NCBI GenBank assembly: GCA_013239625.1
Contig: MU053810.1
Span: 4,372,071-4,436,070, forward strand
Source: Lama guanicoe
Lineage: Eukaryota
DNA: 64,000 nucleotides
Direction: 5' to 3'
The position numbers and the translations under genes were made by a program. The notes under the pieces were generated by a model, which was not told the origin of the DNA, did not search any database, and saw only the letters and a program-made list of their open reading frames with translations. Positions 1 to 64,000 of the stretch are shown piece by piece. How positions within the stretch are numbered: position 1 is the first letter of the stretch; each line of letters starts with the position of its first letter.

Positions 1-708
1 TGGGGCTGGAACCAGGGTGTGCCCCTCCTGCGCCTGTGCCTGGCGGAGGCCCAGCCTGGCAGCCATCCGGGCCTGCCCCCTGCACAGGGGGCCTTGCTCC
101 TGTCTCTTTTCTTTCACCTGGCCTGACTGGAAGTAGAAAATGACCAAATCAGTATTTTTTTTAAATGAAATGTTACTGCTGTGGTAGCCTCAGGCAAGCC
201 TGGTAGTAGCCATGAGTGGGCCAAAAGGGGTCTTGTGGGGTTTTGAGATGCACAGCATCTCCGGGCCTCAGTGCCCTCTGCCTGTCTAGTGGTGGGGCAG
301 GTGAGGTATCTCCCCGAATCCAGAACCCACCCTCCACCTTCCCAGGGGGCTCTCACTGGCCCAAGGCCTATGTCCCCATCTGGTGGTGCTGGGCCTCAAA
401 GCACCTCAGCCAGAACCCCCGGTGTGATCGGTGCTCCTCCTATGACTGGACTCCTCCATCTCAGCGTGATGAAGTGGGGCATCACTCTCAGCCCAGAGCC
501 CTGTGGAAGCCACTGGCCCCTGGCTCCCAGCCCTGCCCCTGCCAGCTCCCTCATCTCCCGTTAGTGTCCACCATGCATCTCACTTTGGGTGTCTTGGTCT
601 TTTATTTTTTGTAATTGTCATTTGTATAACTCTAGATGCCCATGATAGTAGCTTCAGACTGGAAAGAGCAAAATAAAATAATGCAAGTCTGCAAAAAAAA
701 AAAAAAAA
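1..708 (+). pseudogene. 3' end of a processed retrocopy (GC-rich 3' UTR, AATAAA, genomic poly(A)); parent tentatively FSCN1; 5' part lies upstream of the window
   Basis: AATAAA at 672-677, A16 at 693-708, then an abrupt switch to MIR sequence. Motifs gaaaatgaccaaatcagtattttt and atgcatctcact...gtcttggtcttttatttttt...cccatgatagtagcttca resemble my recollection of the FSCN1 3' UTR (not verified). Confidence 0.7.
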
Positions 709-711
709 CAG

Positions 712-965
712 TAATGGCCAATACATATAGGGCTTATCGGCAGGAAGTTTTACATGGCTTACTCTTCCAAGTTCTTTTAATGCACTTTATGTATACTAAC
801 CTAATTAATCTACACAACTATGTCATTGAGATGGGCAACATCATTATCCCCATTTTACAGAAGACAGAACTGAAACACTCAGGGATTAAGCAGCTTGCCC
901 AACGGCCATGTCCGATGGCCAGTAATCAGTAGAGTGTAAATTCAAACCAAAGTTTTCTGACTCCC
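712..965 (-). mobile_element. MIR SINE
   Basis: MIR core in reverse: attatccccattttacagaagacagaactga...ttaagcagcttgccc. Confidence 0.8.
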
Positions 966-2100
966 CGCCCCCTGCCACCCCACCACCACCCTGTCTGAGT
1001 CCTTAGGTCCCAGCTGTCCTCTGTTCAAGGTAATAATGCTGGCAGAACAAATTAGCAAACACATGAAGTGCTGTGCCCACCCACAGGAGGGCCTCGGTGA
1101 ATACACGTCATTATCAACATCATCTGCAATACTGACATGGTATTTCCAAGGGGGGTCTTCCCTCTGAGAAGGGGCAACCTGGCCTGAGGACCTCTGACCA
1201 CTGACCTAACTGTGAATGACTCTTCATTCCCTTAATCCATCAAAATGCATCCCTCTCACCCATTACATAGTCATGAATTCTGTCTTTCTGTGGAACAGGC
1301 ATATGTAAATTCTCTTATCTTAAGAAAAACAAATTTGGGGTGGGACTGTCCAGTCTCCATTAGTCTATGTCAGGCAGGTTGTCTGCCCAGTGGAAAGGCT
1401 GTGGGTGATGAAATGCAAGGAGATTAAGGACCCAAATCATGGCATTTGAGACCATCCCCCAATAGGTGTGTTACCTGGATAGTTTAACTGCTTGGAGATT
1501 TTATCATATATTTGGTTTTTGCTAGTGGTGAGCTTAACTATAATCTTCATAAACTGATTCACCATTATTCCTCTTGTTAGCTCGAATCGTTAAGAATGAT
1601 TCCTCGTTTCCTTTTAGTCCATTTCATCACAGAATCTAAGAGATGGAGAGAAGCGCTCTTTTCAGATGAGCAGTTAAATGGACAGGAACAATAAGAGAAA
1701 ATGTGGAAGGCCTGAAATCTCTAGACTAGTTATGACATCTGATGACTTTGGAGGAAACTGTAAGATGGAACTACTTGCTAGCTGAACGTAAAGATAATAC
1801 ACTAGTATTGACTACAGAGAGCAGTCGTATAAGTTTCTAGGAAAATATTTCCCTAACCTCCAGGCAAAAGCATAGACTCAGTGAAGACAGATAAGTCTCA
1901 GAATCGTTTCCTTAGGTGAATCCATAAGGGAGCTACAATTTATGAACACGTCTAATGGCCCCATCTTCATCTTCTTCCTCTAACACTGAATAAAATAAAA
2001 GTCAAGGTTAAGGGAGAACACTGTCTTTCTTGATAAATTTGTGCTCCTAGATCTTTTGACAGATTCTTACCCCACATTTAAGACCTAAAAAATATACAGT

Positions 2101-2120
2101 ACACACACACACACACACAC
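2101..2120. repeat. (AC)n microsatellite
   Basis: Direct reading. Confidence 0.95.
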
Positions 2121-2439
2121 GCACAGTTGTCTTAACATTACTGCCTGTCATATGAATGGCTGCATGTCTTTGGTAACTTATGGGAACGTTATAGCTGTTC
2201 AATTCAATATACATCATTGAGGACAGGTTATGTTCAAGGCGGTAAGCTAATTACCTCACTGCATTAAAAAAGATGTCTGCAGCAGTCACCCTGATGCACC
2301 TTCTAGTCAGTTACTAAATGCTGTGATCTCTACTGGGAGGACCCTCCCCACCCCACCTCCTCCCTGCCTTTCCTTTACCACGGATGACTCAGGCCTGCTT
2401 CTAACCCACCTCCCCATCCTCATTCCTGCCTCTGAACAG

Positions 2440-2915
2440 CAGTCTGTCCTTTAAGATGTAAATCTCATCATGCCACTCACCCCAGTGAAAACTCTTCAGT
2501 GGTACCCAGCTGCTCGCAGCATTACGACCCTAGTGACTCTGACCTTGCAGGGCCCAGGTGTGCCTGCCAGCATCCCCAGGTTCCCACTCCAGCGCACTGC
2601 TCTTCTCTCTCACTTGCTCTCAGTCATTTCTTCAAATGAACCCTGTCCTCCTGCCCCATGAACTTTACACATCTGCTCCTTCTGCCCGCACAGCTTTCCT
2701 CCCGAGCCAACTCCTTTCCTCCTTTGCAGCACTCTGTACTTTTCTCACCCACCCGCATCTCCATCATCACTGTTTACTCACACACTTAATTGTATAGTTA
2801 AGTTGCAAGTCCCACAAAAACAAACTCACAAACCTTCATGAGGAGGTGATTGCTGTATCCCCTGCACCGAGCACAGGGCCCCACAGGTGGAGATGTTATA
2901 TGTGTAGAATGAATA
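2440..2915 (+). mobile_element. Degenerate L2 LINE 3' region
   Basis: L2-like motifs: atcatgccactcacccc...aactcttcagtgg, and terminal ctgtatcccctgcaccgagcacagggcc...gaatgaat. Confidence 0.55.
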
Positions 2916-5380
2916 CAAGAAATAGCTAACTATTCTTGGAGAGAAGAGGATGATTTGCAACTAACCTAGCAGAAAGAAAGCAATTCTGTGGAGTACAGAT
3001 AAGAAAGCTATTCATCCCCTGGGGTGGGACTGAGGAAATCTCCATCCATTAAAGGGGACTGGTAAGGAGGAGCAGAATTCAGATACGCAAAGTAGAAGGA
3101 AAGTTCCTCCCATTCAAAGAAAAGCATGGGAGGCAGCCCTTAAAGGCCACATCAAAAAGTTGGGTCAAGCCTTAAAACAAAACACAGCCTTCACTGTCCT
3201 TGGGAGGGAGAAGGGCATGATCCCAGATGATTTTAGCAACACTTTCTAGGTGAGAAAAAAAAAAAAGCAGAAGAGAAAGCCTGAACTAGGCTAATGGTGC
3301 AAATATAAGCAGGGAACAGATTTAAGAGATGGTGCAAACACCGAGATTTCCTCTCACTTTGAAATCAAGTGCAAGTTTAATATGAGTTTATTGAGAACAA
3401 CTATGACTTTTCCCCTGTAAATGGTTCATTCATTTGAAATAATTCTTTTTAACTTTTCCAGGAAATGAGAGAAAGAGAGAGATAGAGAAAGATTTTTTGG
3501 TTGATCATTTCCGTTGTGAGAGAGATGAACTTAACCCAACGAGCTTAGGCAAAGTGGAGACTTTATTGGCTGACTGCTGTGGTGGGGAGAGGCTCACTTG
3601 CTGCCGGAGGCTCTTTTTATTTCTTGTCATCATTCATCTTTGCTTTACTTTGGGTCAGTTTTACCCTTTCAGGCACTTTGTGAGCTTTTTCTTGCAAAGG
3701 TTGTCACCATGCTTCCTTTAGGTGCTCTTAGCAACCTCCTGGAGAAGGGCTCTCAGTGACCTAGCTGGGCTTCACATCCACTCCCAGGGCTTGGAAGATG
3801 CATTCTGTGGCAGCCACTCTCTAGAACACTAAACTTGACATTGTCTGCTGGGACGGCTCTCTGAACAAAGATGGGCTCCATTCAGGAAAGGAGGAAAAGG
3901 CCTGGTGAGACGATACAGTAGATGTCTGCTCCGTACACTGTGGCGCACAGCATCCGAAGTGCTGAATACTGTCACAAACTGGTGGACCGCAGATCAGCAC
4001 AGCTGCTCACATGCCTCTTCGTGGCCTTCATTCATTTGTCTAATGACCCAAAATATCGTCTCTGGCACACCCCGCTTGCAATTTGAAAAATAATAGAAAG
4101 TCCGCCTTTCCCCGTCCCCTCTTATGGAGCTTGGGTTTGGTTAACTGAAAGATTACGCTCTTCTTTTAATGAAGTTGGAGAGCTTCTCATTCCAGAAAGT
4201 AAAGAATATTTGTGCAGAAAAGGAAATCGCTGAATATACTCTGTCTGCTGCTTCTGATTCTACTTTGTTTCATGGTTGAATAATGACCCAGAGAGCTAAG
4301 GGGAAATAAATAAATGGAACCAATATTTCACTTCAGAAATTTAAACAAAGCAAAGCAAAAATCCATTAAAATTCCGGGAATCTAACCCAGTTTGACCCAC
4401 CCTAATGGGTTCATTAAGGCTTTATTCCCTATATGTTCAAAATGATTCATTTTTAAGAACAGATGAATATGGGTTAATTGCTCAATAGTTCATCTTATAT
4501 TTCATGTAATCATGCTTACATTATTTATAATAGCAAAATAAGATTTGACAGCTGTGGATTTGAACAAGTATATCTGAGGACAGATAATTTAAAGCATACT
4601 ATATTTAAAAGAGATATTGTGATATTCCTAGGAAACCAAAACCACTAAAATATGAAATTACAATGCATTAAGAATGTTCAAATTATATTTTTATGGATTA
4701 TAAATTGTAGGATTTTTACAAACCCTCCAGGGAATTTTAGAATTTGCATTGGAAGCCATTCTGTAGAATTCGTAAAACACTTCAAATGTAGGAATTTTCA
4801 CGGGTCACTAAGGACTTCTGTAGGGCCCCATAAAAGTGCAATTTCCATAAAATATGATATTAATACATTTTAGTTTATTTATCTTTGTGCCTTTCCTCCA
4901 GCTGTAACCTAACAATCAGCCCATCTTTTACTTTTTATGTTATACTTCCTTAGGGTTATACTCAAATATAAACCTATACATTCATTCTGTGTCACCTGGT
5001 CTTTTGCAGTCCATGTTATCCAAAAATAATATTTGAAATGGCACTGAGAAACATTTTTCTGAAACGATTAGTCAACAATGCCATGGGTTGGGAGCAGGTT
5101 GAAATGGAGACTTTCAAACATCTCTGAGTAAGAATATTATATTGCAAGAAATGTCATGATCGCTTCTATAATTAAAAAAAATATTCAGCAAGCATGGCAT
5201 TCACAGTTGTTCCCATTTCTCGCTATGTGTACCATGGGTTGGCTGGTGAAAGTGCGCTTTCTCATGTGTCGTCACACCTAGAAACTATCTTAAAAATAAT
5301 TTTTTAATGTGGCAAATTGAATTAAACATATCTAATTCAGCCCAGAACTGTTTTTTTGGGAAGCAGCTGGGTGAAGATGG

Positions 5381-5778
5381 TGTATGGGTTTGCTAAGGCA
5401 CCTGTAACATAGCTTCACTGACTGGGTGGCTCATACAAAAGGAAGTTACCCTCTCAAGTGCAAAATCATGGTGCCCACACAGGGTGGGGTCTTTCTGAGG
5501 TCTGTGACTGGAAGGTCTGGTTCACTTGGCTTGCTGGTGCTTTTTTTCCCTGTGTCTCTTCACATTGTCTTTCCTCTCTGAGTGTCTGTCTCTGTGTCCA
5601 AATTTCCCCTTCTGACATGGATACCAGTCATATCAGATTAAGGTCCACCCTAATGACCTCATTTTAACTTGATTGCCTCTGGAAAAGACCTTGTCTCCAA
5701 ATACAGTCATATCCTAAGATACTGGAAGTTAGGATTTAAACATATGAATTTGGAGGGCACTCAATTTAACTCGTAACA
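5381..5778 (-). mobile_element. MaLR solo LTR (MLT1A/B-like)
   Basis: tg...ca ends; gtccaaatttccccttct, ccaccctaatgacctcattttaacttgatt, ctccaaatacagtca. Confidence 0.8.
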
Positions 5779-5959
5779 GATGGATTGCCTGTCTGACCAC
5801 ACAGACCCGCACTGGCCAAGGATCGTGTTAGACACGACTATCATGGAGAGTGGCTGAGAGAGAAGGTCCTAGACTTGGAGGGCCTGGATTACAATATTGC
5901 TTCTGATGCTTGTTATCTGTCTGACTAGAGACTAATACTTAACCTTTCATGATCTCCTT

Positions 5960-6620
5960 ATTTTACATTCCCAACACAATGCATGATGTTCTAGTTTCTT
6001 CATATCGTCACCAATACTTAATGTCTATTCTTTATTATAGCCATCCTGCTGTGTGTGAAGTGGTAGCTCATTTTGGTTTTGATTTGCATTTCCATAATGC
6101 ATATCATGTCTTTTCATGTGTTTTTTGGCTATTTTTAGATCTTCTTTTAGTAAGTGTCTAATCAGAACCTTTCCTCATTTTTCAATTGGATTATTTATCT
6201 TTTTATTATTGAGTTATCAGGGTTCTTTATATATATATACATTTTTCTGGATCCAAGTCCAAATATATGATTTTCAATTATTTACTTCTGTTTTGTGGAT
6301 TGTCTTTTCACTTTCTTTGTGGAATCATTTGCAGCACAAGTCTTTAATTTTGTTGAACTTCATTTATCTATTTTTTTTTCTTCTGTCATTTTTGCTTTTG
6401 GTGTTGTAGCAAGGAAGTTTCTATCTATGGTCACATATTTGACTCCTATGTTTTCTTAGAGTTTTGTAGGTTTAGCTCTTACATTTGGTTCCATGATCCA
6501 TTTTAAGTTAATTTTTACTTATGATATAAAAAAGGGATCCAACTTCATTCTTTTGCATGTGACTATGTAGTTACTCCAACACCATTGTTGAAAAAACTAT
6601 TCTTTCATTGAATTGTCTTG
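5960..6620 (-). mobile_element. Old L1 (L1M) ORF2 3' fragment
   Basis: gatttgcatt, ccatgatccattttaagtta, ccaacttcattcttttgcatgt, caccattgttgaaaa. Confidence 0.8.
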
Positions 6621-7029
6621 CCAGAATCACCTTCTGAATAATCTAGAGTCAAATGCTGATTGATGGTTGATGAATTATTATGGCTTTTTTGTTAAACAAA
6701 AATTTCCTTTCTTGTGAGAGAATTTACATAGAATTTACACTACATTTCATGAGAAAATTACCGTGTAGCTTTTTGTTACACTCCAGTTTTCATACACATT
6801 TATCAATATTAAGATTCTGCCTGAATTGAAAAGGCTCAATTTGAAAGGCTGTATGTCTTTGGTTTTCCTCTGTCATCGTAAAATTGTGAAATCACTTTGT
6901 CAGCTGATGCTGATGAGTTAAAAAATTTTTTATGTCCTTGTTACTTATGTGCAGAGAGAATAAACTATAGGAGAAAAGAATAGCTCTAATGAGGAAAAAG
7001 GGAATTATTAAAGAGTTTTAGCCTGATCA

Positions 7030-7225
7030 TCATAACCATAGCTACCATTTATTGAGCGCTTACTTTGCACTATGTATATAATCTAATTTAATCCTCAAAG
7101 CAGCCTATTTTAAGATTAGAAATCTAAGACTAGAAAGATTAAGTAATATCTCCAAAGTCATGTTATTTATAAATGGAAGAGCTGGGATTCAAAACCAGAT
7201 CTACTTGAATTTAAAGTTCAAAGAC
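7030..7225 (-). mobile_element. MIR SINE
   Basis: atagctaccatttattgagcgcttact...gagctgggattcaaaacc. Confidence 0.75.
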
Positions 7226-8049
7226 AGCTAACTGCCCGTTCCTGAAGTGGTTCCCAGCCTCACAGAGGGCTTATACTGACATTCCATAAAATGTCATCAT
7301 GGGGGAACAAATTCATGTATTTGTCCAGATAAAAGACATTTATTTTGCCCAGATGGAGAAAAAACAGTTACATTCATAACTTGCTGAATATACTTCAGAC
7401 AAGCACAGTGTTCCCTCCTGCAAAGGTTCTTCTTTCTCACAGGCAGTCAGAGGTAATGATGACAAACTGGTCTCCGTTGTGAGTCTAGTTCTGATCTTGG
7501 TCAGCAATTTTTTTCCCCCCATGGAATCAACTTCTGATCAAGAAAGTATGACTCAAAAAAAAAAACCTCTCACATTCCAGCTCAGGAAAGAACTATGACA
7601 GCATGCCCAATGGGCTTGCATGTTCAACCCTCTGGAACAAGCCTAGAATCAGATGTTACCCAAATAACCTCCAAATACATAACCAATTTTTTAAAAGTTG
7701 AGAATGGAAAAAGATGTCATAGATAGAGGAGGCAATTGAAGCTAATTTATTGACTCAAGGAAAGATGCATTTGTGCCGACTGCGTGTGTACCCCAGGTTG
7801 AAAACCACAGATTAAAAGGTGTATTAGTCCCTAACTTTAAGGGGTCTCATTATTAATATGCTGCATAATGAAGGTTTTATACCAGGCAGAGGAGTAAAAG
7901 CATGCATTGTGAAGGACTGGGTTTGAAGTTTATGTCCAACAATTCCTAAGATAATAACCTTGGAGAAATTACAAAGCCTCAAATTTCAGTTTCCTTGTCC
8001 ATAAAATGAAGATGGTATTAACTGTTAAATACGTAGTCTGACATAGAGA

Positions 8050-8285
8050 TCAGGGACCTGAACTTTGTGCCTATTTGTACCAGCATCCAAATCCTAGTTC
8101 TTTCTCTCATCAGCTGTATGCTGTTGGATAAATAGCTAGCCTCTCTGAACCTCAATTTTTTCTTCTATAAGTGGTGTCTAATACAGAGGACTTGTGAAGA
8201 TTAAGTAACATAACATGCATAAAGCACATAAAATTGAACTTGGCTCATACTATATGCATGGACCATTATACATTATTATTATTAT
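8050..8285 (+). mobile_element. MIR SINE
   Basis: cctctctgaacctcaattttt...gtgaagattaag...cattattatt. Confidence 0.65.
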
Positions 8286-10737
8286 ACATTATTATTACAT
8301 TTTACCTGTACCTTTTATTGTTTGTTATCATCACTGCAATTACTCCTACCGTTTCCCCTACGTGAAACACCTAGTAAGTACAATGCCTCCCGGGAAGAGT
8401 CACTCAGTATGTATTACTGTTCTTTCCCCACATCATAATTTTTAAGAATATTGATAAGTTTAGTGATTGTCTTTCCCTCCTATGGACAGGCATTGCCTCT
8501 TCAGCCATAACGAAAATGCAGAAAACTTCTGGGTCCTGTTCACGAGTTCTGGGTGTACCTATGTTCTGTCTTTCTCCTTCATAGTTAATTTCAGGGGGTT
8601 TCTGTTAATTACCCAAAGCTCATTGCAGAAAGCACGTGTCTCTGGGTCAGTGGTGCACACAGCTGAGAATCACAGAAGCAAAGTGGCAGGGGCGATGGCT
8701 TGCTAGCACCCCTTCTCCTTACACAGAAAGCACACATCTTCAATTAAGAATCTTGTGGAAGCCACTGGCCCCAGAGGCAGAGATTATTTTTATCAGGAGA
8801 AGTTGGCCCCCGAAACTTCCTTCACCAGCTGATTTTACGGCTCCTTTAATCTTCTTGTCTGGTTCCCCAGTTCCCTTCAGAGGGGAAGTAAGATCAAGTT
8901 TCAGGGAAATGCTTGGCAGGCAGGCAGGACACATTTTCTAAAAAGCAAGCATCTGATGTTAAAAAAAAAAAAAGGCAAGTATCTGAAATGAAGATTTCAA
9001 CCTGCTGTCCCCACAGCAGCATCTTCCAGCTTTTCCTTTCTACCCTGGAACAAAATTAGAAATACCAAAATTGTCTTTGAAAATAAAAGGTAAAAAATGA
9101 AGCCCTTCTTTGGTCCTGATGCAAATGCACAGGTTGGTGCCTCCTTGACTTCTTGTATGAGTCACAAGGAGCTCGCAGAGAGGGACTCAGATCACTTACC
9201 AGGAAGAAGTGACTTCCCATGGAAGATGCTACTGATGGGAGGAGACATGAGGGTCAACTACTCCTAGCTGGCTTTGAGACACCGTGGTTATACTCAACGC
9301 CTCGCGGGTACAGAAGCCCCACACTGCCACCAAACAATACACCTCCATACTGTGTTGAGTTCCTGGAGATTTCTGATTATCTTGCTTTCCTCCACTTCTG
9401 AAACCATCACAGAGGATCCCTGTGTAGGAGTTCTTTATCTGGAAATAGAGATGGCCCCATATCATTGTCACAGTCCCATGCCCAAGTCCCTTACTGACCC
9501 ACTGCACCCATTTTCCAGACAACTTGTCAGGGCTAGCCATGCAGATTCGAGGAACTCACCTGTCTGGGTAGGGACTGCTCCTAATAGCAATTCCTGCCTC
9601 TCCTTTGATTCATCCTCCACAGATCCAGAGTGAATTCAGAGACTCCCATCTCAGTGCCAGAACTAACCAGATCAACCAATCACATCCACTCATTTACCGA
9701 TGAAGGCTTGAAATGTCTTAGGGAAATAAAGCAATTAATCCACAATCATCCAAGCAGTTTGTGGCAAAACTGGCGCTAGAAATCCAGATCTTTCTTCATC
9801 ATTCCCAACTGCCTCTTTTCCTGTAACCAAGCAGTGGGAATTTACTGAGTAACAGCTTAACTGGACGTATTCTTCCTCTACAAGATTATAAATGGTCTAA
9901 TCCCAAATGAACTGCAACTGTTAAATTGTTAATAACAATTTAGGCATATTAAAATATGATAATCTATGCCCAAAGGCACAGCTTCCATTTCTAGGCAGAT
10001 GACACATACGTCTATGCCAGCATTCTCCCTCTTGACTCAGACTCACATAATACATTGTACACAAGATAATAGCCCAGAATACTCAGTCAGTGCGTATTTA
10101 GTGAGTGCCTCCTATAGGTTCAGCGCTCTTCTAGGGGTTGTAGAGGAAAAGAAAAAAAGAAAAAAATTGTCAACATAAACATAGAAGAATGAAGTTGCTA
10201 GTGGAGGAACTTTAGAAGAAAGAAGTCCGAAAGCTTTGGTTCTCAAAGACGTGCTGGATTTTGAAATGCCTAATGGCTGCTGGTAGGCAAGTGAGGAACA
10301 AAGATTTTATATATAAAGTCCCACTGAAGACGATGCTGTATCACCCTGACCAGGTCAAAGGAAAACTTTTGATGTTTCAAGATGAAATATGCTCTACTTT
10401 GCTTAAATCAAGACTCTGTGTGTGTGTATAAATTGTTCTAAGGGTGCACAGGAGCAAAGTCATTTGCAGTCAGAGAGCTCATAAAACCCCACGGGACACC
10501 GCTTGCTTTCTTAGCAGAATAATAGCTAAAAGTTAAAGATGATTATGACTTTTAGTCTGCGAGCCTTTCTGCTGACAGAGGTCTTTTTCACGTATGTTTT
10601 ATATCTAAATGGAACGTTAGGTACCCTTGCAAAAAATGTCGTCTCTGGAATTAGACCCTCTTAGTTCCATGTGGATTATTTGCTACCCAGGGTTTGAAAA
10701 GACTTTTGATTTTGTTGTAAGAAGACAGGCACATCAC

Positions 10738-10900
10738 TTTTTTTTTTTAAATTGAAGTACAGTCAATTACAATGTGTCGATTTCTGGTGTACAGCACAAT
10801 GTCCCATTATGCATATACATACATATATTCATTTTCATATTCTTTCTCATTAAAGGTTATTACAAGATACTGAACATAGTTCCCTGTGCTATATAGAAGA
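10738..10900 (-). mobile_element. Short 5'-truncated L1 3' tail
   Basis: Poly(T), then attgaagtacagtcaattacaatg...tttctggtgtacagca...ttccctgtgctata. Confidence 0.8.
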
Positions 10901-11029
10901 AACTTTTTTTTTTTGACAAGCAGACCTTGAAGTGGTTTCAAAGTTTGTCAAACTTATTTTCTTTAACCAGTGAAATGCCATCTTCCAGCCCTGGTGTTTA
11001 GAATGGTATGAATTTATGTAACTCTGAAG

Positions 11030-11200
11030 TTGATAAAGCACTTTCATTTCCCTGCTTAGAGAGGAGGGGAGGGCAAGTATTATTCCTTTCATGTTACAGA
11101 TGAAGAAGCAAGCTTCAGAGAGGTTAGGCCGCTTGCCCAAGGTTATACTAATAAGTGGCAGAGTTAGATGAGGAGATTGGTCTTTTCCTGATTTCATCCA
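11030..11200 (-). mobile_element. MIR SINE
   Basis: ttacagatgaagaagcaagcttcagagaggttaggccgcttgcccaaggt. Confidence 0.75.
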
Positions 11201-12519
11201 ATGCTTTCTGTCATAGTCTAATGGCCTGGAGTTAGAAAAAAGGGAGGAAGATAAAGAAAGGCAAGAGTTAGGACCGATGGATACTTACTAAGGTAACCCA
11301 GCTTCCCAAAAAGCAAAACAGTTGGAAAAGAAAATCCTCTGCATTTTAATATGTTTTAAAGCCCTCACCAGTGTCATATAGAATGTAAAATTAATGAACA
11401 CCTGTAAAAGATTTCATTGCCCAGCTCCCTGGGGCCATAATTTAAAGTTAAAGTTATTTTCTATATTAATAGCTGCTCCCAGTGATGTTTCCTTTTCCAT
11501 TAATGCAGATGCCAGGTAATTTGGAAGAGACCAAATAGACCTGGAGGAGTAACTCATATTGCTCACTCAGCAGCCCTCTAATTTGAAAAGAGAGCTCCAG
11601 GAGCAGGTACTACCATTGGGACCACATCTGAGGTCGTTAGAGGCACACGAGCTACACCTTAACAACAACATCCCCTATTTCTTATCCTTCAGAAAAAAGC
11701 TTGTGGGCTCCTAGTAATTGTAGAGTAGAATTTCATTATCACAGTACTCCCACTGAGTTTCTCTTCCACTCCTCATTTCTCAAACGTTTTCCTTAAACAC
11801 AGTTGCTTGCCCCAGCACCGATAAGGGAGCAGGGTGACACATTCTGCTCGTAAAAGGGCAATGATCATCATCGTGGTGATTTCGGATGAAGAATGGAAAC
11901 GTCCGAAGTCTGAGAGCCGAGCTGAGTATTCAGAGGCATCCTTGAGATTCTGCCAACTCTTCAAGGCATTCTGGAAGCGCTGAGGCTGCAGCTCCCTCCT
12001 TTAACCTTCAGCCTGAGCTCCCTCAAGGAAAAGAGTATCTTCTGAATGTTCCCAGGTTCTTTGCTCCCCCTGCTCTTCTGATCAGACATAATTATTTCTC
12101 TGAACAGGAAATGCAAGAAATATGCTGGTGTATTTTCTGACATTGGTTTGAAGCTACTCTGATCAATTAACCTAAATTGGAGCAGAATATCTCAGATGCA
12201 GTAAATGTTTCACTTTGAATTCATGTTGGGCCTTTGTACATGCCTGCCTCTTTCCTGTCCGTCTCTAAGTTGACCTTGATGCACAACACTATGGAGAATT
12301 AAGGGATTAGCTGTAGAAATAATAGACTCTAAACATTTCCAGTAATATATGCACCCCCTTGTATATAATAGACACACAGGCATATACTTCTACACAAAAT
12401 GCTTTAAGAACATACACAGAAAATGCAAACTAAAAGATGATCTAACTACACATGGGAGTTGTATTTTTCCTTTACTTTAACGGCTCATCTGAAGTTGTTC
12501 CTTAACCAAAGTTTTAAAT

Positions 12520-12648
12520 TCTTCTTATTTATTTTTGTTGTTGTTGAAGTACAGTCAATTACAATGTGTCGATCTCTGGTGTACAGCACAATGTCCCAGT
12601 CATGCACATACATAGATATATTAGTCTTCATATTTTTTTCCACTAAGG
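12520..12648 (-). mobile_element. Short L1 3' tail, same type as 10738-10900
   Basis: Shares ttgaagtacagtcaattacaatgtgtcgat with 10751-10780. Confidence 0.75.
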
Positions 12649-12940
12649 TCCTCTTATGAGGCCACGGGACTAGCCATCATGTTCCACCCACCATTTTCTT
12701 TCTGATGGTCCTGTTAAGATATGATAGGGAGGGAGAGTCATCTTCATGAATTTTACTTATATTATTTCTACTTGCTGACTACCTGGGTTGCAAAATGAGC
12801 AAGACACATGGGTGGTGGTAGAGTCTCATGTTCCCAAATACCTGGAGCATCAGGTAGAGAACAGTGGGGTGGAGACCCAACTGTATCTTCCCCTCAAAGT
12901 CATGTCTCCAATGAATGACTTTGTGTCTTTTTTAAAATAC

Positions 12941-13548
12941 ATTTTTATTGAAGTATGTCAGTTTTCAATGTTGTGTCAATTTCTGGTGTGCAGCATAATG
13001 CTTCAGTCATACAGGAACATACATATATTCGTTTTCATATTCTTTTCCAATGTAAGTTACTATGAGTTATTGAATGTAGTTCCCTGTGCTGTACAGTATG
13101 AACTTGTTGTTTATTGATCTCCAGCAGCCAGTCCTGGCTCGTCCCTGCCGGCTTACATCTAGGGCGGGGGATCGCAGGCACCTTCCACGTCGCTTTTCCT
13201 TAGTTCTGTCACCCAAGCGGTTGCACTTTCTCCTCTGAGCCTCGAGCCTAGGAAGTTCCGCTTCTGTCCCCGCTGACCTCCTGGCTGGAGAGGGGGCGTC
13301 CCAGCGTGAGGGTGCCTTTCTTCCTGTGCCGCTCCCTCCCTGCAGGACCAGTCCTGCACCGACTCTTTTTTTCTATTTTTTTCCTTACTGGATTTTGAGA
13401 GAACTCTTCTGTATTTCAAAGTGAGAGATACTCTGCCAGAGTTCAGTTGGTGCTCTGTGCAAGTCAGTGGGTTTGTAGCTGTAATTCTTGGTGTCCTTGT
13501 GGGAGAGGGCGAGCTGTGAGTCTCTCTATCCTTCTTGGCTCAACCTGA
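12941..13548 (-). mobile_element. Bipartite L1 derivative: L1 5' UTR-like segment (about 13116-13548) fused directly to an L1 3' tail (about 12941-13115)
   Basis: The tail matches the other L1 3' ends in the window. The adjoining GC/CpG-rich segment resembles a laurasiatherian L1 5' end (sense gctcgccctctcccacaaggacaccaagaattaca...aactgaactctggcag). Imperfect candidate TSD: ttaaaatacatttt (12932-12945) / ttaaaatgctttt (13549-13561). Confidence 0.6.
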
Positions 13549-14376
13549 TTAAAATGCTTTTATATAAAATCACTTTGAACCACAAAAAATAGAAGAAGAA
13601 AAAAACATGACTCTTCCTCAACATTACTTAGACTTAGGGACTTGACATCTTAGTGGAATCTTAGACGTGATTCTCACTGAGTCCTAGAGAAGTTGACTGA
13701 TGTGCCCAAGTTTACGTAGCCATTCCCAGCGGTGGCACAACTGATGCTCAAACCACTCTCTGCTCATTCTCACTCTAGTAAAATTTATATTTTAAGGTGG
13801 AAAAGTGTTGCATTCCTGAAGCATGAACAACCCCACATTTTATGCTCCCTTAAAACTTTTTCTCTTCATACCTTTCTTAAAGGAAAGTATATTGTAATAA
13901 AGTCTCATGCGTGCCCTTCCTTTTTTTCTCATTTAAGATAATTTTCTTAACAATTGTATTGTAAAATAAAACATAGGTACAGAAAACCATGCAAAACATT
14001 TTTTATTTGTTTGTTTTCCCAGGGGAGATTTGGGATTATTCTTGCCTGACCCTTAGTGATGCTTGTGGTTCTCAGCCCTGCCTCTCCCTCTGCACTTCTG
14101 TTCTCTTCCAGCTGATGCTCTACTAGGGAAGCGAACTTCCCAGATCTTACTCAGCCCCACTGCCTCCCGGGCCCGCCCATCTTTGTGTTTCTGGATGGGC
14201 TGCTGCAAAGCTCTCATCCTGGGACTTTTCTGTGCTGATTTCAACTGATTTTGTGTTTTAAAATAAATAACTTATTTCTTACTCCTCATCTCCTTGCTCT
14301 GCCTTCTGGAGGATTTCTGTCACTTTATCCTCCAGCTTGGTGATCAATTTTTAAGTTTTTAATGTTTAAGCTTTTT

Positions 14377-15832
<1,456 letters not shown>

Positions 15833-15848
15833 AATGTTGAAGCTTTTT

Positions 15849-16120
15849 AAATGTTGGCAGTTTTCATTTCATTTTCCAAGAATTATCTTTTGTTCACTGA
15901 CTGTTTCTCTTTTGTAGCCTCCTGGATTTATTTTGTGGAGACAGTATTTTCTCTCTCTGATGATAGCGTGGAATATATTTCAAATTTTCCTCTATTCTCT
16001 GCGGCTTCTTATTTTCCCATGTGATCTTTCTTCCTGGTGTTTGTCTTGGTTTGTCCTTTCCAGCAGGAAGCTTTGCTCGGTGTCAGGTGACCTGGGCTAT
16101 CTGTCCTGAAAGCCTGACTG
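15849..16120 (-). mobile_element. Ancient L1M/HAL1-like fragment interrupted by the RALY retrocopy (other part about 14280-14360)
   Basis: cactttatcctccagc upstream and ttccaagaattatctttttgttcactgactgttt downstream resemble old L1 ORF1-region consensus. Confidence 0.5.
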
Positions 16121-18344
16121 AGGGTTCATTTTGGGAGGACTGGCTGTGCTGACAGGTGAACCTCACTGTCAGGTGATCCGGGGACTGTTCAAACATGACA
16201 GATGGCAGGTGGCATTATTTGGAGACTCTCTTTGAGGTCTTAAGTTTCTGCAGGGCAGAATCATCCAGTTTAACTGGCTGACAGCGTTCTGGAAGCAGGA
16301 CCAGGGAAGGTGTCCAAAGATCCCAGCATTCAACATGTAGAGTTTTATCTCATCCCATTTTGAGCCCTTCTCTGCCCAACAGTCTTCACTCCTGGTGCTT
16401 TGAGTCCTGGGTTCATCCAGAGAGAATGCCTCAGATTTCCTGTGGGCGAGGTGTGCTGGGTGGATGGAGAAGGAAGGGAGAAACATTTGGTAAGGCATCA
16501 GAGAAGCCCACTACTCATTCAACCATCCCCCTACTTCGGCTTTGTTCCCCTACTGTATCCCCCAGCTTCCTGGTACCCGGTGTCTCCAAGAGCCTTGCTT
16601 TCCTTGGTTTTGGAGGGTGAATCAGCTGGCTCCCTATTGGCCTGGGCCCTCAGCAGCTCTTGAGCCATAATTCTGCTCTGTTCAATCTGTCATCGCTCCT
16701 CTTTCCTTTTCCCTTCCCCAGTGTGTGTTAAAACTTCTCATCTTTGCTGTTTCCTCAAGTTTTCCATGTCCATATGGTTAATGCCTTCTTAAGTTTTGCA
16801 AAAGAGAGGAGATAGGTGGGTGTGGTTAATTCTCTATTTTAAAATCTGGTATCAGCAGGCTTCCTTTGCCCTCTCAGTATTAGCCATTATCTCCATAAAG
16901 GAACTTTAGTTATATGGTCAGTTGTTCAAGGTTGCTTTAAATATTTTCATTTATATTTATATTTAGATCACAGTCTAGAGAAATGCTGTTTGTGTGTCAG
17001 GGGATCCTTTAAAAAAACAGAAAACTAATTACTTGCTCTGATAGCCATGATTTTAAACTGGTTAAGACATTTATCAGTAACATGTATGAGATTAGTCTTG
17101 GTACACTTTGAAATTATATGGAAATTTTGTTTAAAATTCAGATATTCATTTCAAACTATGGCATTTTAGATTGAGTCTTCATTTCAGAGAAATTTTCCTG
17201 AAATAATTTTTTGAAGTTTTAACAACTTCATCTTAGAATTATAAGCATAGATTTCCTCTTTGGAAAGCATTTGCTACATTTAGTCAGCCAAAATTTTGTC
17301 TCATGCTCCTTGATCAGTTGTGAAGGCCCCATTTTTTTTTTGTACCAGTAGTGCTTTTTGAACATAAAAGGGCTATTGGTGACTTTTAATTCAGAGATTA
17401 ATTTTGATTCTGCAAGCCTTTGTCACACCCATAAGCAGATGAGGGTCTATTTCAGAACAGCTAACAACTTAATATGGTTTAAAAAAAAAAACTATTTTCT
17501 ACTCTCTGCAAGGACTTCAGTTTTAATTATTTTATAATCAGAGCAAACGACTTTATTTTACCTGAATGGCTTATGATTTCCTCCTGGAAATGTGTGCCTT
17601 TCTTCATGCACACAAGGACAAGTGTTAATTGCAGGCAAGCTATACTGTAAGATACCTGCAGGTCTCTTAACCTAGTGGAGAACTGTACGTGGCCCTGAAC
17701 TTTTCATTCCTAGTCATTTTAGAGGGGTTGCTCATGAAAGTTCCAATTATAGTGCAAATATACACCAGGAACATTTCCAGCTGCTGTTGTCTTGGGATAA
17801 TTAGAACCACTGAGTTCAACAGGGCCTTAAGAGACAAGGACAGGTCAGTTATAATGGGACCAAACCAAAGAAAACAATGGTGAGTGACATACTCTCCAGC
17901 GTGGAAGAGGTGCGGCGGGTAGGAAGTGGGACTCCCCCAAAGCTGACTGGAAGTGGATGGGGTGCGCCGTGTCCTGGAGTAATTCGTACTGATGCTCCTG
18001 AGATCTGGCAGAGACCGTGTACTAACCAAAGCTCCCCTAGTTACAGAGCCCACCATGTGTTCAAAGTATCTGCATATCCAGTATCTCCTGTTCTTTCTTC
18101 CCAGCAATCCTTTGAATTCAGGGAAGGAAGAGAACAAGTCACACTTTATCAAGAAGGAAACTGGGTACCAGAAAAACAGCGTGATCATCCCCAAGATCCC
18201 ACCGCCAAGAATAAATAAGGGGAAACCAGCATTAGGACCCAAGTTTCTGGCTCTAGGCTGGGGCTCTTCCCTAGACAATGTTTTTCAAAAGACTGCCTGA
18301 AAAACCCCTAAGAGTAGTAGAAGTGGCCAGCAGACCATGAGCTT

Positions 18345-18851
18345 TTAGAGGGCAGTGTCAGGGTGTGCAGGTGGAGAGAGAGGCTGCTGACAGTCATTTT
18401 GAAGTTAGTCATGCGGTGGTCTGATCAGCATCATTTTGATTGTTTTAAGTACAGGTAATCTCCAGTTCCAGGGTTGGTTTGCTCCCACTTCTTTGAGGCC
18501 AGTTCTCAGAATTATGGCAGCTTATGTCCTGGCTGCTGTCTGGTCGTCACGTAGTTAACTTCTTCTACCTGGTGAAGTTTTAGTAGCTACAAGACAGCTC
18601 AAAGGATATGGCTCAGAATATTATCTGTAGCCCTTGAGGAGGAACTAAAGGACTTTGGCTTTGTTTAATGACTAAACAATCATTATTTTGTCCTGTTTGA
18701 CTGTTTCCCTTTGTTTCTGTATTTTCTTCTCTGATTATACTTATTCTTTGACTTAAGTTTTTCTGTAGACGAGAGGCAGGTGGAGGACATGGTGAGGGAC
18801 AGCGGGAGAGATCTGTCCTGTGAAGGACCCCATAGGTCCTGCTCCATTTCA
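18345..18851 (-). mobile_element. ERV1 LTR, MER41-like (artiodactyl type)
   Basis: Sense start tgaaatggagcaggacctatggggtcctt; blocks cccttgaggaggaactaaagg, gtagttaacttcttc, ctccagttccagggttggttt. Left boundary uncertain. Confidence 0.65.
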
Positions 18852-19164
18852 GGAGGACACTGAACACTTGATCTAAGTCACAATTTTGTAGTAAGCTGCC
18901 TAAATCAATGATGTCACTTCTGAAATGTGGCTTTACATGCTCCCTGTCTTCCCACAACAAAATTATGAGGAGTGAGAATGAATGCAAGAGAAAGTCTTCC
19001 TTTGAAAACACGTACAGATTGCTGCCTACATGCATTACAGAAGGAACAATGCAGTGTCTTTTTACTCATTAATTCATTCACAGATACCTTTTACATATCT
19101 ATTGTGTGTCAGATAATGATGCTAGTGGCCAAGGATGTGATTTTTGCAGTGTTAACAAAATGAT

Positions 19165-19607
19165 CTAGGGATCCTGGGTGTCCCTGAGAAATTTCGGGCG
19201 GTATTCAAAGGCCAAACTATTCCCATGATAATACTAAACAGTTACTTGCATTTTCACTCTTATTCTTAATATCTTAACAGAGGAAAGAAAACCTATAGTT
19301 TATTATGCCAGACATTAAAAAGATTTCCAAAAATGTAAAACAGTGCCCTTCTTCTCACTATTTTTTGTTTTATTTTGGAAAAAATACAGCCATTTTTCAT
19401 AAGTATCATGTTCATGTTACTATGTAATGATTTCATTATTATTTTTAATGAATTAGTAAATTAACATTATTAAATATTCACAATTTTGCTTTCCATTATG
19501 GTAAATATTGATAGATATAGCCCATATAAGCAAAAGCACACACTGGTACCCTCCAAAAATTTTAAGAGTATAAAGAATCCTGGAAATGAAAAGTTTACAG
19601 ACTTACT
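19165..19607. mobile_element. hAT-Charlie (Charlie1a-like) DNA transposon remnant
   Basis: aaaaatgtaaaacagtgcccttcttctcact, taaatattgatagatatagcccatataagcaaaagc, aaaagtttacagacttactg. Confidence 0.75.
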
Positions 19608-19664
19608 GAGGGAGAAAATTAAAGCAGGATGTATTCTACCCTTTTGGAGATTATATTGAACTAT

Positions 19665-20110
19665 CTGTAGGCAGCCCCAAAACACTCACTCTTTTCTATA
19701 CACCACCCACTATTGTGAGGGCTGGAAGCCTGAGAACTCATTTCCCAGAATCCCTTACCAGGAGGGCTTCATATTAGATTCTGCCAATGAGACACATTCT
19801 CACAAGATGTAGAAAATAGACCGAAGCCAAAATGTTTCTCCATGGGCAGGTGTCTGAGCTTCAGCAGATGTAAGACTTTTTTCAGCAGCTCTCAGTATTG
19901 CTGTAATCATTGGCTTCAGTGATTCTCACAGCCCTGAGCATCACTAATCATTTCCTGTGGTTCCAGAAATTTCCTGACTCTCTTAAAGCTAGTGGCAAAC
20001 TTGAGTTGTTCTTCTCCTACGGTTTCAACATTTCTGTAACCCTCAAATTCTCTTATTTATATCTCTTTCTGCTTGGAATACCTGGAGAGGTTTTGTTTTC
20101 CTGAGCCAGC
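19665..20110 (+). mobile_element. ERVL solo LTR (LTR33-like)
   Basis: catttcccagaatcccttacc...tagattctgccaatgag; 3' ctctttctgcttggaatacctggagaggttttgttttcctga. Confidence 0.65.
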
Positions 20111-20294
20111 TTACTTTGTGGCTGGAGAGTCAAAGGCCAAATAAACAAATAAATTACAAAGTGCATGCAGACTATGATAAGTACTATGAGAGAAATAAAA
20201 TGAGTGCAGAAGTAAAGGCTAAGAGTAGACACTCTACTCTAGGTTAAAAGATGTATACATCAGAACTATATAATCTGTTCATTTATGATGCTGA

Positions 20295-20428
20295 TTTTTT
20301 TATTGAGTTATAGTCAGTTTACAGTGTTGTGTCAATTTCTGGTGTACAGCACATGCTTCAGTCATGCATGAATATACATATATTCATTTTCATATTCTTT
20401 TTCACTGTGAGCTACTATAAGATATTGT
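20295..20428 (-). mobile_element. Short L1 3' tail
   Basis: tttttattgagttatagtcagttttacagtgttgtgtcaatttctggtgtacagca; flanked by tatgatgctgattt / tatggtgctaattc (degenerate TSD). Confidence 0.75.
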
Positions 20429-21058
20429 ATGGTGCTAATTCTGTATCTGTTTTTGGTTTTCTAAGAAAGTATTCAGTTCTGGGGTTTTTGTTTTGTTTTG
20501 TTCTGTTTTGGGGGGGTTTTGTTTTCGTTTTTGTTTTTTTTGAGTTTCAAGGTATGAGGAAATGAAATCATAAAAGTATATCAGAGAAATGACATTGATT
20601 TTCAGAAATTAATACCAGTGTTCCTTGTCACCATGATTTGTGAATGTGTTATAAAATTTTACAAACTCTTACCATATGGACATGTTTTACACAGAAATTC
20701 TCAGGAACATAATTTAGAATCTTATTACAGAATAGCTTGATATAAAACATTGATTTGGTGATGTGACTAATGAAAAGCAAAATTTCCATTAATTTTTTTA
20801 TTTTAATTTCTGAGAACATTTCTACTTCATTAACTCTTCTGGAAATATCAGCACAGGCTAAGTCCTATGAAATGCAACCTCTAGTGATGGGGGCAGAAAC
20901 CTTGCATTGCACCAACAAAATATATCATACCTCAGCTTGGCAGAAGTAGGGAATGTTCACCATCAGTAATTTATTTAATTTAGATGTTTTACCAACAGTG
21001 TAAGGAAGACAGATGTTGCAATGATATTCGTTAGAGAAAATGGTTGTAGTATGCAGAG

Positions 21059-21083
21059 TGTGTGTGTGTGTGTGTGTGTGTGT
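21059..21083. repeat. (TG)n microsatellite
   Basis: Direct reading. Confidence 0.95.
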
Positions 21084-21475
21084 CTCTGTGTAGTGTGTGT
21101 ATGTGCCTATAGTAAGACTAGATTTCCCTGAACCTTAGAGCTGTCTTCTAAGGTCTGTAAGGCAAAAAAGGATGTGGCTTGGAAGTACACAGGTTTGTTA
21201 TAAGAAACAGTCTTTGAAGTCAAATACCAAATCAGTTCATTTTCCAGATTTCAGAAATCATCAAGGCGAGTGACTGTTCCAAGAACACACCTAGAACATG
21301 GCTACTGCCCCGGCTCTGGGCTCTAGAGCAGTTAATGGAACCTGAGACTCACTGGTCTTCCAGTGCTCAACCTTCTGAATTTAGTATTCTGAAAACAGTG
21401 AACCTTTAAATCTTTTTCTGAATATAAAATGTACTATAATTTTTATATTATATTAGTTTCAGGTGTACTGTCTCT

Positions 21476-21617
21476 TTTTTGGGCTTTTTTGGGGGGGGCG
21501 GTGTAGGTAATTAGATTTGTTTGTTTACTTATTTATTTTAATGGAGGTACTGGGGATTGAACCCGGGACCTTCTGCATGCTAAGCACGTGCTCTACCACT
21601 GAGCTAGACCCTCCCCT
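21476..21617 (-). mobile_element. tRNA-derived SINE (camelid Vic-1-like)
   Basis: Sense ggggagggtctagctcagtggtagagcacgtgcttagcatgcagaaggtcccgggttcaatccccagtacctcc, then an A-rich tail. Confidence 0.85.
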
Positions 21618-22330
21618 GACTAAAATTTACTATAATGTTTTAAGTGCTTTTGAATAACTTCATGTCACCCTTCTCAGTCTGTCATATATAATGAAGCTTA
21701 GAAATATTAAGGAGCTGGATGTATTGCAAATATTTTTATTGGGATTAATTCATTGGTGATAAACAATGCACAGAGGAGAGAAGAACTATGTAATTAAACG
21801 TGTTGTCTCCTAACTTCAAAAGTGAATCATGGCACTTATTTCCCAACTAAGCAGGTGCTATAAAAAGCACCACTTGAGTCAAGGGATTGGATTTTCATCT
21901 TTTTATTTATGAATTCTCCTTAAACCTTTCCCTTTTCTACCTCTTTTCATTAAAACCTCTAAAAGTCATTTTATCTCTTTCCGATAAATATCAATATAAC
22001 TCCTTCATGGTTATTAATATCCTTTTTAAAGTGAGGTGGTCTTTTGGTTTACATTTATTCACAAGAATTCACATTCTTTTCCTAATTTGGTTTCTATGTG
22101 TACCTTTCTCTTCTCCTAATGATGAGTCATATCTGTGGGTGCTGGAAAAAAAGACATTATCTAAAATATATTTAAGAAAAACACAGGCTTTATTTTTCCC
22201 TAAGTTTTTTTCCCCCAGAGGAGGGACATCTGCTTAAAGTGCCACTAGCTTTGTAAAAACTAAATTCCTATAAGAAGAACAACAGAGCCGTGATCAAATG
22301 AAAATTAAGGAATTGTGTTTTAATTATTTT

Positions 22331-23720
22331 ATTATTTTTGTATGCAATAACATCTGAACTTTTATTGGCCTCTCACTCCCCAAAGGGCATCAATTCCACC
22401 TTCTTAATGCCTCAGAACTTCGGGGTCTGAGGTGCCATCCACAAGCCTGAGGGTGGTGGTCTTCTGGATGGTTTGCCTGGAGTTGTTGCTATCCATGGCA
22501 TCACTAAGACTGAAGTCCTCCCCGTCTTCCAGCAGGCAGCGGTAGGTGTTGATCTCAGCCTCCAGCTTGACCCTGATGTTCAGCAGGGCCTCGTACTCCT
22601 GGTTCTGGCATTGCCCCTCTGCCCGGGTCTGGGCCAGCTCCGACTCCAGGTGCAGCAGAGCCCCGTTAAGCTGCTCCATCTGCATGGCGTAGCAGGCCTC
22701 CACCTCCCTCAGGCTGTTCTCCAAGCTGGCCTTCAGGTTTCTCATGGAGTCCAGGTCGATCTCCAAGGACTGTACGTTCCGTCTCAGCTCTGTGAGGGCT
22801 GTCTCGGCAGCTCCTATCTCAGTGGTCTGCGAGGTGACCACTGTGGTGCTCTCCTCAGTCTGCTGGGACCAGTACTTGTCCATCTCCTCTTGGTCCTTCC
22901 GAGCCAGCTCATCATACTGAGCCCGGATGTCTGCCATGATCTTGCTCAGGTCCTCAGACTTGGGGGCATCCAACTCCACGGTCAACCCAGAGTTGGCAGT
23001 CTGGTTTTCTAGACCCTGTACTTCCGCCTCGTGATTCTTCTTCATAAAGAGCAGCTCCTCTTTGAGAGCCTCGATCTCCGTCTCCAGCTGTAGGCGAGTG
23101 ACATTGGTGTCATCAATGACTTTGCAGAGCCCGTGGATGTCATTCTCCACAGACTGGCGCATGGCCAGCTCTGTCTCATACTTGACTGAAATCAGCAGGG
23201 AGACAGTCATTGTCAATCTGCAGAACGATGTGGGCGTTGTCCACAGAATTTGCAAAGATCCGAGCCCTCAGGTCCTCAGTGGTCTTCAGGTAATGCCCCC
23301 AGTCTCGGACCTGGGGTCCCTTCTTCTCTAAGTGTTCCCGAATTTTTCTGTCCAGTCTCCGATTGTCAGCCTCCAGGCTCCTCACCTTCTCCAGGTAGGA
23401 AGCCAGGCGGTCGTTCAGGTTTTGCATGGTCTCCTCGCCCTAGATGCCCCCCATGCCCACCATACACCCGATCATCCGCGTGCCCAGGTTCCCGGAACCC
23501 CAGCCGCCCCAAACGCTGGTGGAGCGGGACACGGAGATCCGAGATCCGGAGCCCCCCGCGTCTGCATAGATGCTGGCCGCGCTGCTGACTGCTCGCGGCG
23601 CGTTGCGCGACTGCACGGAGCCGGTGGACCGGCAGGTGGAGAGGCTGGACTGGGTGCTGAAGCTCACGGTGTCTGTTCTGCGACGAAAGCGGGAGGCCAG
23701 GACTCGGGTGCTGGGCCGTC
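22331..23720 (-). pseudogene. KRT18: Processed pseudogene of keratin 18, full length
   Basis: Intronless SFSTQS...SSAASIYA...[19 protein letters not shown]...EALLNIRVKLEAEINTYR...VLRH* (23667 to 22404). Start ATG>GTG, nonsense TAG at 23440-23442, frameshift near 23185-23195, tail deletion. AATAAA at 22361-22366 (-). TSD ttaattatttt at 22320-22330 and 23721-23731. Confidence 0.96.
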
Positions 23721-25556
23721 TTAATTATTTTTAAATTGCTGCTCAACATCATTTTTACAAGAGGCTCTGATGAAGATAAAATGACTTCTTCACCTGGTAG
23801 CACTGGGTATCGTGGGCAATAAACTGATGGATAAGTTGTAAGTCAGAGAGGAGAGAAGGGCTGGAGAGAAATGAAGTAGGTTATAAAGGCATAGGATTCT
23901 GGAGGAAGAAAGAATCTTGGGAAGCAATTTAATGATCCCTCACTTTATAAATGAGGAAGTTGCAGGAACATGATGTAAAACGAAAGTAAAACTGAGAAGC
24001 CACCCCCTGCAGAATCAGGAGACATCTGGACGTGAAAAGGGGAAAGTGAAAAATAGGAGCCCTTCTCTCAGCTCCAGTTAGGTTTAGGACCAGAATTTTC
24101 AAGTTGTGCTAAGTTGATCAGGTCATCAAACTGCTTGGGTGTCTTCCTGATTTCTGCTCAAAGCTGTGCTTTGCAAACCTAGCCTGTGGAGGGAGTGGGG
24201 GAGGAAGAGTCAGATCTTAAAGCGCTGAGGCTACCTGGACAGTGTTTAGCATCACCCACAGGTCAGCTCTGTGCTGAAAACTACCTTCCCACTGTCCTGT
24301 TTACACTGATTTCTCTGCTGTCTTCCTCATAGCCCATCATCTAGTTACTTAGCAACCCAGACAGACATAGCCCTGGGTCCAGTGCTTAACGGGATTGTAA
24401 AAGCACAAGGAGTTTGCAATCTAATTAGGAAAGAAATAGATGGGCACAGACAGGAAGTGACAGATCACTTGCCTGAGTGTGTGTGAGGAGTCAGAGCTGT
24501 GGTTCAGCAAAGGGAGTGACTTCTGCCCTGGATTTGAGCTGGACCAGGAAACGTGCTTATGTCCTAGATGGGGAAGGAGACGGGGAACTGCATTCTAGGG
24601 AAGGAACAGCATGTGTAAAACACTTTAAGTTGGTAATAAACACCATATAGATCAGGGCCAAAAAGGAAAATGCTCTGTAGGGGGAGCAGGGGTTCATGGT
24701 GAGGAATAGTTTCGGTAGATAACGTTTTGCAGGGACTTGAATACCAGGCTGAAACACTTTATATTTATTTCATTAAATACAACAGTCTTACTCACTACTA
24801 GCCTCTGAATTATTAACCTCTTAAATGGCCTCTGGATATTTAACCTCTTCATGGTGGAAAGCAGAGAAAATAAATTGCTTTGCCATCCATTAAAATAATG
24901 ACACGAAGCCAAGTTGCCTGATTTCCCAAAAACCCATCATTTCATGAGCCACTCCTCGGGGAAAATCACTTTTCTGACTCAGCAATAATATAAAAGAATC
25001 CCTTCTAAACCTCCACATTGAAACGAGCTGGAGCACTTTGGATTGTGCTCCCCGTGTGGGTTTATACGTCTTTATAGCTCTTTCATTGTGGAAATTGTTT
25101 TGGCAAATATGTATTCAGAAGGGCATTCAAAAAGCAAAACCTTCCAACATGGAGAAACTAAAAAGGCAATGGATCTGACAAAGGAGCAGAGAAATCAAAG
25201 TGACAGGGCTTGAATTTCCAGCAAATATATCAGTATTTTGTGTAACTGAAACAAAAGGAGCTGAAACACCCTGCCAACACCAGAGTGACCTCTTAAAGTT
25301 CAAAATGAGACTCAAAAGAAACCAGAATGTGATGAGGGCTGATGCAGGGAAAGGAAATCACTGGAATAAACGCATGGCCAGATGTGAGGGTGAGGATCCA
25401 CCAGGATAAAGGATGGATGGTCCCCATGAGATGTATTTGTTTGGCAGTCATGGGAATCAAGTTCCATCACTTTTTCTTGAAGACCCTCTTACTGGGATGT
25501 CCCAGACAGTGGTCTGGAAGGAGACTTTGATGTCAGGGTATGAATTGTCATGGGGT

Positions 25557-25798
25557 CCCAAGCTCAGTGTCCCTTGATTCCTACAAATGGATCAGAAGAG
25601 CCTATGTGGGAGTTGTGGCAGGGTCACACAGCTTGTCCGACTCCACTGAGCTTGCAACTCCAGAAGGGACACATATGGAGGGGTGGGGAGGGCTGAGGGG
25701 GAGGACAGGAGGACAGACCCACTTAACCAGCCAGATCAACTGAATCAACACTGCAGGACAACAGAATCAGTGATGTCACAGCCAGCTTCACTTCACTC
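25557..25798 (-). pseudogene. Degenerate 7SK snRNA retropseudogene with internal deletion
   Basis: Reverse-complement matches to 7SK: cctacaaatgga, agggacacatatggag, ccagccagatcaactgaatcaac, gatgtcacagccag. Confidence 0.8.
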
Positions 25799-27271
25799 TT
25801 CTTTGTACAAGCATGTCATTTAGGACACTTGCAGTCACTTCTCCCCATGGAGTCTGTTAGCTTTATTTTCATCACCACCTGCATAAGTTGACTGAATAGA
25901 AGGCCTCAGGGCCCCCCTCTATGGCTGTCTGTCCTTTCTTGTACTGGACGGTTTGCCCAGCTCTAGTCCCAGCTGGAAGCAGTCAGTACCTTTGGGACCT
26001 CTGTGTGACGCTCTAGGGAACAGGTAGCTGTCCAGCCATATCAAACTTCTCGGAGTCAGGAGTTTGGCTGGGTATAGGCAGGCTTTTCTAAAACACTGGA
26101 TGGGGGCAGGTCTTCTGAGTCCTCCTGGGTCTCAGCCCAGCTCCTAGGCTTTCTGGAGAACAAAGTAATGGTTTTGAGGTTAAAAGCCCTCCTGCTTCTC
26201 CCTGGTGGACGGGGACATTCTGTTTCAGCTCATAAGTAGATTTGGGGATCCCTCAAGGAAAAGGGAGTGATGAGAGTGACAGAGCCAGCTCTCTTTGGGC
26301 TCCCCTGGTAATGGCTATGTTGTATTCCTACCCCAGCCTGGCCGGAGAAACCCTCACATGATTTCTAACCCACAAGTTCACGACTGCTGAAGCCAAACAT
26401 GACCTCAGTGGTCCTTTAGCTGCCGTATCACATCTGGGTTGGACATGCAGGTGTGTGGGAGTTTGGGTAATGGGGGATCTGGGACGGCTGATGATAGGCA
26501 CTTTGTGCTGATTTTAGGACCTAGGACAGTTCCGCTGCCCCACACCATCTTGCAACATGGGCTATTGGGGTGACTGGGTTCGTTGAAATCCTAAATCCCC
26601 TTCATGAGGAGTTTGCTTTCCTCCCTGCTACCCATGGCAAGCTTTGGAGAAATGGAATAGACAGGATATGTGAAAATAGAAGAGGGGTCTAAGACTAAAT
26701 TTTCAGAAGTTTAAACTCAGAAGCCTTTCTTGAGGGTGTTGTCATGGAAGCCAAAGACCTTGCCAGGTTTTACAAACCAACATTGAGGAAGTTTCTGAGC
26801 ATCGTTGAGCATGTCACCGCCAGGGGGCAATATGAAGCTGTGTCCATGACTCATTGTTTAGGTCTTGACCAAAAAGTTAAATCCAAACCACACAACCCTT
26901 TCTGTCCTGTACAGAAGCTTCTCGAAAGCCCTCAGAGGGCTTTTAAACTTTAAAGCTGTAGCAGTGTTTAGTAAATCCGACAGTATCATTAAGAGTACAT
27001 TGGATGGTCCCCTTAAAACCCATACCAGATTAAGTTTTACTGGGAATATGGTGCTGTTCATTTTCTCATTGAAATGGTCATTTTTCAGTGTATTCCCTGT
27101 CTGAAGTAAGAATGTAGATTTGAATAAGAATGCATTATGGAATGTCCCTGCCCTAACTTGTAATAAAAAAAAAAAGTCTTTTTGTGTCTTGTAAAGCTTT
27201 GCCTTCAATCCATGTTATGACAATTTTAAAGTCTACAAGGGCAGCAGACGGATTCACACTCAGATGAATTA

Positions 27272-27368
27272 TTTCCTTTTTTTTTATAATTGAAGTACAG
27301 TCAGTTTACCATGTTGTGTCAGCTTCTGGTGTACAGCATAACATTTCAGTCATACATATACATACATT
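27272..27368 (-). mobile_element. Very short L1 3' tail with TSD tcagatgaatt
   Basis: Poly(T) + attgaagtacagtcagtttacc...ttctggtgtacagcat; TSD at 27260-27270 and at the right junction. Confidence 0.75.
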
Positions 27369-28019
27369 CAGATGAATTTTCATTCAGATGAATTTTTTTG
27401 TTCAGCTCTGGCCATGTGTCCAGCATTGCCCTGGAAACGGCATGGCTCCTACCCTCGGAAAGCTTACAGTCTCCCTGGGGATCAGACAGAATAACAGAAG
27501 AGCCAGCTCCCTGGCACTCTGTTAGCTTTTAGGGAGTAACTGGTCAATTTGGAAAATGAAAGAAGAAACAGTAGAGTCATTTCTGGAACCATGATATGTT
27601 CATAATTTCAGATTTTTGGGTCATACTCCTCAAGTGAAGTTTCTACCTTGTCAATTCCATTACAGCCAAATAGGGATAAACGGCTTCCCCACTATTAACA
27701 GAGCATTTTCCCCTTTTCCTAAAGTGTTCGTTCTTTTCTCAGTAGTATTTAGTATTTTCTTAGGACGTCTTGCAAATATATGACACTCGGGAACAGAGCA
27801 CAAGTGGAGACGGTAATCTCTGGACTGTCTCATAAAAGCATTTGAGAAGTTTGGAAGAACACTGAGTTTTTCCATTGAAACAGCAATAAAATAATATCAC
27901 TGTGTTATGAACTAGGTGCTGCCTTCTTGCCTTATGTATCTTAATTTTAGTTAGTTAGGAACAGCAAAATTGAGCCCCGAGTTTCTGGCAAGGTTATGCA
28001 TGTGGTTGAGTGCGCTCAG

Positions 28020-28220
28020 CACAGGATAGGGATTTATAAACTCTGAATCCTGGTCCCCGGTCTGTTACTGACTTTGGGAAAGTCATTTAACCTCTTGTTT
28101 CTTATTTCTCTGGAGTAAAATGGAAGTAATAGAATAGCCCATCTCGCTGGGAGGCTGTGATTAATGTCACAAACGATGGAAATACACTTTGCAAATTCAA
28201 GTGTCATTGCAGTGCTGATG
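28020..28220 (+). mobile_element. MIR SINE
   Basis: tgactttgggaaagtcatttaacctcttg...gtaaaatggaagtaatag. Confidence 0.7.
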
Positions 28221-31200
28221 TGAACCCTTACAAAGGTCATGTGTCTTGTTTCTAGAGAAGGAAGCCCTTTGCTTCCTCTTTTGCCCACCTCCATCCTCTG
28301 ACTATGTCCAGATGCTCCAATGTTACCGAGCTCTTCTTGCCTTTATGTGAAGCAGACGTATAATCATTTCCAAGACATTTAGGAAGCACTTTATCTTTAC
28401 ATCCTTCAGGAAGCAAGGACTGTGAAAGCCAAGTTATTGTAGCTGTGCTTGGACTGCTTCAAGTGCTTCAGAGTGATGGGGACGGTGTGGAGTTTGGGAA
28501 CACAGGGACAAGGTGGCTTTATTATGTATAAAGGAGACAGTTTCTCTACGAGAGAAGGAGAGAATTGGACCAGTACTTCTTGCAATGGGTTTCTCCTCAC
28601 TAGGCAGAGAGCAGAAAAGCTGGAACCAGGTGATTTTCTTTTTTACTGTGTACCCAACAGCCATTACGGTACTTGACAGAAAGTAGCCACACGATAAATG
28701 TTTGTTGAAGGAAAGATAGGGGGGAAATCAGCTGGTTCACTAGGCAATGCTAATGGCCACACCAAAGTGCTTAGAAGCTGCATTTTCTATGAAGATCTAA
28801 GTAATAAAATCATCATGAAATATCAGGAAGTAATACCAATAAATTTTATCTCAATGTAGGCATAAAATTAAAATTTAGTACATTCAAAAAATGAATTTTA
28901 ACTTTCATCTTTGTTGTTCTTTGGAGGTATTTTTAGCAGTCAAAATTTTCTGTAAGCCTGAGTGCCAAGAATGCAAAAAAAAAAAAAAAGAGAGAGAGAG
29001 AGGTGCTAATTTAAACTTATACTGTGGAATTTCCAACTAAATCTAAGCCACTCAGAGGGGAAAATGTAATTTCAGTCAGATGGATTTTATTCTTGTTTAT
29101 CCCTAAGCATCCAAAATATTTTAAAAAGTAAAGGTATGAGAGGAAATGCAAATATCTTCAAAACTTACTGTTATTTCTCAGAAGCCCAGCGTTACTTGAG
29201 AATTGAAAAACAGCATAGCTTGGTAGTCTAATCTTTTTCAAATGTAGAAGTGATTCCCAAGTCTCACCTACAGATGATTTGTACTGGGATTTCAGCAGTT
29301 CATTCTTTCAGCGTTTTCTTGAAAAGAAACAGCCACATTTCAAGACTTCTACCAACTTAGAGAAAGTTCCCTCATGAAAGGAACAAAGAACTTAGTATTA
29401 TTTCGGGAGAAGAGTTACCACGTGTTACCCAAAAACTATTGTTGAAAAGAAAATAGATTTTTGCTGGGAAGAAAATGTAGGTTTACAGCCATTTTCAAAA
29501 GAAATGCTTTGGGGTTTTTTTCTTTTTTTTTTTAATGACTTGGATCCATATTCAGTAAAGAACTTTGTTAATCATTTTTTCTAATTACTTAGGCTAACTC
29601 ATATTTGATGAGAAAAAATTATATTGTGAAGACTGCAGGAAACTGTAAGTTGCTCTCCCATGTAATTAGTTTGTTCTGGGAGCTCATTTTTATTACAAAA
29701 ATAATTTGTGGTAGGTAGTTATGAAGGGAGGGGCTCAAGCTGGAAGGCTTCGGGGTAATATTTCCTACATGAAAACTTCTCTACCATGACAATTCATTTT
29801 ATTCCTTAGAAGTCAAACAAATACCTTATATCTAATTTCAAATAAACAGACTTAACAAGCTCAGGCACTCGACTGACAGTTTTTGGGGGGCATTCCATTC
29901 ATAAAGGAATTCAAGGCATCAGGCATCAGTGGCCATGTAGTTCCTCCAAAGTACCTGTTTCTGGGGGTCCTGTTTCTCTTTCTTGATTCTCTCTCCCTCC
30001 CGGTGCAAAATTGCTGGCATGGGAGATACAGAGAATGCCAGAGGATGGAGGGAGGGGGAAGCCATGTCCATCCCTGAGTGACTGTCCTTTGGGGAAATTG
30101 ACTGCTTTTGTGCATGGTTCTCTGAGTCCAGGAGGAAAATGGGGAGATGCTTTCATTTTCTTTTCTAAAACCGATCTCTCTGCCAGTGCTGGGGATCCTA
30201 CCCATACCAAATGCCAGGAATTTTCCCTCAACTATTTTCAATTTTATCGTACATTTGGCTCTTTCTTTTTTGCCTTCAAACATCAGTTCATTTGTATTTA
30301 AATTTAAAAAAAAAAGGACTTAATCTTCCCAAAGTCTTCAAATAAAAATTCTCTCTCTGCTGCTTCTCTCTTTTGGGATCTACTTTCTGACTATTATGTC
30401 CTTTGCAGTCCAGCCCTATTCTGAAATACCTTTATTTCTAACATGTTAATACGATAAAATCAAACCTCAACACAGAAAAGAGCCTCAAGAGATGATCTGA
30501 TCTCCATCCATAGCTTCAGGCATCAGTGGCCATGCATTTTACCCCCAGGGAACCTTTTTCTAGGATTTCATTTCCCTCTTCTACATCACTCTATCTCCCG
30601 GTGCCAACTTGACTATGAGGGAGGTAACCATGCTCTGTCTCTATCTGGAGTGATTCCCCATTTTTAAGACAAAGTGCTGGCCAACAGCCAAGGGAGGTCG
30701 TGTCTTTGGATAAATCTTAAGGTGCTGTCTCATGCTTTTCAGTCTTTCAACTGTATTTGATACAGTTGAAAGGCCAGTTGGGTTTCCATGACACTGTGTT
30801 TTGAATTTAATTTTGAATAAAAAGGAAGAATTGGTTAGGGATCTGGACTCTTATAAAAGGTCACCATGACTCTGGATGGAAAAAAGAGCTATCATAAGCA
30901 GAGGGCCTTTTATGAGCAAAAACACAGGCATGAGTCTAATAGAGAAAGATTACTGACTTAAATACAATCCAGACTTCAGTGCAAGTTCCAGATTCATTTT
31001 TTGATTAGGGTTCTTTATTTTCACTCTGGAAATATTCCCAAGAGAAAAAGGAGGCATTGACTGAGTTACAGTAGAACAGACAATATGTTTAGCTGTGTAT
31101 TCGAATATGCAAAATTGAATCTCTTACCTTGGAATACTTTCATGGTCACATTTCTGAGAATAGTTCTGTCACTAAAATAGCCATATATAATTTTTCCAAA

Positions 31201-32500
31201 TTTTTGAAACTTTTATTCTGGCTACTAATATTAAAGAGTTGATAAGAGAACTCTGCATTGTATCTTAAAAATGAAAATATAAATAAATTAGATGGCATTG
31301 TTTTATGTGTTTGGTGGTGTTTGTTTTGTTCAGTCTGTTGGGTGATTTGAATAGGAGGATTCAGAAGAACAAGATGAAGGCTGTGTGTTTGCTCTGGGGA
31401 GAGTTCCTAATTGCAAGAAATTTCAAGAAGCTAACCTGGTCTAGGAGGCTGAGGGTTCATACACAGATTTTGAGCTGCTGAGGCCAGGCTTAAACCATGG
31501 GCAGAGCCAGCTGGGCTCTGACAATGAAGGAGCAGGAGCAGTGTGTCCAGGGCAATGTTGTTGCCATCCCTGGCCACCACCACTATGTCCAACCCTCCTG
31601 TTGTCTTTAAGACATTCCCTTGGGGTGTAGAGAGGAGCCGAGGTCACCTCCCTGGGCCCTGGCTGCCAGGATGGCTGAAAAATGATGAGGGGAAAGGAGA
31701 GGAAAATATTGGACTCTTCCAGCTTCCTTAGATTGGAGGATGAAGGGACAGATTCTCTCAACAAGTCTGTACAGTGGAGAGAATTTCCCAAGAATAGAAA
31801 GAGGGCTTGGATTTTGGACAGCAACCCCTACTGCCCTCCTCAACATTCATTTTACAGGGAAAATATATTAGAAGACTCTGGTTAATAAAAGTTCCATATG
31901 CCCTCTGCTGATTTATAAAGATTACTATAGAGCTCATAACACTGTTCTAAGCATGATTAATACATTGTAATAATTTCTAGCATTGTATACTTTTTAAAAA
32001 TCCATCTCAGAAAAGAATATGCCTTTATACAGTTGCCATCAGGCACTGAGGAATACAACATGCATGCTTTTCGGGGTCATGTCATTTCTGCAGCTTCAGA
32101 TATCACCCTTGTTTCACATGAAACCATCAATAGTTGGCAAAGAGTTTAAATGCTGTCTTTAATAGGAACTAAATTAACAAGACCCCCTGACCTTTATTTT
32201 CTTCAAATAGTATTTCCTTATCTCTGAATACCATGCACTACTTCACATTTAGGAGAAATCTCATGTCACATTCTTGCATTCTGTCTAGTTGGCCAACCAG
32301 TTTGGATTTCTCAAACGAGAAAATTAAACTGGTAGCCAGTGGACCAAAGGATAAATTCTGTCACAAAAGAATTGTTTTTCCCACACAGATTGTACTGGCA
32401 CAAGAGAACCCTCTGATGATTGAAATGTCAGTGGTTTATGTAAATAGAAGGATCTCAAACTTTGAAGTCAGACTGACCTGGGTTTAAATCCTGGGTCTTC

Positions 32501-33131
32501 GTATGACCCAGGAATCCTGGTCCTGGGCATATATCAGAAGGAACCCTACTTCAGGATGACACCTGCACCCCAATGTTCATAGCAGCAGTATTTACAATAG
32601 TCAAGACATGGAAACAGCCTAAATGTCCATCAACGGATGACTGGATAAAGAAGATGTGGTATATTTATACAGTGGAATACTACTCAGCCATAAAAACTGA
32701 CAACATAATGCCATTTGCAGCAACATGGATTATCCTGGAGAATGTCATTCTAAATGAAGTAAGCCAGAAAGACAAAGAAAAATACCATATGAGATTGCTC
32801 ATATGTGGAATCTAAGAAAAAAAACAAAAAAACAAAGCATAAATACAAAACAGAAATAGACTCATAGACATAGAATACAAACTTATGGTTGCCAAGGGGG
32901 TGGAGGGTGGGAAGGGATAGACGGGATTTTAAAATTGTAGAATAGATAAAGAAGATAATACTGTATACCACAGGGAAATATATACAAGATCTTATGGCAG
33001 CTCACAGAGAAAAAAATGTGACAATTAATATATATATATGTTCATGTATAACTGAAAAATTGTGCTCTACACTGGAATTTGACACAACATTGTAAAATGA
33101 TTATAAATTAATAAAAACTGTTTTTAAAAAA
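32501..33131 (+). mobile_element. Young 5'-truncated L1 (ORF2 C-terminus + 3' UTR) inserted in a MIR
   Basis: ORF2 tail MFIAAVFTIVKTWKQPKCPSTDDWIKKMW; aataaa + A tail; TSD aa[a/g]tcctgggtcttc at 32486-32500 and 33132-33146. Confidence 0.92.
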
Positions 33132-33170
33132 AAGTCCTGGGTCTTCTACTCACTAGGAATATCATTTTTT

Positions 33171-33343
33171 TAATTTTTAATTCATTTTTTATTTTATTTG
33201 GGGGGTAGTTTTTTTTTAATTTGTTTATCTTTTTTTTTAAATTGTGTACTTTATTTTATTTTTTAGTAGAGGTACTGAGGATTGGACCCAGGACCTCGTG
33301 CATGCTAGGTACACATGCTGCCACTGAACTGTACCCAGCCCCC
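33171..33343 (-). mobile_element. tRNA-derived SINE (Vic-1-like)
   Basis: gaggtactgaggattggacccaggacctcgtgcatgctagg; TSD aggaa[t/c]atcattttt. Confidence 0.85.
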
Positions 33344-33977
33344 AGGAACATCATTTTTAATCTAGAGACTCTCTTCCTTTGTCAGTAATGGGGAATGAAG
33401 TCTTCCTTTATCAAAGAGTTGTTGGTGGGATTTAAAGTAATACTAATGAGCTTAGTGGGGTGACTTATTAAAGTGACAGTGATTTTCAGTTTTCAGCATT
33501 TCATAATTTTTGTCACCTAAGTGGCCAGTGGAACTTAGCATGGGGAGTGGAAGAAATGTCACAAGCATTAATCAAAGAAAGAACCTAGAGTAAGTAAGAC
33601 TGTGCATAAAGTGTCACCATGAATTAGTAGTAGAATCAGCATTAGAACGGATGGATATAGATTCGCAGAGTTAGGGGTCTCTCTTCCATTGTAATAGCAT
33701 TTATAACTAACTGGACTCTGCACAAGAAATAACCTAACTTGTATGGACATGGCCAATATTTTAAAAGTTTAATAACCAGGGTCAAAACTGAATAATATGT
33801 TTGTGATACATTTTAACTGTGGTGTAGCTCAAGTTTTAATAACATGGTTTTTTAGAATCAATACTCAATAATGTGTTGTGACACATTTTAATTGTGTTCA
33901 ATGACCTTTTTTCATAGTTTCATCCATGGTTTTCTTTCCACATAGCAGTGTGTGTCTCTGATATTAGGAAGCATTGA

Positions 33978-34722
33978 GTTGGAGAGGGTATGGAGAGAAG
34001 GGAACCCACCTACACTGTTGGTGGGAATGTAATTGTTGCAGCCACTAAGGAAAACAGCATGGAGTTTCCTTAAAAAACTAAAAATAGAGTGACTATCTAT
34101 GATCCAGTCATCCCAATCCTGGGCATATATCTGGAGAACACTCTTAATTTGAAAAGATACATGTACCCCAATGTACATAGCAGTACTATTTCCATAGTCA
34201 AGACATGAAAGCAACCTAAATGTCCATTGACAGATGACTGGATAAAGAAGATGTAGTATATATAGACAATGGAATACTACTCAGCCATAAAAAAGAATGA
34301 AATAATGCCATTTGCAGCAATGTGAATGGATCTAGAGATGATCATACCAAGTGAAGCAAGTCAAAGACAAATATCATATGATATCGCTTACATGTGGAAA
34401 AAGTTGAAACAAAAAAAAAAGACACAAATGAATTTATTTACAAAACAGAAACAGACTCACAGACATAGAAAACAAACTTATGGTTACCAAAGGAGAAAGT
34501 GGGGTGAAGGATAAATTAGGAGTTCGGGATTAGCTGATATACGCTACTATATATAAAACAGATGAACAGCAAGGTCCTACTGTATAGCACAGGGAACTGT
34601 GTTCAATAGCTTAAAATGACCTATAATGAAAAAGGATATATATGTGTGTATAACTGAATCACTATGCTGTACACCAGAAACTAACACAACATTGTAAATC
34701 AACTATATTTCAATAAAAATAT
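33978..34722 (+). mobile_element. 5'-truncated L1 (older subfamily), 3' end
   Basis: ggagagaagggaacccacctacactgttggtgggaatgt...caaggtcctactgtatagcacagggaac...caataaaa. Confidence 0.9.
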
Positions 34723-37700
34723 ATATAGATAAAGATTGATGTGAACAAATTTCCACTTAGGGAAATGTTGTCCTAAAGGATTGTACTATTCTGTGTGCAC
34801 TCAGCTCACTGACATCAACTTAACACCAGAGCATCCAGCAGCAGAGAAATCTGCTGACTCTAGGGGAAGATGGCAAAATCAAGTTCTATTTTCTGGGGCT
34901 CCTCAATGGTCCTGGAATCTTCCTCTGCCTATGGGGTGCCTGTTGATCTCATTCATAATTTCAGTATCTTTATGTTGGGCCACTCATGTACTTTGGTGGC
35001 CCAGCCTCCTGCTTCCAGTCCTCACCCCACAGTTATCTCCCACTTGGCATAGGGGTGGGATCCAGGCATCTCTGTGCACCAGGCTCTTCAAATGATACAG
35101 CAATCACAGCTGCCCGTCCCTCCGACAGTGGGAGCAGAGGGACAAGTCAGAGATGGCTCAGCCTTTCATTCAGCCTCTCTGATTCTCAGTTGGCCTCCCC
35201 TGGTTCCTTTCTGCATACTGTATGTAAGGCTGCTCTTATTTTCATGGCTGATCTAGTTTGATGTGTGTATGTTCCTTGGTAGTGTCTAACTAACGCTTTG
35301 TGGAAACTGTAAGTTAAAACCTCTAACTGTGGGCATCTTGTCCAAAGGTGTGCATGGGATTACAAGGCATTCTGTGCTGTGCATCACACATGTAATGTAC
35401 TCTGTTCAGCCTATGTTTTTTAAATCAACATGAAGCTTTAATTACTCAGCAGTTACTTGGTGGAAACCATGACATTATTATTTGTATTTTTCAGATGGAG
35501 AGACTGCGGCCCTAAATTTGTCCTGGTTGCCCTGAGCACTGTGTGTCCTGGAGCCAGAGCTGGAGCCCCAATCCAGAGCCCCTGGGTATCGCCCAAGAGG
35601 ACTGCACTGCTTATCTGTGGAGGACTCTTGCTCCTCATTTTCTTTCTGGGTAGGTCTATCTTGCTATTAAATCATAAAGTGAGCATTTATCATCTTGACT
35701 GTGAACGAGTTATGAGCTAAAGTCCTTTCTATAAAACTTGGCTTCTGTTAATTCCTCGCTGAGCCCAGTGGAGCAAAATATCTGAGTTGAACCAAGAACT
35801 CTTCCTCCAATGTGAATTCATTCTGAAATGCAGCTCTTCTGTTTTTTGGGTTTTTTAGCCACCCTTTCGTTGAGCTTGCAGGCAGTGTCATCGACATAGG
35901 TGTTACTTTTCAGGCTCTGTTTCACGTTTACTTATATGCCTGTCTTTGTGTTCAGACTCTGGCTTGAAGCCACCATAATGACTAAAGAATAAGAGAGTGT
36001 TCAAAGGTTATGAACGTTTGGCAAGCAATCCGTGGACCTCTGTAGGTATCTGATAACTCTGTGTCTATGGAGTGGGCAGAATGAATCAAAAATAAGATCC
36101 CTTTTAGGCCTTCCCAGTGATATGACTTTGATCAAAGTCAGGGTCCCACAAAAGCAGCAAAATTAACTTGCCAGTTTCACTGAGGTTCTTTTGCTTTGCC
36201 CAAATCAGCTTACTTAGGTGGACTTGAGAGGGTCACAACGGTGGGATGACCAAATTGACCCCCACCTTCGGCTGTACTCCTTTGGCCCCAAATATGATCA
36301 TAAATCCACCAGTTGAATATTTTATACTCATAAAAGTGATTTCTATTTTGAGTTTTCTCCCATGACAGAGGGCCTCATACATCCTTCTCCATTCTGACAC
36401 CACATTGTAAAATTCTGATATTTGATCCAGCGGAAGCTAGGAAAGAGAGTAGAAGGATCCTGTGCCATTACAGTCTTTATTCAACTTGGGTCTGCTTCAG
36501 TGAGCACCGTGAATCAATGCTCAGCCACACCACCCGTTACCCGAGAACAGACATGTCAGGAAGCACATACCCACACACCCCCAAGAACTCTAGAGTCACT
36601 GGCAAAGTAGGCATTGAACTTCGTTTCAACAACTTCAGAATCAGGAATTCGTGGCTTCTGGGTTTCTACCAGCTCTGATGCGGGGAATTCACTGAGGAAT
36701 ACAAGGTCACACTTGCAAAACAGCTTGTGAATTCAAGGCACCAAGGAGGACGTACCCCTTCCTTCTGTAAATGGACCGTGTTGGTGGAACCCCATCAAAT
36801 AAAAGGTGCATGTGGATGCTGGATTTTGTACAGCTAGTGAGCTGGTTAGTAGGTCCTGTTTACTCTCAGCCAGAAGCTGAACTGGCCTCAGAAAGGGAGG
36901 TGGGGAGTCCTCTTAGCTCCCGGTGATTTACTCTGATTTCCCTTTGTAGGCATACGGAGTCGATTTTCTACTGTCTCTATAAATACTGTTGTGTCTGTCT
37001 CTCTGCCAAACTGGCTACCTTTCTCACCCCAGGGAGAAGCCAGAGATCAGACATTCCTACGCTGAAGCCCCATTAGACACCATAAGGGGAGGGACCAGAT
37101 TTGGCAGTCAAAATGATGTGTGTATCTGAACCTTGAAAGAGCCAGGCTAAACTTAGAGTCAGTGGGCTGCCATAAATAAACTGTGCTCCTCTCTCTTTGT
37201 GTGGTTTGGACTGGAATGCCTTTCTCTTTAGAGTTGTACAAGCAGCCAGAGATCAAAGAGTCAACCGTTTATGGATGCGTAGTTCATTACAAAGTCATCG
37301 TGCTCAGCGGGAGGACGCTGGCCAAAGCACTAATAATTTTCTCCTATTGCTCTTTTGTTGCATAGATTGGGGTTGGAGGGCATTCAGAGAATTTGTGGCT
37401 ACTTTAAGTAACTTAAAAAAAAAAAGAGTCGAGATGAAAATTCAGTTTCAAAGGAGGGTTAAAACTTAACTGGCATCTTTTTAGGGTATGGAATGTGGTA
37501 GGAGGGAAGAGGAAGTAAAGAAATTGACCCATTACCCCATGGAATGTGGTTTAAGAAGAATAATAGAAGGCAGAACAGTATACTGTGTAATTGACTTGCC
37601 CTTGGGTCAACATTATGGAGCGCCTTTGATAAGCAGAGCAGAACATATACAGGGATTTTTTTTTAAGCCCAAACTGGATAATGTATTTGAAAAACAGGCT

Positions 37701-37799
37701 TTGAACTAGTTTGCTAGAACGTAAAGAATAAATGTGTTTTAAATTATAGCACTGGTGATGTTAACAATCCCCGGATTGTGGATAATCACAATGATTCAA

Positions 37800-38030
37800 A
37801 ATAATACCCACTATTTATTCAACGTCTACTGTGTGCGCGTGCTGTGCAGTGAATGTGATATCTTTTAATCCTCCCAGCCACGCATAGGGAGGTGTTTTAT
37901 CCCCACTTACGCACAGGGAAACGGGGCTCCACAAAGTTTAAGTGCATTGCTCAAGGTCATTCAGTCACTAAGTGGTAAAGCCCAGGATTGGAACTGAACT
38001 CTGGGATGAGTCAGAAACAATGGCCACTTG
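37800..38030 (-). mobile_element. MIR SINE
   Basis: ttatccccacttacgcacagggaaacggggctc...tgctcaaggtcat. Confidence 0.75.
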
Positions 38031-40509
38031 GCCTATAGTTGGTGTTTCTGGCTCCTCATTCCTCCTCTGGCCTCTGGTGCAGGAGTTACTGGAGCTCTTT
38101 TGCTTCCTGAGCTGGGGCACTTTCCAGCCGGGATCCGTCATCCCCAAGTCCCGCTCTCTCGCCTTCCCAGTTCCCTCAGTCCTGCCCTGGCTTCTCAAAC
38201 TTCCACTGATCACACACAGGCCTTTTGCAGCGAGCAACCCCTAGAATGAGTGATGAAGAAGGTGCTTAAAGGAAGTACTTTGTCAAGTCTGTCATCCTTT
38301 TCAAGGGTAATGAGGGGCCCTTGCTGGACGTGTTGCTTAACTTGTGTACCACATGTGAAAGACTTTCTTTGAAAGACAACTCAAGACACTGAATGAGTCT
38401 GTCTGTCCACAGGCGGTCAGACTTGATCACTGACACCTTGTACAACCTAACCTATTGCATAAGTAAGGTCCCTGATCTGGTGTTTTCGCCTGGATATCGG
38501 GGACCACATACTACTAGAATAACTCCTATCACATGTTTGATTAATTACAGGTATAGGCGAAGAACCTTTCCTCAAGTGTACTATTTTTGCAGGAATCATG
38601 TTCTAGTTTTCCCATACTTTATGTTACTTTAATTTTAATCAAAACTGAACTATGTGAATTTAAAAAAAAAAAGGGGGTGTGTGGTACAGTGCAAAGAACT
38701 CAGTGAAGAGAGTCAATATAAAGTCTCAATGGCTGTGTATTCTGAGAGCCTTTGTCCTTGTACGAATAAAACCTGCATCAGAGGGCTGCCACTCGATCAA
38801 ATAATTCAGATGATGGGGAAACTACAACCCTCTACAACTCTTATCTTCTTTCTGTTCTTTTCCTTGTTATTACCTTTTGTTCAGCCCATCTCTTCATGCT
38901 GCTTTAAAAAAATAGTTCCAAAGGGTCAGAAATAGAGGTAAATGATTGATTCTTTTTCACCAATTTAATTGAAAAGCAATTGAGAGCATGATCAAAAATC
39001 CTGACTCTTCCCCCCACCTCTGAGTTTTCTTGAAAGATTTCACACGTGCAGTGTAAGAAATTGTGAGTCAGCCTTCTCCAATCCTGACTTTAAGAATTGC
39101 AGAAATCATCTGCCAGGCAGCACATATGTTCTTAGTTCCATGAGAGGAAGAAAACACATTTTGCTGAAAAGAAATGGAAATTTTAAAACCAGTTGAGTTG
39201 TAATAAAGACACTTTGAATTTTGCTAACTTCTTTTTCTCTCTGGTGCCTGACTGTTTTTCTGGCCCTGGACAGTTTCTCCTGCTTATGAGGCATCTGTCA
39301 CCCCAAACACTCTCTCCCTGGGGTGTGGGCTCCAGCTGGCCATGGAGGGCAGGCATGGAAAATGTAGAATGACCAAGAGATGGGATTATGATGAAGAAAT
39401 AATAAATCTACAGCAACCCCTGCTTAAATGCAAGGCACTCAAAGGCTGTAAATCTGTTCTCTTATTAAGACCTTGTAACAATTTGATGTGATAATAAACT
39501 TTGATAATAAACTCCAGTCTGCTGTTGAGGGAACATGGTCTTAGCAGACAAAGTCACTTGGCCAAGGTCACACAGCAGGTGAGCCAGGCAGAGGTAAATA
39601 ATAAAGTGTAGCATTACTTTAGGGAGCTCCAGGTGTATGGAGAGGTATCTCCTTAAGTTCTTCTGGGCAGTTGTCTTCAAGGAAAGCATTCTTCTGACCC
39701 CCTAACATCCTAAAGAACAGACTGCTGGCAAGTACTGTTGCTTCTATGTTAACCTGGTAGAAGCCAGATTCCAACAAGTTGTGGGTTTCTCTTGAAGCAA
39801 AAGAAATCAGTTATAGGGGAAATGAAACTCTAGACTCAGTGCTCTACTTAAGAAATCTGACGCTCATTTCATGTTGCTTTTTGCCGTGCTTCGCCTCTCA
39901 CTGAAGCCGTTCTGTTCCCCGGTAATTGGTATTTGGTTGGTCTTGTGGTTTGTCAATCGGCATGTTTTCATTCTATAAATTGTGTAAGTAAGAATTGATG
40001 CAATGGAAGATCCGAGGCAGCCTCGGCCACAAAACAAAGGCTTTTCTAAACCAGCATTTCTCCCATAACATCTGGGCAGATGTCTCATGTGGGTTTCTTT
40101 CCCCAAGTATCCAATGGCATGATTCTCTTTTCAGACGGAATTTTCTTTGACCAAAAAAAAAAGTAAAGAAAAAAAAGGAAGAAACATTTCTATGTTTGAC
40201 TAGAAAATCTCAAGGCAACTTGGAAAACACGTTGAAAACTTATTTCCATTTTGTGATCTAAAGCAGACCTAAGGTGTCTCTGCAGACAGGAGGTGCCAGT
40301 TGCAAGTCTGCTGTGAGTCCCTGGAGGAAAGGATCATGTTGACTTCCTGGGAATTTTTCAGGGTTCACCATCACAAAGAACTTTTGAAACATGGCTTGAA
40401 ACGTCCATGAAAACGGTCACCGATGGAAGACACTTTATTGAATCCTCCAAGGTGTTGCCTGTAAAAGACTATGCAATGATTTTGCTGGTCTGCCTTCATA
40501 TCTGTTTTG

Positions 40510-40845
40510 TTAGGGAAATTAAAAGTCACTGCTATAACAAGCAAGCTCAAAATCTCAGTAGCTTAAAACAATGAAGATTTGCTTATTGCTCATGTCATAG
40601 TTGTGTAAGTGTCAATTAGCTTCTCTGGGGGTTCTCCTTTAAATTGTTTATTCCACCCTATAGCTTCCCCAGTCTCAGAGGAAAAGAAAGAATTTGTAAG
40701 GTATCTGGGAAGGTTTAGGGCCAGGGCTCAAAATAGCAACATGGTTTCTACTCATATTCTTTAGGCCAGAATCTCCTCCTTAGGTCACAGCTGTAACTTG
40801 TAACTTCAGAGTATCCTGGGAGGTGTTGTTTTCCTGTTTGCATGG
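40510..40845. mobile_element. Old MaLR LTR (MLT1J/K-like)
   Basis: gctataacaagcaagctcaaaatctcagtagcttaaaacaa; ttctactcatattctttaggccagaa. Confidence 0.6.
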
Positions 40846-41244
40846 AGAAAAGAAGATATGCTTTCTTGATTCTTCAGAGATAATAGTTTTCAAGTTCCCA
40901 GTACACTCAGTTTATTTCTTAGCATGCCATTAACTGGAGTTAACAATTTATTATAATTTATGGGCACCATCTGACACCATAATTTTTGTGTTATCTCATG
41001 CACAGTTGAGGTGATCCAAGTCTTCCATGAAGCTTCCCTGACCATCTCACCACACCCCGTAGTGATACTCTTACCTATGATGTTACAGTGGCATTTAGCA
41101 AATAATCTTCATAGTCTTTATTCTTTCTACCTGTTGTATCTATTATCTTCCTATTAGACTCTTAGCTTCTTGCCTATAATAGTACAGTATAGTGTAGAAT
41201 AGTCTTGTACAGAACCATATCATTGTATACATTGTATTGCACAG

Positions 41245-41490
41245 TATTTAAGGACATAAGCTCCTGCAAGAGTTTGAATCCTGGTTTCCTTACTTCCTAG
41301 CTATTTACCTTACCTAATTTTTCAACCTCTTTGTACCTCAGCTCCCTTACTAAAAAATAAACGTGGTAAGTACACACCTCATATATTTGATATGAAAATT
41401 GCACATAAGATATGTAAAGCACTGAGAGCAGTGAGCATTTAAAACATGCCTAGTGAGTCCTTAAGAAAACGTTAAATATAATTACTGATA
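41245..41490 (+). mobile_element. MIR SINE
   Basis: gtttgaatcctgg...acttcctagct...aacctctttgtacctcag...atatgtaaagcact. Confidence 0.65.
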
Positions 41491-41777
41491 CAATGAAGAA
41501 CTATCATGTTAAGTTCTTGAATCCTCTACTGTAGCTAGCATAGATCCGCCCACATAAGTCACAATAAAGGTTTCCTAAAATAAATAATGAATATATTTGA
41601 TTGATGAAGTAGTCTTCTACGTCCACATAAAAATCCTTCCTCAATATATTTCCTCCAGTTCCACACAGATGCCAACATTAGGGTATAATCTTTTTATTTA
41701 TAATTAGGAATCAAGCTTCAAGTGGCTAATTTTTTCTTTTAAACAATGTAATACACTGAATTTTAAGTGAAACACTT

Positions 41778-42585
41778 TTTAAAATTTTTTTTATTGATTT
41801 ATAATCATTTGACAATGTTGTGTCAAATTCCAGTGTAGAGCACAATTTTTCAGTTATACATGAACATGTATATATTCATTGTCACATTTTTTTCTCTGTG
41901 AGCTACCATACGATCTTGTATACATTTCCCTGTGCTATACAGTATCATCTTCTTTATCTATTCTACAATTTTGAAATCCCAGTCTATCTCTTCCCACCCC
42001 TGTCCCCTTGGCAACCACAAGTTTATATTCTATGTCTGTGAGTCTATTTCTGTTTTGTATTTATGCTTTGCTTTTTTTTTTTAGATTCCACATATAAGCA
42101 ATCTCATCTGGTATTTTTCTTTGTCTTTCTGGCTTACTTCACTTAGAATGACATTCTCCAGGAGCATCCATGTTGCTGCAAATGGTGTTATGTTGTCAGT
42201 TTTTATGGCTGAGTAGTATTCCATTGTATAAATATACCACCTCTTCTTTATCCAGTTATCTGTCGATGGACATTTAGGCTGTCTCCATGTCTTGGCTATT
42301 GTAAATAGTGCTGCTATGAACACTGGGGTGCAGGTGTCATCCTGAAGTAGGGTTCCTTCTGGATATATGCCCAGGAGTGGGATTCCTGGGTCATATGGTA
42401 AGGCTATTTCTAGTCTTTTGAGGAATCTCTACACTGTTTTCCACAGTGGCTGCACCAAACTGCATTCCCACCAGCAGTGAAGGAGGGTTCCCTTTTCTCC
42501 ACAGCCTCTCCAGCATTTATTTGTGGATTTTTGAATGATGGCCATTCTGACTGGTGTGAGATGGTACCTCATTGTAGTTTTGATT
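41778..42585 (-). mobile_element. Young 5'-truncated L1, same subfamily as 32501-33131
   Basis: ORF2 tail MFIAALFTIAKTWRQPKCPS; near-identical 3' UTR; degenerate TSD taagtgaaacactt / taagcaaaacactt. Confidence 0.92.
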
Positions 42586-43514
42586 TAAGCAAAACACTTC
42601 TTAATACAGGATATCTAACATTTTAGATCAAGTAAAACATCCAATTACTTTTTACATATACCTGAGCTGTTACGAAAGTAAAGGAATTATTGTAAAGGCC
42701 ACAAATCATGTGAAAGTGAAATTCCACAGAAGTACAGGCATTTATTCTGGGGTGTTTGCCTATTCCTCATGACCCAGAATGTGGGTTCCAATGGTTATAC
42801 ACAGGGGATAAAAAAACAAAAGCCTAGGACCAGAGCAGAATGAGAAGATAGATTGGAGACATAGATAAAAAGCAAGGAGGAGGATTAGTATTTAAAAACC
42901 CACATCTCATGAAGAATTAGTGGAGATAATTGCTTGCCTCAGACTTCACTCTGAGAGGAGCAGGGAAAAAGAAAATATCTGTCTTCAAAATGCCTAAGCT
43001 CACCCTACCAGGTTATTATTGTAGCCACACACACAAAAAAAAAGGGGGCAAAATTTGAGTTTAAAGTAACATCAAGTTGATAGTCTCCCAGGTGATTGAC
43101 AGGAGAAATGCAAATCTTCTCTGAAAGAATGAATCTTAAACGTAAGCCTCACATTTAGGAAAAAAAGTTTCTAAGAAACACGAGCTCATGAACAAAAATC
43201 ACCTAACACAAGGAAATATGACCTTATGAACAAAAGCCAAGAGAAACAACAAAGTGAGGAATTTCAGAACTGGAATTTTTATACCAGAAATATGTCAGTT
43301 TTATATCTTTAATATGCTCAAGAAAGTACAAGGATATATAGCAAGTATCATAAAGTTACATGACATTGAAGTGTGAAATTTGAAAAAGAATTAAATTCCT
43401 GCAAATGAGAAATATAATTGAAATTAGAAACAGCTTTAAACATCAGATTAAATTAACTGAAGAAAGAATATGTAAACTGGAAGATAGATTAATAGTAATA
43501 ATTAAGAATGCCAT

Positions 43515-43727
43515 GTGGTACGGGGTACAGCTTGGTGGTAGAGGGTACAGCTCGGTAGTAGAGAGCATGCCTAGCATGCACCAGGTCCTGGGTTCAATCC
43601 CCAGTAGCTCCATTAATATAAATAAATAAAACTCTAATTACCCCCCACAAGAAAGAATGAAAAATAAATTTAAAAAATGAAAATGTGAAATTGTAAAAAA
43701 AAGGAGGAGGAGGAGAAGGAGAAGAAG
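43515..43727 (+). mobile_element. tRNA-derived SINE (Vic-1-like) with duplicated 5' head
   Basis: gggtacagctcggtagtagagagcatgcctagcatgcaccaggtcctgggttcaatcccc; TSD aagaatgccat at 43504-43514 and 43728-43738. Confidence 0.85.
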
Positions 43728-43827
43728 AAGAATGCCATATAGACAAAGAAGAGTTAATATGAAAGAGTTTAAAGATGAAGAAAATACAGTGAGGAAGGTA
43801 GACCATACATCAAATTGGAGATTTAGG

Positions 43828-44097
43828 ACAGGACTGGGCAAATGTTTCCTGTGAAAGATCAGACAGTAAATATTTTAGGCTGAGTGGGTCACAAGGTCTC
43901 TCTCAACCCTACCATTGTCATGCAAAATGACACTCAGAAGTACTCTGAGAAATACTCAACTCTGCCATTGTAGTGCAAAAGCAGCTGTAGGTGATGCTGT
44001 AAACAAATAAGCCTGGATGTTTTTCAATAGAACTTTATTTACCAAAAGATAGCATACTAGTTTTGATGCATGGGCCACAATTTGTCAGCTCCTAGAC
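43828..44097. mobile_element. MER58B-like hAT transposon
   Basis: caggactgggcaaatgtttcctgtgaaagatcagacagtaaatattttaggc...tactcaactctgccattgtagtgcaaaagcagc. Confidence 0.8.
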
Positions 44098-44799
44098 TAG
44101 GAAATAATAGGAAATCAGGGTAGAACAAAATTTGAGAAGATAGTGGATTACATCTCAATCAAGATATCTCCCCCTCCCCAATGTAAAATAATTAAATCTC
44201 AAAAGAAAAGGTAAAATAATCACTGGGAATTTTCCAGAAATAATAGAACACAACAATTCTCAGATTCATAAGGCCAAAAAATCCAAAGCAGGATAAAGTA
44301 AAAATAAATTCACAACTAGATAAATTATTGTGAAACTGCAGGACAAGAATGACAAAGAGATTTTAAAAGTTGCCATTAAAAATCTTTAAATCCATTCCCC
44401 TAAAAAGATGTGGAAACTGGACAAAAATTTCAAAAATATAACCATATCATGCCCCTGAAAACTGACCCAAGACAAATGACGTATTTATTTACGGAAAACT
44501 GCTAGAACTTGGGAGTGAAAAATGGTAGAAGCCTGAGATCTTCATACTGGAGTTAGTCCAGACACCCCACCACCAGCAGCAGCGTGGTTGATGCTATGTA
44601 CAGTTTTACACGAGTGGGGCTGGATGTGAAAACCAGTAGTTGAACTGTCTGAGAGGAATGACTTGGAATGAAAGGTAAAAACCCACACTCTAGAGTTTTG
44701 TCAGTGAAAGTAGCAAAGTCGATAGGAAATGAGTGGGGAAAATCTGCGACTCTTCAACTTGAACTTGTGGTCCCATTTGAGTGAGCAGTGGACAAGAAA

Positions 44800-46110
44800 G
44801 ACATTTAAAGATCTATTGTTTTCCTATATACCAGCAATGAACAATTGGAATTTGCAGTTAAGGACACGATACCATTGGTGTTAGCACCAAAGAAATGAAA
44901 TACTTTAGGTATAAATTTAACAAAATATGCACAGGATCTATATGAGGAAAAGCTGTAAACTCTGATGGAAGAAATCAAAGATCTAAACAATTGAAAAGAT
45001 ATTTCATATTCATGGGTAGGGAGATTCAATATTGTTTAAAGATGTCAGCTCTTTCCAACTTGATCTATAGATTTAAAGACTTGCATCCAAAATATACAAA
45101 GGACTCCTAATACTCAACAATAAGAAAATGAACAACCTGATTTAAAAGTGGGCAAAATATCTGAACAGATACCTCACCAAAGATGATACACAGATGGCAG
45201 ATAAGCATGTGAAGTCATTCTCAACACTGTCATTAGGGAATTGCAAATTAAAGCAATAATAAGATAACTAAACCTCACCTATTAGAATGGCTAAAATCTA
45301 ATACTTTGACAACAGCAAATGCTGGCGAGGATGTGGAGCAACAGGGACTCTCATTCATTGCCGAAAGGAACACAATATGGTACACTCACTTTTCAAGACA
45401 GTTTGGCAGTTCCTTACAAAGTTATACGTGGGCTTTGTGTAAGATCCAGCAGTTGCACACCTAGGTGTTTACACAATGAGTAGGAAAATTACACAAAAAC
45501 CTTCACATGAATGTTTATAGTAGCTTTTTCATAACTGTCAAAAAGTAGAAAAAGCCAGCCTTCTATAGGTGAATGGAGCAACAAGCTGTAATACATTCAT
45601 ATAATGGAATACTATCCAGCAAGTAAAAAAAAAAATCAGCTATCAAGTCATGGAAGGACATGAAGGAAGCTTAAATGCATATTGCTAAGTGAACTAAGAG
45701 TTTTAAAAGGGTGCATACTGTGTGATTCCAACTGTAGAATACTCTGTAAAAGGCAAGACTATAGACACTAAAAAGATCAGTAGTTGCCAGGTGGGAGAAG
45801 GGAAAAAGGAGAATAGGATTGAATACATGGAACACAAGGGACTTTTAGGGCAGGGAAATTACTCTGCACAATATTGTACTGTAAAAGGTGGTTACATGAC
45901 GTGCATTTGGCAAAACCCATAGAACTGCACAGCACAAATTATGAACCTGATGTAAACCATGGACTTTAGTTAATCATAATATTTCAATATTGGTTTATCG
46001 ATTTTAAATATACCACATTAATGCAAGATGTTAGTGTGCAGGAGGATAGAGGGTATATGGGAAGTTAGAATTCTGTGAACCTAAAATTGATTTAAAGAAG
46101 AAAATATCTT
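44800..46110 (+). mobile_element. Old L1 (L1MB/MC-like) ORF2 fragment + 3' UTR, internally deleted, nested in another L1
   Basis: ttcctatataccagcaatgaacaatt...aaatcaaagatctaaac...aaaagtgggcaaaa...caaaacccatagaactgcacagcacaa. Confidence 0.8.
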
Positions 46111-46114
46111 ATTT

Positions 46115-46791
46115 TAAAGTATTAAACGAAAATTCTAGATTTGAAAAGTAAAATGATCAGAACTTGAAATATTCTGGATGGGCTCAACAGCACATTTGAG
46201 ATGGCAGAATAAATAATCAGTGAACTTGAATACAGATCAATAGAAATGATCTAATCTGAATATCAGAAAAAATATTTTAGGAACATGAACAAAATCTCAG
46301 AGACCTGTTGGACAACATCAACTATACCAATATCCATATAACAGAGTCCCAGGAAGAGAGAAGAAAGTGAAATAGGTAGAAAATTAATGGCCCAATACTT
46401 TCCAAATTTGATGAAAACTGTTAATATACAGATACAGATCCAAGAAGTTCAGTGAACCCCAAGTAGGATAAAGAGAGAGAGCCCCTACAATTAAGCACAT
46501 CATTATTATTACTCTACAGAAAAGGCCAAGATCAAGAGAAAACCTTGAAAGCAACAAGAGAAAATTAACTTACTATGTTTAGGAGAATGACAAAGTAATT
46601 AACATACGACACCTCATCAGAAACAGTTGAGAACAGAAGATAGTGAAGTGACATCCAAAATACTGAAAGAAAAAAATTATCAGCCAAGAATTCTCTACCC
46701 AAGCAAAACTATTCTTCAAAACTTTGGGAAAATAAAGACATTTCCAAATGATCAAAGACAAAAAGAGTCATTGCACATAGATCTGCCTTAC
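46115..46791 (+). mobile_element. Old L1 ORF1 region, the host of the NACC1 insertion; resumes at about 51700-52100
   Basis: gatgggctcaacagcacatttgagatggcagaa; ORF1 C-terminal remnant LKEKNYQPRILYPSK...GKIKTF. Confidence 0.8.
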
Positions 46792-47874
46792 AAGAAAAAG
46801 TTTTTATTTTTTATTTTCTACTTTCTACTTATTTATTTATTTGGTTACAAACGCACTTGGTTTACTCTCCTCATCAGTATCACTGATATTCTCACGATTC
46901 ACATTTCCCAGTGCGGCTCCTCTTCTTACAATAGTTAGTGTGCAATCTCACTTACGGGCCTGGGGAGGGGGGCTTGGTCCAGGGCAGGGACGGCATTGGC
47001 ACTCCACGTGGACAGGGTGGGTCGTCTGTCCTGCGTCAAAGAGGTACGGGTGAATGGGCAGCCAGGGGAGGTGGAGGGGGCCCTCCACAGTCTTTTTTTG
47101 TGTTGGTCAGTGATTCTCCACTCATGCTCCTTCCTGGCTGCCCAGGTTGGGGGAGGTCCACGCAGCTCAGGGTCGGGCAGGGCGGGGAAGGGGGAAGGAA
47201 CAGCAGCAGGCAGCCCAGGAGCAGGGAGGGCAGGGTGGGAGGGGCACAGGGGTGGCCCCTGGGGTAAGGCACAACACTGTCTTGGGCTCTTCTGGTGAGG
47301 AGTTTCCTCCCCTGCACCCCTGCCCAGCCCCTCTCTCAACCCCTCAACCCCTCAGCACCCCCCCCCACAGTCCCGGGAGCCAGGGGCACCTCCTGGGGTT
47401 CCTGAAATGAGAGAGCTCTGCCACCCAACCCAGTGCTGCAGGAGCTTGGAGGAGGAATAGGGGAGAGCCCCACCCGAGGACAAGGCAGGGAGGGGCTGGG
47501 CAGGGGCCTGCCCAGGACAAGGGGTGGGGAGGGAGAAGACCCCAGTCCCAGAGAGCTGGCCCCGCTAAGGCCTGGAAGGAGGGGAGTGCCCGGGGACTCC
47601 TGCTTCCTTTTGGGGTCTGACTGGTGCCTCAGCCCACCCCAGAGCCTTGGTTGGCCCAGCGGCTTGCCACGTGACCAACACCAGGGATGCCCTTCCAATG
47701 TAGCTCCGAGGGGGAGGCATCAGGGGTGAGGGGGAACTCGCCAGACCCACAGGAACCCAGGCAGAGCGGGAGTTGGGACCCCACCTTGGAAACGCAAGCC
47801 CACACTCCATATGCATGTGCACATTCAGCCTGTCCCCGGCGCCCTACCCTATCTTGTCTTCCACGGCCTCAGGG

Positions 47875-48155
47875 ACCGAAGGGAACATCAGATATAGTCC
47901 CGTTGGTTTGAAAAAATAAAAACTTTAATATTTCATTAGCTAAAAAAATGTTTTCAAAAGTATGTACTGGGGGTAGGGGGTGGGGGCTTGGAGGCCTGCC
48001 CTGGGGGCGGGGTGAACCGAAGGGAACATCAGATATAGTCCCGTTGGTTTGAAAAAATAAAAACTTTAATATTTCATTAGCTAAAAAAATGTTTTCAAAA
48101 GTATGTACTGGGGGTAGGGGGTGGGGGCTTGGAGCCCTGCCATGGGGGTGGGGTG
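47875..48155. repeat. 141-bp tandem duplication in the NACC1-copy 3' UTR
   Basis: accgaagggaacatcagatatagtcccg starts at both 47875 and 48016; copies identical except a few substitutions in the last ~25 bp. Confidence 0.95.
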
Positions 48156-50875
48156 GGGGTGGAGAAGGGAGGGAAAGGCAGCAGCCCCCCTCCCCCAGCC
48201 TGCTCCCGCTAGGTGGCCCAGGCCCTGAGAAAGGGGACCTCCCAAGCCCCCCAGGCCGGCCCCTCCCTGTTCCCCGGCCCGGTGAGTGGGGAGACAACTG
48301 CTAGGGGTTGGAGGGGGCAAGAGCTCCGCGTGTGTGCACGAGCGTGTGCTGGAGTAGGCAACACAGACCTCGCACCACCTGCCATCCTCTCCCAGCCCGA
48401 TCCCCCGTCAGATTGGGGTCAGGGGGCAGGACAGCAGAGGCAGAGGGTCCAGGAGCATGCAGTGCCCCCCGCGGGTCCTGGGGAAGGGCAGACAGTAGCT
48501 CATGACCAAGATGGTGGGAGGGTGTGACAGGAGGGGGAGTGTGACGGCCCCACAGGAGGGTCTGGCGGGGGTTACTGGAGGGCCTCATTGGCTGAGGGGC
48601 CAGCCTCGCCGTCGTGGCTGGCCGTCTCGAAGCCATGCTCGGCACCCATCATATCCGGCTCTGTCTTACCTGTGTAGCTGAAGGAGGTGGTGGAGGGGTC
48701 ACCCTCGGCCATGAGTGGCTTGACCTTGGAGATCCATCTCTTACGCATAACGCGGCGGGCGTTGGTGCACATGTCGGCCACGATGGTGTTCATCTCCCTC
48801 TCCCTGAAGCTGGGAGTAAAGTTCTGGCAGTAGCCTGTGTGGGCAGAATGGGGAGCTCAGGCTGACCGTGGCCTTGGCCTCCCATCCTCCAAATGGGCAC
48901 TCAGCCATGCTGTTCCAAAATCTCCCCACTACACACTCACACCCACCCACCCACACACACACACGCGTGCGCGGCACCCCTCAACATCCCCCAGAGGTGA
49001 GAGAACCGAGGCGTTGCAGACAGCACACTAAAACACATCCTTGGGCCCCGGGCCTGACTGAGCTTGGCCATGAGGTGTGGATTTGATACGAGATGGCCCA
49101 GTGCTCTTGAAAAATGTGGGTCATTTGCCAGAATTTAGAAGCTGGGCGATTCCACGTGAAAATCTAGCCTTCCCTCCTGACAACTGGCACGTTTTAGACC
49201 CTCTCCCATAGGCTTTGTGGCTTCCCTTCTGTGTACCCCACCGCAAGAAATCTCCAATCCTAGCCCTCTTCCCAACAAGCCTAGGCTGAACCTCAGAATC
49301 CTTCTTAACACCTAACTCTACCCATCCATCAGGATCAACAACACCAGGGAAAAGGACCATCTGCCCACCCCAGGCCCCCCACCACCCCGACCCAGCAAGC
49401 CAGACACTCACACTTGACGGCATGGAGGATGCCACTATCCAATGGTTTGCGGCTGAGGTTATTGGAAGGACGGATGCCGGTGCCGCAGCTGTTGGCCAGG
49501 GTGATCCTAGGTAGGGGCCAAGGAGGAGGGGAGTCAGGCCTGCTGTGGTGGTGGGGGGGACACAGGGCAGCCCCATTCCCTCCACTCTGGGGGCTCTGGC
49601 ATGGGCCTCACCGGTCAAAGAAGGTGCCCAGGAGGCGCCGCAGCAAGATCCTGTGCTCCATGCCTGCGTTGACATGGCAGTTCATGAGCTGCGCCCTCGT
49701 GATATACACGTTGGTGCCTGGAAGTGGGGGGGCCAGAGGATGGCCGGGGGCCTAAACTGCCACACCCCCCACATGGCCAGGCTCTGGCCTGGGCTGGACC
49801 AAGACCCTCCTTGACAACTCAACCCAAAGTGGCCACATCAGCACTCAGGAAAGGACAGAGACTGTGGTGCCACCATCCATGGGGCACCCATGACGGGCTC
49901 TTGCTCACACAAACACCAGAGCAGGCAGCAGAGGCTCACACCCTGGCACCCTGGCTCCAAGGGCCAAATTCTTAACCACTGTGTTAGCTCACCCTCAAAC
50001 CACGCTATGAAACCACCCCATGTGGCCAACAGTGCTGCCAACACTTACACCAGCTTCCGCGGTGGCCACCTAGAGGTCAGTCTTTGATTCGTATCAATGC
50101 TGAGGGGGTGTCAGCTGCCCCAGGACACAGCCAGTGGGCAGCAGGGCTGAGACTGGACCCTGAGTCTGGCTCCTAACCACTACGCCATAGGCTGCCGGCC
50201 CAGAGGACACCACGGCCCCAGGTGGAGGAAGGAGGAATTCAGGGAGGAAGTGAGGCTGGCCCACCTGTCACCAGCTCCAGCTTCTCAAAGGGGTCACCCT
50301 CCTCAGAGAGCTTTGGGTGGCAGCGGTTGCCAATCTGTTTGACGAGCTCAGCCAGAAGAGACTCCTGGTCTTGCTGCACCCATATGCGATTCACGGACTT
50401 AGGGGCCACATGCTCATGGAAAGCCTCCACCTTCCCGGCTGGAAGCGGGAGAGAGTGGCGTGCTGGGGACAGGGGCAGCAGGAGGGTAATAGGACCAGGC
50501 TTGGGGGCCGGGGGGGCGCCTCACCTGTCTGGTCGACATTCACCATGCTGCGCATGGTGTGCATGTTGCAGATCTGCAGGTAGTGCTCATCTGTGCCCTC
50601 GTCGCTCGCCTCCTCCTCCTCATCCGCCTTGCTGTCGTAGGAGCTGGGGCTGTCGCTAGTGTTGGCGCTGGAGGTACCAGGGCTGGACCACTCTGATGTG
50701 CTGGGCCCACTCACCACTCCCCCTGCTGCTGCCACCACTTCCACTGCCGCTGCCCCCTGAGTCGGTTGCCCAGCCCAGGCCCCTGCAGCCACCCGGGTGG
50801 GCTGTGCCGCAGCCACCACCACAGGGGCCTGCTGGGACTGCCTGCTGGCGGCCAGGTCCAGCATGGACAACTTGA

Positions 50876-51490
50876 TCACCTTGCGGCGCCGTTGCCACCA
50901 CTGCCACCCTCAGCTTCCTTCTGGCCGCTGCCCCACAGCCGCTTGGCCATGGGCGTGCACTGCACAGAGTCCGACTCCTGCTGCTCTGTCTTGACACGAC
51001 ACACGAGGGCCCGCGGTTTGTCACAGGCCGGCCAGCTTGACTTCTGCACCGCAAGGTTCTGGGGCTCGGACGAAGGGGCCTTCTCGGCATGCAGGCCCTG
51101 GGAGTGGCAGCTGGGGGAGCTCACCTTGAGGAAGGAGTTTTTGGCTTTCTCCACGATCTCCTGGATCTTCAGGAATCCGGCCGTATACATGATCAGGAAC
51201 TGGTCGCCCATGTTCATGCTCAGCCGGCCCGTATAGCAGAAGGTGAGGATCTTCTGGAAGGACTGGGGCTGCACGGCCTCCGGCAGCTCCACCACAGCGC
51301 TCCAGCTGCTACTGAACCGGTCGCGGAAGTAGGAGCTGCTGGCGGCCAGCACGGCCCGGTGGGCCTTGAAGCCATGGCCCTTGACCATCACCGTCACATC
51401 GCAGTACAGGCCCTGCAGCCGCTGCTCGTTGAGGAACTCCAGGATGGTGCTGCCGAAGTTCGGGATCTCCAGCAGCAGGATCTGGGCCAT
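50876..51490 (-). CDS. Open frame of the NACC1 retrocopy: 204-aa BTB/POZ-only product, truncated by frameshift (expression unknown)
   Basis: Strong Kozak gccaccATGG; BTB motifs LNEQR..G.YCDV and [14 protein letters not shown]. Confidence 0.35.
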
Positions 51491-51685
51491 GGTGGCAGTG
51501 GCTGCTCCCAGACTGCGCTCAGGGGGCTTCCTGCGGGCTCTGCAGCGGCTGCTGGGCCCGGCCTGCGCCTCGGGCGCGCCCCCGTGCGCCAGGGCCTGGG
51601 CGCCGGCCCCCCGCGGCCTCCGCGACCCCCGCGGCTTCCGCCTCAGCAGCAGCTGCAGCCTCGGCGCCCATTCACTGTGGGCCAG
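51491..51685 (-). promoter_or_regulatory. CpG-dense 5' UTR of the NACC1 copy (small CpG-island-like segment)
   Basis: Dense CG dinucleotides (cgggcgcgcccccgtgcgcc, ccgcggcctccgcgacccccgcgg) next to AT-rich L1; activity not shown. Confidence 0.4.
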
Positions 51686-52109
51686 AAGAAACAGTTTTTA
51701 AAGTCAATATTTTTAAAAAATGACATGAGACAATAATTTAAAATCAAAGGAAGAAATGAAGAGATCAAAGATGGTAAATATGTAAGTAAATAAAAGACTA
51801 CTAAAATATTTTTTCTGTTAATTTTAATAAAAATGATAAAATTATATAAAGCCATAATTTAAGACTATTATTGGGCTTATTACAGATATACTTACACTAT
51901 ATGTAATACTAATAGCACAAAGTGGGGAAAGGGTAAAGCTGTATTGGAACAAAATTGTTTTATTTTACTAGAATGTAGTCCGTATTAACCTGAAGTCAGT
52001 TGTGATAAATTAAGATGAATATTGTAATCCCTTGAGCAGTCCCTAAGAAAGTAACTCAAAACTAAAGTTTAAAATAGTAAAGGAATTGATAGCAGTACAC
52101 TAATATTCC

Positions 52110-54545
52110 CAATATTTGTGTTTGGTGTTAGGTAAAGGTTCAAGTCTTGCTTATGATACTCAACCATCCTAGTGTGACTTATTGAAAAGACTATCCTTTT
52201 CCCCATTAAATTGCCTCCATTTCTTTTCAAAAATCAACTGACCAGATACGTATGAGTCTATACCTGAAATTTCTGTGATGTTCCATTGATGTGTACGGTT
52301 ACTGTTACTCTAAACACACTCTTGACAAATGTAGCTGTGTAATAAGATCTGACATTATGGAGCGTAGGTCCTCCACTTTTGCTCTTCCTTTTCAAAATTG
52401 TGTTAGCTGTTCTACTTCTTTTATGTTTCTATATATTTTAGAATCAGTTTTCCAATTTCTACAAGAAAGCTGGCTAGGATTTTTACTGAAGTTGCCATGA
52501 ATCTGCAGATAACTGAAAGCAAAGCAATATAGTCTTCCACGAACGTGGTAGTCTCTATTAATTTATGTCTTTCTTAATCTCCCTCAGCAAAGTTTTGTAG
52601 TTTCTGGTATTACAAGTCTCGCACATTAAATTATCTTGAAGTATTAGATTTATCTTGTTAAATTTATCTTGAAGTATTTCACATTTTTGTGGGTATTATA
52701 AATAATATTTAAATTCTTGCTTTCCAATAATTCTTTGCTAAAATATAGACATTCAATTAATTTTATGTATTGACCTTGTCTCCAGTGATCTTGCTAAACT
52801 TAGTTCCAGTAGCTTTATTGTAGCATCTTGTGGATTTTCCACATAGAAATCATGTCATCTGTAAATAAAGAGAGTGTTACTTTTTTTCTTTCTAATCTGA
52901 ATGTATTTATTTCTTTTTCTTGTGCTGTTTGTTGCACTGGAATAAAACCCTCAGTAAATTCCTGGAAAGAAACAAGAGCAAACATCTTGTCAGAAAGAAA
53001 GCAATCATTCTTTCATCATTGAGATATTAGCTGCTAAGTTATTTCATCAGTGTTTTTTTTTATCAGATTGAAGATGTTCTCTTTATTCTTAATTTACTAA
53101 AAGTTTTTATTATGAATGTGTGTTTATTTTGATCAAATTCTTTTTCTGGTTCTACAAGATGATCCTATCTTGTTTTCCTTTTTTGATGAGTTAAAATGGT
53201 GAATTACATTGATTTTCAAATGTTAGAGTAACTTCACATTTCTAGGATATATCCTTAGCATAATATGTTACCCTTTTTATATATTGCTAGATTCAAATTG
53301 TTAAAAATTTCCTTTGAGACTGTTACATATATGTTTATGATACATTTTGGTCAGTAGTCTTCTGATAATGTCATCTAGTTTTGGTATCATGTTAACTTGG
53401 CCTCACAGAATGAGTTAGGAAAGAAATACTCACTTTGCTTCTATTTTCTGGAAGAGTGTGGATAGAATTTGTGTTATATTTTCCTTAAATGTCTTTAGAA
53501 TTCAATAATGAAGTTATCTCAGGCTGAAGTTTTCATCATGGTCTGGTTTTTAATTATCAATTCAATTTCTTTTATAGATATGGGAAATTACCTATATCTT
53601 CTGGAGTGAGGTCTGATAGTTTATATCTTTAAAGCAGTTTGTACATTTCACCTAGGTTAAATTTATTGCTATAAAGTTACTCATAACTATATCTTTTTGT
53701 CATACCTTCTCTTTCATTCTTGATATTGATAGTCTGTGTAATTCTTTTTTTCTCGATTATGCTGTCTAGAACCTCATAAATTTTATTGATCTTCTCATAG
53801 AATTACTATTTGGTTGCATTGATTTTTCTCCATTGCTTTTCTGTTATCTATTGCATTGAATTGTGTTCTTTGTTGATTCTTCCCTTATACTTACTCCAGA
53901 TTTAATTTGTTCAAGGTGGAAGCTTAGATCATTGTTTGAGACCTTTCTTATTTTCTGGCAAAAATACCTATAATGTAAGCCTGTATAACATTATATAATG
54001 CTATAACTTTCCCTTGAAGCATGCTTTAGCAACATCACTCAAGTATTTTTATGTTATCTATTCAAGTTCATTCAATTTAAAATATTTTATAATTTTACTT
54101 ACTATTTCTCCTTTAACTCATGGATTATTTAATATGTGGGGATTTTTCAAGTAGCTTTCTACTACTGGTTTATAATTGAATTCTGTTACGATCAGAGAAA
54201 ATACTCTATGCATTTCCATATCTCTGTACAGCACCCTTCTGTGTATTTTGCCCTGAGAAGTGTGCCTTTGCCTCCCTGCACATTGGACTCTGCCTCCTCA
54301 ACTCAGAGAGATAGCTGGCCTCTGTTTGGGTATCCCTTCCCTTCACTGGGGTCTGAAAACTCCCAGACAATAACCAGGGACATTTGTTGAGCTCACCTCA
54401 TTTGTTTTTATTCTCTCAGCAATCACTTTCCTGTGCTATGCATCGTATAATGTTTGAAAACCATTCTTTCATATATTTTGTCTCTTTTCCTAGTTGTTTG
54501 AAGAAGAGCAAATCTGGTCTTTTTTATTCTGTGGTTGCCAGAAGC
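52110..54545 (-). mobile_element. Old L1 (ORF2 and more 5' fragments), antisense
   Basis: ttattgaaaagactatccttttcccc, atcatgtcatctgtaaataaag, cctcacagaatgagttaggaa, ctattttctggaagagt. Confidence 0.8.
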
Positions 54546-54639
54546 AAGCCAGAAACTGGTTAAAGTCAATTAATCAATTGTTGCTGTTTTGAGGAATTGG
54601 TTAATTCAACAAATTGGTTAATGCAACAAACAAAATGTA

Positions 54640-55950
54640 ACTTTAAAATGGCACCTTTTTCAGTAGCAAAAACAAGATAAAGTACCCAGTAATATATTTA
54701 ACAAAAGATGTACAATTTATAGAATATAGAAAACATGATAAAACTTAATTATTTAAAACTTAAGTAAAAGGAGAGAATATAATGTTAATGGATAGGAATA
54801 TTCAATAGTGTAAATTTATCTATAGATTCAATGCAATACCAATGGGAAACTTTCTTCCAGCTTTATTAAGGTGTAATTGACATATAACATTGTGTAAGTT
54901 TAAGTGTTTGGCAAAATTTTTACCAATGAAGCCATCTGGTCATGAACTTTTCCTTGTGAGAATTAGTGGAAATTTTAATAATTTTTGTTTTACATGGAAC
55001 TTAGCAAGATGTTTATAAAATTTGCATGAAATAAACAAAGCACTAGGAATACCCAAGACACACCTTAAGAAGAACCATTGCCCAACCAGATATCATGATT
55101 TATAATATGAGTCACATTTACACAATCTATTTGGATAGATTGAGTTTCTAATCTTGCCTGGATACCTACAATTTATTTCTCTGAGCCTCAGTTTCTTCAT
55201 CCACATAATAATAGTGCCCACTTCACAGAGTAATGATGAGGAATAAATGAATTACCATGTAAAAAGTACGTGGAACAGTATCTGGCACAAATGTCAACAT
55301 ACATTAGCTATTTTTATTATTATTTAGCTCTAATTATTAAGACAACATAGCACAGGGGTAGACAAATAGATAAACAAAACATATTCAAGAATTCAGAAAA
55401 CACTCACACAAAATGGGAACTAATGACAGACTGACATTTCAGATCCATGGGAAAGGATAGTTTATGGTGAGGTATAATTGATTGGTTGATTATCTATGTA
55501 GAAAAAAAAAACAAATCCTTTCCTCAAACTGAAAACAAACCAAATATTCATCAACTGTAGAATGTAATATGCTCATATCATGGGCTATTTTATGAAGTGA
55601 AACTGAATGAATTACAGTCTTTCATGTACATACATATATGAATCTCAAGAAACATAATGCTGAGCTAATGGTAAATCACAGAAGAACAAATACTATTTGA
55701 GGTCATTTATATAAACTTAAAAAAAAAGCAAAACCAGACAAGATAATGTTTATAGATATAGATACATTTGCAACTATGAAGAAAAACAAGAGAATCGTTA
55801 AAACTTAATCCAGAGAAGCTGTCATGTCAGGGTTCAAGGGCATGTGACCAACTGGAAATACTTGGAGGATTTCACATTTTCTTCAAATGTAGTATTTTAT
55901 ATCTAAAGCTTGGAAATGGGTATATGTGTGTCTTTTGTATTTTTTAACTT
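54640..55950 (+). mobile_element. Fragmented ancient L1 (L1ME-like) with an embedded MIR at about 55140-55325
   Basis: atttaacaaaagatgtacaa, tatagattcaatgcaatacc, aatctcaagaaacataatgctgag; MIR tctctgagcctcagtttcttcatc. Confidence 0.6.
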
Positions 55951-55974
55951 TACATTTTGGTATAGATCCTTTTT

Positions 55975-56573
55975 ATTTTTTTTAACATTTTTTTATTGAT
56001 TTATAATCATTTTACAATGTTGTGTCAAATTCCAGTGTAGAGCACAATTTTTCAGTTATACCTGAACATGTATATATTCATTGTCACATTTTTTTCTCTG
56101 TGAGCTACCATACGATCTTGTATACATTTCCCTGTGCTATACAGTATCATCTTCTTTATCTATTCTACAATTTTGAAATCCCAGTCTATCTCTTCCCATC
56201 CCCCCCCCGCCCCCTTGGCAACCACATGTCTGTGAGTCTATTTCTGTTTTGTATCTCTGCTTTGTTTTTTTTTTTTTTTTGATTCCACATATGAGCAATC
56301 TCATATGGTATTTTTCTTTGTCTTTCTGGCTTACTTCACTTAGAATGACATTCTCCAGGAGCATCCACGTTGCTGCAAATGGCGTTATGTTGTCGGTTTT
56401 TATGGCTGAGTAGTATTCCATTGTATAAATATACTACATCTTCTTTATCCAGTCATCTGTTGATGGACATTTAGGCTGTGTCCATGTCTTGGCTATTGTA
56501 AATAATGCTGCTATGAACATTGGGGTGCAGGTGTCATCCTGAAGTAGGGCTCCTCCTAGATATATGCCCAGGA
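55975..56573 (-). mobile_element. Young 5'-truncated L1, same subfamily as 41778-42585
   Basis: Near-identical to 41790-42375; perfect 16-bp TSD ggtatagatccttttt at 55959-55974 and 56574-56589. Confidence 0.93.
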
Positions 56574-57959
56574 GGTATAGATCCTTTTTATATTTGCTGT
56601 ATCTCAAAATTTTTAAAAATTATCTGAGGAGTACTATAAAATCTAAATATCACTTGTGGTATATCAATAGTTTTCTGCTTCCATAAATGTTATATTTGAT
56701 ATTTTAAAATTTTAATACTGTGAAATAAACTTTATGCCATAAGCTAAAAAAAAAATCCTACATTATAAATACCCTGTGAAGAGCTTTTCCAGAGAGCATA
56801 TTTTCCATGGGTTAAAATTAGGGGCCTCCTGAGGATGTAAAAAAGATGTCAAGGAAGAAAGAAGAAGTGAAGGAAGCCAAGGGCTGTGAAATGACATTAA
56901 AATATAATGGAAAATAAACTTGTATTTCACAGTTTCCTTAACTACCCGTAAGTGGGTAATTTTTTGTCTTTTTTTCTTTTTTAAGAAGTAGAAGGATCAT
57001 CTGAATAATCCTACCCTGGATTGGAGATGCAAGACAATCCAAAAAAGACCTTTAGAGCCCCATCTGGTTTTGGAAATTAGAAGGGTTAAAAAAATGAAGA
57101 AGTACCAAAGCTCTGTTTAAAATACACGCTGCTCTGTTTCTCTGCATAAATATCTACACTGCCTTGTTTGCGAGCACGAGTCTGCAGAGATATGAGGGCT
57201 ATAGACTATTCTTGCACAGCATGTCATCAATTCTTCCTTTCATCCACTCTAAAGAGGATTCAGGGACCAGGGTGAGCTTCTTTTGCTTCATAAAAACAAA
57301 TGCAGGCTGTTCACTGGCTCTTTATTCACTTAGGAAAAAAATGGGAAACTTCAGTACAGGAGCTTCTATAATATAATTCAGGGCAAATTTTGGAAAGGCA
57401 GAGCCAAAGGACTTGCCAGCAAGGACTCTAAAGCCATGCAGGGAAACCTCTCCCTCACTTTGAGGAAGGTCTGCTATACCTTTCAAGAAAAAGAGGTGCT
57501 CTCCAAGGAAAAGAAAGGACAGGGGCAAGGAAGCAGAGGCGGGAGACAAGTTCTGAAAAGGTGGTTTCAGAGTCTTTTTGAGGTAAATCCATCTCTAGTC
57601 TTGCTCATAACAACTGGAGCAGTAGTTGTGTCTGTCTTTGTTGAAGGAAGGGAGAGAGAATGGAATTAAATTTCAGTTCCAAAGGCTTTGCATCCTCTGC
57701 TTGCTGTGTGGCTGTGTGACCGTGAAAGGGGAGCTGTTGGGTCTGCTGGCAGCCATGGTTAGGCTTCAAAGAGAAAATCATGGTTTTTTTCAGGGAGCGG
57801 AATGACTCTGCTCATCTCCTTAAATTCATCTTGTGAAAACAGGATTTGCATTTGGCATTGCCCAGGCTACAGGAAACTGGAAAGAGGGAGAAGAGGGACC
57901 ACTGTCTAACCTTGGTTTCACAAGGAGAAATTACAGTGCCAGCAAATATGGACCTGAAT

Positions 57960-58765
57960 AATTTTTACTGCAATAAAATGTTCCATTTTGACCATTTTTC
58001 AGTGTACAGTTCTGTGGCATTAAGTGCATTCACATTGCTGTGCAACCATCACCGCCATCCATCTCTAACGTCTCTAGAACTTTTTTTAATCTTCCTCAAT
58101 TGAAACTCCGCACCCATGAAACATTAATTCCCTTTTCACTCCCCACAGTGCCTCGTAACCACTGTTCTTTCTTTCTCTATGTATTTGACTACTGTAGGTA
58201 CCTGATATAAGTGGGAACATACACATTTATGCTTTTATGACTGGCTTATTTCACTTAGCACAATGTCTTCAAGGTTCATTCACGTTATAAGTCAGAATTT
58301 CCTACCTTTTTAAGGCTGACTAATAGTCCGTTGTATGCGTACACCACATTTTGTTTATCTGTTGATGGACACTTGGATTACTTCCACCTTTTGACTACTG
58401 TGAATAATACATCTATGAACATATGCAAATATCTGTTCCAGTTCCTGCTTTCATTTATTTTGGCCATATACTCAGAACTAGAATCAGTGGGTCATATGGT
58501 AATTCTACATTTAATTTTTTGAGGACCTACCAATACCATTTTACACAGTGGCTGCACTGCTTTACATTCCCATCAAAAGTGCACAAGGGTTCCAATTTTT
58601 CCACATCCTCCCCAATACTTGCTATCTGATTTGGGGGATTTTTGTTTGTTTGTTTATAATGTTCATCCTAATCAGCATGTGATGATATCTCGTGGTTTTG
58701 GTTTGCATCTCCCTCATGATTAAAGATCTTGAGCATCTTTTCACGTGATTCTTGGCCTTGAATAC
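57960..58765 (-). mobile_element. L1MA/MB-like 3' end
   Basis: gtgtacagttctgtggcattaagtgcattcacattgctgtgcaaccatcacc...gactggcttatttcacttagca. Confidence 0.85.
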
Positions 58766-60635
58766 TTTTTAAAGCCGTGCAATTTTATATTCAAAGAGCC
58801 ATTTTTTAATTTCACTATTTTTTGGAGTCCGATTTCTTTATTAGTTTTGTCTAAAATTTACTGTGGTTTGAATACAGGGAAAAGGGAATTGTAATCTTTA
58901 AACATTTAAAAACAACATTTGCATTGTCTTTGTTGACGGATCACATCTCAAAATGTTTAATGTTCGGCGGCTACACTTTCTACTCATCCTTCCTCAAAAG
59001 TTAAATGAATATGTAGTGCACTGTTAGTTTTATTCAGTTTTTGCATTCATATCATGATTTCTCAAACCCCTTACCACCATTAAATCAGAGCATTTTAAAG
59101 CCTATGGAAACCAGAAAGGATTTCTTTGGTATTGCAGAAAAGCAGCAGGTGTCTGGTGAACTAAATGTCATTCCTTATTTCCACAAGTGCCTGGAAGTTC
59201 TGAAATAACCTCTTCTTACTTTTTCCTTTTTTAAGATTTAGCTCTTACTAACCTGGACTATTCAATATGTTGGATGTTTTATAATAACTAAGAACTTGAA
59301 TAATTTGAAATTATAAACATGGAGCCCCAGCACCTTTTTAAGTTACAGCAAGAATTAGTAAGCTCATCCACTTGTCAGATAACCATTATGTTTGTTGGTT
59401 GCCTCCTTCATGTTGTCACTGGATTGTTTTTTCCTTCTCAGAATTGTGTAGATCTACTTAGTATCTGAAGTGGGGAGGGGCAGCAGGTGTCTTGCAACAC
59501 TGTTGCCTCACTTGCATTTTAGAGTAAGTAAAAGGACTGCCCATTATAGTTACAAATATTTACAACCTCATGGATAAATCTGAACACACTGCTATTACCA
59601 ATAAGTCATAAGAATAACTTCTTTACATTACTCAGTGTTTTCAAGCTGTTCTATTTTAAGTTGTACTTTCCACAATATCACTGAAGACCAGCCTAATAAG
59701 AAATCGCTTATCTTGACTTCAGGATTCTATTTTTAAATATAAAATTTTAACTTGCACTTAGAGCCGATATGATTCTTAAAATGGCACATGGAAAACCAAC
59801 CGTCTGTAACTACTAAATTCCAGCCTCCGTCACAACCTGGCTGTCTAACACATTTTTGGACAACTTTTTCAAACTGCTTCCAAATCTTCTGTTGGTTCAG
59901 ATAAGTCTTTCTGCCTCCTATGTATGGGAGGTTTTGCAATAAAAACCAAGAAAGTTCTTCTTGGCACTGACAATTTTATAACATACTGAAGCATGTCCTA
60001 AATAATTTTAAGGTTCTTTTACAATATAGAAGCACAGATGGGTGACATCATGGGTGTAAAGCAACTTTTATTGAACTCATAAAAAAATGCTTTTTAAAAG
60101 ATTCTTAGAAATTAGAGTTGTTAAATCAAGAAACCTCTCTGTTGCGTTTAAGAAGGAAATTGAGGAATCTGAACTTACAAGCCTTTGTCTTAAATCTACG
60201 AAGCATGAACATTTTTACAAGATAAGTTCAGACCATAGATTCAGTTATCCAGACACTCAGACTATGCCTTCTTACATCTGGCAACCTGTATAAATGAACT
60301 ATTGGTACAAAATGAGAAAGCCTGGTAGACTCCAGCTAGCCAAAGCAGTGGGTGTTAGTCCTGTCCCCGCTGTGTTTCGTAATTGTTAGAATCAATATAT
60401 CTGTTCATGGAGACCATCATGAGACCTACCTCAAGTCCCTGAATGTGATGTAAGGTCCAACTAGTGGGGGGAAGTGATTTAAGAAATAGTTCACATCTAG
60501 ATTTGGAGCCAGAGTACAGAGTGTGCTCAATTAGACAGGGTGAGGCAAGGAATCCATAAAGCAGGGGTTTTAGTCAAGGAGACAGGAATTCGAATGGTAT
60601 TGTCATTCACGAGTGGTTAATTGGCTGCTATAGAA

Positions 60636-60862
60636 CAGGGGTCACATCTGTTCTATAGCAAACAGTGAGTAACTCTGTCACATCTATTTTTATAAATCAA
60701 GTTTTATTGGAACACAGCCTTGCCCAGTCACTCGTGTTTGGTCTGTGGCTACTTTCACACTCTGATAGCAAAGTGGAACAGTTCCCACAGGGATCATTTG
60801 GCTCTCAAAGCTGAAATTTTTGACTGTTTGGCCCCTTACACAAAACATTCACTGACCCGCTG
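60636..60862. mobile_element. MER58A-like hAT transposon
   Basis: caggggtc...ataaatcaagttttattggaacacagcc...tggccccttacacaaaacattcactgacccgctg. Confidence 0.7.
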
Positions 60863-61820
60863 CTTTTAAGACTCTAATATACCTAAGCAGTCTTCAGGAT
60901 AAATAGGAAAATTGGTCACTTACAGCTACGAAAATTATTGCCTTTAACTCATGTGTTAATTTACAGTTGTCAGAGTGCTTTCATATTCATTCTCTCACTT
61001 GATGGTTGCGACAGCCCTGTGATATGAACAGGACAGATACCAGGACACTTTTTTCAAGGTGATTTGGTCACGAGAGGTAAAGTGACTTCTTTGCAGTTAC
61101 CTAACAGACTGGGGTGTTGCTGTGGGCAGAGTGAGCTCAGAAGGCAGACCAATTTCACCAAGTTGTTTTGCTGGACACATGGCAAAAAGCAAGGTCAGGA
61201 GGCAGGGACGGGGAAGCGCGAGATGCCTGGGAGATGCTGGTATGCAGGCACCTGTCCTCCTAGGGGAGCGTGGCTGCCGCCCTCAAGCCCCTTCTCCCCT
61301 TCACCTTCGCCATGGTCGTGTTGTTTCCACATCAGAAGCTCCTTGCTCACTCCCTCCAGACTGCTGCTCTCCCACCTGCTCCCCAACACAGGATGTGCTG
61401 CTTCCAGACTGGAGCTGCCTGATCTCCGTGACGCAAAACTCAGGTACATATGCGGGACCCTTGCAGCTACAGGTTGCCGGTGCATTTGGCGGTTTGGCAT
61501 GTGACATCCAAGAAGACAGAGGCACTTGTCCCAGGTCACCACTGTGACTAAACAATCACTGAATTTTACGCTCAGTGGGCCGTGTGGATTACAGTCAGAC
61601 ACTGTGATTTCTAGAGCCAAGGGCAGACTCTGGGGCCAGCCTGAGTTCAAATCCCAGCTTTAGTACCTTCAATCTGTGAGATTTGGGGTGAGTTTCCAGG
61701 CCTATGAGTGCCATAATTTACTTATCTGTAAAATGGGGGTGGTAGAATCTACCTTTTAGGGTGACAGTGAGGGATAATTGACTCAGAATCATGTTGTATG
61801 TATTAAAAATGCACAATATT

Positions 61821-61954
61821 GGGGGAGGGTGTAGCTCAGTGGTAGAGTGCGTGCCTAGCAGGCACAAGGTACTGGGTTCAATCCCATGCACCTCCATTAA
61901 AAATAAAATAAAAACCTAATTATCCTCCAAAAATAAAAAATAAATAAATTTTTG
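61821..61954 (+). mobile_element. tRNA-derived SINE (Vic-1-like) inserted in a MIR (about 61590-62000)
   Basis: gggggagggtgtagctcagtggtagagtgcgtgcctagc...gggttcaatccc; TSD aaaaatgcaca[a/g]ta at 61805-61818 and 61955-61968. Confidence 0.88.
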
Positions 61955-64000
61955 AAAAATGCACAGTAAGTGCTAACAATTGTTATTAATAATCGTTACT
62001 GTCTCAAGGAAAACCAGGCCGCCAGCAGCCTGCATACTTTCATCTTGGGAGGCATCACTTTTTGTCTGTTGCCTTCACCGCCTCAGTTGGGTGTGGATTG
62101 TCATTTACATTTTCTCACCCACCCTGAGGGCATCCTGCAGGTGGACCTAACCCAGTCCCTGTCTGCATCTCCAAGGTGCACCGGGAAGACACTAATCATT
62201 CCAACTGTGAGGCAGGTGTGGCTACCTGGGAAGGTGACCGGGGCCAATTCAAGTCTCCAGATCATGGAGAAAACCCCAGTTAGTACACAGAACTCCCATT
62301 ACACAAGGTGGGTCATGAAGAAATGAGGGAAGATATTCCCTTGTATATGATCTCAATTTCCATGTCAAAACAAGAGAAAGTTTATTCAAAGCTTCTAGGA
62401 GGAGTTTGGGTTAGCTGTAAGAAAGAACTAGTAAGCATGGAGATTTTGTGTCAGTTTAAGCTGTCAGGATTTGAAAAACAGAACAGGTTCAGAGAGGTGT
62501 AAGAGAACTCTGAGTTGGGAGGTATTCTGGATCAAAGGACCAGTCATGTGTAGGTAGCTACTGGTGTCAAATCCTGATGGGAAAGCAGAAGTGGCAGATT
62601 AACAGACTGTGAGAGAGCCCGGGTGCAGGCCGGCCAAGTGCAGGGTCACTGCAGGCCGTGGCCTTGAGCCAGCCTCTGGGAGCCACACCCCAGCAGCCTC
62701 CTCTTCCCCAGATCATCCCTGGGCCAAGGCTGCTGAGGTGGTTACAAAAGCCGAATTCAGGAGCCATAGCACAGGATCAGAACCAGGAGGAAGAGAGTTT
62801 ACGGGAAGGGATGGTTTCCCCAAGCCCCATACTCTGAACATCGTAGTGTTGTTTCTTCGGTGAGGAATAATGTCAGCAGAATCTTCCAGGATTTCTATGA
62901 GCTAGAGACATCCAGATGTGAAGCTAAGTAAAGATATATGTGGGGAGGGGCTTGGAGAGGGACAAGAGTCCAGTGAACAATCCCATAGTGATAATCATTA
63001 AAAGTGGTTCAGCAAGATGTTCTAACACTGAAAAAGTGGTGGTGGCTGGTTTAGAATAGACAGGGTAAGTACTTCGAATTTTAGAGGAGGAAGAAAACTG
63101 GCCCCACTCTTTTTGGACAGAAAGGTCAGCCATTTCTAGAGGTAGTGACAGTGAGATTGTGAGACTTGGGGAGAAAACCTAGAGTGCTGGGGGGACAAGG
63201 TTACCACCAGTACACGCTGGAGCCTTGTTACAGTCTTAAGGAGAAAGGTAACTTCAAGGTCCAGAGTGTTGACCAACGCTGTGCTTAGGTCATTGTGGGG
63301 AGACACCAATCAAGAAAGGAAACAGGCGGAAATAAAGCCCAAGAATTCAAAGTAAATCTGAGTCCAAAAACTCAGCTAGGGAAAGATCTTAGTCTGGAAG
63401 TATTAGGATATGGAGTTGATGAGCAAATTGCCTGCTGATCACAGTAGAGAAATTGTCCACTGTAGATTAAAGGAACTTTCTTGGAGTAAGTTGGTAGATG
63501 TGCTCTATTTCCCAGAGAAAGTGAGGGTTTGTTCTGTAGGGGCTGGTCTTTGCCCTGAGGTCACTCACAACTCAAACAAGATCTTTGTGATCCAATGGTA
63601 GCTTCCTAACTTTAGAATCCAACAATTATAAAATAACATAGATTACATATTTTCCTCTTTCCCTTTTCCCTTTGGTGCTAGGAAGCTCAGAGCCAAATTT
63701 CTATCTGCCTTAAGTATAGAATACATTTCCATGTTCTGACTTTTCCTCTGGCCTCTATTATTAGTTATTTCTTATTTTAACTTCATATTACATTCATTCT
63801 AGGAGTGTGTGTGTTTTGTAAGTCAATTAAGATCCTTTTCGGAATGAAACAAAGATAGAAAAAAATTAAGAAAACCTCTCCTCTTTATTTTCATCTTCCG
63901 TTTTTATAAGGGTTTTGTTGGGCTAGTTTGGGTTGTATGGCTGGGCAAAAGCTTCTGTGTCAGCTTCCAGAATTTATGATGGCCTGAGGGTTTGATATAC

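Follow-up and report, generated by a model that had tools for sequence, protein, structure and literature searches.

The locus described here raises a double question: how a copy of NACC1 that bears the marks of L1 retroposition can be split by four introns, and whether such a copy has ever worked. It occupies positions 46844–51685 on the minus strand of the window, i.e. the whole stretch of 64 000 nt from guanaco (Lama guanicoe) contig MU053810.1 that was analysed. A sequence-only reading had proposed the reverse transcription of a polyadenylated, partly spliced RNA, a proposal supported by an exact exon 1–exon 2 junction and by collinear introns. The evidence demonstrates this origin, and an L1-mediated, semi-processed retrocopy of NACC1 is, with high confidence, the best explanation of the locus; its fate is graded apart.

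The parental NACC1, intact with 535 open codons, is found on a separate contig (C8169) of this genome, so that the window does not hold the sole NACC1 locus. Exon 1 of the parent ends in ...GGCGCAG/GTGAGG at C8169:662458 and exon 2 begins at C8169:674672, after ...CCCCCATGCAG. The intron that the sequence-only reading placed between leader and ATG is thus real and spans ∼12.2 kb. In the copy, leader and exon 2 are joined exactly (GGGAGCAG followed directly by CCACTGCCACCATGG, at 51502/51501); this junction, predicted ∼10 nt upstream of the ATG, is found 11 nt before it. In the parent, the break points of the copy fall at a GTGAGG donor and a CAG acceptor that are 12.2 kb apart. The CpG-rich leader, already described as running straight into the ATG exon with no polypyrimidine tract, passes into CCACTGCCACCATG and has no acceptor tract there. 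The bounds of the copy are those of the parental transcript, from the first leader base to the poly(A) cleavage site, and no match extends beyond either. The parental 3′UTR holds a gap of 378 N.

Four of the five parental introns are present in the copy. Introns 2–5 are collinear with their parental counterparts, as had been anticipated, at 87–94% identity and with GT..AG splice sites; the four introns first read in the CDS match those of the parent position for position (Table 1). A search for structured RNA in the retained introns gave 0 Rfam matches at E ≤ 0.1. The two parental segments missing from the 3′UTR were considered as further introns and rejected: their edges are not GT..AG and show microhomology instead (GGGAGCA; TGGTCAnTTGG). 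The fully processed class does not fit the copy, which agrees with the semi-processed class in that one intron is lost exactly and the others are kept. The CDS measures 1601 nt, and the loss of 1 bp between 50888 and 50887 causes a frameshift leading to a TGA at 50876–50878, which cuts the predicted protein short past the BTB domain in the present genome. This frameshift was overlooked in the sequence-only reading.

Table 1. Structure and insertion site of the NACC1 copy, in window positions
Feature	Position	Strand	Remarks
Host L1, ORF1 end	46200..46791	+	PF17490, E 1.5e-7 on 46603-46791; dispersed repeat, 66-82% identity
3′ (downstream) TSD copy	46792..46806	.	14/15 match to 51686-51700
Decayed poly(A) tail	46807..46843	-	37 nt, A-rich, from end of parent homology into TSD
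3′UTR	46844..48571	-	Without two parental segments (~470 and 613 bp); 141-bp tandem duplication at 47875-48155
Coding part of exon 6, with TAA stop	48572..48834	-	89.6% identity to parent
Retained intron 5	48835..49411	-	577 bp, GTGAGT..CAG; 93.3% to 520-bp parental intron
Exon 5 equivalent	49412..49506	-	In-frame 3-bp deletion, common to alpaca model
Retained intron 4	49507..49611	-	105 bp, GTGAGG..TAG (parent CAG, 103 bp); 87.3% identity
Exon 4 equivalent	49612..49717	-	87.7% identity to parent
Retained intron 3	49718..50264	-	547 bp, GTGGGC..CAG; 94.3% to 550-bp parental intron
Exon 3 equivalent	50265..50438	-	86.8% identity to parent
Retained intron 2	50439..50524	-	86 bp, GTGAGG..CAG; 90.7% to 87-bp parental intron
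Exon 2 equivalent	50525..51501	-	11 nt 5′UTR, ATG 51490-51488, BTB domain (match to human NACC1 BTB structure 3GA1, E 3.8e-60)
Leader from parental exon 1	51502..51685	-	184 nt, CpG-rich; 80.5% identity to C8169:662284-662458; CpG o/e 0.74
5′ (upstream) TSD copy	51686..51700	.	14/15 positions equal those of 46792-46806
Host L1 resumed past insert	51701..52100	+	Dispersed repeat; after left-flank homologue in paralogous loci

The hallmarks of L1 retroposition frame this structure. Homology to the parent is confined within the target-site duplications (TSDs), which differ, as noted earlier, at a single position, and does not run beyond them (51685–46844). It stops 17 nt past an AGTAAA (46861–46866, minus strand), where the parent and a second, fully processed NACC1 retrocopy of the same genome (C2250; G000:C2250:2399121-2404001) have AATAAA, and is followed by the A-rich tract that had been recognized as a decayed poly(A) tail. 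Both retrocopies share the cleavage site, beyond which the parental sequence is unrelated. The consensus for the L1 endonuclease is TTTT/AA; the pre-insertion site on the plus strand, GTTTTT/AAAG, is of this type, in line with the nick site first written as TT/AAAAA. The insert lies in an L1 that resumes on the far side, as the sequence-only reading held. The left flank encodes on the plus strand an L1 ORF1 dsRBD-like domain, and in 6 of 13 paralogous loci, as well as in locus L028, the homologue of the right flank comes after that of the left flank and shares its strand. In three paralogous L1 copies the flanks adjoin, with BLAST spacings of 70 (71 expected), 90 (73 expected) and 66 (48 expected). 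Aligning the joined flanks locally with a single paralogous L1 proved uninformative and was discarded, since shuffled controls extended equally far. The GC content is 0.54–0.66 within the insert versus 0.28–0.45 outside, and the location is unrelated to that of the parent: another contig, an AT-rich region and the interior of an L1. In terms of mechanism, a polyadenylated NACC1 transcript, its 12.2-kb first intron already out and introns 2–5 still in, was copied by the L1 machinery through target-primed reverse transcription and so entered an old L1, leaving a semi-processed retrocopy with five exons.

The age of the event bears on what became of the copy. A counterpart exists in alpaca (Vicugna pacos): the RefSeq model XP_072811298.1 (P0001), ‘nucleus accumbens-associated protein 1-like’, has 534 aa and a whole frame, and its name is free of a LOW QUALITY flag. 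Compared as a protein model only, not as a locus, it is 98% identical to the window copy over the first 204 residues and shares its 3-bp deletion; 106 residues are shared-derived, three window-only, one alpaca-only and four differ three ways. The two differ at 8 of 532 residues, which is no fewer than a bitter-taste receptor compared in the same pair (2 of 311) leads one to expect. Cytochrome b matches were nuclear copies only, the best of them decayed, and a bitter-taste receptor served in their stead to place the genome, which is that of a llama-tribe camelid. No Camelus protein falls within the 90% cluster of the alpaca model, and a search for truncated camelid orthologues (112–357 aa, 926 candidates) gave none above 85% identity among the 82 listed at E ≤ 1e-40. 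A pig protein (P0095, 70% identical) was rejected as an orthologue of the copy, being ordinary NACC1 with an internal gap. C2250 provides the yardstick. It resembles the window copy in its parent, leader–exon 2 junction and cleavage site, and differs in that all five introns are gone, with 12 CDS indel events, one stop and a CpG o/e of 0.30. Its counterpart in Camelus ferus (P0301) shows 89% identity with C2250, 85.6% with the parent and 66% with the window copy. Branch lengths over 1535 CDS sites are 138 for the window copy, 92 for C2250 and 26 for the parent; over 1129 sites of the 3′UTR they are 90, 62 and 19. The retroposition event is probably old, since the 106 derived residues are common to the alpaca copy and the branch of the copy is longer than that of C2250, which itself predates the camel/llama split. 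In llama-like camelids the copy has stayed readable for unusually long.

Whether the copy ever had a function is a matter of balance. The reading towards which we lean, by a modest measure, is that the copy was spliceable and kept its CpG-island leader, and that selection held the frame open for much of its history while the protein was nearly free to change. The rival reading accepts the same partly spliced RNA origin and takes the copy as dead on arrival, its open frame as luck and the alpaca model as annotated by similarity; it has a real, if smaller, chance of being right. Against such luck stands first the frame as such: after 138 substitutions the CDS has 0 in-frame stops versus 4.5 expected by simulation (P = 0.009). 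Indels argue likewise, with two CDS events per 138 substitutions versus 12 per 92 in C2250, which has fewer substitutions (Fisher P = 0.0012), and 17 gap events in the 1315 bp of the copy’s own introns, compared with the parent. The 5′ CpG island is also kept, unlike in C2250: CpG o/e is 0.51 in exon 2 of the copy versus 0.30 in the same region of C2250. At the protein level, the BTB domain (PF00651) still scores 90.1 bits after 22 replacements, with 95.5 in the parent and 82.1 in the Camelus counterpart of C2250.

Other observations favour a copy dead on arrival. Substitutions on its branch are spread evenly over codon positions (42/52/44), and omega, at 0.77, does not differ from 1 (P = 0.13), the value for the dead copy C2250 being 0.60. 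Non-CpG rates, polarised and with CpG sites removed, are equal in the CDS and the 3′UTR (6.6% versus 5.75%, P = 0.43); on the same ground, positive selection, suggested by an excess of exon divergence, was rejected. The BEN signal (PF10523) is eroded, at 23.1 bits in the alpaca model (cut-off 23.2) versus 35 in pig NACC1, and no BEN match was found in the exons of the window, searched as separate pieces. The broken frame in the present genome, the lack of a Camelus model in the alpaca cluster and the eight differences from alpaca, in which recent constraint is not apparent, point the same way. Four RNA runs were listed with 0.08–0.18 of the stretch’s sampled words; these shares are small and unaligned and thus no evidence of transcription.

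Amino-acid change in the copy looks near-neutral, and a function in the past, though plausible, is unproven. The 1-bp deletion now truncates the copy past the BTB domain in the present genome, the alpaca RefSeq model being still whole. A bolder and unlikely proposal is that the copy was once a working five-exon retrogene, and maybe still is one in alpaca, whose frame stayed open over tens of millions of years as its residues drifted almost freely. On this proposal an early stop would expose the copy’s RNA to nonsense-mediated decay, since the introns are kept; selection acting on the transcript, or on a BTB partner of NACC1 under loose constraint, would then keep the frame and not the residues.

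The remaining rivals concern the origin. One finding counts against a single old event whose introns are neutral, which does not predict it: divergence from the parent is lower in introns 3 and 5 than in the exons (47 of 1015 versus 107 of 1347 non-CpG sites, P = 0.0013). A fully processed retrocopy that regained its introns later, through gene conversion from the parent, could account for their closeness (94.3% and 93.3%, the exons being at 86.8–89.6%); however, the segments between introns 3 and 5, namely exons 4 and 5 and intron 4, have diverged to the same extent as the rest (12–13%), introns 2 and 4 show no such closeness to the parent, and introns 3 and 5 show 3–6 differences per 100 bp and no long identical tracts. 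This explanation would require four conversions, each stopping precisely at exon borders, and is very improbable. Still less credit can be given to a segmental DNA duplication of NACC1 followed by loss of intron 1. The presence of four introns is what a DNA duplicate would have, but intron 1 is gone to the base, a poly(A) tail, TSD and L1 nick site are present, and neither promoter nor downstream DNA was copied, homology running from the first leader base to the cleavage site. The faintest candidate is an assembly artefact mixing NACC1 reads into an L1-rich region, which a fragmented assembly (55231 contigs) and the gap in the parental 3′UTR might invite, but copy and parent differ at ∼12% of sites throughout, at least 14 of the 24 listed runs, all of them DNA and labelled with three organisms in total, contain 0.62–0.68 of the stretch’s sampled words (unaligned), and the alpaca RefSeq model carries 106 of the same derived residues.

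A semi-processed retrocopy, as this locus is, belongs to a rare but known class. The classic functional case, as presented in three later papers, is rodent preproinsulin I, Ins1 (Soares et al. 1985, via PMC3449122, PMC5470649 and PMC4151081). Both Ins1 and the NACC1 copy derive from a partly spliced pre-mRNA, with a poly(A) tail, flanking repeats, some introns kept and others exactly removed. Ins1 retains one of two introns and carried along parental upstream regulatory sequence (described in PMC3449122), whereas the NACC1 copy retains four of five, begins with the first leader base and carries no upstream DNA, has a broken frame here and a function that is only putative. Eight partially processed pseudogenes were found in human by GENCODE (PMC3491395); they are annotated as pseudogenes, whereas the alpaca orthologue of the NACC1 copy is modelled as an intact protein. 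A semi-processed TMF1 insertion into CYBB, a recent human disease insertion, is 3′ truncated and ends inside an intron (as outlined in PMC4151081). It shares with the NACC1 copy L1 mediation, introns retained in the transcript and an AGUAAA-type signal; unlike it, the NACC1 copy is ancient and full length, reaching from where the transcript starts to its normal poly(A) site. For NACC1 itself, PMC3663115 names a retrocopy insertion that is polymorphic in human. The name ‘accumbens-associated protein 1-like’ had no literature match; among the literature matches listed, those on intron retention made no mention of NACC1, and nothing relevant appeared on retrocopies in camel or alpaca.

Each semi-processed retrocopy freezes a splicing intermediate. 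The NACC1 copy records the removal of a 12-kb first intron while four short introns (86–577 bp) stayed in polyadenylated RNA, an order of removal such as one would expect of detained introns. Retroposition, as this locus demonstrates, can deliver a complete multi-exon gene together with a CpG-island leader. The locus can pass for a DNA duplicate, and its status varies with the camelid assembly, from a protein model in alpaca to a frameshift here. If copies that keep introns are indeed exposed to nonsense-mediated decay, retained introns would alter how selection polices a retrocopy; and if selection is what lies behind the frame-keeping signal, the locus would offer a natural test of the idea that retained introns favour the survival of a retrocopy.

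On sequence grounds, the NACC1 copy in the window is a semi-processed retrocopy, which keeps four of the five introns of its parental gene. Its five coding segments (1601 nt when joined) are separated by introns with GT..AG ends, followed by a TAA stop and a 1.7-kb 3′UTR. The first 204 residues contain a BTB domain (PF00651, 90.1 bits) and match the solved structure of the human NACC1 BTB domain (3GA1, E 3.8e-60). In this assembly, loss of one base pair between 50888 and 50887 leads by frameshift to a TGA at 50876-50878; beyond the frameshift, the shifted frame stays open as far as the normal stop. Also within the leader is an upstream reading frame of 50 codons (51519-51671, minus strand), which starts with an ATG close to the 5′ end; ATGs occur at the matching place in the parental leader too, with a far shorter frame. 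Coordinates of the copy and of related loci are compiled in the table.

Features of the NACC1 retrocopy, its insertion site and related loci (window positions unless a contig is named)
Feature	Location	Strand	Description
NACC1-like block	51685-46844	minus	GC 0.54-0.66; surrounding DNA AT-rich, GC 0.28-0.45
Leader	5′ end of copy	minus	184 nt, CpG-rich; continuous with CCACTGCCACCATG
Intron 2		minus	copy 86 bp, parent 87 bp; 90.7% identity
Intron 3	49718-50264	minus	copy 547 bp, parent 550 bp; 94.3% identity
Intron 4		minus	copy 105 bp, parent 103 bp; 87.3% identity
Intron 5	48835-49411	minus	copy 577 bp, parent 520 bp; 93.3% identity
AGTAAA	46861-46866	minus	similarity to parent stops 17 nt further on, at 46844
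A-rich tract	after 46844		37 nt; runs into target-site repeat
Target-site duplication, left	46792-46806		AAGAAAAAGTTTTTA; 14/15 positions equal to 51686-51700
Target-site duplication, right	51686-51700		AAGAAACAGTTTTTA; 14/15 positions equal to 46792-46806
Fully processed NACC1 pseudogene (L013)	C2250:2399121-2404001	minus	leader-exon 2 junction as in copy; exons 2-6 abut directly
NACC1 retrocopy fragment (L014)	C6804:4676728-4678360		3′UTR only; A-rich tract after N gap
Distant NACC-like locus	C4400:577584-603150		large introns; 75-80% identity to coding exons

The origin of the copy is read from comparison with its parent. Four NACC-like loci besides the window were found in the window's own assembly, among them the parental NACC1 on contig C8169, whose exons read through 535 codons without a stop. 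The copy's leader aligns with C8169:662284-662458 (80.5% identity), and the stretch from the ATG exon through the proximal 3′UTR aligns in one piece with C8169:674668-677923 (88.1% over 3327 columns); more 3′UTR pieces match beyond that block, as far as the cleavage site. Parental exon 1 ends at ...GGCGCAG/GTGAGG and exon 2 starts after ...CCCCCATGCAG at C8169:674672, which gives an intron 1 of ~12.2 kb. At this place the copy reads ...GGGAGCAG/CCACTGCCACCATGG, with exons 1 and 2 joined to the base 11 nt 5′ of the ATG. Introns 2-5 align over their full length with the parental introns, and all donors and acceptors are retained. No copy-parent match is found 5′ of the leader or 3′ of the cleavage site; at the 3′ end the parent goes on with unrelated sequence, and the copy and a second retrocopy stop at TTTGTAAC, followed by A-rich tails.

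These findings support the sequence-only reading of the origin, which had supposed an intron between leader and ATG exon in the parent, a precise exon junction ~10 nt 5′ of the ATG and collinear introns 2-5. It had also considered that homology might extend beyond the target-site duplications or that this might be the only NACC1 locus; neither is the case. The L1 machinery converted into DNA a polyadenylated NACC1 RNA that had lost intron 1 by splicing and still contained introns 2-5. Of 24 sequencing runs considered, 14, all from DNA and under three organism labels, contain 0.62-0.68 of the sampled words; this speaks against an assembly artefact and shows nothing more.

The insertion site bears the L1-type hallmarks first noticed in the sequence, namely the target-site repeat, the decayed poly(A) behind AGTAAA and the nick site. 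Read on the plus strand, the target before insertion is GTTTTT/AAAG, and its T run carries on into the complement of the tail, which fits priming on the poly(A) where the L1 endonuclease has nicked the DNA (consensus TTTT/AA). Also on the plus strand, the left flank encodes the dsRBD-like terminus of L1 ORF1 (PF17490, E 1.5e-7), and both flanks are old dispersed repeats with 66-82% identity. Searches with the left flank return 11 paralogous loci, three with a short match to the right flank and only one of these, the paralogous L1 locus L028, at uninterrupted spacing (70 bp vs 71 expected). Searches with the right flank return 13 loci, and in six of them a left-flank homologue lies upstream in the same orientation; two of the six are near-contiguous (90 vs 73; 66 vs 48) and the other four are spaced 170-250 bp wider. 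This order and spacing of paralogous flanks indicates that the host L1 does resume beyond the insert, as had been proposed.

Semi-processed retrocopies, including the rodent preproinsulin I case, are covered in reviews (PMC3449122, PMC5470649, PMC4151081), and GENCODE counts eight human partially processed pseudogenes (PMC3491395). The class is known but rare, and the copy is a further member; a literature search found no paper on its locus.

The 3′UTR of the copy shows later changes. Two segments of ~470 and 613 bp, which the parent and both other retrocopies have, are absent at ~48207 and ~47666. Their edges bear short direct repeats (GGGAGCA; TGGTCAnTTGG) and lack GT..AG; they are not spliced introns but, with break points at such repeats, deletions or reverse-transcriptase template jumps. 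A 141-bp unit occurs twice in tandem (47875-48155, 98% identity) and only once in the parent and in each other retrocopy. The parental 3′UTR itself contains a 378-N gap (positions 7001-7378 of the parental locus L012, C8169:679501-679878), so that ~400 bp of the copy's 3′UTR (~47192-47592) is comparable only with other retrocopies.

The other loci differ in state. The C2250 pseudogene is disrupted in the CDS by 12 indel events, a 65-bp insertion and one stop, and carries an insertion of roughly 420 bp in the 3′UTR. With 89% identity to C2250 (parent, 85.6%; copy, 66%), a Camelus ferus ‘hypothetical protein’ of 168 aa in GenBank (P0301) appears to be the translated orthologue of C2250 and is likely a mis-annotated pseudogene. 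The C6804 fragment and C2250 have several derived 3′UTR bases that the parent lacks, pointing to a common source or a common time of origin. The C4400 locus is probably NACC2, a name that we infer. In a separate search for cytochrome b, no true mitochondrial contig occurs among the 14 matches; one locus (L015, C12519:14447641-14448144) is nuclear DNA of mitochondrial origin that spans cytochrome b and adjacent genes and contains TGA codons and a frameshift.

The copy has an alpaca orthologue. Among 1592 candidate proteins giving 1000 matches, of which the best 120 were considered, the best match to its first 204 residues is the Vicugna pacos RefSeq model XP_072811298.1 (534 aa, ‘nucleus accumbens-associated protein 1-like’, 98% identity), sole member of its 90% cluster; the next-best among the matches listed are ordinary NACC1 (≤81%). 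In an alignment with the parent, 106 derived residues are common to window and alpaca, three are window-only, one is alpaca-only and four differ three ways; a 3-bp deletion in exon 5 is also common to both. At the copy's 1-bp deletion the alpaca sequence stays in frame, and the orthologue is intact as a protein model. In a bitter-taste receptor, the protein of this genome agrees with alpaca at 309/311 residues, and alpaca agrees with the sequence common to three Camelus species at 306/311; at four of these five differing sites this genome has the alpaca residue. It therefore belongs to a llama-tribe camelid, other than the individual on which the alpaca RefSeq model is based. With C2250 as third sequence beside copy and parent, branch substitutions are 138 (copy), 92 (C2250) and 26 (parent) at 1535 CDS sites, all three differing at a further 12, and 90, 62 and 19 at 1129 3′UTR sites. 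Since C2250 has a counterpart in Camelus ferus, it is older than the camel/llama split, and the copy, with its longer branch, should be older still.

Divergence from the parent is uneven. Outside CpG sites, introns 3 and 5 differ at 47/1015 positions (4.6%) vs 107/1347 in exons (7.9%, P = 0.0013), below even the copy's branch alone in CDS or 3′UTR; introns 2 and 4, both short, do not share this closeness (16/174). An Rfam search of the region matched no family. Composition-dependent mutation, or constraint on those introns, is possible. Gene conversion limited to introns 3 and 5 is unlikely, because the intervening stretch from exon 4 through intron 4 to exon 5 is 12-13% diverged.

Evidence as to whether the copy was ever a working gene points both ways. 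Function is favoured by the lack of in-frame stops on its branch, vs a mean of 4.5 expected when its substitutions are placed at random on the ancestral frame (zero in 0.9% of 10,000 trials), and by few CDS indel events (2 per 138 substitutions vs 12 per 92 in C2250, Fisher P = 0.0012; over 1315 bp, the copy's introns have 17 gap events relative to the parent). CpG observed/expected is 0.74 in the leader and 0.51 in exon 2 (parent 0.88 and 0.58; equivalent C2250 region 0.30), a retention which suggests that the region was long shielded from methylation in the germline. After 22 replacements the BTB domain still scores 90.1 bits (parent, 95.5; Camelus counterpart of C2250, 82.1). Other features speak against function. 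Changes are even over codon positions (42/52/44; parent 4/4/18), omega is 0.77 (P = 0.13 against 1; 0.60 in the dead copy C2250, 0.11 in the parent), and with CpG sites removed CDS and 3′UTR rates are alike (6.6% vs 5.75%, P = 0.43). Replacements are evenly spread (17.6% in the BTB domain, 22.7% in the linker and 18.0% in the C-terminal part), the BEN score of the alpaca model lies at the cut-off (23.1 vs 23.2 bits; pig NACC1 35), and in this genome the frame is broken. Window and alpaca differ at 8/532 residues, no fewer than is predicted for that pair by a bitter-taste receptor (309/311 equal). Long maintenance of the frame is thus hinted at, but unproven. It is slightly more likely than not that selection held the frame open for much of the copy's life, with its residues little constrained, and that the copy is now decaying in at least this lineage.
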